Positions 1-43,029 of a stretch of 43,029 nucleotides of DNA are shown here, piece after piece. The stretch is taken from the NCBI GenBank assembly GCA_964558935.1, contig CAZLFP010000007.1, positions 1 through 43,029 of the forward strand, read 5' to 3'. Each line of letters opens with the position of its first letter. The stretch's first letter is position 1. The position numbers and the translations under genes were made by a program. This DNA comes from an uncultured Gammaproteobacteria bacterium. Lineage in GTDB: Bacteria; Patescibacteriota; Patescibacteriia; 2-01-FULL-39-33. The notes beneath the pieces were generated by a model. The model made no database searches. It was not told the DNA's origin and was given only the letters and a program-made list of their open reading frames with translations.

Positions 1-807
1 GTAGAGCTTAAGCCAATCCTCCACTGCCAAGTCTTGAGCCCGAACTCGGTCAGATAAACCAAGATTAATTAAGACATCCTTGGCTTCACATTTAGTTATT
101 TGCAGATAATTAGCCAAATTATTCTGCAATTGTTTTCTTTTACTCAAAAAACCAGCTTTAACCAGCTTAAAAAAACGATTCTCATCAAGATTGGGCAAAT
201 TTTCTCTTAATTTCAAGCTCATAACTGCCGATTCCACCTTAGGTTTAGGCCAAAAACAAGTCGGACTGACCTTAAACAAGATCTGAGGCCGGGCATAGTA
301 CTGAACAACCACTGCCAGCAGACTCATTTGTCCAGGTATGGTTACGAGTCTGTCTGTCACTTCTTTTTGAAGCATGAGAGTCAAACTGCTGGGTTTAACC
401 GTTTGTGAAAAAATTGTTCTGAAAAAATGAGCTGTAATATTGTAGGGCAAATTAGCTACGAGCTTGTATTTGCGGTCTTTTAATCCCAACTGGGCCAAAT
501 CCACCTCTAGAATATCCGCTTGAACCAATTTAAGATTATCCACAGACAGATACTGTTGCTTGAGATATTGGTAGATTTTAACATCCAATTCGACACAAAT
601 AACTTGCTTGGCCCGTTTGACCAACAATTGAGTTAATGCGCCCAAACCGGGTCCAACCTCCAATATCACATCTTTGGAGGTGATATCCGCCGCGTTGACT
701 ATTTTCTGAATAATATTTTGGTCAAATAAAAAATTCTGGCCCTTGCTTTTGGCGGGCACTATGTCTAAATTCCGACTGATGCTTTTAATTTGCGAAATAG
801 TTAACAT
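1..807 (-). CDS. rsmA: 16S rRNA m6,2A dimethyltransferase KsgA/RsmA (3' end runs off the window)
   Basis: Not in the ORF track. Manual translation from ATG 807 gives MLTISQIK...KSKGQNFL...ILEVGPGLG...VANLPYNIT...FWPKPKVES, open to position 1. Confidence 0.93.
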   Translation of the reverse strand, partial: MLTISQIKSISRNLDIVPAKSKGQNFLFDQNIIQKIVNAADITSKDVILEVGPGLGALTQLLVKRAKQVICVELDVKIYQYLKQQYLSVDNLKLVQADILEVDLAQLGLKDRKYKLVANLPYNITAHFFRTIFSQTVKPSSLTLMLQKEVTDRLVTIPGQMSLLAVVVQYYARPQILFKVSPTCFWPKPKVESAVMSLKLRENLPNLDENRFFKLVKAGFLSKRKQLQNNLANYLQITKCEAKDVLINLGLSDRVRAQDLAVEDWLKLY

Positions 808-1804
808 CTTTTTTTTGAATAACTAACCAAAGATAACTTACACCCAACATGCAACAAGTCAGAATTAGGGTGGTTAAGATATACAGCCACCAATTGGTTT
901 CTTGGTACTGCCACCAGTCACTGACAACCACTTTGACCAGACCATAATGAACAAAATAGATCAACAGAGCATTCCGGCCGAGCAAGCTCAGCCATTTTAG
1001 GTGTTTGCTGGTGATAACGTATGCATAATACAGGCCAAAAGCATACAACAGAATGCAACCGACTACCCAGAGCATGGTATCCGGCTTGGGAAACCAGTGA
1101 TCATTTAAATAATTATCATTGGCAAAACTTAACCAAGGAGTGGAATCAAAGAAAACTTGGTTGAGCATGAAGGCATGAACCAGTCCCACACCCATTAAGC
1201 ATACCAGCGTCCAATACATATTCAATTTCTTTGTTTGACAGTTGACAAACCATTCAGCCAACAAAATACCCAGCAAGACAAAGCAAAAATAAGGAATTAA
1301 AGGAAAAGAAGATAAAAAATACAGGGATAGAGAAGGTAGATGATCAGACAGGGTTTGCATCACAATATACTCATAAGACAAGCCGCCAAAACAAGTCACA
1401 ATCAAGCCCAACATTACCAACTGCATCAGCCAATTCTGCTTTAACAACAAAAAAGGGATAGCCAGTATAATACTTAAGCCAATCGTGTGCAAAATATTGC
1501 CCTGAAACACAGGGTGGTTTAACATTAAGCTGAGCAAGAAACCAAAACCCACTAAACTGACTCCCCTAACCAAATACTTTCCAATCATACTGGATTTGGA
1601 AGCTCTTTTGGCTTGAGCTTTGTTAAATGACAAAACCAGACTGAAACCGACCAAGTATAAAAACAAAGGAGCTGACCAGGTCATGGTTAAATAAATCAGC
1701 TCATGCCTAAAAAAACCGGCAGACAGCCAATACCGACCGGTATGATTAATGATCATAAGAATAATGGCCACACCGCGCAAGCCATCGACAAATGGATACC
1801 GCAT
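785..1804 (-). CDS. DUF1624 / heparan-alpha-glucosaminide N-acetyltransferase-like multi-pass membrane acyltransferase
   Basis: N-terminal DGLRGVAIILMIINH motif, FPLIPY, LGRNALLIYFVH; many hydrophobic segments. Confidence 0.75.
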   Translation of the reverse strand: MRYPFVDGLRGVAIILMIINHTGRYWLSAGFFRHELIYLTMTWSAPLFLYLVGFSLVLSFNKAQAKRASKSSMIGKYLVRGVSLVGFGFLLSLMLNHPVFQGNILHTIGLSIILAIPFLLLKQNWLMQLVMLGLIVTCFGGLSYEYIVMQTLSDHLPSLSLYFLSSFPLIPYFCFVLLGILLAEWFVNCQTKKLNMYWTLVCLMGVGLVHAFMLNQVFFDSTPWLSFANDNYLNDHWFPKPDTMLWVVGCILLYAFGLYYAYVITSKHLKWLSLLGRNALLIYFVHYGLVKVVVSDWWQYQETNWWLYILTTLILTCCMLGVSYLWLVIQKKDVNYFAN

Positions 1805-1805
1805 A

Positions 1806-2987
1806 TTAAAGAAATAAATACAGCAAAGTCATTAAGGCACCTAAAATAAAAATCGCATTCCAGCCAGGAGCAAAGAACATTAACAAAACCAAGGCAATGG
1901 TTAGGGCAATGATTTTACCCAAAACCAAAGCCATTTCAAAAAATACGATTTCCCGCATGACAGACCTGTCCTGAGCTTCTTCATATAACTTGGCAGTCAT
2001 GGGAATGAGCAGAGCTTGTTTGGCAATCCTGGAATAGGCATCAACCACAAATACACCCAAAGTTCCACGAATCATCAAACGCACAAGCCAGCTGAAGAAA
2101 TAAAAAATGGATCCAAAATGAGAAACAATTCTCCTGTCCTGTTGGTCACTTAAACGACCGATCAATAAAAAAACCAAGGTAGTTATGAAAACAGAAGCGG
2201 CTGTCAGCAATCCAACACTGAGAAAATCTCTAATCACCAAGTAGATGAAAATTGGCCAGATGGTCATGACCAAAACTTCCTCCCCAAATCCCATGTAAGT
2301 GACTAACTTCCTCCTGTTGTCTGCATCAAACATATCTTCATAAGTCTTCCAGTAATCAAAATGCATGGGCTTAACTTCCTCTTTGGTAATTAGCATCGGA
2401 ATATTGGAAATTAGAATCAAAGTTGAGACAAATAGGAATAAAATACCAAAGCCGTACAATTCAATTAAAAAACCGCCGGCCAGAGGTCCTAAAATACACA
2501 CCAATGAGCCTAAAGCGGCCAGGTTACTGATCTCCCTGCCCTGTTCGCCATCGATTGAAAAATTGGCAAAATTACTGTGGTAGGCCGGCCAATAGAATAT
2601 TTTACTCAGAGTGTAGAAAACAGCGGCCGGGATAATCATCCAGAAATAATATTCAATTGAAAACAAACTTAAATAAAAAATAACCGTAAAAACAGTACCC
2701 AGAGCAATAGATCTTTCGTAGCCGAATTTCTTGGCGAACTTGGCGCCCAAGGGCATGGTCCAAAAATACATGACATAGACCGCCAAGTAAAAAACCAACA
2801 CAAACTTTAAAGTATCCGCCAGTGCATAATCTTTTGCAAAAACCAAATATAAATACACCGGCTCAAAGACTAAAATGGCATTAATGGCAAAATTCAAAAT
2901 CAAAGTGGCGGCATACAGTTCTTTGACTTGCTGCGTCAGCCGTCTGGCAAAAAAGGAAGCAAATAAATTTTTAATCTGACCCGGCAT
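1806..2987 (-). CDS. MFS transporter
   Basis: About 12 hydrophobic segments; GRLSDQQDRR motif-A-like sequence; paralog of the upstream gene. Confidence 0.8.
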   Translation of the reverse strand: MPGQIKNLFASFFARRLTQQVKELYAATLILNFAINAILVFEPVYLYLVFAKDYALADTLKFVLVFYLAVYVMYFWTMPLGAKFAKKFGYERSIALGTVFTVIFYLSLFSIEYYFWMIIPAAVFYTLSKIFYWPAYHSNFANFSIDGEQGREISNLAALGSLVCILGPLAGGFLIELYGFGILFLFVSTLILISNIPMLITKEEVKPMHFDYWKTYEDMFDADNRRKLVTYMGFGEEVLVMTIWPIFIYLVIRDFLSVGLLTAASVFITTLVFLLIGRLSDQQDRRIVSHFGSIFYFFSWLVRLMIRGTLGVFVVDAYSRIAKQALLIPMTAKLYEEAQDRSVMREIVFFEMALVLGKIIALTIALVLLMFFAPGWNAIFILGALMTLLYLFL

Positions 2988-2988
2988 G

Positions 2989-4155
2989 CTAGAGTAAATT
3001 TATGAATAAGGAGGCGACTGCCGCCAAGACAAAGGTCCATTGCAAACCCACAAAACTAACCAGCACCAACAGCAGAATTATACCGATGGATCTACCCATA
3101 TTCAAAGACATTTCCCTCAGCACGCTCTGTTCGTCTACGTAATGGCCGGCATCCGCTGCTTTCTCGTATATCAAAGCAGAAAAAGGCGTACGCATTACAA
3201 TACCGGCAAAATTATGGTAAGTGGAAGCAATGAAAATTTGGAAACCGGTAGCCACAAAGATTTTCACAAACCAACCAAGGGCATACAAGTAAGAACCAAT
3301 TTTAAGCAACTTCTTTTTGTTGTATTTGTCAGTCAACTTACCCATTAACATTCTGACCACCACCGTCACCAGTACAATCGCTGAAGACACCGCGCCGACT
3401 GCCAAAAAGTCTCCCTCCAACAGCTGGAAAATAAAAATCGGCCAGATAATCACACCAATTGAATTCTCGACACCATCCGCCAAATAAGATCCAAATATTC
3501 TGCGGTAGCTTTTACTGAATAATTTATGCCAGGTTTTCTTGAAAGAATAAGTAAATTTTTCGTAAGTCGGCCTAACCATAAACAAAGGTACGATCGAAGT
3601 TGCAATTAAAACCAGTGCTAACAGAAATAAAGTTTCAAAACCATGTTTATCAATCACCCAGCCGGCAAAAAAAGGAATGAAAATCGAGACAATTGAAGAG
3701 ATGGAGCTAAAAAAGGAGATCACCTGTCCCCGGCTCTTTTTATTGGTAAACTTAGCAAAATCGGTATGATAGGGAATCCAAAACAATTGCATTCTAAGCT
3801 CAATGCAAATTAGCATCAGTATCACAAAGATTAAGACCGGATATCCCAAAGACAGATAATACAAACTGGCATAAAAAAGAACTTTAAAAGGAATGGACAA
3901 TATCATAGAAGTCTTTTGGCCCAAAACCGACATAACTTTGGCTCCCCAAAACATGAAGATTAAATATAGAAAGTACAAACAAAAATAATAAACCAGAACC
4001 CACTCCAACTTACCAAAAATTTGCCACAAAAAAACCGGCATGAAAATGCCGACCAAACCAGACCCGATTTGATCGATTACAATATTGGAATACAAAGCGG
4101 TTATACCGGAAGACAAATCTGACTTATCAAATTTTTGCTGAAACGCCTTAACCAT
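2989..4155 (-). CDS. MFS transporter
   Basis: About 12 TM segments; GKLTDKYNKK motif-A-like sequence; shares W.PYH..FA.F and IWPIFI with the neighbour. Confidence 0.8.
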   Translation of the reverse strand: MVKAFQQKFDKSDLSSGITALYSNIVIDQIGSGLVGIFMPVFLWQIFGKLEWVLVYYFCLYFLYLIFMFWGAKVMSVLGQKTSMILSIPFKVLFYASLYYLSLGYPVLIFVILMLICIELRMQLFWIPYHTDFAKFTNKKSRGQVISFFSSISSIVSIFIPFFAGWVIDKHGFETLFLLALVLIATSIVPLFMVRPTYEKFTYSFKKTWHKLFSKSYRRIFGSYLADGVENSIGVIIWPIFIFQLLEGDFLAVGAVSSAIVLVTVVVRMLMGKLTDKYNKKKLLKIGSYLYALGWFVKIFVATGFQIFIASTYHNFAGIVMRTPFSALIYEKAADAGHYVDEQSVLREMSLNMGRSIGIILLLVLVSFVGLQWTFVLAAVASLFINLL

Positions 4156-4160
4156 GCATT

Positions 4161-5126
4161 TTAAAATTTACGAAACAATTTGTAGGTATTATACCAAAAA
4201 TCCCGATAAACTTCATCATAGGCACCAATGTAATGAGTAAACTCGTTGTCAGGGCAAAAGCCGGTTTTAAAACGCGTCACTCCGGGCCATTTAAGACGAT
4301 CAACTCCCCAAAAATCATAATACTTTTTGTGTCGTGACTGAGCCTCCAAGATCGCTTGCCACTGCAGTAGATAAGGAGCCATGATGCGACGATATGAATA
4401 ATCTGAAGCACCGTGCAAATATACGGCCCAATCTCCAAAAAAAATCATCAAATTGGCGGCAATTACCCGGTTGTCCAGCTTGGCCACCCAGATCTCTAAT
4501 ATACCGGCTTGAGCCAGAATTTCAACCAAAGTTTGGTAGTAATGTTTGGGGTGAGGCGTAATTTCCTGCCGATCTGACGTTAATTGCGTTAATCGCCAAA
4601 AATCCTCCAGATACTGGCTGCCCTGATCTATCCTCACTCCGTGTTTACCGGCCACTTTGATATTATATCTGGTCTTGCTTTTCATGGCAGACAGCAACTG
4701 ATTTTGCTCCTGACATAAATCTAAAATTAAGGTTTGCTTGGGTTGAACCTGTCCGACATTGATTAATTTATTTGACACCCCAGGCAGTTGCGTCAGAGCG
4801 GGATCAAATCTTAAGAAAACAATGCCTGCTGCTTTCGCCAATTCAGCGATCTTAACCAACATAGCCTCAAAAACCAGATCAGACTCTGCCATGGGTCCTC
4901 TCGGACAGTACCAGTACCGAAAAAATCCTTTAATCTCCATTTGGATTATTTGCGCAACACCCAATATCCGATCTTCTTCAGCGACAACACGTACAACTTG
5001 CCTGCCCAAAGCTTGCTGAAACTCACCCCATTCCCATGCCTGCAACAAACCAAAATCCAGGGAATGTTTTTTTACAAAATCATTCCAATCCGATTGATTT
5101 GTATTCTTAATCTGAGAAATCTGCAT
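4161..5126 (-). CDS. FemAB/FemX-family aminoacyl-tRNA-dependent peptidoglycan bridge transferase
   Basis: LLQAWEWGEFQ, YCPRGP, KTRYNI, YLHGAS, YDFWG and GVTRFKTGF motifs. Start moved to ATG 5126, 7 nt after TAAAAT. Confidence 0.88.
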   Translation of the reverse strand: MQISQIKNTNQSDWNDFVKKHSLDFGLLQAWEWGEFQQALGRQVVRVVAEEDRILGVAQIIQMEIKGFFRYWYCPRGPMAESDLVFEAMLVKIAELAKAAGIVFLRFDPALTQLPGVSNKLINVGQVQPKQTLILDLCQEQNQLLSAMKSKTRYNIKVAGKHGVRIDQGSQYLEDFWRLTQLTSDRQEITPHPKHYYQTLVEILAQAGILEIWVAKLDNRVIAANLMIFFGDWAVYLHGASDYSYRRIMAPYLLQWQAILEAQSRHKKYYDFWGVDRLKWPGVTRFKTGFCPDNEFTHYIGAYDEVYRDFWYNTYKLFRKF

Positions 5127-5145
5127 TGCAGTTATTTTAACATAC

Positions 5146-5178
5146 AAAAAGCGGTTAGAAAACTCGGGTTCTAACCGC
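5146..5178 (-). terminator. Intrinsic terminator of the orphan gene 5190-5453
   Basis: GCGGTTAGAA/TTCTAACCGC inverted repeat with an A-run on the + strand (U-tract on -). Confidence 0.75.
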
Positions 5179-5189
5179 TCGTAATTAGC

Positions 5190-5453
5190 TTAGAGTTCAA
5201 CTGACCTAACCAGCACCTCATGAATGTCGGCAATACAGGTTAGACAATCCTCCCTTAAAGCCAGTAGAACGACTGCCACCGGATTATCTGGCGGTGCATC
5301 ATGTTCCTCGTCCGGGCTAATACCCAACTTGTCGGGATCAAAACCCATCCTCTTCAAATTGTCGTTGATATTGGCTACCATACGCACCGCATCGTGTTGT
5401 ACGCTGGCAGCTGACCGCCTGTCAGTGTTGCTTAACTCTTGTCGCTTATTCAT
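5190..5453 (-). CDS. Orphan hypothetical protein (87 aa)
   Basis: GGGAGG SD about 7 nt before ATG 5453 (MNKRQELS); has its own promoter and terminator. Confidence 0.7.
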   Translation of the reverse strand: MNKRQELSNTDRRSAASVQHDAVRMVANINDNLKRMGFDPDKLGISPDEEHDAPPDNPVAVVLLALREDCLTCIADIHEVLVRSVEL

Positions 5454-5500
5454 GTTAATCCCTCCCTTGTCGCTAACCAAACTAATCAACAGACCTAGGT

Positions 5501-5529
5501 ATCTTACCTGGAAAATACATTTTTGTAAA
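5501..5529 (-). promoter_or_regulatory. Sigma70-type promoter for the orphan gene
   Basis: TTTACA-17 bp-TAAGAT on the minus strand. Confidence 0.6.
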
Positions 5530-5534
5530 TACTG

Positions 5535-5561
5535 AAAAAAGAGCCTGCTGTCAGGCTCTTT
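5535..5561 (-). terminator. leuS terminator
   Basis: AAAGAGCCTG/CAGGCTCTTT hairpin with a U-tract on the minus strand. Confidence 0.75.
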
Positions 5562-5572
5562 GAGATAATTGT

Positions 5573-8572
5573 TTAAACCACAAAACCGATTATTCTGCCG
5601 GGTACAAAAATAACTTTCTTAACTGACTTGTTGGCTAAATACTTTTTGACATTGGGCAGGGCTTGAGCCGCCTCCACCGCTGCTGCCTGAGTAATGTCTG
5701 AGGCTAAGCTTAACTTGGCCCTAACCTTACCATTGATCTGAACCGCAAATTCTGACTGAGCATCGATAATCCTGGCACTGTCATAAGCGGGCCAATCTGT
5801 TAAACAAACACTGTCCGCTTTACCCATTTGAGACCATAATTCTTCAGCCAAATGAGGCGCAAAAGGAGATAGAATAATCAATAGACTCTCCCAAACTTTC
5901 TTACTGGCTTGTTTTTTTTCCGTCAGCTTGTTGACCAGTATCATTAAAGCGGAAATCGCCGTGTTAAACCGCATCTCGTCTATGTCTTCCGTCACCTTTT
6001 TAATTGTTTTGTTGAGCAAAACTTCTGTTTCATCATCTGCCTTATCCGTGAGTTCAATATTCTCAGATAAATTCCAAACTTTTTCCAAAAATCTTCTAAC
6101 ACCAACCACTCCCTTGGTATCCCAGGGAATGGCTTGGTCAAAAGGACCCATGAACATCTCATACACCCTTAACGTATCTGCTCCATACTCTTTAACCACT
6201 TCATCCGGATTAACCACATTACCCCGAGACTTACTCATCTTTTCTCCACCTTCTCCCAGCACCATGCCCTGAGCGGTTCTTTTCAGATAAGGTTCAGAAG
6301 TTGGCACATGCTTAATATCATACAAAAACTTGTGCCAAAATCTGGAATACAACAAATGTAAAGTGGTATGCTCCATGCCACCGTTGTACCAGTCTACCGG
6401 AGACCAATAATTTAATTTGTCTTCAGCAGCTAATTCTCGGTCATTCTTGGGATCTATGTATCTTAAGAAATACCATGAACTACCCGCCCACTGAGGCATG
6501 GTATCTGTTTCCCTTGTGGCATCTCCACCGCACTTAGGGCATTTGGTTTTAATCCAATCTGTTTGCTTGGCCAAGGGAGATTGACCATCTTCACTTGCCT
6601 CATACTCTTTAACTTCCGGCAATTCCAAAGGCAAATCTTTATCTTCCAAAGGAATCCAACCGGTATTTTTAACATCTAAGATTAAGTTTAAGATAAAAGG
6701 AGATTCTTTGACTTGAAAATGGCCTTGGCCGGTCACAATTTCCATCATCCAACCCTTAGGCAAATCAGATTCCGGGGCAACTTGGATAAAAGGATCATCG
6801 TCTGACAGAACCAGATTTACACTGCCAACCAATTTATCAACTGTCTTTAAATCCACCGGCGCTTCATTAAATTTCAACAGGGCTTCAAAATCAGTCCCCG
6901 GCCATTGTTTTTGATGCACAGACATATCCGCATGCCGTCTCTGCCCACCGAGGAGAGATCCAATTAAAAACAAATGGCCAATTCTCTTTTTGTTTTTCTC
7001 AATTAAATGCACAGCTGCCTTAGTACCCAAACTATGGGCGATAATCATATCGTCTTCTCCCAACTGATCCACATATTCTTTTAATTCACTCAGCCAGGTC
7101 TTTAAATCCGGAGCCTTACTGTTGGACAAAGTTGGATTAAAAACTTCAAAACCTTGTTTTTCTAATTCAATCTTCAGCCAAGGTAACCAATTGCCTTCGC
7201 CGGTGTCTGCAAAGCCATGAATCAACAAAACTTTTTGTTTCTTTTTAGCACAAGACTCACAATACACTACCGGAATCGGTTCACCCCAATATCTTTGACG
7301 AGAAAAAACCCAATCTCTTAACTTGTAATTAACCGCTTTAACTCCATGATTATTGTCTTCCAGCCAGTCTGTCATTTTAACAATCGCTTCTTTGGGAATT
7401 AAACCATCTAAAAAGTCAGAATTGACCATCTTACCATTATCTATATCTGTATATGCCTGTTTGGCAATGTTTCCACCAGATATCACCTCTATAATGTCCA
7501 GCTTAAACTTCTTGGCAAACTCATAATCCCTCTCATCATGAGCCGGCACTGCCATAATGGCACCGGTGCCGTAACCAGCTAACACATAATCTGAAATCCA
7601 AACGGGAATTTCCACTCCATTGACCGGATTAACTGCTTTAACCCCCTTTAACTCTACCCCGGTCTTTTCTTTATTTAATTCTGTTCTTTCCAAGTCAGAT
7701 TTCTTAGCCGCTTCAGTAATATATTTTTCCACTTCAGCAAAATTCTGTATCTTATCTTTTAACTTCAAAACCAATTCATGTTCCGGGGCTACCACCATAT
7801 AAGTTGCGCCGAATAGAGTATCCGGACGAGTCGTATACACTTTTAACTTGTGATCCGTATCTTTGATCTTGAAATCTATTTCCGCTCCGGTACTCTTGCC
7901 AATCCAATTTATCTGCTGGGTTTTTATTTGTTCCAAATAATCTACTGCATCCAAATCTTTAATCAGACGATCTGCATACCGAGTGATCCTCAACATCCAT
8001 TGGGATTTATTCTTCTTAACAACTTCTCCCCCACATCTTTCACATTGACCGTTAACCACTTCTTCGTTGGCCAAACCCACCTTACAATCCAAGCAAAAAT
8101 TAATCGGCATCTCTACCTTGTAGGCCAAGCCATGTTTAAACAGTTGCAGAAAAATCCATTGAGTCCACTTGTAATACTTGGGATCTGTAGTATTGACTTC
8201 TCTGGACCAATCAAAAGAAATGCCCAAAGACTTTAACTGCCTCTTAAAGGTCTGGATATTCTCTTCCGTCTTAACCCTGGGATGAGTTCCTGTTTTAATG
8301 GCAAAATTCTCTGCCGGCAAACCGAAAGCATCCCACCCGATGGGATACAGAACATTGAAACCCTGCATTCTCTTCTTGCGAGCAATAATGTCCATGGCCG
8401 TAAAGCTTCTGGGATGGCCCACGTGCAGTCCTTCAGCGGATGGATAGGGAAATTCAATTAAAGCGTAGTATTTGGGTTTAAGATCTCCATCCTGGGCTTC
8501 AAACAGCTGATGATCTTGCCAGTAAGCTTGCCACTTAGCTTCAATTTCAGAAGGAGAATAGTGTTTTGACAT
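5573..8572 (-). CDS. leuS: Leucyl-tRNA synthetase with an inserted alpha/beta-hydrolase domain (aa 442-637)
   Basis: FPYPS..GLHVGH (HIGH), CP1 editing motifs TTRPDT and GTGAIMAVPAHDERD, DWVFSRQRYWGEPIP, KMSKS. About 190 aa longer than typical. Confidence 0.97.
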   Translation of the reverse strand: MSKHYSPSEIEAKWQAYWQDHQLFEAQDGDLKPKYYALIEFPYPSAEGLHVGHPRSFTAMDIIARKKRMQGFNVLYPIGWDAFGLPAENFAIKTGTHPRVKTEENIQTFKRQLKSLGISFDWSREVNTTDPKYYKWTQWIFLQLFKHGLAYKVEMPINFCLDCKVGLANEEVVNGQCERCGGEVVKKNKSQWMLRITRYADRLIKDLDAVDYLEQIKTQQINWIGKSTGAEIDFKIKDTDHKLKVYTTRPDTLFGATYMVVAPEHELVLKLKDKIQNFAEVEKYITEAAKKSDLERTELNKEKTGVELKGVKAVNPVNGVEIPVWISDYVLAGYGTGAIMAVPAHDERDYEFAKKFKLDIIEVISGGNIAKQAYTDIDNGKMVNSDFLDGLIPKEAIVKMTDWLEDNNHGVKAVNYKLRDWVFSRQRYWGEPIPVVYCESCAKKKQKVLLIHGFADTGEGNWLPWLKIELEKQGFEVFNPTLSNSKAPDLKTWLSELKEYVDQLGEDDMIIAHSLGTKAAVHLIEKNKKRIGHLFLIGSLLGGQRRHADMSVHQKQWPGTDFEALLKFNEAPVDLKTVDKLVGSVNLVLSDDDPFIQVAPESDLPKGWMMEIVTGQGHFQVKESPFILNLILDVKNTGWIPLEDKDLPLELPEVKEYEASEDGQSPLAKQTDWIKTKCPKCGGDATRETDTMPQWAGSSWYFLRYIDPKNDRELAAEDKLNYWSPVDWYNGGMEHTTLHLLYSRFWHKFLYDIKHVPTSEPYLKRTAQGMVLGEGGEKMSKSRGNVVNPDEVVKEYGADTLRVYEMFMGPFDQAIPWDTKGVVGVRRFLEKVWNLSENIELTDKADDETEVLLNKTIKKVTEDIDEMRFNTAISALMILVNKLTEKKQASKKVWESLLIILSPFAPHLAEELWSQMGKADSVCLTDWPAYDSARIIDAQSEFAVQINGKVRAKLSLASDITQAAAVEAAQALPNVKKYLANKSVKKVIFVPGRIIGFVV

Positions 8573-8630
8573 AGAGAATAACTTAATCTTAATGTTATTA
8601 AATTAACATAAACAAACATTTTTTTCAATC

Positions 8631-8656
8631 AAAAAACCACTCTTGAAGAGTGGCTT
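8631..8656 (-). terminator. uvrA terminator
   Basis: CCACTCT/AGAGTGG hairpin next to an A-run. Confidence 0.6.
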
Positions 8657-8659
8657 GAA

Positions 8660-11506
8660 TTATTTAATGATGTGTGCCAAATATTTGCCGGTATAGCCCC
8701 GCTTAACTTTAGCCACCTCTTTCGGTGTGCCTTCAGCTACAATCTCACCGCCACCCTTGCCACCTTCCGGTCCCAGATCAATAATCCAATCGGCGGATTT
8801 AATCACATCCAAATTATGTTCAATAATTAATACAGAATTGCCCTTGTCCACCAAATGATTCAACACCTGAAGCAGTCTCTTAACATCTTCAAAATGTAAA
8901 CCGGTGGTAGGTTCATCTAAAATGTATAAAGTCTTACCGGTTGGTCTTCTGGATAATTCCGTGGCCAGCTTTACTCTCTGGGCTTCACCGCCGGACAAAG
9001 TGGTGGCAGACTGTCCCAATTTAAGATAACCCAAACCGACTTTTTCTAGAATTTCCAACTTATCTACGATCTGAACTTGGTCGCTGAAAAACTTTCTGGC
9101 TTCTGTAACCGACATCGCCAGAACATCAGCAATATTCTTGCCGTTATGATGAATCTCCAGAGCCGGCTTATTATATCTTCTGCCGTGGCACTCTTCACAT
9201 TCAATATACACATCGGGTAAGAACTGCATTTCAATCTTAACCATGCCTTCACCGGCGCAGTTTTCACATCTGCCTCCACCTTTCACATTAAAGGAAAAAT
9301 GCCCCTGTTTAAAACCCCTTAATTTAGATTCCGGCAGATTGGCATACAAATCTCGGATATAGGTAAAAACACCGGTATAGGTGGCCGGATTGGATCTGGG
9401 TGTTCTGCCAATGGGAGATTGATCAATGTTAATCACCTTATCCAGATTATCCAAACCCTTGATTTCCTTGTGATCTCCGGGTAAATCCTTGGCTCGATAA
9501 AACTTTTGAGCCAATGCTTTGGCTAGAATCTCTGTCATTAAAGTGGACTTGCCGGAACCGGATACGCCAGAAATGACCACCAGCTTGCCCAAGGGAATCT
9601 GAACGTTCAATTGTTTCAAATTAAATTCATTGGCCCCGATAATTTCAATTTTTTTACCGTTACCTTGCCTGAATTTAGTCGGCATGTCTATGGTCTTCAC
9701 ACCGGACAAATATTGACCGGTTATGGAATCTTTTATCTTCTTGACTTGCGCTGCCGTACCAGCCGCCACCACTTCACCTCCCAAAGAACCAGCCCCGGGT
9801 CCTATGTCAATTAAATAATCTGAAGCTTGCATAGTGGCTTCATCATGCTCAACGATGATCACTGAATTGCCCTTGTCCCTTAAAGATTGCAAAGTGGTAA
9901 TTAACTTGTCATTATCTCGTGAATGCAAACCAATGGAGGGCTCGTCCAAAATGTAAATCACGCCTTCCAAACCAGAGCCAATCTGAGTGGCTAATCTGAT
10001 TCTCTGTGCTTCACCCCCGGCTAGGGTATTTGCTGCTCTGGATAAAGTTAAATAGTTTAAGCCCACATTCAACAAGAAGCCCAGCTTTTTGTTGATCTCA
10101 ACTATAATCTGTTTGGAAATCTTGGCCTCCTTGGAATTGCCTTTCCATTTCTTAGATAGATTATTGAAAAATTCAGTTACTTGGTCCAAATCCAATTCGG
10201 TTAAAGCCGCAATGGAGAGATTATCTATGGTCACAGACAAAGCTTCCGGCTTCAGTCTGCGGCCTTGGCAGACCGGACAAGTCGCAGTTCGCATATAGTC
10301 TTCTAAGGTCTTACGCATGTATTCTGACTTGGTTTCGTTGTATTTGTCTTCAATGAATTGAATTAAACCGGGAAACTTCAATTTCTTGTCATCTACCTGG
10401 TATAATTCTTCATCCGTACCCTGCATTATCACTTCCAAAGCTTTAGCCGGTAATTCATTAACCGGCACATTTAAATCAAACTTATACTTCTTGCCAACCT
10501 GATCTAACAATTTAAAATTAGAGGAAGCAGAAGCAAAATTCCGAGCCCAAGGTTTAATCGCTCCTTCAGCCAAGGTTAATCTTTTGTTGGGAATGATTAA
10601 GTTGGGATCGGGAACTAATTTAATACCCAATCCTCGGCAAGCCGGACAGGCTCCAAAAGGAGAATTGAAAGAAAAAGTTCTGGGTTCAATTTCAGGTAAC
10701 GACGTACCGCACTCATGACATACATAATACAGATTAAAAGGCGTATTCTGATCCTTATCCGGCTGATAAACGTTAATAAAGCCATTGCCTAAATCCAAAG
10801 CCAGATCAATAGCTTTTTTAAGTCTGTCAAATTCATAGTCATCTGTGCTTTTTTTCTTTAAATTTAAAGACAAGGAAATGGTATCTACCAATATTTCTAT
10901 GGTGTGGTTGTCGTTTTTATCCAAAGCCAATTTCTTAGCTTCATCTATATTGTAGAAATGATCATCTATCCTTAACAATTCATAATTGGCTTTTTCAATG
11001 GCTTCAATCTGCTTGTGATGCGCCCCCTTTTTGTTGTAAACTACCGGAGCCAGAATCTGGATTCTGGCATCAGTTGGAAACTTCAAAATTTGGTCAATTA
11101 TCTGTCCCGGAGTTTGCTTGGAAATCTCCTGTCCGCAATCCGGACAATGGACCACTCCAACCTTGGCAAACAACAATCTTAAATAGTCATAAATCTCTGT
11201 AATGGTACCGACCGTGGAACGCGGATTTACAGAGGAACTTTTCTGGTCAATGGCAATAGTCGGAGACAGACCATCCATACTGTCAACATCCGGTTTATCC
11301 ATTAAATCCAAAAACTGCTTGGCATAGGAAGACAAAGACTCGGCGTAACGTCTTTGACCTTCAGCATAAATGGTGTCAAAAGCCAAAGAAGACTTACCAC
11401 TACCAGATAAGCCGGTAATAACCACGAGTTTATTTTTAGGAATATCAAGATCAATGTTTTTAAGATTATTCACGCGAGCACCGCGGATGGAAATATGATC
11501 TTGCAT
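8660..11506 (-). CDS. uvrA: Excinuclease ABC subunit A
   Basis: Two ABC ATPase modules ([28 protein letters not shown]) and zinc-finger cysteines. Confidence 0.98.
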
Positions 11507-11533
11507 GAGAGATGTCTATTTTTAATCAGGGTA

Positions 11534-11562
11534 ATTATATACTAAATCGGAAAAGATGTCAA
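11534..11562 (-). promoter_or_regulatory. uvrA promoter
   Basis: Perfect TTGACA-17 bp-TATAAT on the minus strand. Confidence 0.75.
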
Positions 11563-11580
11563 AGTTATTAAATGAGCAAT

Positions 11581-11610
11581 AAAAAAACACTCACAATAAG
11601 TGAGTGTTTT
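11581..11610 (-). terminator. porB terminator
   Basis: AAAACACTCAC/GTGAGTGTTTT inverted repeat. Confidence 0.75.
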
Positions 11611-11622
11611 ATATAAAATAAA

Positions 11623-12528
11623 TTATTTACTCAAACCAAACTTCTCAATATTTTCATCCGCAATCTTCTGCAACTGGTCAATCACTTTTTTACCCTCTTC
11701 CGTCTTAAACAAATGCTTAAACCTTTTCTGTAATTTCAAAAACTCTTCCACCGGTACCGGCTTGGAAACTTTAATCACCTTAGACAACTGACCATTTACA
11801 TACTCTACCATGGGATACAAACCAGTCTTAACCGCCAGCTCAGATACTTTAACCGTCATATTTGGCTCAATCCCCCAACCGGGTACACACGGGGTATAGA
11901 TCTGTAAGTATTTAGACCCTTTAATGGTTAAAGCTTTTTTAACCTTAGCTAAAATATCTGTAGTTAAATGAGTAGCTGAAGTAGCTACATACGGCAGATT
12001 ATGGGCTAAAGCGATTTTAACCATCTCCTTTTTAGGCTGGTCAAAACCGGTCGACTTCTTACCAGCCGGAGTGGTGGTGGTGGAAGCTCCCAACCGAGTC
12101 GCCCCACTGCCTTGGTAACCTGTATTCTCATAAGCTTCATTATCATAGCAAACATACAGAACATCATCTCCTCTTTCCCACATACCGGAAATCTGGCCAA
12201 CTCCGATATCAAAAGTCGCTCCGTCTCCGCCCAAAGCCAGAACATTAACCTTGTCCTTAATTCCCTTATACCTTAAAGCGGCACAAATGCCGGAAGCCAA
12301 ACAAGAATTATTTTCAAATAAAGAATGAATCCAAGGTATTTTGTAAGAAGTGGTTGGATATTTGGTGGTGGTCACCTCACTGCAACCGGTGGCATTGGTG
12401 GCAATCGTATTTTCACCGGCTGCTTGAAGAACCAAGCGAGCCGCGATAATCATGCCACAACCGGCACAAGCGGTATGTCCCGGGTTTAATAAATGAGATA
12501 AGGGTGCTTTGTATTTAGTCTTACTCAT
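11623..12528 (-). CDS. porB: Pyruvate:ferredoxin oxidoreductase beta subunit
   Basis: GHTACAGC, ATGC, TPP-binding GGDG...YDNEAY and PCVPGW motifs. Confidence 0.92.
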   Translation of the reverse strand: MSKTKYKAPLSHLLNPGHTACAGCGMIIAARLVLQAAGENTIATNATGCSEVTTTKYPTTSYKIPWIHSLFENNSCLASGICAALRYKGIKDKVNVLALGGDGATFDIGVGQISGMWERGDDVLYVCYDNEAYENTGYQGSGATRLGASTTTTPAGKKSTGFDQPKKEMVKIALAHNLPYVATSATHLTTDILAKVKKALTIKGSKYLQIYTPCVPGWGIEPNMTVKVSELAVKTGLYPMVEYVNGQLSKVIKVSKPVPVEEFLKLQKRFKHLFKTEEGKKVIDQLQKIADENIEKFGLSK

Positions 12529-12582
12529 ATATTAATCTTAACATTTTTAAGCAAAAAAAAGAAGTCTAAAATGTTTTAAACC

Positions 12583-12813
12583 TCATTTATATGTATTATC
12601 GTTTCTCATTCCTATATCATCCAGAATAATCCGATCACCCTCCTTATGAAAAATTATTCTAAATCGACCGGAACGCAGACGATAACAATTAGTGTTAATC
12701 AACTTTTTTATATCTAAATCATACCCGCCTTCAACCAACCGCTCAATAGCGATCAATAATCTATGCCTATCCTTTTTCTTTAGTTTTCTTAATACCTTTT
12801 GAATCTTGTCCAT
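12583..12813 (-). CDS. RelE/ParE-superfamily type II toxin
   Basis: 76 aa, basic, DIKKL...YRLRSGRFRIIF...R...Y pattern; overlaps the antitoxin gene. Confidence 0.78.
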   Translation of the reverse strand: MDKIQKVLRKLKKKDRHRLLIAIERLVEGGYDLDIKKLINTNCYRLRSGRFRIIFHKEGDRIILDDIGMRNDNTYK

Positions 12814-13060
12814 CGGACTTGAGAGATTTTTTCAGAGCCTTAAGCAGGTCTTTGGCATCAATACCTTGGCCTTTGTTATCCTGACGAGCATTAAATAACG
12901 TATAATATTTGTCTTTAACAATCATATCCAGATCAATTGGCCTGACTTCCAAGCTGTCGGCTTTAGCCTCAATAATATACATATCGGTTTTAAACTGCTT
13001 GCGCCAACCGGCTGGAATGGTAATCTGCCCCTTAGTTGTAGATTTTACAATAGTGGTCAT
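12767..13060 (-). CDS. AbrB/MazE/SpoVT-family antitoxin
   Basis: N-terminal STTKGQITIPAGWRK AbrB signature, upstream of the toxin. Confidence 0.82.
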   Translation of the reverse strand: MTTIVKSTTKGQITIPAGWRKQFKTDMYIIEAKADSLEVRPIDLDMIVKDKYYTLFNARQDNKGQGIDAKDLLKALKKSLKSDGQDSKGIKKTKEKG

Positions 13061-13083
13061 AAATTTTAGATAAAGTCATAATA

Positions 13084-13124
13084 TCTTACATTCTTACTTT
13101 ATTACTATACATAATTTTTGTCAA
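13084..13124 (-). promoter_or_regulatory. TA promoter with putative operator repeats
   Basis: TTGACA-17 bp-TAAAGT; two GTAAGA direct repeats (13084-13089, 13092-13097) overlapping the -10/+1 region. Confidence 0.55.
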
Positions 13125-13126
13125 CT

Positions 13127-13149
13127 AAAAAACTCCCCTAAAGGGAGTT
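13127..13149 (-). terminator. Terminator after porA
   Basis: AACTCCC/GGGAGTT hairpin plus an A-run. Confidence 0.65.
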
Positions 13150-13199
13150 ACTGGCAACCGTATCCATCAAAAAAGTATTTAAATCATTCTTAAATCAAA

Positions 13200-14333
13200 T
13201 TATTTTCCAAAAAATATAACTTTATCTTTAGAAACCTTAACCTTAGAATATATATCCTTAATTGTCTCCTTAGTAATATCCCTACCGCCCAAACCAACGA
13301 TGCAAGAAGTAACCTGTTGTTTGGAGCCATACAAAGCTCTTTTAATTTCAGTTGCTAAAATACCTTCCGTCCCCAAAGAAATGGATTTATCTAAAACCGC
13401 AATCTTTTTAGCAGAAGACAATAACTTAATTACAGTCTCATCATCAAAAGGCCTCAAAGACACCACTTTCAACACCCCAACCTTCTTACCTTGTTTTTTA
13501 AGCTCATCCACTGCCTCTTTCATGGTCCCAACCACCGAACCCATAGCCACCAAAACCACCTCTGCTTTTCTATCTCCATAGTATTCTACCATCTTCAAAT
13601 CCCGGCCAAACATCTTCTTAAACTTAACCATTTCCTGTTTAATAACTTTCTTAGAAGCCACCACATCCTCATGCAAATCCTGACGAATTTCCATATAATG
13701 TTCAGGAGTAGCAAAAGCTCCAAAAGTCAAAGGATTCTTGGGATCCAAATATTCCTTAGGAGTATAGGCAGGTAAAAACTTACCAATCTTGTCTTTAGTT
13801 TCAACCTCAACCGGTTCGACGGTATGAGTTAAGATAAAGCCGTCTAAATTAACCATGACCGGCAAAGCTAATTTTTCTGCCACCTTAAAAGCCAAAATAT
13901 GCAGATCGCACACCTCGGTCATATCTTCTCCAAACCAACTTAACCAACCGGAATCTCTTAGAGTCACGGCATCCTGTTGGTCGTTCCAAATACTGATTGG
14001 AGCTGACACTGCCCGATTAGCGCAAGTTAAAACCACCGGTAATCTCATACCGGCAATATTAAACAAAACTTCTGTCATTAATAATAAACCCTGAGATGAA
14101 GTGGCAGTGTAAGCTCTGACTCCGGTGGCACTGGCACCTTCGACAATACTGGCGGCTGCAAATTCACTCTCTGCCAAAACGTATTCAAATTTAGCCTGAC
14201 CGTCGGCTTTTAACTTGGCTAAATCTTCCACAATATGGGTTTGAGGCGTAATTGGATAAGCTGAAACGACACCCGGGGTGCAGGCGTTAACGGTTAGAGC
14301 AATAGCATGTGATCCTTCCAAGATTTTTTTCAT
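13200..14333 (-). CDS. porA: Pyruvate:ferredoxin oxidoreductase alpha subunit
   Basis: AYPITPQT, ESEFAA, TATSSQGL and DGFILTH motifs. Confidence 0.93.
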   Translation of the reverse strand: MKKILEGSHAIALTVNACTPGVVSAYPITPQTHIVEDLAKLKADGQAKFEYVLAESEFAAASIVEGASATGVRAYTATSSQGLLLMTEVLFNIAGMRLPVVLTCANRAVSAPISIWNDQQDAVTLRDSGWLSWFGEDMTEVCDLHILAFKVAEKLALPVMVNLDGFILTHTVEPVEVETKDKIGKFLPAYTPKEYLDPKNPLTFGAFATPEHYMEIRQDLHEDVVASKKVIKQEMVKFKKMFGRDLKMVEYYGDRKAEVVLVAMGSVVGTMKEAVDELKKQGKKVGVLKVVSLRPFDDETVIKLLSSAKKIAVLDKSISLGTEGILATEIKRALYGSKQQVTSCIVGLGGRDITKETIKDIYSKVKVSKDKVIFFGK

Positions 14334-14335
14334 AT

Positions 14336-14971
14336 TTAATCCTCAATTAATTCAACCCCCAATATCTCCACACTCTCCACCGGCCGATTCGGCCCTTGTG
14401 TCTCAACTTTTTCAATCTTGTCCACCACTTCCATACCAGCAATTACTTCTCCAAAATTAGTATGCATACCATCCAGCCAAGGAGTGGCATCAGCAGTCAC
14501 AATAAAAAACTGGGAACCATTGGTGTTGGGTCCGGCATTGGCCATGGCCAAGGAACCTTTAACCAGCTTATGACTGTTAATCTCATCCTCAAAAGTATAC
14601 CCGGGACCACCGGTTCCCCAGCTGTTCTTCAAAGCATCATCCTTAGACTGAGGATCTCCACCTTGGATCATAAAATCTTTAATCACCCGATGAAATTTGG
14701 TGTTATCATAAAAACCGGCTGCAGCCAATTTCACAAAATTATTTACTGTCTTGGGAGCATCTGAATTGTAAAACTTAACGGTAATGTCTCCTAAGTTGGT
14801 TTTAATCACAGCTTGAGTTATGTTGGTTTCTTCCATGTTTATTTGATTATTAGTCGTTTGCAGTACAGTTACTGGTCCTCCTGGTGTATTAGTGGATTCT
14901 TTATCTTGATCCTGACAGCCTGTCAAGATTAAAGAACAGAACAAAATTGTTATAATTAATATTTTTTGCAT
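14336..14971 (-). CDS. Cyclophilin-type peptidyl-prolyl isomerase, predicted lipoprotein
   Basis: FHRVIKDFMIQGGDP and AMANAGPNTNGSQFFI motifs; lipobox LTGC. Confidence 0.93.
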   Translation of the reverse strand: MQKILIITILFCSLILTGCQDQDKESTNTPGGPVTVLQTTNNQINMEETNITQAVIKTNLGDITVKFYNSDAPKTVNNFVKLAAAGFYDNTKFHRVIKDFMIQGGDPQSKDDALKNSWGTGGPGYTFEDEINSHKLVKGSLAMANAGPNTNGSQFFIVTADATPWLDGMHTNFGEVIAGMEVVDKIEKVETQGPNRPVESVEILGVELIED

Positions 14972-14973
14972 AA

Positions 14974-15249
14974 CTATTTTCTCTCCTCTTTCATTTCAAT
15001 CGCCCTAACCGGACAAACCTCGGCACACAAACCACAACCTTTGCAGTAATCCAAGTCTTTTTCAAAAAAGATCTTACCTTTGGAATTCTTGTCCCCGGTA
15101 CTAAAACAAATACCTTCCGGACAAATTCTCTCGCACATACCACAACCAATGCACTTTTCATGATCTATTTCCGGATATGACAACTCTCTCCAATTGCCGG
15201 TCTTAACTTGTTGGGTTGTTCCGGGTTTGACTGTTATTTTTTTCTGCAT
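14974..15249 (-). CDS. porD: PFOR delta subunit (2x[4Fe-4S] ferredoxin-like)
   Basis: KTGNWR, CIGCGMCERICP and YCKGCGLCAEVCP. Confidence 0.92.
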   Translation of the reverse strand: MQKKITVKPGTTQQVKTGNWRELSYPEIDHEKCIGCGMCERICPEGICFSTGDKNSKGKIFFEKDLDYCKGCGLCAEVCPVRAIEMKEERK

Positions 15250-15250
15250 A

Positions 15251-15787
15251 TTATCTTAAATATTCAAAACCTTTTTTAGCCGCTAAAACATTCTTCTGAG
15301 CCACTTCTCCTTCAAATCTTTCTTTGATGGCTTTGTTGACAGATTTCAAACTCAACTTACCGGTCAAACCGGCAAAAGCACCTAGCAGTACGGTATTAAT
15401 AATCGGTCTGCCAATTGTTTCCATGGCTATCTGGGTAGCCGGCACTGTCTTAATCTCCACTCCCTCGGGAGCTTTAAACTTAGCTGCTGACTTGGATGAG
15501 TTTATCAGCACCTGGGTTCCTTTTTTAACCCCGGCAAACACGTCTGCACCTTTAATCAAAGAAGAATCCTGAATAATGATATAATCCGGTTGCGTAATCT
15601 GAGATCTTAAACGAATGAATTTTTGAGCGATTCTGGCATAAGCGGTGACCGGTGCACCCCGTCTTTCTACTCCAAAATTAGGAAAGCCCTGTGAAAATTG
15701 ACCGTCGTAAAAAGCAGCGGCTGCAATTAGATGCGCAGCTGTCACTGAGCCCTGGCCTCCTCTACCATGTATTCTAATTTCCAACAT
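15251..15787 (-). CDS. porC: PFOR gamma subunit
   Basis: MLEIRIHGRGGQG and FGVERRGAP; start reassigned to ATG 15787. Confidence 0.92.
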   Translation of the reverse strand: MLEIRIHGRGGQGSVTAAHLIAAAAFYDGQFSQGFPNFGVERRGAPVTAYARIAQKFIRLRSQITQPDYIIIQDSSLIKGADVFAGVKKGTQVLINSSKSAAKFKAPEGVEIKTVPATQIAMETIGRPIINTVLLGAFAGLTGKLSLKSVNKAIKERFEGEVAQKNVLAAKKGFEYLR

Positions 15788-16565
15788 CTTGAAATTGATC
15801 TTTAACACTCTGAATTAATATATCCCAATCATTAAAGGAATAAACACCTTCCAACATAAAGCCATCTACAAAAAAAGTGGGCGTACCTCTAACTCCTAAA
15901 GCTTCAGCATCGTACACATCTTCCACCACCTGGTTTTGGTACAAATTGGATGACAAACAGCGTGTATATGCTTCCATATTTAAGCCGACTTGCCTGCCAA
16001 TTTGGTTAATTATCTCATCTGTCGCAGATTGACCACCGTTTAAAATCTGGTACGCCTTGTCATGGAACTGCCAAAACTTGTCTTGAGCATAGGCGCACTG
16101 AGCAGCTTCAGACAGTACAATGGACTGTTCGTTAATACTGGGAAAATGACGATAGATAAATTTAACCTCCTGGTCGTACTTGGCCATCAATTCCCGCATG
16201 GCAGCATACTGCTGTTGGCACAAAGGGCATTGGAAATCTCCAAATTGAACAATGACCAGCTTGGCATCTGGATTGCCCAAGTACGGACGTTCTGGGTTTT
16301 CTGCCAGTTGCTTGTTTAAGACAGACAATTCAATGGCCGCCTGGTCAGGATCTTGAGCCACTGTCGTCTGGTTGAAAGACAAAGCCAGACTGTTTACTTG
16401 ATCATTAATGCCCAGGGTATGGCTAGCTGAATACATGATTAAAGCTGTGGCAGCTAATACCACGGTAATTAAAACAAAAAAAACCCAAACCCGACCAGCC
16501 GGCTGCTTAACCGGCTTGACCTCAGCTTGTGGATTAGTCTGTATCTCTGAAGTCACTTGCTGCAT
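15774..16565 (-). CDS. Membrane-anchored DsbA-family thiol-disulfide oxidoreductase
   Basis: N-terminal TM segment, FGDFQCPLC (CxxC), YRHFP and GTPTF. Confidence 0.88.
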   Translation of the reverse strand: MQQVTSEIQTNPQAEVKPVKQPAGRVWVFFVLITVVLAATALIMYSASHTLGINDQVNSLALSFNQTTVAQDPDQAAIELSVLNKQLAENPERPYLGNPDAKLVIVQFGDFQCPLCQQQYAAMRELMAKYDQEVKFIYRHFPSINEQSIVLSEAAQCAYAQDKFWQFHDKAYQILNGGQSATDEIINQIGRQVGLNMEAYTRCLSSNLYQNQVVEDVYDAEALGVRGTPTFFVDGFMLEGVYSFNDWDILIQSVKDQFQDVGN

Positions 16566-16660
16566 ATGTGAACATTATACCATACAACCCGGCCAGTTGC
16601 CACCATTGACTTTTTATATTCAATATGTTAGAATGAATTTAATAACAAGACTAATCACTT

Positions 16661-16870
16661 ATGATAATTGAAATAATTCAAGCTACTTTAGCGGTTATGT
16701 TAATTGCCGCTGTTATACTGCAAAATCGCGGAGCCGGCCTCGGCTCAGCTTTTGGTGGCGGTGGTAATGTCTACCACACCAGACGCAGTCTGGAAAAATG
16801 GCTGTACTACGCTACCATTGTCATTGCAATCGCTTTTTTTGCGACTGCTCTGACCAATATTATACTTTAA
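16661..16870 (+). CDS. secG: Preprotein translocase subunit SecG
   Basis: Two TM segments and ILQNRGAGLGSAFGG. Promoter TTGACT-17-TAGAAT at 16606-16634. Confidence 0.9.
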   Translation: MIIEIIQATLAVMLIAAVILQNRGAGLGSAFGGGGNVYHTRRSLEKWLYYATIVIAIAFFATALTNIIL

Positions 16871-16888
16871 CTCTCCAGTTTCATCACT

Positions 16889-18721
16889 GTGAACTTTAAA
16901 TCATCTTGGGGCAAAAAAGTGCAATCCACTTTTTCCTCAGCTAATAAACAACTTAAAAAATTTAAAAAACAGCATCAATTGGACAAACAATTGGTCAGTT
17001 CTTTGAATAAATCCAAAATTCCCAGCCTAAAACAATTCAAGCATTTGTCTAAAGTTTTAACTCCTCAAGAAAAAATAGGCAGCCGGATAGCTGGGGCCTT
17101 AATATGCCTGTGCTTAATTCTACTCTCTGTGCAAGGCTACTATGCCATGACGATTGAAGTGCCAAAAGCCGGCGGTGAATACATTGAAGGTTTAATTGGA
17201 TCTCCTCGGAATATTAATCCCATCTTAGCCCAAACCAATGATGTTGATCTGGATTTAGCCGGTTTAATCTTTTCCGGACTGTTGAAATACGACAAAAACC
17301 GGCAGTTAGTGCCGGATTTGGCAGACAGTTATGAAATTTCCGAAGACCAGCTCACCTATACTTTTCGCTTAAAACAGAACGTAACTTGGCATGACGGACA
17401 ACCTTTCCAGGCCAATGACGTTATCTTCACGGTGGCAGCCATCCAAGATCCGGAGTTTAAAAGCCCCCTGTCTCGGAGTTTTCGAGGAATTATTGCGGAA
17501 AAGGTGGATGACTATACCATCAAATTCATCTTAAAAGAGCCCTTTGCTCCTTTTTTGGGACTACTGACTTTTGGTATTCTGCCGGAACACTTGTGGTACA
17601 ACATACCTCCGGCCAACGCAGTTTTAACCGAGCTTAACAAAAAACCGGTTGGTACGGGCGCTTGGCAGTTTGACAGCTTAAAAAAAAACAAAGCCGGCAT
17701 GATTAAATCCTACAGTCTAAAGAAAAATCCCAATTATTACGGCCAACAGCCATATATTAATCAGCTGATCTTTAAATTCTATGGCGATTTTATTTCAGCT
17801 GTGGAAGCCTTAAAAAGCAAAGAAGTGCAAGCTATTAGCTATCTGCCCAAAGAATACAAAACTGAACTTAAAAAGCATAAAGATATTATTTACCATGAAC
17901 TAGATCAACCTCAATACACAGCCATCTTCTTCAACCAAAGAGAAAATGAGCTTTTAAAGACAGACTACATACGCCAAGCTCTGGCTTTAGCCATTAACAA
18001 GCAGGCCTTGGTAGATAATATTTTTGAACGAGACGGACGGATTATAGACGGACCAACCCTGCCTGGCATTGAGACCAACCCTGAGATTACCAAGTACGAC
18101 TATGACCCAGAACAGGCAGCCAGCTTATTGGAAACTAATGGCTGGCAAATGTCAGCCACTACCACCCAAGATGGCCTGACTCAGCAGATTAGACAGAAAA
18201 AAGAATGGTTCTTGGAAATTAAACTAACCATCGTAGACCAGCCTGAATACATTGAACTGGGTCAGTATATCAAACAAGCTTGGGAGCAAATTGGTTTTAA
18301 GACAGAGCTGGAAATTGTGGACCAGAATAAAATCAGGCAAGAGGTCATAAACAACCGTAAATACCAAGCGTTGCTGTTTGGAGAAAGCTTGGGTACAGAT
18401 CCTGACCCCTTTCCTTTTTGGCACTCTTCACAAAACGAACATCCTGGTTTGAACATTGCCATCTTCTCCAACAAAAAAGTGGATGAAATCTTGGAAGCGG
18501 CCAGAAAAACCAATGACTGGCAGAAAAGAATAGAATACTACCAAGAATTCCAAGCCATTATTGCCAAGGAACTACCGGCTATCTTCTTGTTCAATCTCAC
18601 CTATACCTATCCGCAAACCCAGGTAGTTCAGGGCTTTGACTTGCCGGGTATTGCTGTTTCAGCTGACCGCTTTGCCAATTTAGCTGACTGGTATCTGAAA
18701 ACCAAACGGATCTTTAAATAA
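16889..18721 (+). CDS. OppA/DppA-like (family 5) substrate-binding protein with N-terminal TM anchor
   Basis: PDLA..YEIS.D...YTF.L...TWHDG.PF.A.DV.FT and PVGTG motifs. Exact start uncertain. Confidence 0.85.
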   Translation: MNFKSSWGKKVQSTFSSANKQLKKFKKQHQLDKQLVSSLNKSKIPSLKQFKHLSKVLTPQEKIGSRIAGALICLCLILLSVQGYYAMTIEVPKAGGEYIEGLIGSPRNINPILAQTNDVDLDLAGLIFSGLLKYDKNRQLVPDLADSYEISEDQLTYTFRLKQNVTWHDGQPFQANDVIFTVAAIQDPEFKSPLSRSFRGIIAEKVDDYTIKFILKEPFAPFLGLLTFGILPEHLWYNIPPANAVLTELNKKPVGTGAWQFDSLKKNKAGMIKSYSLKKNPNYYGQQPYINQLIFKFYGDFISAVEALKSKEVQAISYLPKEYKTELKKHKDIIYHELDQPQYTAIFFNQRENELLKTDYIRQALALAINKQALVDNIFERDGRIIDGPTLPGIETNPEITKYDYDPEQAASLLETNGWQMSATTTQDGLTQQIRQKKEWFLEIKLTIVDQPEYIELGQYIKQAWEQIGFKTELEIVDQNKIRQEVINNRKYQALLFGESLGTDPDPFPFWHSSQNEHPGLNIAIFSNKKVDEILEAARKTNDWQKRIEYYQEFQAIIAKELPAIFLFNLTYTYPQTQVVQGFDLPGIAVSADRFANLADWYLKTKRIFK

Positions 18722-18730
18722 TTTCAATCA

Positions 18731-18814
18731 GCCGACGTGGTGGAACTGGTAGACACGCTGCGTTCAGGTCGCAGTGGACGCAAGTCCATGAGAGTTCGAG
18801 TCTCTCCGTCGGCA
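18731..18814 (+). tRNA. tRNA-Leu (anticodon CAG), CCA not encoded
   Basis: Acceptor stem GCCGACG/CGTCGGC, D-loop GG, anticodon stem CTGCG/CGCAG with loop TT-CAG-GT, long variable arm, GTTCGAGTC T-loop. Confidence 0.95.
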
Positions 18815-18862
18815 CTAATCTCCCTCCAGCTTCAATTTTGAAGCTACCATTATTACTAATTA

Positions 18863-20656
18863 ATGAACATGACAAATGTAAAAACCGTTAGGCACAAAAA
18901 TACCGCCACCCAGCGTAAAAAAACGACCCGGGCCAAAGCGCGGACTTATACGTCTAACAATAACCAACACGGTAAAAAAACCGTTTCCAACTACGATAAC
19001 TTAAAAATCATTCCCTTAGGTGGTTGCGAAGAAGTGGGTCGCAACATGACCCTGTTTGAGTACAAAAACGATATCATTATCTTAGACATGGGCATTCAAT
19101 TTCCTGAAGAGGATATGCCGGGCATAGATTACATCATTCCCAACACCGAATATTTAAAGGGTAAGGAAAAAAGAATCAAGGGTGTTCTTTTGTCTCATGG
19201 CCATTTGGACCATATTGGAGCTGCTCCCATCCTGCTGGAAAAATTGGGTAACCCCCCCATTGTAGGACGCGACATGACGATTGCCATGACTAAGCATCGA
19301 CAGGAGGATTACAAAAAAGACAGCTCCAAAAAATTAAAAGTTATTAACATTAAAAACCTGAAACAAAAGGTTAAACTGGGTGCTTTTGACATCAGCTTCT
19401 TTCAAATAGAGCACTCGGTGATGGATGCCGTCGGCATAATTATCACCACCCCGGCTGCGACTGTCATTCACCCGGGAGATTGGACCTTGGAAAAAGACAG
19501 TAAAGGTAAACCCAGACTAGATTTCAGTTTTTTAGCCAAATTAAAAAGACCCACTGTTTTAATGTTGGAAAGCTTGGGTGCCATTGATGTCAGACCCAGC
19601 GCTTCCTCGGAAGAGATGAAAAAGAATTTAACCGATTTAATTTCCAAAGCACCCGGACGGGTGGTGGTGGGCACTTTCTCTTCCCAAATCGAAAGAATCG
19701 GCTGGATTATGGAACTGGCTCAAAAACTGGGCAAGAAAATCGCCTTAGATGGATATAGTATGAAAACCAACGTGGAAATTGCCAAAAAACTGGGTTACAT
19801 CAAGGTGAATAAGCAAAACATTATCAAGATAGACAAGCTCGCCGACCACCCAGACAACAAGATTATTGTCCTGTGCACCGGAGCTCAAGGTGAGGGCAAT
19901 GCCGTGCTGTCAAGAATCATTGACGGCAGCCACCGGCATGTCAAATTAAGAAAAACAGACACCGTTATTCTATCCTCTTCCATTATTCCCGGCAACGAAA
20001 GAACCATCCAAAGACTGAAAGACAATTTGTATCGTCAATGCGATAACGTAGTTCACGGCGGACTGATGGATATTCATGTCTCAGGCCATGGCAACCAACA
20101 AGATATTATTTACATGCTCAAACAAATCAAACCGGATTACTTCATACCGGTCTATGCCAACCACTACATGCTGAAAGAAGCGGCTCAACTGGCGATCAGT
20201 AATGGCTTTCGGCCGGAAAAAGTCTTTGTACCAGATAACGGTCAAATCATGGAGTTTAATAGACATTACGCCAAGCTGACTGACAAAAAAGTGCCCTCCA
20301 GCTATGTTTTTGTAGACGGTCTGGGCATTACAGACAGCAACAACGTGGTTTTAAGAGACCGTCAAATGTTGGCCGAAGAAGGTATGTTGGTGATTATTGC
20401 CACAGTAGATGCCAAAACAGGCAATCTGTTACATAATCCGGATCTGATTTCCCGTGGCTTTATTTACATGAAAGAAAATAAAAAACTGATCGAGATGACC
20501 AGGCAGAAAGTGAAGAAGATTTTACGTGACAACAATCCGACCACAGCTCCGGATGATCAGTTACTCAAAGATAAATTAAGAAACGAGATTGGTAAATTTC
20601 TCTTTCAAAAAACGGAAAAGCGTCCCATGATTTTGCCGGTGATCATTGAGGTATAA
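18863..20656 (+). CDS. rnj: Ribonuclease J
   Basis: PLGG..EVGRNM, HGHLDHIG, HVSGH and KRPMILPVIIEV. Confidence 0.95.
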   Translation: MNMTNVKTVRHKNTATQRKKTTRAKARTYTSNNNQHGKKTVSNYDNLKIIPLGGCEEVGRNMTLFEYKNDIIILDMGIQFPEEDMPGIDYIIPNTEYLKGKEKRIKGVLLSHGHLDHIGAAPILLEKLGNPPIVGRDMTIAMTKHRQEDYKKDSSKKLKVINIKNLKQKVKLGAFDISFFQIEHSVMDAVGIIITTPAATVIHPGDWTLEKDSKGKPRLDFSFLAKLKRPTVLMLESLGAIDVRPSASSEEMKKNLTDLISKAPGRVVVGTFSSQIERIGWIMELAQKLGKKIALDGYSMKTNVEIAKKLGYIKVNKQNIIKIDKLADHPDNKIIVLCTGAQGEGNAVLSRIIDGSHRHVKLRKTDTVILSSSIIPGNERTIQRLKDNLYRQCDNVVHGGLMDIHVSGHGNQQDIIYMLKQIKPDYFIPVYANHYMLKEAAQLAISNGFRPEKVFVPDNGQIMEFNRHYAKLTDKKVPSSYVFVDGLGITDSNNVVLRDRQMLAEEGMLVIIATVDAKTGNLLHNPDLISRGFIYMKENKKLIEMTRQKVKKILRDNNPTTAPDDQLLKDKLRNEIGKFLFQKTEKRPMILPVIIEV

Positions 20657-20685
20657 AAAAAGAGTGGAACCAGCGCTGATTCCAC
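20655..20685 (-). terminator. Terminator between rnj and the convergent orphan gene
   Basis: GTGGAA/TTCCAC hairpin preceded by an A7 run on the + strand. Confidence 0.55.
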
Positions 20686-20721
20686 CCAATACGTTGTGTC
20701 ACGTCCAGCCATGAAGACTGA

Positions 20722-21012
20722 CTAGCAGTCCTCAAATTCGAGTAAGTCGTGAGCAGCTAGCTCATCCGGATCCAGTGGACGCTCCACCGGCAGATGGCAT
20801 CGCTGACACAGAAAACGAAGACAGTAATTAGCATCTTGATCCTGAAAAATAATCCCAGTTTCTGATTGAAGATGGCCTTGGTCTTGACAGACAGCCACTT
20901 GCTGCTTGAACTTGTCAAAAGAACGGTCTCTTCTTTTGCGGTCATGACGATTAACCCTCGGGGGCAAATCAAGACCGTCCGGAATGCACAGATGTGTTCT
21001 TTTTGTAACCAT
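20722..21012 (-). CDS. Orphan hypothetical protein (96 aa), possibly zinc-binding
   Basis: GGAGGT SD at 21018-21023; perfect promoter; CQDQGH and CQRC motifs. Confidence 0.7.
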   Translation of the reverse strand: MVTKRTHLCIPDGLDLPPRVNRHDRKRRDRSFDKFKQQVAVCQDQGHLQSETGIIFQDQDANYCLRFLCQRCHLPVERPLDPDELAAHDLLEFEDC

Positions 21013-21040
21013 ATTCTACCTCCAGGACGCGACAATTGGT

Positions 21041-21069
21041 ATTATACGTTTCTACTTGTTTTTTGTCAA
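21041..21069 (-). promoter_or_regulatory. Consensus sigma70 promoter for the orphan gene
   Basis: Perfect TTGACA-17 bp-TATAAT. Confidence 0.8.
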
Positions 21070-21091
21070 TCCGCCTGCTAAAATAATACAT

Positions 21092-22042
21092 ATGAGTAAA
21101 AAGATAATCGTTTCCGGTATGCAGCCCTCAGGGCAGCTTCATCTGGGCAATTACCTGGGAGCGTTGCACAATTGGGTGGCAATCCAAAACAGTCACGACT
21201 ACGACTGCTTCTTTTTTATTGCCGATTACCACTCCATCACTGAAAATTACGCTCCCAAAGACAAACAACAACAGATCATTAACTTGGTTGCAGATTATTT
21301 GGCAGCCGGCTTGGATCCGGAAAAATCCACCATCTTTTTACAGTCTCAAGTTCCTGCCTGCACTGAACTGGCTTGGATCTTCAATACAGTCACTCCGATC
21401 GCTGAATTGGAGCGCATGACTCAATTTAAAGACAAATCCAACAAACAGCTTAAGAATATTAATCTGGGTTTGTTCGACTACCCGGTACTTCAAGCTGCAG
21501 ATATCTTAATCTACCACGCCAATTACGTACCGGTTGGACAGGACCAAGTCCAACACGTGGAGTTAACCAGAGATATTGCCAGATGGTTTAACAACAAATA
21601 CCAGACCAAATATTTTCCGGAAGCCAAACCCTTGCTGACAACCACACCTAAAGTCATGAGTCTGGTCAGTCCTGAGCATAAAATGTCCAAATCGGCTGGC
21701 GACAAGCATTGGATTGGCATTGATGAAGAACCGGAGATGATTGCCAAAAAAATCAGTAAAGCCGCCTCTACCCCCGAAGGCATTGAGAATCTTAAAGGTT
21801 TGTTCAAAGCGTTCCAAGACAGCATGCCGGGCAAATTTGATGCGGACAAGATGTCTGAAACCAAGCAGATTATCAGTCAAGGTTTAGCGGATCACTTTGC
21901 TCCTTTCAGACGAGCCAAAACCAAGATCATGCAAGATCAAGATTACATCAAACAAATCTTAAAACTGGGACAAGACAAAGCCAAGCCCATTGCAGACAAA
22001 ACCTTGCAAGAAGTTAAAGAAATCATTGGACTCCAGCTATAA
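21092..22042 (+). CDS. trpS: Tryptophanyl-tRNA synthetase
   Basis: SGMQPSG.LHLGNYLGA, YPVLQAADIL, PVGQDQ and KMSKS; start reassigned to ATG 21092. Confidence 0.96.
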   Translation: MSKKIIVSGMQPSGQLHLGNYLGALHNWVAIQNSHDYDCFFFIADYHSITENYAPKDKQQQIINLVADYLAAGLDPEKSTIFLQSQVPACTELAWIFNTVTPIAELERMTQFKDKSNKQLKNINLGLFDYPVLQAADILIYHANYVPVGQDQVQHVELTRDIARWFNNKYQTKYFPEAKPLLTTTPKVMSLVSPEHKMSKSAGDKHWIGIDEEPEMIAKKISKAASTPEGIENLKGLFKAFQDSMPGKFDADKMSETKQIISQGLADHFAPFRRAKTKIMQDQDYIKQILKLGQDKAKPIADKTLQEVKEIIGLQL

Positions 22043-22071
22043 AAAAATCCAGCTCTCAACTGGATTTTTTT
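22041..22071. terminator. Bidirectional terminator between trpS and the DUF6498 gene
   Basis: AAAAAAATCCAG/CTGGATTTTTTT inverted repeat. Confidence 0.7.
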
Positions 22072-22727
22072 CTTCCACTTACATTATTGAAAAACCCCAG
22101 CCCTGCTTTAAGGGGTTGTTTTTTTAAGGTATGCACTTTGTTGTGTGCACCCACATCCAACCAAATTTTAAGTAGAACAAAGACAAAAATAACCAAGCTA
22201 GAATTATTCAAAGCTAAAGAGATAAAACCGCCAAATAAAATTGTCAGATGCATCACAATTATTCTAACATATGGTTGAAACATAATATCAGTAATTCTCA
22301 GCTTCTGGTACTCTTGCTTACCTAAAAAATTCTCGTAGTAGGATATACCATGACTGATGAAAAAGGAAATAAAAGATAACAAAAACCAAATAACCGACTG
22401 ACTGCCTGCTAGATAACCTGTTAAATTTGCATTCCGAACCTGACCTATCCCGCCGAACATGATGAGAATAAAAGACAAATGGCCAGACATGAACATACCG
22501 TAATGCACCAAAAAAAAGGGCACCATGCCCAAACTAACTAATCTATCCGTCTTGAACATTTTAAGTATGTTGTAAAAACCAATAACCGCACTCTCAGTCC
22601 AATACACCAACATGATATCAATAGCTTGCCAATTAAAAAAAACGAGGCCTAAAATCGGTAAACAATTAACCGCCACCAAAGCATAGAGAGAACGATCTGG
22701 TTTTTGTCTCAGTGGTATTAAACTCAT
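22056..22727 (-). CDS. DUF6498-like membrane protein
   Basis: N..P..G..FF.W......YW.E..VIG, FFLVHYG.F and PY.RI..MH patterns. Confidence 0.7.
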   Translation of the reverse strand: MSLIPLRQKPDRSLYALVAVNCLPILGLVFFNWQAIDIMLVYWTESAVIGFYNILKMFKTDRLVSLGMVPFFLVHYGMFMSGHLSFILIMFGGIGQVRNANLTGYLAGSQSVIWFLLSFISFFISHGISYYENFLGKQEYQKLRITDIMFQPYVRIIVMHLTILFGGFISLALNNSSLVIFVFVLLKIWLDVGAHNKVHTLKKQPLKAGLGFFNNVSGRKKSS

Positions 22728-24109
22728 GATATTAACTTAACAACCTGTTGTTTTATCCTAACCACCTCTGATTTGGTCAAAGCCTCGATATTTAAGCGAA
22801 CCAATGGTTCGGTATGGGATGGTCTAAGATTGAAAAACCAGGACCCGCCATCCACTGAGATACCATCTAGCTCTGCAATTTTGTAAGCTTGGTATTTCCT
22901 GAGTATCTTAACTTTGATTTGCTCAAAACTGGTCTGCTTTAATTTAAAATTCAATTCACCTGAAATCGCATATTTCTTAAGATAGCCTGACAGCGCTTGC
23001 TTGAGAGACAAAGCATGTTCAGCCAGATATTCTAAAACAAGCAAGACCGGTATAATGGCATCACCATACACATAATTTCTTGTTTTATCCTGAAACTTGA
23101 AATTAAACATGTAATGACCAGAATTCTCACAGCCGAAATAGATTTTACGCTTATACATCAAATTAACGATATTGGAATACCCGGCCGGAGTAATAACCGG
23201 TACTCCCCCATGGGCCTGAATCTCGACTGACAAGGCCTTCGGCAGACGAGCATCAATCACGATTTTGGGATGGTAAACCTTGCTGTCTCTGAGCTTGTCT
23301 AAAACAATCTTAACCAGCAGGCAGTTTAAATAAAACGGCGGAATGACTTGTCCCAAATGATTGATAAAAACACAACGGTCAGCATCACCATCGTAAAGAA
23401 TGCCCAAATCCGCTTGTACCTTTTTCACTTCCTGTTGAATGCTTTGCTGATTCTTGGCTAACATCGGATTTAAATCATGATCCGGATACTTGTCATGAGG
23501 TCTAAAATTCATCTTAGTCACTTTTGAATTCAACCTGACCATCACATAATCCAACAATCTGGCACCGGAACCGCTACTGTTATCCACCACCAGTTTAAAG
23601 CCCTTGATTGTATTAAAGTTAACAAATGATTTAATAAACCTGAAATAGTCGGCAGACAGATTAATCTGAGCATAACCACCCAACCGACCCTTGACGTCGG
23701 GCATATCAGCTTGAGCTAAACTCCGGATTTGGTCCAATCCGGTAGACAAGCCAATTAAAACTCCGGTCTGTCCGCACATTTTCAGACCGGTATAGCCTTG
23801 AGGATTATGTGAAGCAGTCACCATCGTACCGCCGTCTAACTTTTTGTTTCCCACTCCAAAAAACATAACTGGTGTACTATCCACTCCCAAATCATATACC
23901 TTAACTCCTTCTTGTCTGACACCACGAATAAAATCATCGCAGATTCGTTTAGATTCCAGTCTGAAATCTTTTGCGATTAATATCCGCTTGGGTCGGTAAG
24001 CCTGGGCGTAAGCTCGACCGATTCGGTAAGCAGCTTCCTCATCCAATTGCGCCGGATATTTACCTCGGATATCGTAAGATTTGAAAATTGTAGGATCAAT
24101 TTGAGACAT
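22724..24109 (-). CDS. Phosphomannomutase/phosphoglucomutase
   Basis: FKSYDIRG, TASHNP, DGDADR, ENSGH and RPSHTEP. Confidence 0.93.
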   Translation of the reverse strand: MSQIDPTIFKSYDIRGKYPAQLDEEAAYRIGRAYAQAYRPKRILIAKDFRLESKRICDDFIRGVRQEGVKVYDLGVDSTPVMFFGVGNKKLDGGTMVTASHNPQGYTGLKMCGQTGVLIGLSTGLDQIRSLAQADMPDVKGRLGGYAQINLSADYFRFIKSFVNFNTIKGFKLVVDNSSGSGARLLDYVMVRLNSKVTKMNFRPHDKYPDHDLNPMLAKNQQSIQQEVKKVQADLGILYDGDADRCVFINHLGQVIPPFYLNCLLVKIVLDKLRDSKVYHPKIVIDARLPKALSVEIQAHGGVPVITPAGYSNIVNLMYKRKIYFGCENSGHYMFNFKFQDKTRNYVYGDAIIPVLLVLEYLAEHALSLKQALSGYLKKYAISGELNFKLKQTSFEQIKVKILRKYQAYKIAELDGISVDGGSWFFNLRPSHTEPLVRLNIEALTKSEVVRIKQQVVKLIS

Positions 24110-25335
24110 TACTTAATTTTAGCGTAAACCAAACGACTGGTTACAACTAGACCTCCCATGCCCCACAGAATCATAATCAGTCTGAACAACCAACCAATCC
24201 AAGGTATTAAAGTTAAAATGTTAATCAGGACCAAACCAAGCATAAATTTCCAGATTAAATGCACTTGGTCTTTTTGAACCGTCTTTTTAATGATCCAGTC
24301 TCCGACCGCCATAGAAGCCATCACAGTACCTAAGTAGAATAATAAGCAGTAAATACCCAATAGAATAAAAGACAGTGGCAATCCAATCACAGTCATCATT
24401 AAAATGAACAAGATAAAAGGTGTGACAAAGAAAACTGCCGTACCCCAACCCAATGTTGACCAAAATTCTTGTTTCATTCTAACCACCATCTCTGTACTCA
24501 GCTTGTTAAACAAAATCAAGTACAAGATACCCACTGCCAAACAGCCCAAAAACATGACCAGCCAAATTGAAGCTAAAAATGACATAATCATAGCTTCCAA
24601 CTGCTGTTGACCGATTATTACTTGGGTATCCAATGGCACATAACTGGTCTGTCCGTTAATCTGAGCACTGCCATGCAAAGACAATTGCTGACTGTCGACA
24701 GCTTTGTATGTCAAATTGCCCTGAACAACTGCCTGTGGACTTAAAGACAAACTACCCTCTTCTTCCATTTCCGCATAAACATCACCGTCCACTTGACCGG
24801 CAATCAGTAAAGCTGCTCCAAACAAATTGGCGTGACGGTTGATTCGGCCGTTGAAAGACACTGCTGCACCAAAACCGGAAGCATCCCAAGCCACTTGCGA
24901 TTCCTCGCCTAAAATAACGTTTGCACCGAATAAATTGGCATTCTTGCCGACTTGTGAATTCACCACCACATTATTACCGGCCGCCCAAACACTGCCGGTC
25001 ACCGGTCCGTTAATGGCGATATTACTACCGACCGCATACACGTTACCATGAACGCTACCGTTAAGGGTAAGATTGGCTCCGGCCAGATAGACATCACCAT
25101 CAATATCCCCCTGCAAGGTAATTAAGCCACCGGCCAGAATAACATCACCCTTAACTTGACCTTCAATGATCAGGGATTCTCCGGCTTTAAGCAAGGTTTG
25201 ATTAACAACTTGGTCCTGAGCCAAATGGTAGTTGTCAGACATCATGTCTTGACCAGCCCAAGCTGCTAAAGGCAAACAAAAAATAGCCACCAGCATGACC
25301 GCTAACCAGTGTTTTGAAAGTTTAAACATAGTCAA
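24109..25335 (-). CDS. Bactofilin-like beta-helix repeat protein with signal peptide and C-terminal TM bundle
   Basis: Signal peptide, repeated G.V.GDV..AG..I.I units, and 4-5 C-terminal TM segments. Confidence 0.7.
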   Translation of the reverse strand: MTMFKLSKHWLAVMLVAIFCLPLAAWAGQDMMSDNYHLAQDQVVNQTLLKAGESLIIEGQVKGDVILAGGLITLQGDIDGDVYLAGANLTLNGSVHGNVYAVGSNIAINGPVTGSVWAAGNNVVVNSQVGKNANLFGANVILGEESQVAWDASGFGAAVSFNGRINRHANLFGAALLIAGQVDGDVYAEMEEEGSLSLSPQAVVQGNLTYKAVDSQQLSLHGSAQINGQTSYVPLDTQVIIGQQQLEAMIMSFLASIWLVMFLGCLAVGILYLILFNKLSTEMVVRMKQEFWSTLGWGTAVFFVTPFILFILMMTVIGLPLSFILLGIYCLLFYLGTVMASMAVGDWIIKKTVQKDQVHLIWKFMLGLVLINILTLIPWIGWLFRLIMILWGMGGLVVTSRLVYAKIK

Positions 25336-25376
25336 TTGTTATGATTGATTGAATGTATATTAATAATGGTATTATA

Positions 25377-26105
25377 TCATTTTTTGTAAGCAACGGCTAT
25401 TAGGTTATGACCTTGCAATCGACTGACGGGCCGTCCTTTAAGTTGGTAGTCAAGGGTTTTAATCTCAAAGCCCACCTGCTTTAACAGCCGTCTCAATTCA
25501 GGTTTGGTGAAGGCATGGGCATACCTGACTTTGACATCCCCGGTCATTTTCCAAGGTACGAAAAAATCCTGGTATGACCAAGCACGGTACTTGAGTTTGT
25601 GTTTGACATTAAACCAACTGAGTGCGTATTGAGTGAAATATTTGAGTTGAAATAAATTCCAAGTCGATACAATGAGGTAGCTACCCGGCTTAAGGCTGGT
25701 GTAAATCTGATGCAACACCTTTAATCTTAACTCATGGGTAGGAATATGATGTAAAACAGCAATTAACAACACCAGATCATACTGGCTATCAGCTAAGCCT
25801 GGCTCTAAAATATTTTTAACTTGGAATTGAAGATGCCGGCAGTCTGCATAACGTTCTTGAGCCAATCTAATTAATTGCTCGGAATCATCCAATCCCAGAT
25901 ACTGCAGTCGGTAGTTTTTAAACAACTCGGCCATCCGGCCATTACCGCAACCCAAATCCAAAACAGATATTCCGTCTTTAACATAATCTTGAATAAAATT
26001 AAAACCGGGCCAAGACCGACTGCGAGTACTGGAAAAATCTGACGCAATCTGGTTGTAGATCTTATGAGTTTGAGCTAAAATGGCTTGTATATCTTGCGGT
26101 CTCAT
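25377..26105 (-). CDS. Class I SAM methyltransferase, Trm9/ALKBH8-like (putative tRNA cm5U34 methyltransferase)
   Basis: YNQIASDFSSTR...WP, VLDLGCGNG, IAVLHHI, LKPG, QDFFVPWK and RYAHAF...EL; divergent from elp3. Confidence 0.78.
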   Translation of the reverse strand: MRPQDIQAILAQTHKIYNQIASDFSSTRSRSWPGFNFIQDYVKDGISVLDLGCGNGRMAELFKNYRLQYLGLDDSEQLIRLAQERYADCRHLQFQVKNILEPGLADSQYDLVLLIAVLHHIPTHELRLKVLHQIYTSLKPGSYLIVSTWNLFQLKYFTQYALSWFNVKHKLKYRAWSYQDFFVPWKMTGDVKVRYAHAFTKPELRRLLKQVGFEIKTLDYQLKGRPVSRLQGHNLIAVAYKK

Positions 26106-26145
26106 CTAATTGCTATTAATTATCAGCTAGCATATAATAAACGGG

Positions 26146-27714
26146 ATGGAAAAGAAAAAACTTAATTTAATTATTGAAGATTTAATTCAAGCTAAACCAA
26201 CTGACCAAAACCAGCTGGTTAAAGCTGTTCGGCGCATATCCAGCCGACTTCAAACAGCCCCACCTAAAAAAGCAGATCTGTTGTCAGCATACCATAAATT
26301 GGTTAAAAGTAAAAAAATTATGGCTCAACCCGAGCTTGCACAGCTGCTGACCAAACGAGCTGTCAGAACCATGTCAGGCGTGGCTGTAATCTCGGTTTTA
26401 ACCAAACCGGCTGACTGTCCCGGTCAATGTTTGTTTTGCCCCACTCAACCGGCTATGCCTAAAAGCTATTTGGCGAATGAACCGGCTGTTATGCGAGCAA
26501 TCTTAAATCAGTTTCATCCTTTCAAACAGATTAAAATGAGACTGAAAGCTTTACAAGATAATGGTCATGCGACTGACAAAATTGAATTGATTGTCATGGG
26601 CGGCACCTGGTCCTGCCACTCTCTTCAATACCAATCTTGGTTCATTAAACAGTGTTTTGAAGCATTAAATGGCAAAAAAGCCACTAATTTGGCCCAAGCC
26701 CATCAGCATAACCAAACCGCCAAACATCGCTGTGTTGGTTTAACCTTGGAAACCAGGCCGGATTACATTAATGAGGCAGAGATCAAGCGTTTGAGACAAT
26801 TGGGTTGCACCCGAGTAGAATTGGGCATCCAACATATCAGAGAGGATATTCTCAAGCATAATTGTCGCGGTCATGATGTTAAAACTAGCATTCGAGCGAT
26901 TGCTTTGCTCAAACAAGCCGGCTTTAAAATCAATTACCATCTGATGTTGAACCTACCCGGGTCTACCCCGACTTTAGACTTCCAGATGTTTAAAACCATC
27001 TATACTCATCCCGATTGGATGCCGGATATGGTTAAAATCTACCCCTGCGTAGTCACTCAAGATTCTCAATTGTATGAAATCTACCGACAAGGCGGTTACA
27101 CTCCATACACAGACAAACAACTGCTCGCCCTGTTGGTTAAGATTAAAAAAATCACTCCTTCATATGTTAGAATAACCCGTTTGATTCGAGATATTCCGGC
27201 AGAAAGCATTCAAGCCGGCAACAAGATTACCAATTTAAGACAGCTGATCGGGGATCTCAGTCAACAACAGGGTTGGAGCTGTCAGTGCATTCGTTGCCGA
27301 GAAGCCGGACACCAGACCGACTTAAGTCCGCTTAATGATGAGATTCAAATTCTGGAATATACGGCCAGTCAAGGCAGAGAATTCTTTTTAAGCTTTGAAT
27401 CCTTGGATAAGAAAGTGCTGTATGCTTTTTTAAGATTAAGGATTAACCGTCAGTCAGCTAATTTCATACCGGAACTTAAACAAGCTGCTTTAGTCAGAGA
27501 GGTTCACACTTACGGACAACTCACGGCTCTTAAACAAACCGGGCAAGTGCAGCACACCGGACTGGGTAAACGGCTGCTGAACAAGGCGGAGGAAATTTGT
27601 ATAACCCAAAACATCGCCAAGCTGGCGGTTATCTCCGGCATCGGCGTTAGACAGTATTATGCCAAGCTGGGTTATGAGCTTAAAGGCACTTACATGGTTA
27701 AAAACTTGAATTGA
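26146..27714 (+). CDS. elp3: Elp3-family radical SAM/KAT tRNA U34 carboxymethyltransferase
   Basis: RTMSGVAVI, CPGQCLFCP, PKSY, ETRPD, CQCIRCRE, REVHTYG, QHTGLGKRLL and ISGIGVRQYY.KLGY. Confidence 0.93.
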   Translation: MEKKKLNLIIEDLIQAKPTDQNQLVKAVRRISSRLQTAPPKKADLLSAYHKLVKSKKIMAQPELAQLLTKRAVRTMSGVAVISVLTKPADCPGQCLFCPTQPAMPKSYLANEPAVMRAILNQFHPFKQIKMRLKALQDNGHATDKIELIVMGGTWSCHSLQYQSWFIKQCFEALNGKKATNLAQAHQHNQTAKHRCVGLTLETRPDYINEAEIKRLRQLGCTRVELGIQHIREDILKHNCRGHDVKTSIRAIALLKQAGFKINYHLMLNLPGSTPTLDFQMFKTIYTHPDWMPDMVKIYPCVVTQDSQLYEIYRQGGYTPYTDKQLLALLVKIKKITPSYVRITRLIRDIPAESIQAGNKITNLRQLIGDLSQQQGWSCQCIRCREAGHQTDLSPLNDEIQILEYTASQGREFFLSFESLDKKVLYAFLRLRINRQSANFIPELKQAALVREVHTYGQLTALKQTGQVQHTGLGKRLLNKAEEICITQNIAKLAVISGIGVRQYYAKLGYELKGTYMVKNLN

Positions 27715-27745
27715 TCTTCTTTGTCAGATAAGTTAAGATATATTT

Positions 27746-28981
27746 ATGCACAAAAACAAAATTATTTCATTAATTAAGCAAGAAATCAGCCGTCAACAAA
27801 CAGGTCTGGTTATGATCGCCTCAGAAAATTACGCCTCACCGGATGTTTTAGCTGCCATGGGTACCCCGTTGTCCAATAAATATTCAGAGGGCTACCCAGG
27901 CAAAAGATACTACACCGGCAACCAGTACATCGACGACATTGAATCACTGGCTCAAGAGTTGGCTTTGAAAATCTTTAATCTCAACCCTCAAGACTGGCAT
28001 GTCAACGTCCAACCCCACAGCGGTTCTTCGGCTAATTTGGCAGCTTACTTGGGCTTACTTAAAACAGGTGATACCATTTTGGGTATGGATTTGGGAGCCG
28101 GTGGTCATTTGACTCATGGCAGTCCGGTGAATTGGTCAGGCAAATTATTTAACTTCGTATACTACACTGTCGATTCCCAAACACATACATTGGATTACCA
28201 AGAAATACTAAGAGTTGCTCAAAAAGCACAGCCCAAACTGATAGTATGCGGAGCAACTGCCTATACCCAACTCATAGATTTCAAGCAATTTCGTCAAATC
28301 GCTGACCAAGTCAATGCGTATCTGCTGGCAGATATTGCCCATATTGCCGGCTTGGTCGTGGGCGAGGTACACCCATCACCTTTTCCGTATGCTGACGTGG
28401 TCACTACTACAACCCACAAAACTCTGCGCGGACCCAGAAGTGCTATCATTATCTGTAAAGCTGAATTGGCCAAAGCCATAGATACGGCGGTTTTTCCGGG
28501 CATGCAAGGCGGACCCTTGGATCATGTCACCGCTGCCAAGGCCATGTGTTTTGCGGAAGCTTTAAGCTCAAAATTTAAACAAGATCAAATACAAACGGTT
28601 AAAAACGCTCAGGTCTTGGCTCAAGCACTCAAAGATCAGGGACTGAAGTTAATTGCCGACAGTACTCAAAACCATCTACTGCTGGTAGATTGCCAGCCTT
28701 TGAACATTACGGGCAAACAAGCGGCCGACGCCTTAGCTCGAGCAGATATTTACACCAATGCCAACATGATTCCTTTTGATCCTGCCTCGCCTCTTAATCC
28801 ATCCGGAATTCGTCTTGGCACACCGGCTCTGACCACTCGAGGCATGCAAGAACCAGAGATGCAAACCATTGCGGGTTGGATTGTGCAAATTTTGAAAGAT
28901 ATTGGCAATGACACATTAATCTCAGACCTTAAACAGCAAGTCCATAAGCTAACCAAACAATTCCCTGTCTACCATGAATAA
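27746..28981 (+). CDS. glyA: Serine hydroxymethyltransferase
   Basis: IASENY, NKYSEGYPGKRYY, GGHLTHG and TTTTHKTLRGPR. Confidence 0.97.
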   Translation: MHKNKIISLIKQEISRQQTGLVMIASENYASPDVLAAMGTPLSNKYSEGYPGKRYYTGNQYIDDIESLAQELALKIFNLNPQDWHVNVQPHSGSSANLAAYLGLLKTGDTILGMDLGAGGHLTHGSPVNWSGKLFNFVYYTVDSQTHTLDYQEILRVAQKAQPKLIVCGATAYTQLIDFKQFRQIADQVNAYLLADIAHIAGLVVGEVHPSPFPYADVVTTTTHKTLRGPRSAIIICKAELAKAIDTAVFPGMQGGPLDHVTAAKAMCFAEALSSKFKQDQIQTVKNAQVLAQALKDQGLKLIADSTQNHLLLVDCQPLNITGKQAADALARADIYTNANMIPFDPASPLNPSGIRLGTPALTTRGMQEPEMQTIAGWIVQILKDIGNDTLISDLKQQVHKLTKQFPVYHE

Positions 28982-29789
28982 AACCGCTACCATTTTGGAT
29001 GGCCAAGGTTTAGCCAATGCCATCCTTAAAAAATTGGCTCAACAAATTCGTTCTGCCCGGGTCAGACCGGGCTTAGCAGCCGTTTTAGTCGGCAGTGATC
29101 CCGCTTCTGGCTTGTACATACGCTTAAAAGAAAAAGCCGCCCAAGCAGTGGGAATTAATTTCCACAAATATCTATGCAACGAACAATGTTACCAAGATAT
29201 TAGTCAACAAGAATTAATTCAGCTAATTAAATTTTTAAATCAAGATCAAGAGGTGGATGGTATTTTAGTGCAACTGCCTCTGCCTAAAAAATACGACAGT
29301 CGCAAAGTCTTACAAGCCATTGAGCCTCAAAAAGACGTTGATGGCTTCTTGACTGACCAAACCGGATTAATTCCCCCACCCATTGCAGCCATTATTAGTC
29401 TGCTGCAAGCCACTCACCAAGACTTGTCTGAGTTGTCGACTTTAATCATTGGCAAGGCAGATATCTTTCTCAACAGTTTAGACAAATACCTGCAACAAGA
29501 ATTGCCTTTAAAAAAAATTACCCGCAGAAAAAGCATTCCTCAGAATGCTAAAAACTTTGATATTATCATCATCGCCTTGGGTCAGGCTAAAGCCTTAAAA
29601 AAATCCCAGGTGAAGCAAGGGGCCATTGTCATAGACGTGGGCATTAACAAAACACCCACCGGCAAAGTGGTGGGAGATGTGGATCCCAAAGTAAAAGAAC
29701 AAGCCGCTTTCCTGTCTCCGGTGCCGGGCGGGGTTGGACCATTAACCGTGGCTCATTTATTGGAAAACACCTATAAACTGTCTCAATAA
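28974..29789 (+). CDS. folD: Bifunctional methylene-THF dehydrogenase/cyclohydrolase (divergent)
   Basis: YIRLK, GILVQLPLP, KDVDG, IDVGIN and PVPGGVGPLTVA. Confidence 0.9.
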   Translation: MNKTATILDGQGLANAILKKLAQQIRSARVRPGLAAVLVGSDPASGLYIRLKEKAAQAVGINFHKYLCNEQCYQDISQQELIQLIKFLNQDQEVDGILVQLPLPKKYDSRKVLQAIEPQKDVDGFLTDQTGLIPPPIAAIISLLQATHQDLSELSTLIIGKADIFLNSLDKYLQQELPLKKITRRKSIPQNAKNFDIIIIALGQAKALKKSQVKQGAIVIDVGINKTPTGKVVGDVDPKVKEQAAFLSPVPGGVGPLTVAHLLENTYKLSQ

Positions 29790-29795
29790 CAGAAA

Positions 29796-29824
29796 GCCCC
29801 ATCTCTTAACTGCAGAGATGGGGC
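29796..29824. terminator. Terminator hairpin between folD and the convergent orphan gene
   Basis: GCCCCATCTCT/AGAGATGGGGC 11-bp stem. Confidence 0.7.
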
Positions 29825-29830
29825 ATATGC

Positions 29831-30022
29831 TTAGGCGGCCAACAGCCGCCGAATCTTGATGACCAGCTGACTCAGCCAGCTGGTCTGGGCAGCCACTGGA
29901 GCGTTAACAGTGGCTGTGTAGAGGGGGCGAAACTCCAAATGCGGAGACCGCGCCCAAACAGGTACAAACCTACCCCGCCGCAGACACTGACGGCGGTAGA
30001 CTCGACGTTGATGAGAATTCAT
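29831..30022 (-). CDS. Small arginine-rich orphan protein (63 aa)
   Basis: AAGGAGGAG SD just before ATG 30022 (MNSHQRRVYRR); alternative start at 30037; own consensus promoter. Confidence 0.65.
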   Translation of the reverse strand: MNSHQRRVYRRQCLRRGRFVPVWARSPHLEFRPLYTATVNAPVAAQTSWLSQLVIKIRRLLAA

Positions 30023-30072
30023 TTTCTCCTCCTTCATAGTTCCTCTTTCAATATAACCAACAATGTTTCGAC

Positions 30073-30101
30073 ATTATAGCACATATACTAAATTTTGTCA
30101 A
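30073..30101 (-). promoter_or_regulatory. Consensus sigma70 promoter with extended -10
   Basis: TTGACA-17 bp (ending TGC)-TATAAT. Confidence 0.8.
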
Positions 30102-30105
30102 TAAT

Positions 30106-30133
30106 AAAACAACCTCTGCCGAGCAGAGGTTGT
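30106..30133 (-). terminator. Terminator after the exonuclease/small-ORF unit
   Basis: ACAACCTCTGC/GCAGAGGTTGT stem next to an A-run. Confidence 0.75.
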
Positions 30134-30140
30134 AATTGGC

Positions 30141-30299
30141 CTAATTATCCCACAACCAACGTTCCGGGGGTACTGGTTTGTGTTCAGCCACTAGTTGTTT
30201 GGCTTCCTCCTCAGTGACTGGCAGAAAAACCTCCTGTCCGTTAATCTCCAAACAATCCTGTTCAATGACCTGACCATCGATGCTGCGCTGTTTTTTCAT
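30141..30299 (-). CDS. Small hypothetical protein (52 aa), not in the ORF track
   Basis: AGGAGG SD overlapping the exonuclease stop; MKKQRSIDGQVIEQDCLEINGQEVFLPVTEEEAKQLVAEHKPVPPERWLWDN; terminator follows. Confidence 0.62.
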   Translation of the reverse strand: MKKQRSIDGQVIEQDCLEINGQEVFLPVTEEEAKQLVAEHKPVPPERWLWDN

Positions 30300-30307
30300 A
30301 CTGCCTC

Positions 30308-30880
30308 CTACAGATTGGATGACTGGTTGGTGATCGCTTCCGTCGACAAAATCTGTTCCATCAGGTGCAAAAACACTTGTGTATTGATTTCCACATCCGG
30401 CATGGCCCGGTGAGCATTCTTATGCTCCAAGCCATAATGTTTCGCCACATTGGTTAAGGTATGACTGGGTAATTTCAACAGTTTACGAGCTAACTCCAAA
30501 GTGTCTATGAGCTTATTCTCTAAAATTGGCAGCTCCATTTTCTTGAGCTGGTTTTGGATAAACAGCCAATCGAATTCACGAATATTATGGCCAACAACAA
30601 TGGAGTTACCAATAAATTCCAGATAATCATGTAAGACTTGATCTATTTTCCGACCATTCACCAACAGATAAAATTCATTCAACCCATGAATTTTTTCCGA
30701 TTCAGGTGGAATGGATCTTAAGGGTTGCACCAACGCTTCGTAGCGAGCTATCTCCTGCTTGCCTCTTAACCTGATAGCTGCAATTTCCAAAATATCATCC
30801 GATGCCGGATTTAGTCCAGTTGTCTCGATATCGAAAACAGTAAATTCAGTTTCCAAAAATTTTTGATACTTAGCTTGCAT
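30308..30880 (-). CDS. DEDDh 3'-5' exonuclease (DnaQ/PolC-exonuclease-like)
   Basis: FDIETTG, GHN..FD, IDTL and HRAMPD. Confidence 0.9.
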   Translation of the reverse strand: MQAKYQKFLETEFTVFDIETTGLNPASDDILEIAAIRLRGKQEIARYEALVQPLRSIPPESEKIHGLNEFYLLVNGRKIDQVLHDYLEFIGNSIVVGHNIREFDWLFIQNQLKKMELPILENKLIDTLELARKLLKLPSHTLTNVAKHYGLEHKNAHRAMPDVEINTQVFLHLMEQILSTEAITNQSSNL

Positions 30881-30975
30881 AATAGTATATCTTAAACCAT
30901 ATCAAGCAGAAGCGCAATATTGATAATTCTGACATTTTAAGCTATACTTGAGGAGATAAGACTCATATTTAACCT

Positions 30976-32025
30976 ATGTCATTTAGTATTGGCATTGTCG
31001 GCCTACCCAATGTCGGCAAATCCACCCTCTTTAAAGCCCTAACCAAGAAACAAGTTGATGCTGCCAACTACCCATTTTGCACCATCGATCCCAATGTCGG
31101 AGTGGTGGCAGTACCGGATGAACGACTGGATCAGTTGGCCATCATCTCGAATTCTGCCAAAAAAATCCCCACTACCATTGAATTTGTGGACATTGCGGGT
31201 TTGGTTAAGGGAGCCCATAAAGGCGAGGGTTTGGGTAATAAATTTCTGGCCAACATCCGTGAGGTGGATGCCATTGTTCAAGTTTTAAGACAGTTCAGCG
31301 ACAAGAACGTCACTCATGTAGATAACCAGGTTAATCCTGAATCTGACAAAGAAACCATTAATTTGGAATTGATTTTTGCTGATTTGCAAACGGTAGAGAA
31401 CAGGATTTCCAAAAACAACAAAGACTTGCACGCCAATGACAAAGCAGCTCTACAGTTGCAACCGATTTTAAACCAACTGAAACAAGGTTTGGAAAATGGT
31501 AAACTAGCTTCAGATATTCTGACACAACCAGCAGACAAACACTTAATCAGAGATCTGCACCTTTTAACCATTAAGCCCATGATCTATGTTTTAAATGTTG
31601 ATGAAAATAATGTAGTTGAGGACACTGACTACATTACCATATCCGCTAAAATTGAAGCGGAACTATCTGAACTACCGCCAGCAGAAGTGCAAGACTACCT
31701 GAAAGAATTGCAACTTTCTTCTTCAGGCCTTGACAAATTGATCAAACAAGCTTATAATGTGCTCGGATTAATCACTTACTTTACATCCGGTCCGCAAGAA
31801 ACCAGGGCCTGGACCATTACCCAGGGGACCAAAGCACCGCAAGCAGCCGGTAAGATCCACACTGACTTTGAACAAGGCTTTATTAAGGCAGAAGTCATTA
31901 AGTGGCAAGATTTGGTGCAAGCCGGTGGCGAAACCCAAGCCAAAGAAAAAGGATTGATTCGTCTCGAAGGTAAAGAATACGTCTTTCAAGACGGAGACGT
32001 AGCCTTATTCCATTTTAGTAAATAA
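30976..32025 (+). CDS. ychF: Ribosome-binding ATPase YchF
   Basis: [39 protein letters not shown] and [13 protein letters not shown]. Confidence 0.97.
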
Positions 32026-32038
32026 TGTGTTCAAGAGT

Positions 32039-32176
32039 ATGGATGATGATGCAGTTCTAAAATTTTTGTTTTACAGTATTTTGGTGCTATCTATGATAGT
32101 CATTGTTGGAATTTGGGAAAGTTTTGTCCAACCACTCATAAAACTCTTAATGGAAAGTGTTAACATTACTTTTTAA
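32039..32176 (+). CDS. Putative small single-TM protein (45 aa), not in the ORF track
   Basis: MDDDAVLKFLFYSILVLSMIVIVGIWESFVQPLIKLLMESVNITF, between ychF and the terminator at 32198-32223. Confidence 0.45.
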   Translation: MDDDAVLKFLFYSILVLSMIVIVGIWESFVQPLIKLLMESVNITF

Positions 32177-32197
32177 ACAAATTACACATATACTCAT

Positions 32198-32223
32198 AAA
32201 CAGCTTAATATAGCTGTTTTTTT
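32198..32223 (+). terminator. Terminator of the ychF unit
   Basis: AAACAGCT/AGCTGTTT stem plus a T-run. Confidence 0.7.
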
Positions 32224-32255
32224 GTTTAAATTTAAATAAATAACCAGCTTGTATA

Positions 32256-32411
32256 TTGACAAAATTAATATAATATGCTATAGTGGTATATCACGTTAAG
32301 TGATTGTTCTTTGACTTCGACTTACCCCGGTCTGACTGTTTCAGATTGGGTTGAGCATAGATTCCAAGTACCCCAATTACTCCCTATTAGATGGGGAGTG
32401 AAAAAAAGGAG
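32256..32411 (+). promoter_or_regulatory. Promoter plus structured leader of GC-rich orphan 1
   Basis: TTGACA-17-TATAGT, boxA-like TGTTCTTTGAC (32305-32315), two hairpins, AAGGAG SD. Confidence 0.7.
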
Positions 32412-32418
32412 AATGAAC

Positions 32419-33474
32419 ATGTCAGATTTCGCCATCATCGAGAACTGCCCCCTGAACAACGATCAGTACAGCAGCTGGCCCAATTTTCAGCTGCAAGTGA
32501 ATAAGGGCTTGGCTGACCAAGCCCAAGAGGCTCTCGGGCAGATGGAACTGCCCGGAAGTCTGAAGGGCTGGCTGTTCAATGGCCAGCTCCAGGTCATCGG
32601 AGACGACCTGAGCCTGGAGCAGATCCTCCAGGTGGCCGCCGATCTCTGGGAAAAATTGAATCCCCCCAACGGGGATATCAAACTGCTGTCCCGAGTCCCG
32701 GAGACGCAGGAGTTGCCGGCAGATCTGGCTGATCTGCCGACGGAGGAATACGAAGGTGAGACCTATGAGGTCATCACTTTCGTGTTGGGGCATGGATTCG
32801 TGCCCAAATTCTCGATTATCGAGATCCTGTTCCCGGTCACCAGCCGGGACGTCGACGACGTTCGGTACCGCGTCAAGCGGTTCAGAAACGGCGTGGAGCC
32901 CGAATTGACTGGACAGCCCAAGGTTGTCCAGACCATGGCCGAGGCTGTCGGCATCGCCTACAGCCAGAAGGGTGGTCACCTTGACCAGACGGCCACGAAT
33001 GGTTTGAGGCAAGTCAAGTCGTTCGTATTCCGCGTGATCGCGGACCTCTGGAGCGACGAGTACGTCGCTGTCGAGGGTTTCACCGAGAGACGGATCCCCC
33101 GCCACCCGACTGACCCGACCACTCCCAAGAGTGTCGACCACAACGGTGAGTCTTGGTATGAGGCTCACCGGATACTCGGGATCGGCTCCGGCCCCAAGTT
33201 CACGCGATGCCGGATCCTCTTCGCCAAGAAGGATCCGATGAACCGACTCAAGATTGTTGCCACGATAGTGGACAACAATCCTGAGCAGCAGAAGGAGGTC
33301 AAGAGTGGCGAATTCGATGACGTCCAAGACGTCATCCGATTCGCCTTCAACCAGCCCTGCGGCGAGATCCGCGGCGCCGCGTGGGGGGCCAACCGAGGTC
33401 TCCGCGAGGAGATCAAGCGGCTTCGGGCCAAATGGTTCGAGGCCAAGGAACGGAAGAACCCGTTCCGTCAGTAA
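32419..33474 (+). CDS. GC-rich orphan protein (351 aa) with an internal ~130-aa domain duplication
   Basis: SD 7 nt before ATG 32419; strong C/G third-position bias; terminator follows. Confidence 0.8.
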   Translation: MSDFAIIENCPLNNDQYSSWPNFQLQVNKGLADQAQEALGQMELPGSLKGWLFNGQLQVIGDDLSLEQILQVAADLWEKLNPPNGDIKLLSRVPETQELPADLADLPTEEYEGETYEVITFVLGHGFVPKFSIIEILFPVTSRDVDDVRYRVKRFRNGVEPELTGQPKVVQTMAEAVGIAYSQKGGHLDQTATNGLRQVKSFVFRVIADLWSDEYVAVEGFTERRIPRHPTDPTTPKSVDHNGESWYEAHRILGIGSGPKFTRCRILFAKKDPMNRLKIVATIVDNNPEQQKEVKSGEFDDVQDVIRFAFNQPCGEIRGAAWGANRGLREEIKRLRAKWFEAKERKNPFRQ

Positions 33475-33481
33475 TGACTTT

Positions 33482-33519
33482 AACCCCGCCACAACTGAAC
33501 GCAGTTGAGGCGGGGTTTT
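33482..33519 (+). terminator. Long hairpin terminator
   Basis: AACCCCGCC-A-CAACTG/CAGTTG-A-GGCGGGGTT plus a T-rich tail. Confidence 0.8.
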
Positions 33520-33532
33520 CTCTTTATCTCAA

Positions 33533-34633
33533 TTATTCTGCAACATACACCCGTATTCTTCTCCAAACATGCTGCTTATCTCGTTTGTAAATTAAATTAT
33601 CTGTCTTTGCCAACTTAAAACCCATCTCGGCAATTTGTGAATCCAAATTCAAACCCAGTACCTGATCGGATATGTGCCATTGTGGCATAACCATAACCAA
33701 CTTACCATGACTCCTTAATACACTCTTAAATGACTTAAAAGCTTGTAAATAGACAGCTTTAACTTGTTGGATATTCTTTTCAATCTCCAAATTAGACTCC
33801 TTGCCGGTTAAAGGTTTGCCCAAATACGGTTCCGTAACAATCCCGTCCACAGATTTTAAATGCCTGACCAAATCTTGAACATCAGATTGGAAAATTTGAG
33901 ATTTAAACTGCCACTTAAATTTATCCCTTAACCAAGACAGATTTTGCTGAGTATCTGCCACCGCCCGATCTGAAACATCTGATCCAAGCAAATTGGTATA
34001 ACCCAAGGCTGCCGCTTGCATCAGAATCGTACCTGAACCGCAAAAAGGATCCAGTACAGACGCTGTGTGTTCCAACTGAGCCAGGTTCAGCATAATCTTA
34101 GCTAATTTAGGCGGTAACATACCACTTTTGGCATCAGCTCTGGGACGACCGTAATCCAGTTGACTGTACGTCTTGAAATCTTGGACCGCACACGTTACAC
34201 CCCAAATCTTGGGTAGAATTAAAAAATCCACACATTTATTTTTCTTAACAATGACTGAGGACAAGGCTGGTTCTTGAGCAGTAACCAGACGGCTGTTAAT
34301 ACCAGCTTGTTTCAACATTCTTTTCACTTCCATACCCAGTTTACGATCTGGTTTTCGGTTGTAATAGCTTAAACCGAATTTGACTTTGCCCTCAGGTTGG
34401 GATTGTTGAACATGCTGAGCTAGATTCTCTGCTGTTAATGGCTTGTCTATCACTTGACCCAGCTTAATGCTGCCACCCAGGATATCTAACACCTGTTGGC
34501 AGTCCAAAATGGGTGAGTTTACCACCAAATATTGGTCTGTTTGGTCAATAATCTCACAATCCGTGACAAATGACTCAATTTCAGCTTTAGATAATTTAGG
34601 ATTATTACCTAGAATAAAAATATAGTTTGGCAT
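33533..34633 (-). CDS. Trm11/TrmG10-like RNA methyltransferase (degenerate THUMP plus SAM domain)
   Basis: P.LS.AEI N-terminus, LPPKLAKIMLNLA, VLDPFCGSGTIL, GSD and IVTEPYLG. Confidence 0.72.
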   Translation of the reverse strand: MPNYIFILGNNPKLSKAEIESFVTDCEIIDQTDQYLVVNSPILDCQQVLDILGGSIKLGQVIDKPLTAENLAQHVQQSQPEGKVKFGLSYYNRKPDRKLGMEVKRMLKQAGINSRLVTAQEPALSSVIVKKNKCVDFLILPKIWGVTCAVQDFKTYSQLDYGRPRADAKSGMLPPKLAKIMLNLAQLEHTASVLDPFCGSGTILMQAAALGYTNLLGSDVSDRAVADTQQNLSWLRDKFKWQFKSQIFQSDVQDLVRHLKSVDGIVTEPYLGKPLTGKESNLEIEKNIQQVKAVYLQAFKSFKSVLRSHGKLVMVMPQWHISDQVLGLNLDSQIAEMGFKLAKTDNLIYKRDKQHVWRRIRVYVAE

Positions 34634-34654
34634 ACATCAGGATTATACCCCATC

Positions 34655-34803
34655 TTGACAAAATAATCCAGTCATGGTAAGCTGTGGGTATATAAAAAAT
34701 ACCTTTCCCAAGTATATCCTGTCATGAATCTAAGACAGGAAAAGGTACATCACTGCATTAGTTTTAATCTAAGGGTGTGCCTTTAGGTTTTTTTTATACC
34801 CCC
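34655..34803 (+). promoter_or_regulatory. rpsF operon promoter and attenuator-like structured leader
   Basis: TTGACA-17-TAAGCT; competing stems and a hairpin followed by T8 at 34769-34795. Confidence 0.55.
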
Positions 34804-34840
34804 TTTAAATCTAATTAACCCTTAATCTGTTACATTAGTT

Positions 34841-35320
34841 ATGGACAAAGCAACCAAACCGGCAGCTAACAATACTTATGAACTGCTGTACATTGTATCA
34901 AACCAATACACTGAGGATGAATTGACTGACATTCGACATAAAGTGGATCAGTTAATTAACCAGTACAACGGCAGTATTGGCTACCAAGAATTTTTAGGCA
35001 AGAAAAAACTAGCCTATCCCATCAACAAAGTGGCTCATGGTTACTACGTCGTCACCGAATTCGAGCTAGACGACAAAACTCAAGTTGAAAAATTGGACAA
35101 CCTACTGAAATTGGATAACCAGATTTTACGACACATGATCATTATTCGACCCAAAACCCAAGCTGAATCAACTAGAGTTAGAACCGCCAGCTCCAAACCA
35201 ACTGTCAGTCCCGAAGAACCGGCTGAAAAGCCTAAAACCACCACCACCAAAAACAAGGTGAGTATGGAAAAATTGGATGAAAAGTTAGATGAAATCTTAA
35301 ATGACGATACCATCATCTAA
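34841..35320 (+). CDS. rpsF: 30S ribosomal protein S6
   Basis: YELLYIV, LGKKKLAYPI and ILRHMI; extended C-terminal tail. Confidence 0.95.
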   Translation: MDKATKPAANNTYELLYIVSNQYTEDELTDIRHKVDQLINQYNGSIGYQEFLGKKKLAYPINKVAHGYYVVTEFELDDKTQVEKLDNLLKLDNQILRHMIIIRPKTQAESTRVRTASSKPTVSPEEPAEKPKTTTTKNKVSMEKLDEKLDEILNDDTII

Positions 35321-35337
35321 ATCATAACCATAATCGT

Positions 35338-35775
35338 ATGAATCTTAACAAAGCCATTATCATTGGTAATTTAACTCAGGATCCAGAAACCAAAAATACT
35401 CCCAATGGCCAAACAGTCTCTTCTTTTACCGTCGCAACCAACCGCGTCTGGAATAATCCGCAAGGTGAAAAGCAAGAACAAGCTGAATTCCATAATGTTG
35501 TGGCTTGGGGCAGATTGGCAGAGATTGTCAGTCAGTATTTAGCTAAAGGTCGCTTATGTATGGTAGAGGGCAGAATCCAAACCAGAAGCTGGGATGACCA
35601 AAGTGGCAACCGACATTGGAAAACAGAGATTATTGCCGAGAATATCCAATTAGGACCTCGAGGTGGCAATGGCGGAGATAATTATTCCCAAGCTCAATCC
35701 AATGCTCAGGCTGCCAAACCAGTTAAATCAGAAGATTCAGATGAAGACATTAAGATTGAGGATATACCTTTTTAA
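35338..35775 (+). CDS. ssb: Single-stranded DNA-binding protein
   Basis: NKAIIIGNLTQDPE, VEGRIQTRSW and C-terminal EDIPF. Confidence 0.97.
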   Translation: MNLNKAIIIGNLTQDPETKNTPNGQTVSSFTVATNRVWNNPQGEKQEQAEFHNVVAWGRLAEIVSQYLAKGRLCMVEGRIQTRSWDDQSGNRHWKTEIIAENIQLGPRGGNGGDNYSQAQSNAQAAKPVKSEDSDEDIKIEDIPF

Positions 35776-35785
35776 TTAAATAAGT

Positions 35786-36016
35786 ATGACTAAAACCAAA
35801 AATTTAAACCAAAAAGACAAATATTGTCACTTTTGCGTCAATAATATTAAATACATAGACTACAAGGACCAGCAACTGTTAAGACGCTTTATTTCTTCCT
35901 ACTCTAAAATCGTACCTCGCAAAAGAAGTGGCGTTTGCGTCAAACACCAAAGAAAATTGGCTACTGCCATTAAGAGAGCCAGAATCATGGCTATCTTACC
36001 TTTTGTAACTAAGTAA
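35786..36016 (+). CDS. rpsR: 30S ribosomal protein S18 (zinc-binding type)
   Basis: CHFC, IDYKD and C.KHQR.L..AIKRAR. Confidence 0.96.
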
Positions 36017-36069
36017 TCATAAACTAAAGACAGGTGTCCAACCTGTTTTTAGTTGTAAATACATATCCC

Positions 36070-36633
36070 ATGATTTCAACTTTAAACGATATTAAAAAAG
36101 GATTGAATATTGTTCATGAAAGCGAACCATACACCGTAATTGAAGCGCATTTTGTCAGAATGCAACAGCGTAAACCGGTCATGCAGACCAAGATTAAAAA
36201 TCTGCTCAACGGTAAAGTGGTAGAAATCAATTATCATCCGGGAGACAAGGTTGAGGAAGCGGATCTGCAGAGAAAAAAGGTGGATTATCTGTACAATGAT
36301 GGGGCCAATTATTTTTTCATGGATCCTGACTCTTGCGAACAATTTGAATTACCAAAAGATAACTTAGAAACCATCTTAGGCTATTTACTGGAAGGAGATA
36401 AGGTAGATGCCCTGTATTTCAATGACAAACCAGTAGCTGTGTCACTGCCCAATACGGTGGCGTTAAAAGTCACTTCTGCTCCGGAAGGCGTTAGGGGTAA
36501 TACCGCTCAAGGCAAGGTGACCAAGTCAGCTGAACTGGAAACCGGCCTCAACCTCCAAGTGCCTCTGTTTATTAAAACAGGCGATGTTATTAAGATCAAT
36601 ACGGAAACTGGAGAGTATATGGAAAGAGTTTAA
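36070..36633 (+). CDS. efp: Elongation factor P
   Basis: YLYNDG..YFFMD, GVRGNT, ETGL...VPLFI and INTETGEY.ER; start reassigned to ATG 36070. Confidence 0.93.
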   Translation: MISTLNDIKKGLNIVHESEPYTVIEAHFVRMQQRKPVMQTKIKNLLNGKVVEINYHPGDKVEEADLQRKKVDYLYNDGANYFFMDPDSCEQFELPKDNLETILGYLLEGDKVDALYFNDKPVAVSLPNTVALKVTSAPEGVRGNTAQGKVTKSAELETGLNLQVPLFIKTGDVIKINTETGEYMERV

Positions 36634-36651
36634 AAAACCTAAAAACAGTTT

Positions 36652-36679
36652 AAATGCCCGGTTAAAAACCGGGTATTTT
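36652..36679 (+). terminator. efp terminator
   Basis: AAATGCCCGGTT/AACCGGGTATTT stem. Confidence 0.65.
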
Positions 36680-36721
36680 AGTTAAATTTATCTAAATTAA
36701 GATAAAATATACCTAAAAATG

Positions 36722-36898
36722 TTGACAAAATACAATATATGTGATATGGTATTGGGCAGTACTTGAACAATTTAACCCCTGTTTATGGGGAAACCGCTTA
36801 CGATCACACAAGTCCCCCACTTCAACGGTGCCATAGTGGTGCCGTTGGTTATTTCCAAGTCGGTGCTAAGGCACCAAGTGGGCAAATGCCCGAAGGAG
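36722..36898 (+). promoter_or_regulatory. Promoter plus structured leader of GC-rich orphan 2
   Basis: TTGACA-17-TATGGT, a predicted three-way junction at 36816-36882, AAGGAG SD. Confidence 0.65.
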
Positions 36899-36907
36899 AA
36901 CGGAAGA

Positions 36908-38362
36908 ATGAAGGTAATGTTGACTCTGATTCTGGCTCTGGTGTCGATGACGGCCCTGGCTGTCGACATCGGTGACGTCGAACAAGCGGCACTGAGATCG
37001 GTTACCCGAGGTGGCGTGGCCCTGTGTCCGGTGGAATCCGACAAGGTGGCTACACAGCCGCCTGAAAAGGGCGGCTGTTCAGGTGGTGTCCAATTCGACC
37101 TTGATGTAGTCGACGGTGTTGTGACCGGAGATTCCGGTCCTGTGCCTCCTGGAGAGTACTACATCTATCTGGCTCTATGTAACATCGATTTGGATCGACT
37201 GTTTAACAACTACGATCCCAATGGCGATCAGCAGACGGTGACGGTAACGTCGGGACAAACTTCCGAGGTCGTCATCGATCTGTATCTGCGGGAGCGTCTC
37301 ACAGGACAATTTTACGTGCCCATGCCTGAAGGATTAGATTCCCGTGGCATCACCAGTGTCAGCCTAACTGGGGCTGACGTTATTGACTACCAAGAAGTTC
37401 CCGGCGGTCGGTTGCGAGTTGACATCTCAGCTCCTCCGACTTTCGACGGCGGCACCCTGACCATCCATGGTCACGGTGACACTGAGTATTCGGGACGCAT
37501 TGAGACGAATTTCGTCGAAATACTGAACTCAGACCCACCGCAAGTCGAGTTCGCCACCGGTTCGGTTTCGATCGTCGGCGTAAACATCAACCGACCGGAA
37601 CCCAACGATTTCATCCAAGGAATCAATACCGAAGGGAATTTCTACTATGATTCCCTTCAGTCGGCCGTCGATGCCGGTTGCTGGGATATCCATCTTGGCG
37701 AGGGCGAATACACCGGCTTTGTGGCTGATTTGGTTGGCCAAGATCTGGCTGTCCACGGCTTGGGCGTGAATAAGACCAAGCTTGTGCCTTTGACAGATCA
37801 TACTGATCCGGTTGTCTACGCCGTAGGCGCAGATTCCTTTGTTCTGGGAGATGTCTGTGTCAGAGGTCAGGACAAAACCAATCGGAGTCTGGTTATCTGG
37901 CAAAGCAACCACGTGGCGATCCGTCATTGCTTGGTACACAATGATAATGCCGGTTGCTTGGATTCCAGTGACAACCGATTCGTCTTGATCGACCAAACGG
38001 CCATGCTGGGACCCGGTGCCGGCAATGGTATTCCCGACGATACGTATTGTTCGAGCAGCATCTGTGCTGTTCGAGCCGAGAATCTGACGGTGCGCAACTC
38101 GATTATCATTGGGGTGTGCAGAGGAATTACGGTCGACAGCGTCGACGATATGAGCATTGGCCGCAATTACTTCTACCGCATCGGTCAGACCAACTGTTAC
38201 AACAGTGGCAATGGACAAGCCATCGAGTTGGAAGACAACTTCGATGGCGATCCCATGCTATGGTTCAATGGGAGTCAAATGATTTGGACTCTCACCCCGA
38301 ATTCGCCCTGTTGGTACGCTGGCTACGAAGGCCAGACGATTGGGCCGCGCCTTACGGACTAA
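36908..38362 (+). CDS. GC-rich secreted protein with a C-terminal right-handed parallel beta-helix (pectin-lyase-like) domain (484 aa)
   Basis: Signal peptide MKVMLTLILALVSMTALA; YDSLQSAVDAG..IHLGEGEY beta-helix cap; DP.L...LTPNSPC..AG terminal motif. Confidence 0.75.
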   Translation: MKVMLTLILALVSMTALAVDIGDVEQAALRSVTRGGVALCPVESDKVATQPPEKGGCSGGVQFDLDVVDGVVTGDSGPVPPGEYYIYLALCNIDLDRLFNNYDPNGDQQTVTVTSGQTSEVVIDLYLRERLTGQFYVPMPEGLDSRGITSVSLTGADVIDYQEVPGGRLRVDISAPPTFDGGTLTIHGHGDTEYSGRIETNFVEILNSDPPQVEFATGSVSIVGVNINRPEPNDFIQGINTEGNFYYDSLQSAVDAGCWDIHLGEGEYTGFVADLVGQDLAVHGLGVNKTKLVPLTDHTDPVVYAVGADSFVLGDVCVRGQDKTNRSLVIWQSNHVAIRHCLVHNDNAGCLDSSDNRFVLIDQTAMLGPGAGNGIPDDTYCSSSICAVRAENLTVRNSIIIGVCRGITVDSVDDMSIGRNYFYRIGQTNCYNSGNGQAIELEDNFDGDPMLWFNGSQMIWTLTPNSPCWYAGYEGQTIGPRLTD

Positions 38363-38369
38363 CCCCTAC

Positions 38370-38416
38370 CACCCCTTCTTCTCACACCGAGTGAGGAGGA
38401 GGGGTGTTTTCTTTTT
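38370..38416 (+). terminator. Long hairpin terminator
   Basis: 16-bp stem CACCCCTTCTTCTCAC/GTGAGGAGGAGGGGTG (with G-U pairs) plus a T-tract. Confidence 0.8.
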
Positions 38417-38417
38417 C

Positions 38418-38447
38418 AAAAAAAGACCATCAGATTTACCGATGGTC
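38418..38447 (-). terminator. recA terminator
   Basis: GACCATC/GATGGTC stem with an A-run. Confidence 0.65.
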
Positions 38448-38463
38448 ATTTTATTTAAACAAT

Positions 38464-39504
38464 TTACTTTTCTTCCTCTTTATCTTTCGCCTTAATGGCT
38501 GACCAAATTTCTTTTTTCAGCCCTTTTAACAGCTTCTTATTACCTCTTAAATAAGCTTTGGCATTTTCTCTACCCACACCCAATCTTTCCTCTCCGTAAG
38601 TGTAGGAATTACCGGATTTGCTAATGACGCCAGAAGCTACCCCAAGATCCAAGACATCACCGGCAATGGAAATACCTTCATTATACATGATATCAAACTC
38701 ACAAGTCTGAAAAGGCGGTGCCACCTTATTCTTAACAATCTTAACCTTAACCCTGTTACCGATACTCCTGTCACCTTGCTTAATCTGGGCACTTCTCCTA
38801 ACCTCAACTCTAACCGATGAATAGAATTTAAGAGCCATCCCGCCGGTAGTGGTTTCCGGGTTGCCAAAGAAGACTCCTATCTTCTGTCGAGTCTGGTTAA
38901 TAAAAACCAACACGGTCTTACTTTTGGAAATGGCAGCTGTCAGCTTTCTGAGGGCCTGACTCATTAATCTGGCTTGCAACGCCATATGGGAATCTCCCAT
39001 ATTGCCCTCAATTTCCGCCTTAGGCACCAAGGCAGCCACCGAATCCACCACTACCACATCCATGGCATTGGATCTGACCAGAGTTTCTACGATCTCCAAA
39101 GCCTGCTCACCGGTATCCGGCTGGGAAATAAACAGCTTATTGATATCCACGCCTATCTTTCTGGCATAATCCGGATCCAAGGCATGTTCAGCATCCACAA
39201 AAGCGGCCACTCCACCCATTTTTTGGACCTCAGCCACAATATGCTGAGCCAAAGTTGTTTTACCGGATGCTTCCGGACCAAAAATTTCAATGATTCTACC
39301 TCTCGGCACTCCACCTACGCCTAAAGCAATGTCCAGCGACAAACAACCGGTCGGAACCGCATCCACCTGCATGGTTTTGGCTTCTCCGAATTTCATGATC
39401 GAACCGTCTCCAAATCTTTCTTTTATCTGACTGATTGCCGAATCTATAGCTTTTAATTTGTCACCTTCGTTGCCAGTCACATCCTCCTTATCTGTTTTTG
39501 GCAT
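38464..39504 (-). CDS. recA: Recombinase RecA
   Basis: [36 protein letters not shown] and GGMALKFY; start taken at ATG 39504. Confidence 0.98.
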
Positions 39505-39514
39505 ATATTGCAAT

Positions 39515-39573
39515 TTAGGAATTAGGAGTTAGGAATTAGGTACAACGCCTAACTCTTAATTCCCAGTTCCTAA
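39515..39573. repeat. Inverted array of heptamer repeats (TTAGGAA/G)n
   Basis: Left arm TTAGGAATTAGGAGTTAGGAATTAGG and right arm CCTAACTCTTAATTCCCAGTTCCTAA match at 21 of 26 positions as an inverted repeat. Confidence 0.8.
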
Positions 39574-40229
39574 GGGCTCATCTGACTCATTAGCACTCTA
39601 ATCTGGACTTCATTGATTCGACTGTACCTCTTCTTAGCTGTAATCTTAATCAAATTCAGACCCTTTTGCAAGTCAATCTTTGCCTCGAATTTACCATCTT
39701 TATCCACAAAAACCTCTTGGTTATTGATAATTAATTCAACTTCTGGCTTAGATTGGCCAATAATGGTAATTTGTTTGTCATTGACCGCTATACCATCTTG
39801 AGGTTCAAGAATATCTAAAGGAGGAGCCACAAATATTTCTTCCACTTTCAGAGCTAAAAAGAAGACAACTGCGGTAATTGTCAGACCTATGACAAAGCGA
39901 CGGATAATGCGAGGCCATACCGGTAAATCATACTTAGCCACTTGAGACTGGTTCAGCCAACCCTGGGAACGCATTTTCTTAGCTTTTAACCAACACTCCT
40001 TAAAATCCAAGCCCAAATAGTCTGTGTAACTTTTAAGGTATTGCTTAAAATACAAAGGACCCGGCAAGTTGGCCGGGCGATTGTTTTCCAATGCTTCCAA
40101 ATATTTGTAAGCAATCTTTAAATCCTTGGCTGCCGATTCCAAAGACTTGCCACTCGTCTGTCTGGCCTCTTTAAGAATCGTACCCAAATCATTAGCTTTG
40201 ACTATAGTTTTACTTCTAAATGCCGTCAT
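39570..40229 (-). CDS. RodZ-like HTH-TM protein with C-terminal Ig-like domain
   Basis: LG.ILKEAR...YLEALE...LP...Y...YLKSY..YLGL HTH, one TM segment, L.KGLN.I.I.A Ig-like tail; ftsK-rodZ-recA gene order. Confidence 0.75.
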   Translation of the reverse strand: MTAFRSKTIVKANDLGTILKEARQTSGKSLESAAKDLKIAYKYLEALENNRPANLPGPLYFKQYLKSYTDYLGLDFKECWLKAKKMRSQGWLNQSQVAKYDLPVWPRIIRRFVIGLTITAVVFFLALKVEEIFVAPPLDILEPQDGIAVNDKQITIIGQSKPEVELIINNQEVFVDKDGKFEAKIDLQKGLNLIKITAKKRYSRINEVQIRVLMSQMSP

Positions 40230-40232
40230 AGT

Positions 40233-42713
40233 TTATGTCCATTCATCTTCCTTAAAGGCTGCTTTTTTCTTCACCGTCTCCACTTCTTGACCTTCATCTT
40301 CTGTTATCTCCGACTCCTCAACTTCAATCTCCTCTTCTTGATCTGGCTGATCAGTCTCTAAATCTTGAGTCGGTTCTGTTTCCTCCTCTGGTTCTTCGGT
40401 CTGGAAAACCACTTTAGTCGCTCCATCATCCTCCTCTTCTTCTTCCGTATAATCCAAATTATCAGCTGGCACCAACTCACCTTCCAAACCATATTCTTTA
40501 GCGGCAAATTCAACGGACGTAATACCCTGCAACTTATCTAAAAAAACCTCCCTGGGTTTGGCACCATCGGCTGGACCGATTACGCCTTGATCTTCTAGTA
40601 AATCCAGTATTCTGGCCGCCCGTGCATAACCAATCTTAAGCCTTCTCTGTAAAAGAGAAGCAGATGCTTTGCCTGATTCCCGGATAATATCTTTGGCTTC
40701 AGATAAAAGCGGATCCGCATCATCATCCACATAATGTCCGCCAGGTCCGGTCGTTGGCTTTTCTGCCAAACCTTCAATATAATCTGCTTCGCCTTGCTGT
40801 TTAATGTAACCAATGACGTTAGATATTTCTTCGTCAGTTAAAAAAACACCCTGGATTCTTTTCGGCTTACTAACCTCAGGTCCTAAATACAACATATCTC
40901 CTCTGCCAACCAGCTTTTCGGCTCCGGACGCATCCAATATGGTTCTGGAATCAATGAGTGAGGCAACGGAAAAAGCGATCCGAGCTGGAATATTGGCTTT
41001 AATTAAACCGGTAATAACATCAGTGGACGGCCTTTGGGTGGCTAAGACCAAATGAATACCAACTGCTCTGGCCATTTGAGCCAATCTGACAATTCCACCT
41101 TCCACATCATTGGCAGCAGTTGTCATTAAATCAGCTAATTCATCTATCACAAACACAATATAGGGTAATTTATCGGGATTACCCTGGTTAAAAGCTTCAA
41201 TATTTCTTTTGCCCACTTTAGATAAGGTTTCAAAACGCCTTTCCATTTCTGCCACTGTCCATTTTAAAGCATTAATGGTTTTTTTGACATCGGTAATAAC
41301 GGGAGTTAAAAGATATGGAATATTGTTGTAAGATGGGAGTTCCACTCTTTTGGGATCAACTAGAATAAACTTCAGCTCATCCGGACTTTTCTGGTAGAGC
41401 AAACTCACGATGAGAGAATTAATACAGACTGATTTACCGCTACCTGTAGCTCCGGCAATTAGCAAATGAGGCATTTTTTCCAAATTACCGAAACAGGCAT
41501 GGCCGGACACATCCTTACCCAAAGCAACGGCCAGCTGAGATTCTCTTTTCTTAAAAGCTTTAGAAGATAATAATTCATTCATGGTGACTTTGGCTGCCAT
41601 CTTATTGGGTATTTCAATACCCACTAACGACTTACCTGGAATCGGGGCTTCAATTCTTAGAGGATGAGCTGCCAAAGCCAGAGACAAATCATTGTTCAAA
41701 CCAACAATTTTTGACAGTTTAACACCTTCAGCCGGCCTAAAAGTGTACTGAGTGACAGTCGGTCCAATATTCACATCGCTCATATCCACTTCAATACCAA
41801 AGTTTGCTAAAGTCTTTTTAATCTTAAGCTGGTTGTTCTTAATGTCTCCGCTGGTTGGTTGGCCGGATTTATTCGTCAACAAACTCAACGGTAATTCAAT
41901 TTTCCTGCCGAATTTTTTAGGCTTAGCTATCATCTCTTGAGCTTGATCTGGATTTGGCTGCTGATTAATCTGAGTTCGACTAAATTGTGGAGCCGCTACT
42001 TCTGCTTCTTCTTCAATCTCTGGCTCCGGTTCAATTTCTTCCTCTTCTTCCTCTTCTTCATACTCCTCATCTTGATCTTCCTCTTCAATATTTTCTTGCT
42101 TGTCTTTAACGGCTTGGTAAATCTCCTTAGCTTTGACCGCCACATATTTAAATAGCTTAAGCGGCCAGAGCAAACTGTTAATGGACATCTCAAAGGTTAA
42201 AAGAATTCCGGTTAAGAAAACAGCTAGAGCCACAATTAAAGTACCCCAGAATCCCATAAACTGAAGCAAGGGGTATGAAAGCAGTACTCCAAAGTACCCA
42301 CCGCCTAAACCCTGATTGGCAGCCCATGTTATTTCATACACTTGATATCTGGCATGCCATAGACCAGTTAAACCTAAAACCGTTAAAGCCGCGCCGACGT
42401 AATTGATAAATGTTACTTCATAAACATCACTTTTAAGTAAAAAATAGCCAAAGACAGCGGTTAAAACCGGAAACAGCCATTTCAAATCACCAAACAACCA
42501 ACCCAAACTCTGATTCACAATTACTCCAAATTGATTATCTCCATACAAACCTAAAATGCCCAAGATGGACAAAGCGGAAAGAGTGAAGAGTGCTATAACC
42601 ACAATTCCTCGTTTGGTTTCAGGGCTGATATTTAAATCCACTCCAAACAAACTACCGACTTGGTAGCTGCTGAAACGTCCTCCAAATAATCCTCTTTTTT
42701 TACGTCTGGGCAT
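40233..42713 (-). CDS. ftsK: DNA translocase FtsK/SpoIIIE
   Basis: N-terminal TM domain, PHLLIAGATGSGKS, IDELADLM, ATQRPS and gamma domain SLLQRRLKIGYARAA. Confidence 0.96.
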   Translation of the reverse strand: MPRRKKRGLFGGRFSSYQVGSLFGVDLNISPETKRGIVVIALFTLSALSILGILGLYGDNQFGVIVNQSLGWLFGDLKWLFPVLTAVFGYFLLKSDVYEVTFINYVGAALTVLGLTGLWHARYQVYEITWAANQGLGGGYFGVLLSYPLLQFMGFWGTLIVALAVFLTGILLTFEMSINSLLWPLKLFKYVAVKAKEIYQAVKDKQENIEEEDQDEEYEEEEEEEEIEPEPEIEEEAEVAAPQFSRTQINQQPNPDQAQEMIAKPKKFGRKIELPLSLLTNKSGQPTSGDIKNNQLKIKKTLANFGIEVDMSDVNIGPTVTQYTFRPAEGVKLSKIVGLNNDLSLALAAHPLRIEAPIPGKSLVGIEIPNKMAAKVTMNELLSSKAFKKRESQLAVALGKDVSGHACFGNLEKMPHLLIAGATGSGKSVCINSLIVSLLYQKSPDELKFILVDPKRVELPSYNNIPYLLTPVITDVKKTINALKWTVAEMERRFETLSKVGKRNIEAFNQGNPDKLPYIVFVIDELADLMTTAANDVEGGIVRLAQMARAVGIHLVLATQRPSTDVITGLIKANIPARIAFSVASLIDSRTILDASGAEKLVGRGDMLYLGPEVSKPKRIQGVFLTDEEISNVIGYIKQQGEADYIEGLAEKPTTGPGGHYVDDDADPLLSEAKDIIRESGKASASLLQRRLKIGYARAARILDLLEDQGVIGPADGAKPREVFLDKLQGITSVEFAAKEYGLEGELVPADNLDYTEEEEEDDGATKVVFQTEEPEEETEPTQDLETDQPDQEEEIEVEESEITEDEGQEVETVKKKAAFKEDEWT

Positions 42714-42771
42714 AACTAGTTAATTTTAGCAATAATAAGCCTAATTAAGCAAATGCTTAAGCTATTGTTAA

Positions 42772-43029
42772 TTATATGGCAGAAGCTAATTCTAATGTGG
42801 TCGTACTCACACCTAAAGATTCAACCTGAGCCGGATTGTGTTCAACCACTTGGTTGATCAGCATGGCTTTCCAATTGAAGTCCAAAGGGGTGTTTAAATT
42901 CCGGTCTATTTCAATGACAAAGCCATCGTTAGTTTGTTCCGCGATCCAATAATTGGCACCCTGACGCCTAGACTTGGGCGTCACGACAATAATCGGTTGC
43001 CAGGCATACTCTTGGTCAAAGACAACTTG
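42772..43029 (-). CDS. C-terminal fragment of a probable surface/adhesin-like protein (5' end outside the window)
   Basis: Frame open to the window end: QVVFDQEYAWQPIIVVTP...GFVI...FNWKA, a beta-rich motif. Confidence 0.55.
   Translation of the reverse strand, partial: QVVFDQEYAWQPIIVVTPKSRRQGANYWIAEQTNDGFVIEIDRNLNTPLDFNWKAMLINQVVEHNPAQVESLGVSTTTLELASAI

Follow-up and report, generated by a model that had tools for sequence, protein, structure and literature searches.

A YdeN/RBBP9-type serine hydrolase domain nested in the second zinc knuckle of a patescibacterial leucyl-tRNA synthetase

The sole leucyl-tRNA synthetase (LeuRS) of a Patescibacteria genome contains, within its second zinc knuckle, a complete alpha/beta serine hydrolase domain of the YdeN/RBBP9 type, which is apparently catalytically active (judging from its motifs) and which we interpret as an autonomous passenger enzyme lodged at a permissive site, a reading that we regard as the best available and hold with moderate confidence. 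Few enzymes are as conserved as aminoacyl-tRNA synthetases, whose known insertions (CP1 and the zinc modules, for instance) serve charging or proofreading. Our literature search found no publication describing a YdeN/RBBP9-type hydrolase nested in LeuRS, and the literature on the second zinc knuckle proved inconsistent in its domain naming, with nothing informative found on the role of the knuckle.

The host gene, leuS, occupies positions 5573-8572 of the window (the whole stretch of 43,029 nucleotides that was analysed), on the reverse strand, as do all the features given below, and its open reading frame encodes 999 residues, nested domain included. The product matches TIGR00396 (leuS_bact) with 1007.7 bits (cut-off 548.4), in two stretches flanking the insert. 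No other full-length LeuRS match occurs in the genome (906,658 bp, 100% complete), the five remaining matches being pieces, 24-33% identical, within other large ORFs. An AlphaFold (AF2) model of the full-length protein (pLDDT 86.8, pTM 0.83) superimposes on solved bacterial LeuRS structures with TM scores of 0.74-0.86 (normalised by target length). An Rfam scan of the window returned a tRNA as its sole match, with no leader RNA found near leuS; the window also encodes a solute-binding protein of family 5, a family that we take to be of the oligopeptide type.

The synthetase core around the insert is preserved. The HIGH motif, present as HVGH (residues 50-53; 8414-8425), retains H50, G52 and H53 in the LeuRS of 39/39 relatives, and in KMSKS (residues 778-782; 6227-6241) K778, M779, S780 and K781 are kept in 38/39 and S782 in 37/39, one miss at each position coming from a truncated ORF. 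The CP1 editing domain (residues 222-405; 7358-7909), which the original prediction had held to be intact, matches PF13603 over essentially its full length (positions 2-185 of 185, E 1.5e-64), and its residues T247, T248, R249, T252 (in the TTRPDT motif starting at 247), D346 and D349 are found in all 39 relatives. The second zinc knuckle is formed by a first CxxC (CESC, C438/C441; 7250-7261), which directly adjoins the insert and whose Cys pair is present in 10/10 insert-bearing relatives, and by a second CxxC (CPKC, C678/C681; 6530-6541), located 41 residues past the insert and kept in the same 10/10 and in 28/29 of the other relatives. All four zinc cysteines, HIGH, KMSKS and the editing residues are in place in the window's LeuRS, and, since the CP1 editing residues are intact both with and without the insert, the insert is not a replacement for editing.

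The insert comprises residues 442-637 (6662-7249), with boundaries set from insert-free relatives, and the translation agrees with its predicted in-frame position in LeuRS. The reading frame runs unbroken through it, with no stops or frameshifts, and no Met occurs in the insert upstream of residue 509, so that it is not translated as a gene of its own. A recent horizontal import, considered on grounds of composition, was rejected, since the GC content is flat across the insert borders. PF06821 (Ser_hydrolase) matches residues 448-623 of the full protein (E 1.7e-15, 57.8 bits, cut-off 22) and, on the insert alone, scores 62.7 bits (E 5.5e-17), above the Pfam gathering score of 22; this is the only PF06821 copy in the genome. 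At E<=0.1 in Pfam and NCBIfam, the insert matches alpha/beta-hydrolase families only, with no homology to Pth, Dtd or YbaK/AlaX-type proteins. The AF2 model of the insert is confident (pLDDT 95.6, pTM 0.92, the weakest 10-residue block at pLDDT 78) and, in a Foldseek search, retrieves YdeN (1uxo) and RBBP9 (9fcr, 2qs9, 7oex) at ranks 1-7 (E 1e-12 to 9e-11), 1uxo/RBBP9 being the best matches, with TM scores of 0.82/0.86 on YdeN 1uxo and 0.71-0.79 on RBBP9. Together with a phmmer match to 1uxo (E 1.3e-10), the domain search and the model bear out the family assignment of the original prediction.

The motifs quoted in that prediction were all found at their coordinates, namely VLLIHG (7214-7231), NWLPWL (7175-7192), AHSLG (7025-7039), SDDDP (6791-6805) and GQGHF (6716-6730). 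Alignment to the PF06821 positions places a Ser-Asp-His triad in the insert, as had been proposed, with conservation counted over 118 domain copies from database matches. The predicted nucleophile is Ser514 in the AHSLG elbow (7031-7033; 118/118 copies), which aligns to the AHSLG of YdeN and to Ser75 of RBBP9, the catalytic serine of that enzyme according to the excerpted text of PMC8866121. The predicted acid is Asp593, the third D of SDDDP (6794-6796; 114/118), and the predicted base is His618 in GQGHF (6719-6721; 118/118). Both align, within a weak second stretch, to RBBP9 positions 138 and 165, which we take to be catalytic. After strand 1, the HG pair (H452, G453; 7214-7219), conserved in 117/118 and 114/118 copies, respectively, would form the oxyanion loop, a role assigned by analogy with the alpha/beta-hydrolase fold.

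The relatives show how variable this site is. In 12 of them the loop is uninterrupted and follows the pattern C-x-x-C-G-x-x-P-x-x-E-K/D-x-LP, 13 residues corresponding to 209 in the window's LeuRS, which, with the alignment to the T. thermophilus structure 1h3n, agrees with the claim that the two flanks are normally contiguous. In one LeuRS without the insert (genome G012), the flanks share 77% and 68% identity with those of the window and the junction falls exactly at 442/637. Altogether, the insert is absent from the zinc-knuckle site in 29/39 relatives' LeuRS examined. The survey of relatives proposed together with the original prediction also yielded different occupants at the same spot, in the form of 17-50-aa fillers in five relatives and an unrelated domain of ~130 aa in two (G007 and G015); this domain we leave unnamed because its Pfam hints are all sub-threshold (ASCH, E 0.03). 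Some short fillers end in GE[IL]LNPGW and sit in LeuRS sequences neighbouring insert-bearing ones in the tree; by their likeness to the C-terminal tail of the domain, they could be deletion scars. Across 41 genomes, PF06821 lies inside LeuRS in 11 (being the only copy in 8/11 of these), occurs only as a free-standing protein, ~190 aa long, in 13, and has no copy in 17. In eight relatives the insert is 45-52% identical to that of the window, compared with 59-70% for the rest of LeuRS, and in a further one (G025) the values are 30% and 57%.

The domain is also found beyond this junction. A search for homologues of near-equal length to the insert gave a single protein, as its word index misses relatives at ~30% identity, and an exhaustive search recovered them. 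Among the database matches to the insert region, 115/118 are LeuRS proteins or fragments with the same domain, and the LeuRS sites occupied among the 118 copies are Z (the zinc knuckle, 103), E2 (8) and E1 (3). When the insert alone was searched, LeuRS or its fragments made up 12/19 of the multi-domain matches scanned from the best 150, a count that leaves out about ten further long LeuRS-looking matches. PF06821 copies additionally lie within CarB, are fused to Fmt, and occur in further fusions with NUDIX, adenylate kinase, GNAT, glyoxalase, Smr and DUF1653. In a tree of the domain, the LeuRS-site, CarB and Fmt groups join different free-standing relatives; PF06821 has been inserted separately at each of three LeuRS sites, and separately again into CarB. 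Conversely, in 26 LeuRS homologues picked for variety, we found NUDIX (11), Ham1 (7), HAD (4), IS200-type Y1 (1) and NTase-like (1) domains.

Based on these observations, we propose that a whole YdeN/RBBP9-type domain was captured intact at the tip of this zinc knuckle, and that it is now produced within the single LeuRS polypeptide of the cell. The synthetase would continue the charging and editing of tRNA-Leu unchanged, while the hydrolase would fold as a separate surface globule and work as an autonomous enzyme, independently of tRNA, probably on a small acyl compound (perhaps, if RBBP9 is a guide, an amino-acid ester or amide with a free alpha-amine). LeuRS would thus serve as a permissive, always-expressed chassis, and nesting would spare a 0.9 Mb genome a separate gene and promoter for the hydrolase. 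Several lines of evidence point in this direction. LeuRS does not need the insert, since 29/39 relatives lack it at this site; PF06821 is itself dispensable in the lineage, given the 17/41 genomes with no copy and the 13/41 with free-standing copies only; and the zinc-knuckle site is permissive, because fillers or the ~130-aa domain can take the same spot. PF06821 moreover inserts promiscuously (three LeuRS sites, CarB, Fmt and the other fusions), and patescibacterial LeuRS accommodates further enzyme domains (NUDIX, HAD, Ham1). Of the two functions originally suggested, the relatives thus favour a passenger at a permissive site, and there is probably no need for it to deacylate peptidyl-tRNA, given that 41/41 genomes encode Pth (the host genome at G000:C2).

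Against the passenger reading, the recurrence of the domain in LeuRS, which predominates as host of PF06821, could reflect selection for a function linked to LeuRS rather than mere tolerance; a second host, Fmt, handles aminoacyl-tRNA, and RBBP9 chemistry suits aminoacyl esters. The strongest competing explanation, which we nevertheless judge unlikely, is that of an aminoacyl-ester hydrolase coupled to LeuRS, a third hydrolytic site beside the synthetase that would remove wrong aminoacyl esters, for example mischarged tRNA, D-aminoacyl-tRNA or aminoacyl-adenylate that has leaked. The three independent entries into LeuRS and the fusion to Fmt speak for it, as does the rarity of D-Tyr-tRNA deacylase (PF02580), found in just 1/41 genomes of the lineage. 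A basic linker (KKQK) between knuckle and domain, with K445, Q446 and K447 present in 97-102 of the 118 copies, might contact RNA. RBBP9 was reportedly identified in 2020 as an enzyme that activates valacyclovir. Valacyclovir is an amino-acid ester. In the excerpted text of PMC8866121, RBBP9 acts on hydrophobic amino acids with a free alpha-amine, removing them singly, Leu and Ile included. Aminoacyl-tRNA presents the same free-alpha-amine chemistry. Nevertheless, the RBBP9 amine-binding residues fall within a region (chain 96-134) that does not align by sequence to the insert (query 96-148), and the substrate specificity of RBBP9 is therefore not transferable to it. Additionally, 29/39 LeuRS lack the domain at the site and 17/41 genomes lack the family altogether; no known hydrolytic function is vacant, since CP1 is intact in all and Pth is present in every genome (and so is not being replaced by the insert); and no complementary pattern emerges, because the insert and PF06821 are often absent, and Dtd is missing whether the hydrolase is there or not. 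PF06821 is also found within CarB and fused to enzymes unrelated to tRNA, and three different LeuRS positions are hard to reconcile with a single fixed geometry relative to the CCA end.

A broader and bolder version of this idea, to which we assign a distinctly low probability, takes patescibacterial LeuRS as a chassis for hydrolase cassettes (serine hydrolase, NUDIX, HAD, Ham1) that would be loaded, lost and laterally exchanged, the present insert being a third site clearing aminoacyl esters, for instance on D-aminoacyl- or mischarged tRNA. With regard to lateral exchange, the domain of genome G010 clusters with those of G003 and G021, whereas the LeuRS of G010 clusters with that of G017.

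We find it more doubtful still that the insert is an aminopeptidase for substrate supply, trimming N-terminal hydrophobic residues from imported peptides so as to provide leucine locally, in a cell assumed to scavenge amino acids. The small genome (just 0.9 Mb) and the family 5 solute-binding protein in the window would fit such a role, and, in the excerpted text of PMC8866121, RBBP9 has aminopeptidase activity towards N-terminal aromatic or hydrophobic residues, with Leu and Ile adducts trapped. However, there is no evident channel and leucine, once free, diffuses; the LeuRS chassis also holds NUDIX, HAD and Ham1 domains, which are unrelated to leucine; and the RBBP9 specificity residues are not conserved by sequence.

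Slightly less probable again is a non-catalytic or decaying passenger, that is, a structural bulge or a domain being lost in this lineage. Here, the insert evolves faster than the remaining LeuRS, the GE[IL]LNPGW fillers may be remnants of deletion, and the window copy departs from the consensus of the 118 at several conserved positions: M550 (W in 90/118), N569 (W in 68), L575 (W in 63), V613 (W in 61), E601 (H in 67), A487 (H in 69) and E499 (P in 97). On the other hand, the triad and the HG loop are intact and near-invariant across copies, the terminal branch leading to this copy in the domain tree (0.43) is of median length, the AF2 model is confident throughout, and the frame carries no disabling lesion. 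An assembly chimera, with a hydrolase gene misjoined into leuS, might be suspected in a metagenome-type assembly of 14 contigs, but is practically refuted, since both junctions are bridged with 0 differences by contigs of two public runs, X1 (6481-6983 and 7055-7297) and X2 (6615-6825 and 7163-7571), both from one study and possibly from the source sample, the reading frame is continuous with no step in GC, and 103 copies from many independent assemblies all lie at the same zinc-knuckle junction, which confirms both junctions as genuine.

An unrelated, complete and apparently active enzyme inside the zinc knuckle of a cell's only LeuRS shows how much nesting this scaffold can tolerate. The three LeuRS sites, the other hydrolases nearby and the mixture of presence, absence and possible scars suggest that, in ultra-small genomes, essential genes are used to carry accessory enzymes. 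If the domain is purely a passenger, its distribution amounts to a natural, evolution-tested map of permissive LeuRS insertion sites for protein engineering, and also offers a handle on the physiological role of the YdeN/RBBP9 family. If, instead, aminoacyl esters are its substrates, the insert would represent a novel form of translational quality control, and, as a third site, a proofreading module whose fold is without precedent in aminoacyl-tRNA synthetase editing.

The comparison with known systems places the insert more precisely. Like an intein, it is a large in-frame insertion in a conserved essential protein, with a patchy distribution among relatives. Inteins, however, begin with Cys, Ser or Thr and end with His-Asn followed by Cys, Ser or Thr, whereas the insert starts with Ala-Lys (at Ala442) and ends with Asn-Thr before Gly (Thr637/Gly638), so that the splice-junction residues are missing; in agreement with the original prediction, no Hint/intein family is among the 11 Pfam families matching LeuRS at E<=0.1. 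We therefore reject the intein, the insert having, unlike inteins, an ordinary metabolic-type enzyme fold. The family NF040702 (isoleucine--tRNA ligase, N-acetyltransferase domain-containing), compared by its family name, likewise joins a class Ia synthetase to an unrelated catalytic domain; the window protein scores 74 bits against it (cut-off 1999), and its passenger is a nested serine hydrolase.

YdeN (B. subtilis, 1uxo) and RBBP9 (human; 2qs9, 7oex, 9fcr) are the same compact ~190-aa alpha/beta hydrolase as the insert and, by sequence alignment, have in common with it the HSxG elbow, the SxDD(P) acid and the GHF histidine. For YdeN, we know of no substrate. These two enzymes stand alone, whereas the insert is embedded in a different enzyme and anchored to the zinc knuckle at both termini; identity in the structural alignment is only 20-21%, and the middle region of the insert is ~14 residues longer than that of RBBP9. 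The canonical LeuRS structures (1h3n/2bte, T. thermophilus; 4aq7, E. coli; 7nu8, N. gonorrhoeae) have the same domain order as the window protein, namely HIGH, ZN1, CP1 editing, second zinc knuckle, KMSKS, anticodon-binding and C-terminal domains. The alignment to 1h3n pairs query residues 4-442 with chain residues 3-443 and sets the first CxxC of the second zinc knuckle immediately ahead of chain residue 443, query residues 443-648 are covered by 0/18 of the solved LeuRS sequences listed, and it is directly after the position of 1h3n residue 443 that the window LeuRS carries its 196 extra residues, as a separate enzyme.

The leuS open frame (5573..8572, minus strand; 999 residues) encodes a bacterial leucyl-tRNA synthetase (LeuRS), with a TIGR00396 score of 1007.7 bits (cut-off 548.4) split in two stretches, and the source annotations of its homologues assign it to Patescibacteria. 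Residues 442-637 of this protein (6662-7249, minus strand) match the PF06821 Ser_hydrolase family, scoring 57.8 bits in the whole-protein context and 62.7 bits as the insert alone (cut-off 22), and every motif quoted in the original prediction was found where it had been placed. When aligned to the T. thermophilus LeuRS (1h3n), query residues 4-442 correspond to chain residues 3-443 and the alignment then breaks. Since the insert comes right after CESC (C438, C441) and the partner CPKC (C678, C681) lies 41 residues C-terminal of it, the domain is threaded into the loop directly following the first knuckle of the second zinc site. The flanks had been described as normally contiguous and, indeed, 12 relatives have the pattern CxxC-G-x-x-P-x-x-E-K/D at this zinc-knuckle site, with 13 residues where the window protein has 209. 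The LeuRS of one relative (G012) matches the query at 1-442 (77% identity) and 637-999 (68%) on adjoining DNA, and the insert borders are therefore known to within one residue; no GC step was seen at them. Misassembly of the insert is ruled out, given that both junctions are crossed without any difference by contigs of two public runs (from one study, possibly the source sample) and that 103 domain copies, from many assemblies, lie at the identical LeuRS junction.

The LeuRS part of the protein has kept its motifs. Its CP1 editing domain, claimed to be intact, is full length (PF13603 positions 2-185 of 185, E 1.5e-64), and Pfam also finds the anticodon-binding domain. The HIGH and KMSKS motifs, as well as the Thr-rich stretch and Asp residues of the editing site, are kept in 38-39 of the 39 LeuRS read, with or without insert, S782 is kept in 37 of 39, and the four zinc cysteines in all 10 insert-bearing LeuRS and in 26-28 of the 29 others. 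The full-length model (pLDDT 86.8, pTM 0.83; 90-93 in the junction blocks) superposes on solved bacterial LeuRS with TM values of 0.74-0.86, normalised by target length. Neither a second LeuRS nor a second PF06821 copy was found in the window genome, whose 14 contigs total 906,658 bp and which marker genes rate as 100% complete.

The next gene downstream of leuS, in the same orientation, belongs to the FemAB family (4161-5147, minus strand); FemAB enzymes use aminoacyl-tRNA as donor. The 425-bp gap between the two genes (5148-5572) reaches a GC content of 0.49, versus ~0.40-0.45 nearby, has no Rfam match and contains a sole open frame, of 103 residues, on the opposite strand. A tRNA-Leu(CAG) gene (18731-18815, plus strand) is located ~10 kb from leuS, between the genes for a family-5 solute-binding protein and RNase J. 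Elsewhere in the window, three large open frames (32311-33474, plus; 32422-33492, minus; 36785-38362, plus) have no Pfam match at E<=1e-6, and at most one of the first two is likely to be real, since they overlap on opposite strands.

The predicted triad of the inserted domain is Ser514-Asp593-His618. In an alignment of 118 domain copies from database homologues of the window region, Ser514 and His618 are kept in all 118, Asp593 in 114, and the HG loop (H452, G453) in 117 and 114, respectively. Ser514 aligns to the AHSLG motif of YdeN and to Ser75 of RBBP9, treated as the catalytic serine in sections of PMC8866121. The AlphaFold2 model of the domain, built from an alignment of 99 free-standing homologues, is confident (pLDDT 95.6, pTM 0.92), and Foldseek places YdeN (1uxo) first (TM 0.82/0.86), followed by six RBBP9 chains (TM 0.71-0.79), in agreement with the YdeN/RBBP9-type assignment originally made. 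The window copy differs from the clade consensus at seven conserved positions (e.g. M550, which is Trp in 90 of 118 copies). In the domain tree, it sits on a branch of unremarkable length. Against eight relatives that carry the insert, identity amounts to 45-52% in the insert and 59-70% in the rest of LeuRS; for the relative G025, the values are 30% and 57%.

The site itself is variable among relatives; a permissive insertion site was one of the two alternatives of the original prediction. Each of the 41 genomes searched (that of the window and 40 relatives) has a LeuRS, and 39 open frames were read, G002 and G029 being left out because their LeuRS gene is split over contigs. The zinc-knuckle site holds the hydrolase domain in 10 of the 39, a canonical or near-canonical empty loop in 14, a low-complexity filler of 17-50 residues in five (G005, G006, G008, G020 and G022; loci L023, L024, L026, L038 and L040) and an unrelated ~130-residue domain in two (G007, L025 1292-1687, minus strand; G015, L033 1522-1920, plus strand). 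For this last domain, Pfam gives nothing at E<=0.001 and, in one of the two, only a weak, sub-threshold ASCH signal (E 0.03). The remaining eight fall outside the motif rule and are unscored, seven being short frames (798-866 residues, without hydrolase match) and one having an unreadable stretch. In G040 the hydrolase occupies a different LeuRS site. In the closest insert-bearing relative (G018:C6, L036), LeuRS is spread over two open frames, of 755 and 310 residues, that overlap in query coordinates; a frameshift, a broken gene or an error in sequencing might explain this. PF06821 occurs in 24 of the 41 genomes (11 inside LeuRS, 13 free-standing only) and was not found in the other 17; the LeuRS-embedded copy is the sole one in eight of the 11. 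Among an even sample of 300 other genomes of the phylum, 69 match the insert at E<=1e-10, 17 of them in frames of 874-1261 residues (sorted by length, not by host protein) and the rest in frames of ~175-355 residues.

On a LeuRS tree (39 rows, 804 columns, insert columns removed, quick method), the hydrolase state changes at least five times among the 31 scored rows, and forcing the nine main-clade hosts together, a group chosen post hoc from the tree, costs 463.6 log-likelihood units (p-AU 2.5e-8). The domain tree, also quick, has 100 rows: one third of the zinc-knuckle copies from database homologues, all other-site copies, nine relatives and 40 free-standing proteins. In it, a single cluster (SH-aLRT 94) unites 41 of the 44 zinc-knuckle copies, and its sisters (97) are four free-standing ~190-residue proteins. 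The G025 copy and that of the database homologue P0103 join a different free-standing protein (97), the P0111 copy is placed within those of a different LeuRS site (99), and the copies in the editing domain, CarB and Fmt are each attached elsewhere. These separate attachments indicate that the hydrolase family colonised the zinc-knuckle site at least three times and that it made its way into LeuRS at three sites. The main lineage of zinc-knuckle copies predates the split of its hosts; since then it has undergone repeated loss or movement from one LeuRS gene to another. All five fillers end in GE[IL]LNPGW, similar to the hydrolase tail PELLxxIL..KNTGW, and four of the five filler-bearing LeuRS adjoin insert-bearing ones in the host tree; the fillers may be deletion scars. 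An exchange between LeuRS genes is hinted at by the mismatch in G010, whose domain clusters with the G003 and G021 domains (98) and whose LeuRS clusters with that of G017 (97), both in quick trees.

LeuRS also hosts other passengers. Among 26 homologues picked for variety, LeuRS also carries NUDIX (11), Ham1/ITPase (7), HAD (4), NTase-like (1) and IS200-type Y1 (1) domains, mostly at two spots of the editing domain, a pattern that recurs in relatives of the window. P0003 has a second serine hydrolase, as does P0102 according to a custom-built profile, and P0103, besides its serine hydrolase, contains an IS200-type Y1 transposase in-frame within the editing domain (residues 271-376; PF01797, E 1.2e-13). 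The hydrolase family is also nested in the oligomerisation region of the carbamoyl-phosphate synthase large chain, CarB (P0115 and P0116, residues ~479-659), lies between a YidD-like segment and methionyl-tRNA formyltransferase, Fmt (P0113, residues 163-355), and is fused to NUDIX, adenylate kinase, GNAT, glyoxalase, Smr and DUF1653.

The domain is dispensable in close relatives, has free-standing versions within this family of organisms and uses several hosts and sites, and LeuRS bears other passengers; for these reasons, we somewhat favour an autonomous hydrolase carried on a permissive, constitutively made LeuRS. A role coupled to LeuRS seems unlikely to us, even though the family entered LeuRS repeatedly, LeuRS is its commonest multi-domain host (12 of the 19 multi-domain matches scanned among the best 150 of an insert-alone search) and, according to sections of PMC8866121, RBBP9 cleaves off single hydrophobic amino acids (Leu and Ile included) bearing a free alpha-amine, its authors allowing ester substrates. 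The amino-group-binding region of RBBP9 has no sequence counterpart in the insert. Several findings argue against the replacement of an established function: Pth is found in all 41 genomes, CP1 is intact, and Dtd (D-Tyr-tRNA deacylase, PF02580) was found in G027 only and is lacking from the other 40, irrespective of hydrolase presence.

We found no description of a hydrolase nested in LeuRS in the open full-text literature (main texts, outside subscription journals) on LeuRS/aaRS insertions, CPR and Nudix fusions, nor a mention of it in sections of the CPR protein-family paper PMC6744442, and some database records bear names of the kind 'leucyl-tRNA synthetase/predicted alpha/beta hydrolase family esterase'. 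With its nested hydrolase, this LeuRS belongs to the known class of synthetases with extra domains.

Follow-up and report, generated by a model that had tools for sequence, protein, structure and literature searches.

The C5 modifications of wobble uridine (xm5U34) are taught as split between the domains of life: bacteria use MnmE/MnmG, whereas eukaryotes and archaea rely on Elongator/Trm9. Up to now, mcm5U34 and mcm5s2U34 have been ascribed to eukaryotes and to a small number of archaea. Bacterial Elp3 has had its structure solved and, to our knowledge, has no known physiology. In the literature consulted, it was called 'a rare example' in 2019 and was placed in 'numerous bacteria' in 2026, with no downstream methyltransferase named. 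The described proteins closest to the Elp3 reported here, DmcElp3 of Dehalococcoides mccartyi (5l7j) and MinElp3 (6ia8), are likewise stand-alone; they combine a radical-SAM domain with a KAT domain and have the zinc site of three cysteines that occurs in bacterial and archaeal Elp3 (PMC6367351).

For the step after Elp3, the closest relatives are Trm9-Trm112 of yeasts and ALKBH8-TRMT112 of animals, which share the class I fold and the place in the pathway. A prokaryotic version is HvoTrm9-Trm112 of H. volcanii, which makes mcm5U and also combines a stand-alone Elp3 with a Trm9 homologue; HvoTrm9 depends on Trm112 both in vivo and to be expressed in soluble form (PMC6144793). An Elp3-Trm9 gene cluster was previously noted in one archaeon, Sulfolobus solfataricus, according to the portions of the sources used here (PMC2584109, PMC6144793). 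For bacteria, the section of a 2017 review on Trm112 considered here describes genes resembling Trm112-dependent methyltransferases as not detectable (PMC5372719).

Here, we describe an Elp3 gene and a Trm9/ALKBH8-like methyltransferase gene that form a divergent pair in a member of the Patescibacteria; the literature searched gave no account of Elp3 paired with Trm9 in bacteria. We consider it likely that the pair is an archaeal/eukaryotic-type wobble module in a bacterium, in which Elp3 would form cm5U34, a Trm112-independent Trm9 would convert it to mcm5U34, and MnmA would supply s2.

Results

A full-length Elp3 lies head-to-head with a methyltransferase gene

The window, that is, the whole 43,029-nucleotide stretch of DNA analysed, contains the features listed in Table 1. 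The original prediction had described a complete Elp3 with a CxxxCxxC motif, a CQCIRCRE zinc site and a KAT domain, head-to-head with a methyltransferase gene 40 bp away. Every quoted motif was found in the translation, and the ORF coordinates and the 40-base spacer agree with that description.

Table 1. Features of the Elp3–methyltransferase locus, in window positions.
Feature	Position	Strand	Remark
Methyltransferase, class I SAM-dependent, Trm9/ALKBH8-like, 242 aa	25377..26105	-	ATG ORF; predicted tRNA cm5U34 carboxyl methyltransferase
Elp3, 522 aa, radical-SAM + GNAT, basic N-terminal extension	26146..27714	+	ATG ORF; TIGR01211
Divergent intergenic region, 40 bp, start codon to start codon	26106..26145	.	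sequence inspected
Sigma-70-like promoter of Elp3: TTGCTA, 17 nt, TATAAT	26110..26138	+	consensus match only

Elp3 matches TIGR01211 with 558.9 bits (cut-off 350) over model positions 3-522 of 522, and Pfam recognises its Radical_SAM, Radical_SAM_C and GNAT domains. Across 36 aligned Elp3 sequences, the radical-SAM cysteines C91-x3-C95-x2-C98 are invariant, as are Q469, H470 and G474, while C379, C381 and C384 of the CQCIRCRE motif (residues 379-386) are nearly so. The C-terminal GNAT region gives weak matches to Acetyltransf_10 and Acetyltransf_1 (22 and 18 bits) and aligns end-to-end with MinElp3. Thus defined, the protein is a full-length TIGR01211 member with catalytic and zinc cysteines intact, for which cm5U34 formation is predicted. 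By alignment score, it is nearest to the archaeal and Dehalococcoides Elp3 structures: the archaeal 6ia8, 6iaz and 6iad score about 440 bits (439.9 for 6ia8, MinElp3) and the bacterial 5l7j 408.9 bits, compared to 313-324 bits for eukaryotic Elp3. With the archaeal proteins it also shares a basic N-terminal extension (residues 1-63).

The promoter-like site upstream of Elp3 matches 10 of 12 consensus positions; the region contains three such sites, where shuffled sequence has 6.4 on average, so that it stands as a consensus match only. Its -10 box ends 7 nt upstream of the ATG, which would probably leave the Elp3 mRNA with little or no leader. Both genes would be transcribed divergently out of the 40-bp gap, which the putative Elp3 promoter would occupy. 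Co-regulation of the two genes stays a proposal; the single promoter-like site found is the one for Elp3. Short gaps are common among related divergent pairs (n=51, starts placed at the most upstream ATG), with a median of 13 bp and 42 of the 51 at no more than 120 bp.

The pairing is conserved in Patescibacteria and beyond

The expected elp3-trm9 synteny proved strongly conserved, both within the phylum and outside it. Among the 111 methyltransferase-bearing genomes of the phylum, 110 also carry Elp3; the two genes are divergent and less than 1 kb apart in 86 and divergent at 1-4 kb in 9 more. In a separate collection of named records, Elp3 adjoins the methyltransferase at 67 of 80 loci, 65 of them divergent. 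Chloroflexota, Myxococcota and Thermoanaerobaculia are among the paired loci, as are two archaeal records labelled Crenarchaeota and Pacearchaeota. The adjacency is not a chance neighbourhood. Compared with the bacterial Elp3 proteins described so far, this one belongs to a set found in 151/401 sampled genomes of a single phylum, in most cases accompanied by the same methyltransferase as a fixed partner. At most 37 of these 151 genomes lack a detected methyltransferase, and therefore Elp3 also works without it. Anaerolinea-labelled and other Chloroflexota records carry the pair as well, and Chloroflexota have cultured members.

The methyltransferase resembles Trm9 and ALKBH8

The Trm9/ALKBH8 signatures originally quoted for the methyltransferase are each present in its translation, which reads Y17-NQIASDFSSTR28-SRSW32P, LDLGCGNG, IAVLH119H120, QDFFVPW185 and R194-YAH197-AFTKPEL. 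Shared with Trm9-Trm112 and ALKBH8 are thus the N-terminal Y...FS.TR...W helix, the HH pair, two tryptophans and R-Y-x-H, which bear the activity residues; D50 and D73 are invariant in the family alignment. The protein lacks the AlkB and RRM domains of ALKBH8, and many CPR copies differ from Trm9/ALKBH8 in an insertion of about 10 residues ahead of the last strand.

Searches with the single sequence against the PDB gave Y. lipolytica Trm9 (5cm2_Z) as best match (E 3e-13). A profile built from 36 relatives likewise ranked 5cm2_Z first among 129 PDB sequences, with 95.1 bits and a runner-up at 81.9; the margin of Trm9 over the next structure is just 13 bits. The family profile scored 86.9-134.5 bits against eight eukaryotic ALKBH8-type methyltransferase domains and 13-54 bits against the other methyltransferase ORFs of the host genome. 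Conversely, one ALKBH8-type domain (P0121, from an AlkB + methyltransferase architecture) found a single match among 3,322 host-genome ORFs, namely this methyltransferase (E 6.7e-15), and the sole longer protein found is ALKBH8-like; no curated Trm9 model is among the Pfam or NCBIfam matches. An AlphaFold2 model (pLDDT 92.9) retrieved with Foldseek first 3sm3, an uncharacterised Methanosarcina methyltransferase (E 1.9e-17), and second 5cm2_Z (E 1.3e-16, TM 0.83 on target).

But might the protein be an unrelated small-molecule or protein methyltransferase of the UbiG/UbiE/BioC kind, so that its place beside Elp3 is functionally meaningless? Its Pfam domains are generic (Methyltransf_23/11/12/25), UbiG, BioC and UbiE are among several families listed by NCBIfam, and UbiE also appears in some automatic source names. 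The NCBIfam matches, however, fall far under their cut-offs (e.g., UbiG 49.4 vs 102.95, BioC 39.8 vs 184.95), the pairing with Elp3 is kept across several phyla, and the Trm9-specific N- and C-terminal motifs are retained outside the SAM-binding core. CmoM of Gammaproteobacteria is also a bacterial class I methyltransferase that esterifies a carboxyl on the U34 side chain (cmo5U34); its model gives merely 22 bits here (cut-off 366), and a CmoM-like role on cmo5U is excluded, as CmoB, which makes the CmoM substrate, was not found in the host genome (28.9 bits vs a cut-off of 275). An unrelated methyltransferase is highly improbable on this evidence.

Most of the computational checks suggested in the original prediction turned out as expected; its phylogenetic placement did not separate the family from other methyltransferases. 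In a 45-row tree, the ALKBH8 clade has support of 100/99 and is joined by a Thermoplasmata copy at 80/76, while the four outgroup methyltransferases of the host genome have branch lengths of 2.5-4.15 and fall in open forks, one of them inside the CPR group. Taken together, the top PDB and ALKBH8 scores, the retained active-site residues and the low NCBIfam scores uphold the assignment as Trm9/ALKBH8-like: by sequence, the protein is nearer to Trm9/ALKBH8 than to other methyltransferases.

Most residues required for Trm9 activity are retained

Mutagenesis of S. cerevisiae Trm9 (ScTrm9) has identified R29, D72, H116, W145, W168, R241, Y243 and N271 as required for activity, as given in the part of the source consulted (PMC4678810). 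Six of these, mapped by HMMER alignment, are compared in Table 2. At five of the six positions, all 8 ALKBH8 domains carry the identical residue; at the W168 position, 5 of them have W and the other 3 F. The equivalent of N271, located by MAFFT alignment only, is probably N234 (N in 49/79). Y243 corresponds to A196, a position with Y in 28 of the 79 prokaryotic copies and C in 5/8 ALKBH8 domains. In these alignments, the Trm9 activity residues are kept with the exception of Y243, which varies in ALKBH8 too.

Table 2. Conservation of ScTrm9 activity residues.
ScTrm9	Residue here	Kept in prokaryotic copies
R29	R28	79/79
D72	D73	78/79
H116	H120	78/79
W145	W149	79/79
W168	W185	70/79
R241	R194	74/79

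The loss of Y243 bears on a second alternative, namely that the methyltransferase does act in the Elp3 pathway and yields a product other than mcm5U, by methylating another atom of an Elp3-derived side chain or by acting on just a subset of tRNAs, the end product being a bacterial-specific xm5U derivative. Such a product would agree with Elp3 occurring without the methyltransferase in some genomes (the at most 37/151 above) and with the H. volcanii data, in which an unidentified species appears and cm5U is absent in trm9-delta, so far as the cited portion goes; archaeal chemistry after Elp3 is not fully known (PMC6144793). On the other hand, the residues proposed to contact the cm5U carboxylate or the uracil (Sc R29, H116, W145 and R241) are nearly invariant in the bacterial copies and ALKBH8, the same is true of Sc Y18 (located by spacing), and Y243 is the position that is variable within ALKBH8 as well. 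We regard a different product as quite unlikely and mcm5U34 as the predicted one.

The host genome lacks a recognisable Trm112

The absence of Trm112, originally noted for the window, extends to the whole genome: PF03966 gave no match at E <= 10, a setting permissive enough to yield one in each of 14 control genomes. The model spans 40 positions and was searched in six frames, and would overlook a partner that is strongly diverged or not homologous. Three families whose sampled genomes all carry the methyltransferase likewise gave no Trm112 match (f2, 0/6; f16, 0/5; f24, 0/10). Across the phylum, 22/381 genomes have PF03966 matches, nearly always inside ORFs 201-758 aa long; a single match is an ORF of 64 aa.

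The putative contact surface differs as well. In Y. lipolytica (Yl) Trm9, the hydrophobic Trm112-contact core includes V59, as stated in the excerpt used (PMC4678810). This position is hydrophobic in 7/8 ALKBH8 domains, 4/42 CPR-like copies (K or R in 31) and 0/25 Chloroflexota copies, and the Yl F78 position in 5/8 ALKBH8 domains and 1/42 CPR-like copies (D or E in 26). The two positions are charged or polar, with S47 and Q68 in the protein reported here.

A third alternative accepts a true Trm9-type cm5U34 methyltransferase and supposes that it needs a substitute for Trm112, a role that could fall to a small protein not yet recognised, to contact within a homodimer or to Elp3. A very tight pairing with Elp3 would fit a physical complex, and the Yl V102 position is hydrophobic in about half of the bacterial copies (20/42 CPR-like, 12/25 Chloroflexota). 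The aromatic residue and the Asp at Yl F116 and D117 are also kept, as Y109 and D110; these two, however, belong to a motif that we take to be widespread among class I methyltransferases. Precedent favours a partner, as every characterised Trm9/ALKBH8, that of H. volcanii included, requires Trm112 for solubility or activity in the passages cited (PMC4678810, PMC6144793). Against this stand the PF03966 result, the charged residues of most bacterial copies at two core contact positions, and the window itself, in which no conserved small ORF lies beside the pair. A substitute partner is unlikely in our estimation; because of the missing PF03966 match and the charged contact positions, the methyltransferase reads as a Trm9-type, Trm112-independent variant and not as part of a Trm9-Trm112 holoenzyme.

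MnmG and Elp3 do not co-occur in the sampled genomes

The host genome (0.9 Mb, 100% complete, a 14-contig assembly) encodes 14 tRNAs with U34. Its best match to MnmG reaches 17.5 bits over model positions 1-33, and MnmE is matched only by the two GTPase domains of a 458-aa ORF (104.9 bits vs a cut-off of 252.6); MnmA is present (389.7 bits). Among 401 sampled genomes of the phylum, 11 have MnmG and none of these has Elp3, which together with the absence of MnmG from the host agrees with the anticipated anti-correlation with mnmG. Neither Elp3 nor MnmG occurs in 239/401. Those 239 genomes weaken the suggestion that the module replaces MnmEG, and a plain one-for-one exchange does not describe the pattern.

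Discussion

In the pathway we propose, Elp3 alone would use SAM and acetyl-CoA to place a carboxymethyl group onto C5 of U34, a family function established elsewhere that we infer for this protein. The Trm9-type methyltransferase, acting with SAM and without the zinc-knuckle partner Trm112, would methyl-esterify the carboxyl of cm5U34 to give mcm5U34, and MnmA, encoded elsewhere in the genome, would add s2 to the Lys, Glu and Gln tRNAs, yielding mcm5s2U34. The Elp3-methyltransferase module would thereby occupy the place held by MnmE/MnmG in model bacteria. MnmE-MnmG (with MnmC) addresses the same target atom, C5 of U34, probably in the same set of tRNAs, those reading split codon boxes, and MnmA thiolation is common to both routes. 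The enzymes themselves are unrelated, with folate/FAD/GTP chemistry on the one side and radical SAM/acetyl-CoA on the other.

What sets the locus apart from the eukaryotic and archaeal systems? In contrast to Trm9-Trm112 and ALKBH8-TRMT112, the gene resides in a bacterium, is divergently paired with Elp3, and comes with no Trm112 found. From the archaeal system it differs in its bacterial host, again in Trm112 not being found, and in its thiolase, which is MnmA rather than of the Ncs6/Tuc1 type.

Finally, we would like to consider what the pair may mean beyond a single genome. With more caution than for the locus itself, we think it fairly probable that mcm5U34 and, with the help of MnmA, mcm5s2U34 are made in four or more bacterial phyla (Patescibacteria, Chloroflexota, Myxococcota and Acidobacteriota-type lineages) through a fixed divergent pair with a Trm112-independent Trm9, and that this hybrid of archaeal and bacterial steps is the sole xm5U34 route in about three in ten sampled Patescibacteria. 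If so, the whole Elp3-Trm9 route would exist in many bacteria, mcm5(s2)U would be predicted in bacterial tRNA, and the textbook split of wobble-uridine modification would change. Since the Chloroflexota carriers belong to a group with cultured members, this prediction lies within reach of routine mass spectrometry of tRNA. Bacterial Elp3 would gain a pathway, and a Trm9 freed of Trm112 would be a natural experiment that could reveal how Trm112 activates methyltransferases. For the ultra-small Patescibacteria, the module would help to delimit the minimal decoding apparatus.

The divergent Elp3-methyltransferase locus

The genome carrying the pair (906,658 bp in 14 contigs, completeness 100%, contamination 0.62%) encodes Elp3 and a methyltransferase (MTase) resembling Trm9 and ALKBH8 on opposite strands, with start codons separated by 40 bases. 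The window corresponds to contig 7 of this genome. Both open reading frames are present as described in the original prediction, and all motifs quoted there occur in their translations. The Elp3 matches NCBIfam TIGR01211 end to end (558.9 bits, cut-off 350) and carries the Pfam domains Radical_SAM and Radical_SAM_C, with a weak GNAT match. Among solved structures, Methanocaldococcus infernus Elp3 is closest at about 440 bits; the Dehalococcoides mccartyi structure scores 408.9 bits and eukaryotic Elp3 313-324 bits. The radical-SAM cysteines C91, C95 and C98 are shared by all 36 Elp3 sequences aligned from related loci, and the zinc-site cysteines C379, C381 and C384 by nearly all; according to PMC6367351, bacterial and archaeal Elp3 conserve such a three-cysteine site, which eukaryotes lack. 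Residues 1-63 make up a basic extension at the N-terminus, outside the coverage of the Dehalococcoides structure chains.

The sigma-70-like site reading towards elp3 occupies the entire intergenic gap, its -10 box ending 7 nt before the ATG. Since no Shine-Dalgarno-like stretch was seen between the two, the Elp3 mRNA would likely be leaderless or near-leaderless. No promoter-like site for the MTase lies near the gap, and promoter-like sites across the region as a whole are fewer than in its shuffles; the proposed co-regulation of the two genes thus finds no backing. Among the sequencing runs containing the stretch there was no RNA run; all or part of it is present in three DNA runs, which come from a single microbial-mat study.

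Features of the Elp3-MTase locus and of related loci discussed in the text
Feature	Coordinates	Strand	Details
Gene for 408-aa protein	24109-25335	-	downstream of MTase; bactofilin-like repeat region, hydrophobic C-terminal half
MTase ORF	25377-26105	-	ATG start, 242 aa
Sigma-70-like site for Elp3	26110-26138	+	TTGCTA, 17 nt, TATAAT; 10/12 matches
Elp3 ORF	26146-27714	+	ATG start, 522 aa
glyA (SHMT, 514 bits) and folD	27746-29789	+	glyA 31 bp past Elp3; the two overlap by 8 bp
Elp3-MTase pair in L080	1910-4205		labelled uncultured Candidatus Saccharibacteria
Trm112p-domain match	G095:C4:186969-187112		not next to Elp3
Trm112p-domain match	G333:C3:20974-21063		not next to Elp3
Trm112p-domain match	G294:C4:61889-61978		not next to Elp3

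We rejected glyA-folD as a part of the module because the order Elp3 then glyA recurs only in three close relatives (loci L050, L053 and L060). On the other side, the gene for the 408-aa protein is followed by a phosphoglucomutase/phosphomannomutase gene and then by one for a DUF6498 protein.

The methyltransferase resembles Trm9 and ALKBH8

Curated libraries recognise the MTase only by generic class I methyltransferase domains (Pfam) and by many named families below threshold (NCBIfam), such as UbiG (49.4 bits, cut-off 102.95). With these sub-threshold scores, assignment as a small-molecule methyltransferase was rejected, as was a CmoM-like assignment, since CmoB was not found in the genome. 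Homologues are named class I SAM-dependent methyltransferases at NCBI; the automatic KEGG-style JGI names of some, 'tRNA (uracil-5-)-methyltransferase TRM9' and 'alkB family protein 8', already point the same way as the Trm9 assignment.

Direct comparison is more specific. The best single-sequence match among PDB sequences is 5cm2_Z (E 3e-13), named in its structure-search entry as Yarrowia lipolytica Trm9 of the Trm9-Trm112 complex, in an alignment that spans the N-terminal TR..WP motif, IAV.HH and D..VPW up to RY.H. When 36 relatives are combined in a profile, 5cm2_Z again ranks first (95.1 bits), followed by two uncharacterised archaeal methyltransferases (81.9 and 80.3 bits). In P0121, the sole longer relative found, the methyltransferase domain stands behind an AlkB-type oxygenase domain. 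Its matches in the PDB are human ALKBH8 (3thp, E 1.6e-29) and Trm9 (E 9.5e-22), and its own relatives are either Phytophthora proteins named ALKBH8 or Oikopleura sequences. When the P0121 methyltransferase domain was searched against the genome (3,322 stop-to-stop ORFs, each 60 aa or longer), the MTase gene was the sole match (E 6.7e-15); no other ORF reached E <= 10. Conversely, a profile of the Patescibacteria-type (CPR) copies scores 86.9-134.5 bits against eight ALKBH8-type domains, compared with 54, 49 and 44 bits for the next-best methyltransferase ORFs of the genome.

The AlphaFold2 model is confident (pLDDT 92.9); in Foldseek it retrieves the uncharacterised 3sm3 first, with Trm9 a close second (E 1.3e-16). 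In a 45-row tree (19 CPR, 9 other bacterial and 5 archaeal sequences, 8 ALKBH8 domains and 4 other methyltransferases of the genome), hand-picked from the 36 aligned relatives and 80 loci with the remaining sequences left out, the four outgroup methyltransferases stand in open forks, with branch lengths of 2.5-4.15. Neither structure nor tree contradicts a Trm9/ALKBH8 relationship, and neither decides it.

The active site carries more detail. Alanine substitution of R29, D72, H116, W145, W168, R241, Y243 or N271 in S. cerevisiae (Sc) Trm9 abolishes activity, according to PMC4678810. Residues were mapped through an HMM alignment to 5cm2_Z, with an index offset of 35 verified on eleven residue identities given in that paper and Y. 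lipolytica (Yl) numbering from the same source; conservation was counted over 79 prokaryotic copies and 8 ALKBH8 domains aligned with MAFFT.

Conservation of mapped active-site residues
MTase residue	Sc Trm9	Prokaryotic copies
R28	R29	79/79
D73	D72	78/79
H120	H116	78/79
W149	W145	79/79
W185	W168	70/79
R194	R241	74/79

Five of these six positions are identical in all eight ALKBH8 domains, and that of W168 is W in five and F in three. Y17, spaced like Sc Y18, is Y in 76/79 prokaryotic copies and 8/8 ALKBH8 domains. The position of Sc Y243 is variable (A196 in the MTase, Y in 28/79 copies, C in 5/8 ALKBH8 domains), and the probable counterpart of N271, N234, is N in 49/79 and 7/8, as aligned by MAFFT only. 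An MTase that acts in the Elp3 pathway and yields a different product is conceivable given the Y243 position; set against the conserved counterparts of Sc R29, H116, W145, R241 and Y18, we regard it as quite improbable.

Elp3 and the methyltransferase are linked across lineages

Elp3 occurs in 151 and the MTase (E <= 1e-15) in 111 of the 401 sampled genomes of the phylum, and 110 of these 111 also have Elp3. The two genes are divergent with less than 1 kb between the matched stretches in 86 of the 111, divergent at 1.1-3.9 kb in 9, far apart on one contig in 2 and on separate contigs in 13; in the last one, no Elp3 was found at the threshold. For the 41 Elp3 genomes lacking an MTase match at E <= 1e-15, all neighbourhoods except that of G137 were searched with the family profile, which placed an MTase beside Elp3 in 4 of 40 (G353, G126, G095 and G338) and none within about 4 kb of Elp3 in the other 36. 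At least 114 of the 151 Elp3 genomes (110 plus these 4) therefore carry the MTase. Family f32 (for example G174, G191 and G237) has Elp3 without MTase, as judged by a single sequence genome-wide and by the profile within about 4 kb of Elp3; in such lineages the pathway may end with cm5U or continue through a different enzyme.

A second scan, over species-representative genomes, gave 80 loci with record titles. Under code 11, Elp3 adjoins the MTase in 66, divergently in 64 of them and in the same orientation in 2, and L080 adds one further pair when TGA is read as Gly. Both L080 genes are intact only if TGA encodes a residue (table 25), so the record label or the genetic code assignment may be off. 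In three of the 13 loci lacking Elp3, the contig extends less than 100 bp upstream. When each start is placed at the furthest upstream ATG, the divergent gap of 51 pairs has a median of 13 bp and does not exceed 120 bp in 42. The pair is found in many Patescibacteria lineages and under the labels Chloroflexota/Anaerolineales, Myxococcota, Thermoanaerobaculia, 'Candidatus Multivorans', Crenarchaeota and Pacearchaeota; these were assigned by the depositors, and for some metagenome-assembled genomes they may be in error. The MTase family itself is large, its profile matching 1,798 representatives of 50%-identity clusters at E <= 1e-30. The ESM Atlas returned generically named methyltransferase clusters only, from CPR phyla, Chloroflexota, Promethearchaeota and Thermoplasmatota, a lead on distribution only.

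We conclude that Elp3 and the MTase form a genuine and conserved gene pair with a functional link. That an unrelated small-molecule or protein methyltransferase merely neighbours Elp3 by chance would suit the generic library annotation; in view of the recurrent adjacency and the Trm9 matches, we give it next to no weight. A predicted Elp3-MTase complex scored 0.00 in two runs, with controls not folded, and is evidence neither way.

Trm112

What about Trm112, the partner of known Trm9 and ALKBH8 enzymes? The expectation that it is missing agrees with the genome-wide result: Pfam PF03966 has no match in the genome at E <= 0.001, nor at E <= 10, where every one of the 14 control genomes gives a match. 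Across the phylum, PF03966 matches occur in 22 of 381 genomes, nearly all within ORFs of 201-758 aa and one in a 64-aa ORF. The MTase is also present in eight of the 22 (G008, G016, G044, G085, G142, G299, G346 and G095), with no PF03966 match beside Elp3 where coordinates are comparable. Families with the MTase in every sampled genome have none (f2 0/6, f16 0/5, f24 0/10). Almost all matches in the phylum, in families f31, f32 and others (examples in the feature table), fall within ORFs of about 300-360 aa that do not adjoin Elp3; they may be Trm112-methyltransferase fusions, which a 2017 review mentions for some bacteria (PMC5372719).

In Y. lipolytica Trm9, a hydrophobic core of V59, F78, V102, A110, P112 and F116 is shielded by Trm112, according to PMC4678810. 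Three of the aligned positions are tabulated here.

Hydrophobic residues at three aligned Trm112-contact positions
Yl position	ALKBH8 (n=8)	CPR-like (n=42)	Chloroflexota (n=25)	MTase residue
V59	7/8	4/42 (K or R in 31)	0/25	S47
F78	5/8	1/42 (D or E in 26)	11/25	Q68
V102	7/8	20/42	12/25	Q95

Judged from one alignment with eight eukaryotic sequences of two lineages, the pattern fits contact-patch positions that face solvent and hence a Trm9 that would work without Trm112. The Trm9-Trm112 of H. volcanii makes mcm5U and requires Trm112 (PMC6144793), which speaks for dependence of the MTase on a hidden partner; given the missing Trm112 match and the charged or polar residues at the patch, we consider this unlikely and favour an enzyme acting without Trm112.

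Other U34 pathways and tRNAs

MnmG was not found in the genome (best 17.5 bits, over the first 33 model positions), and the MnmE model picks up, below its cut-off, just two GTPase domains that lie in a single 458-aa ORF. MnmA is present (389.7 bits). ARAGORN identified 43 tRNAs. U34 occurs in 14, among them Lys-UUU, Glu-UUC, Gln-UUG, Arg-UCU, Gly-UCC and Leu-UAA. In the 401-genome counts, which come from related genomes and are not independent observations, MnmG occurs in 11, none of which has Elp3, and 239 have neither under the thresholds applied, so that most of the phylum seems to be without both known routes to xm5U34. The idea that the module replaces MnmEG thus holds in so far as MnmG is absent here and exclusive of Elp3, but the 239 genomes with neither make the relation one of exclusion rather than strict replacement.

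A side observation concerns AUA. The genome has a tRNA-Ile with anticodon UAU, only two CAU tRNAs and no TIGR02432 match for TilS, so AUA is probably decoded by the U34 tRNA-Ile and not by a lysidine tRNA.

Discussion

We propose that Elp3 would form cm5U34, as is established for its family, that the Trm9-type MTase would convert this with SAM and without Trm112 to mcm5U34, as its residues, placement and linkage suggest, and that MnmA, to go by the presence of its gene, would thiolate the Lys, Glu and Gln tRNAs. For the Elp3-MTase module, we hold this function to be probable.

The kind of pathway is known. Elp3 has been described in some or numerous bacteria (PMC6367351, PMC13315578), and an Elp3-Trm9 gene cluster was already noted in Sulfolobus solfataricus (PMC2584109). 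The 2017 review assigns MnmEG-type modifications to bacterial U34 and states that no bacterial genes resembling Trm112-dependent methyltransferases are detectable (PMC5372719); our literature search found no description of Trm9, or of Elp3 paired with it, from a bacterium. New here are the bacterial setting, the apparent independence from Trm112, the combination with MnmA into a hybrid, and how broadly the pair is distributed.
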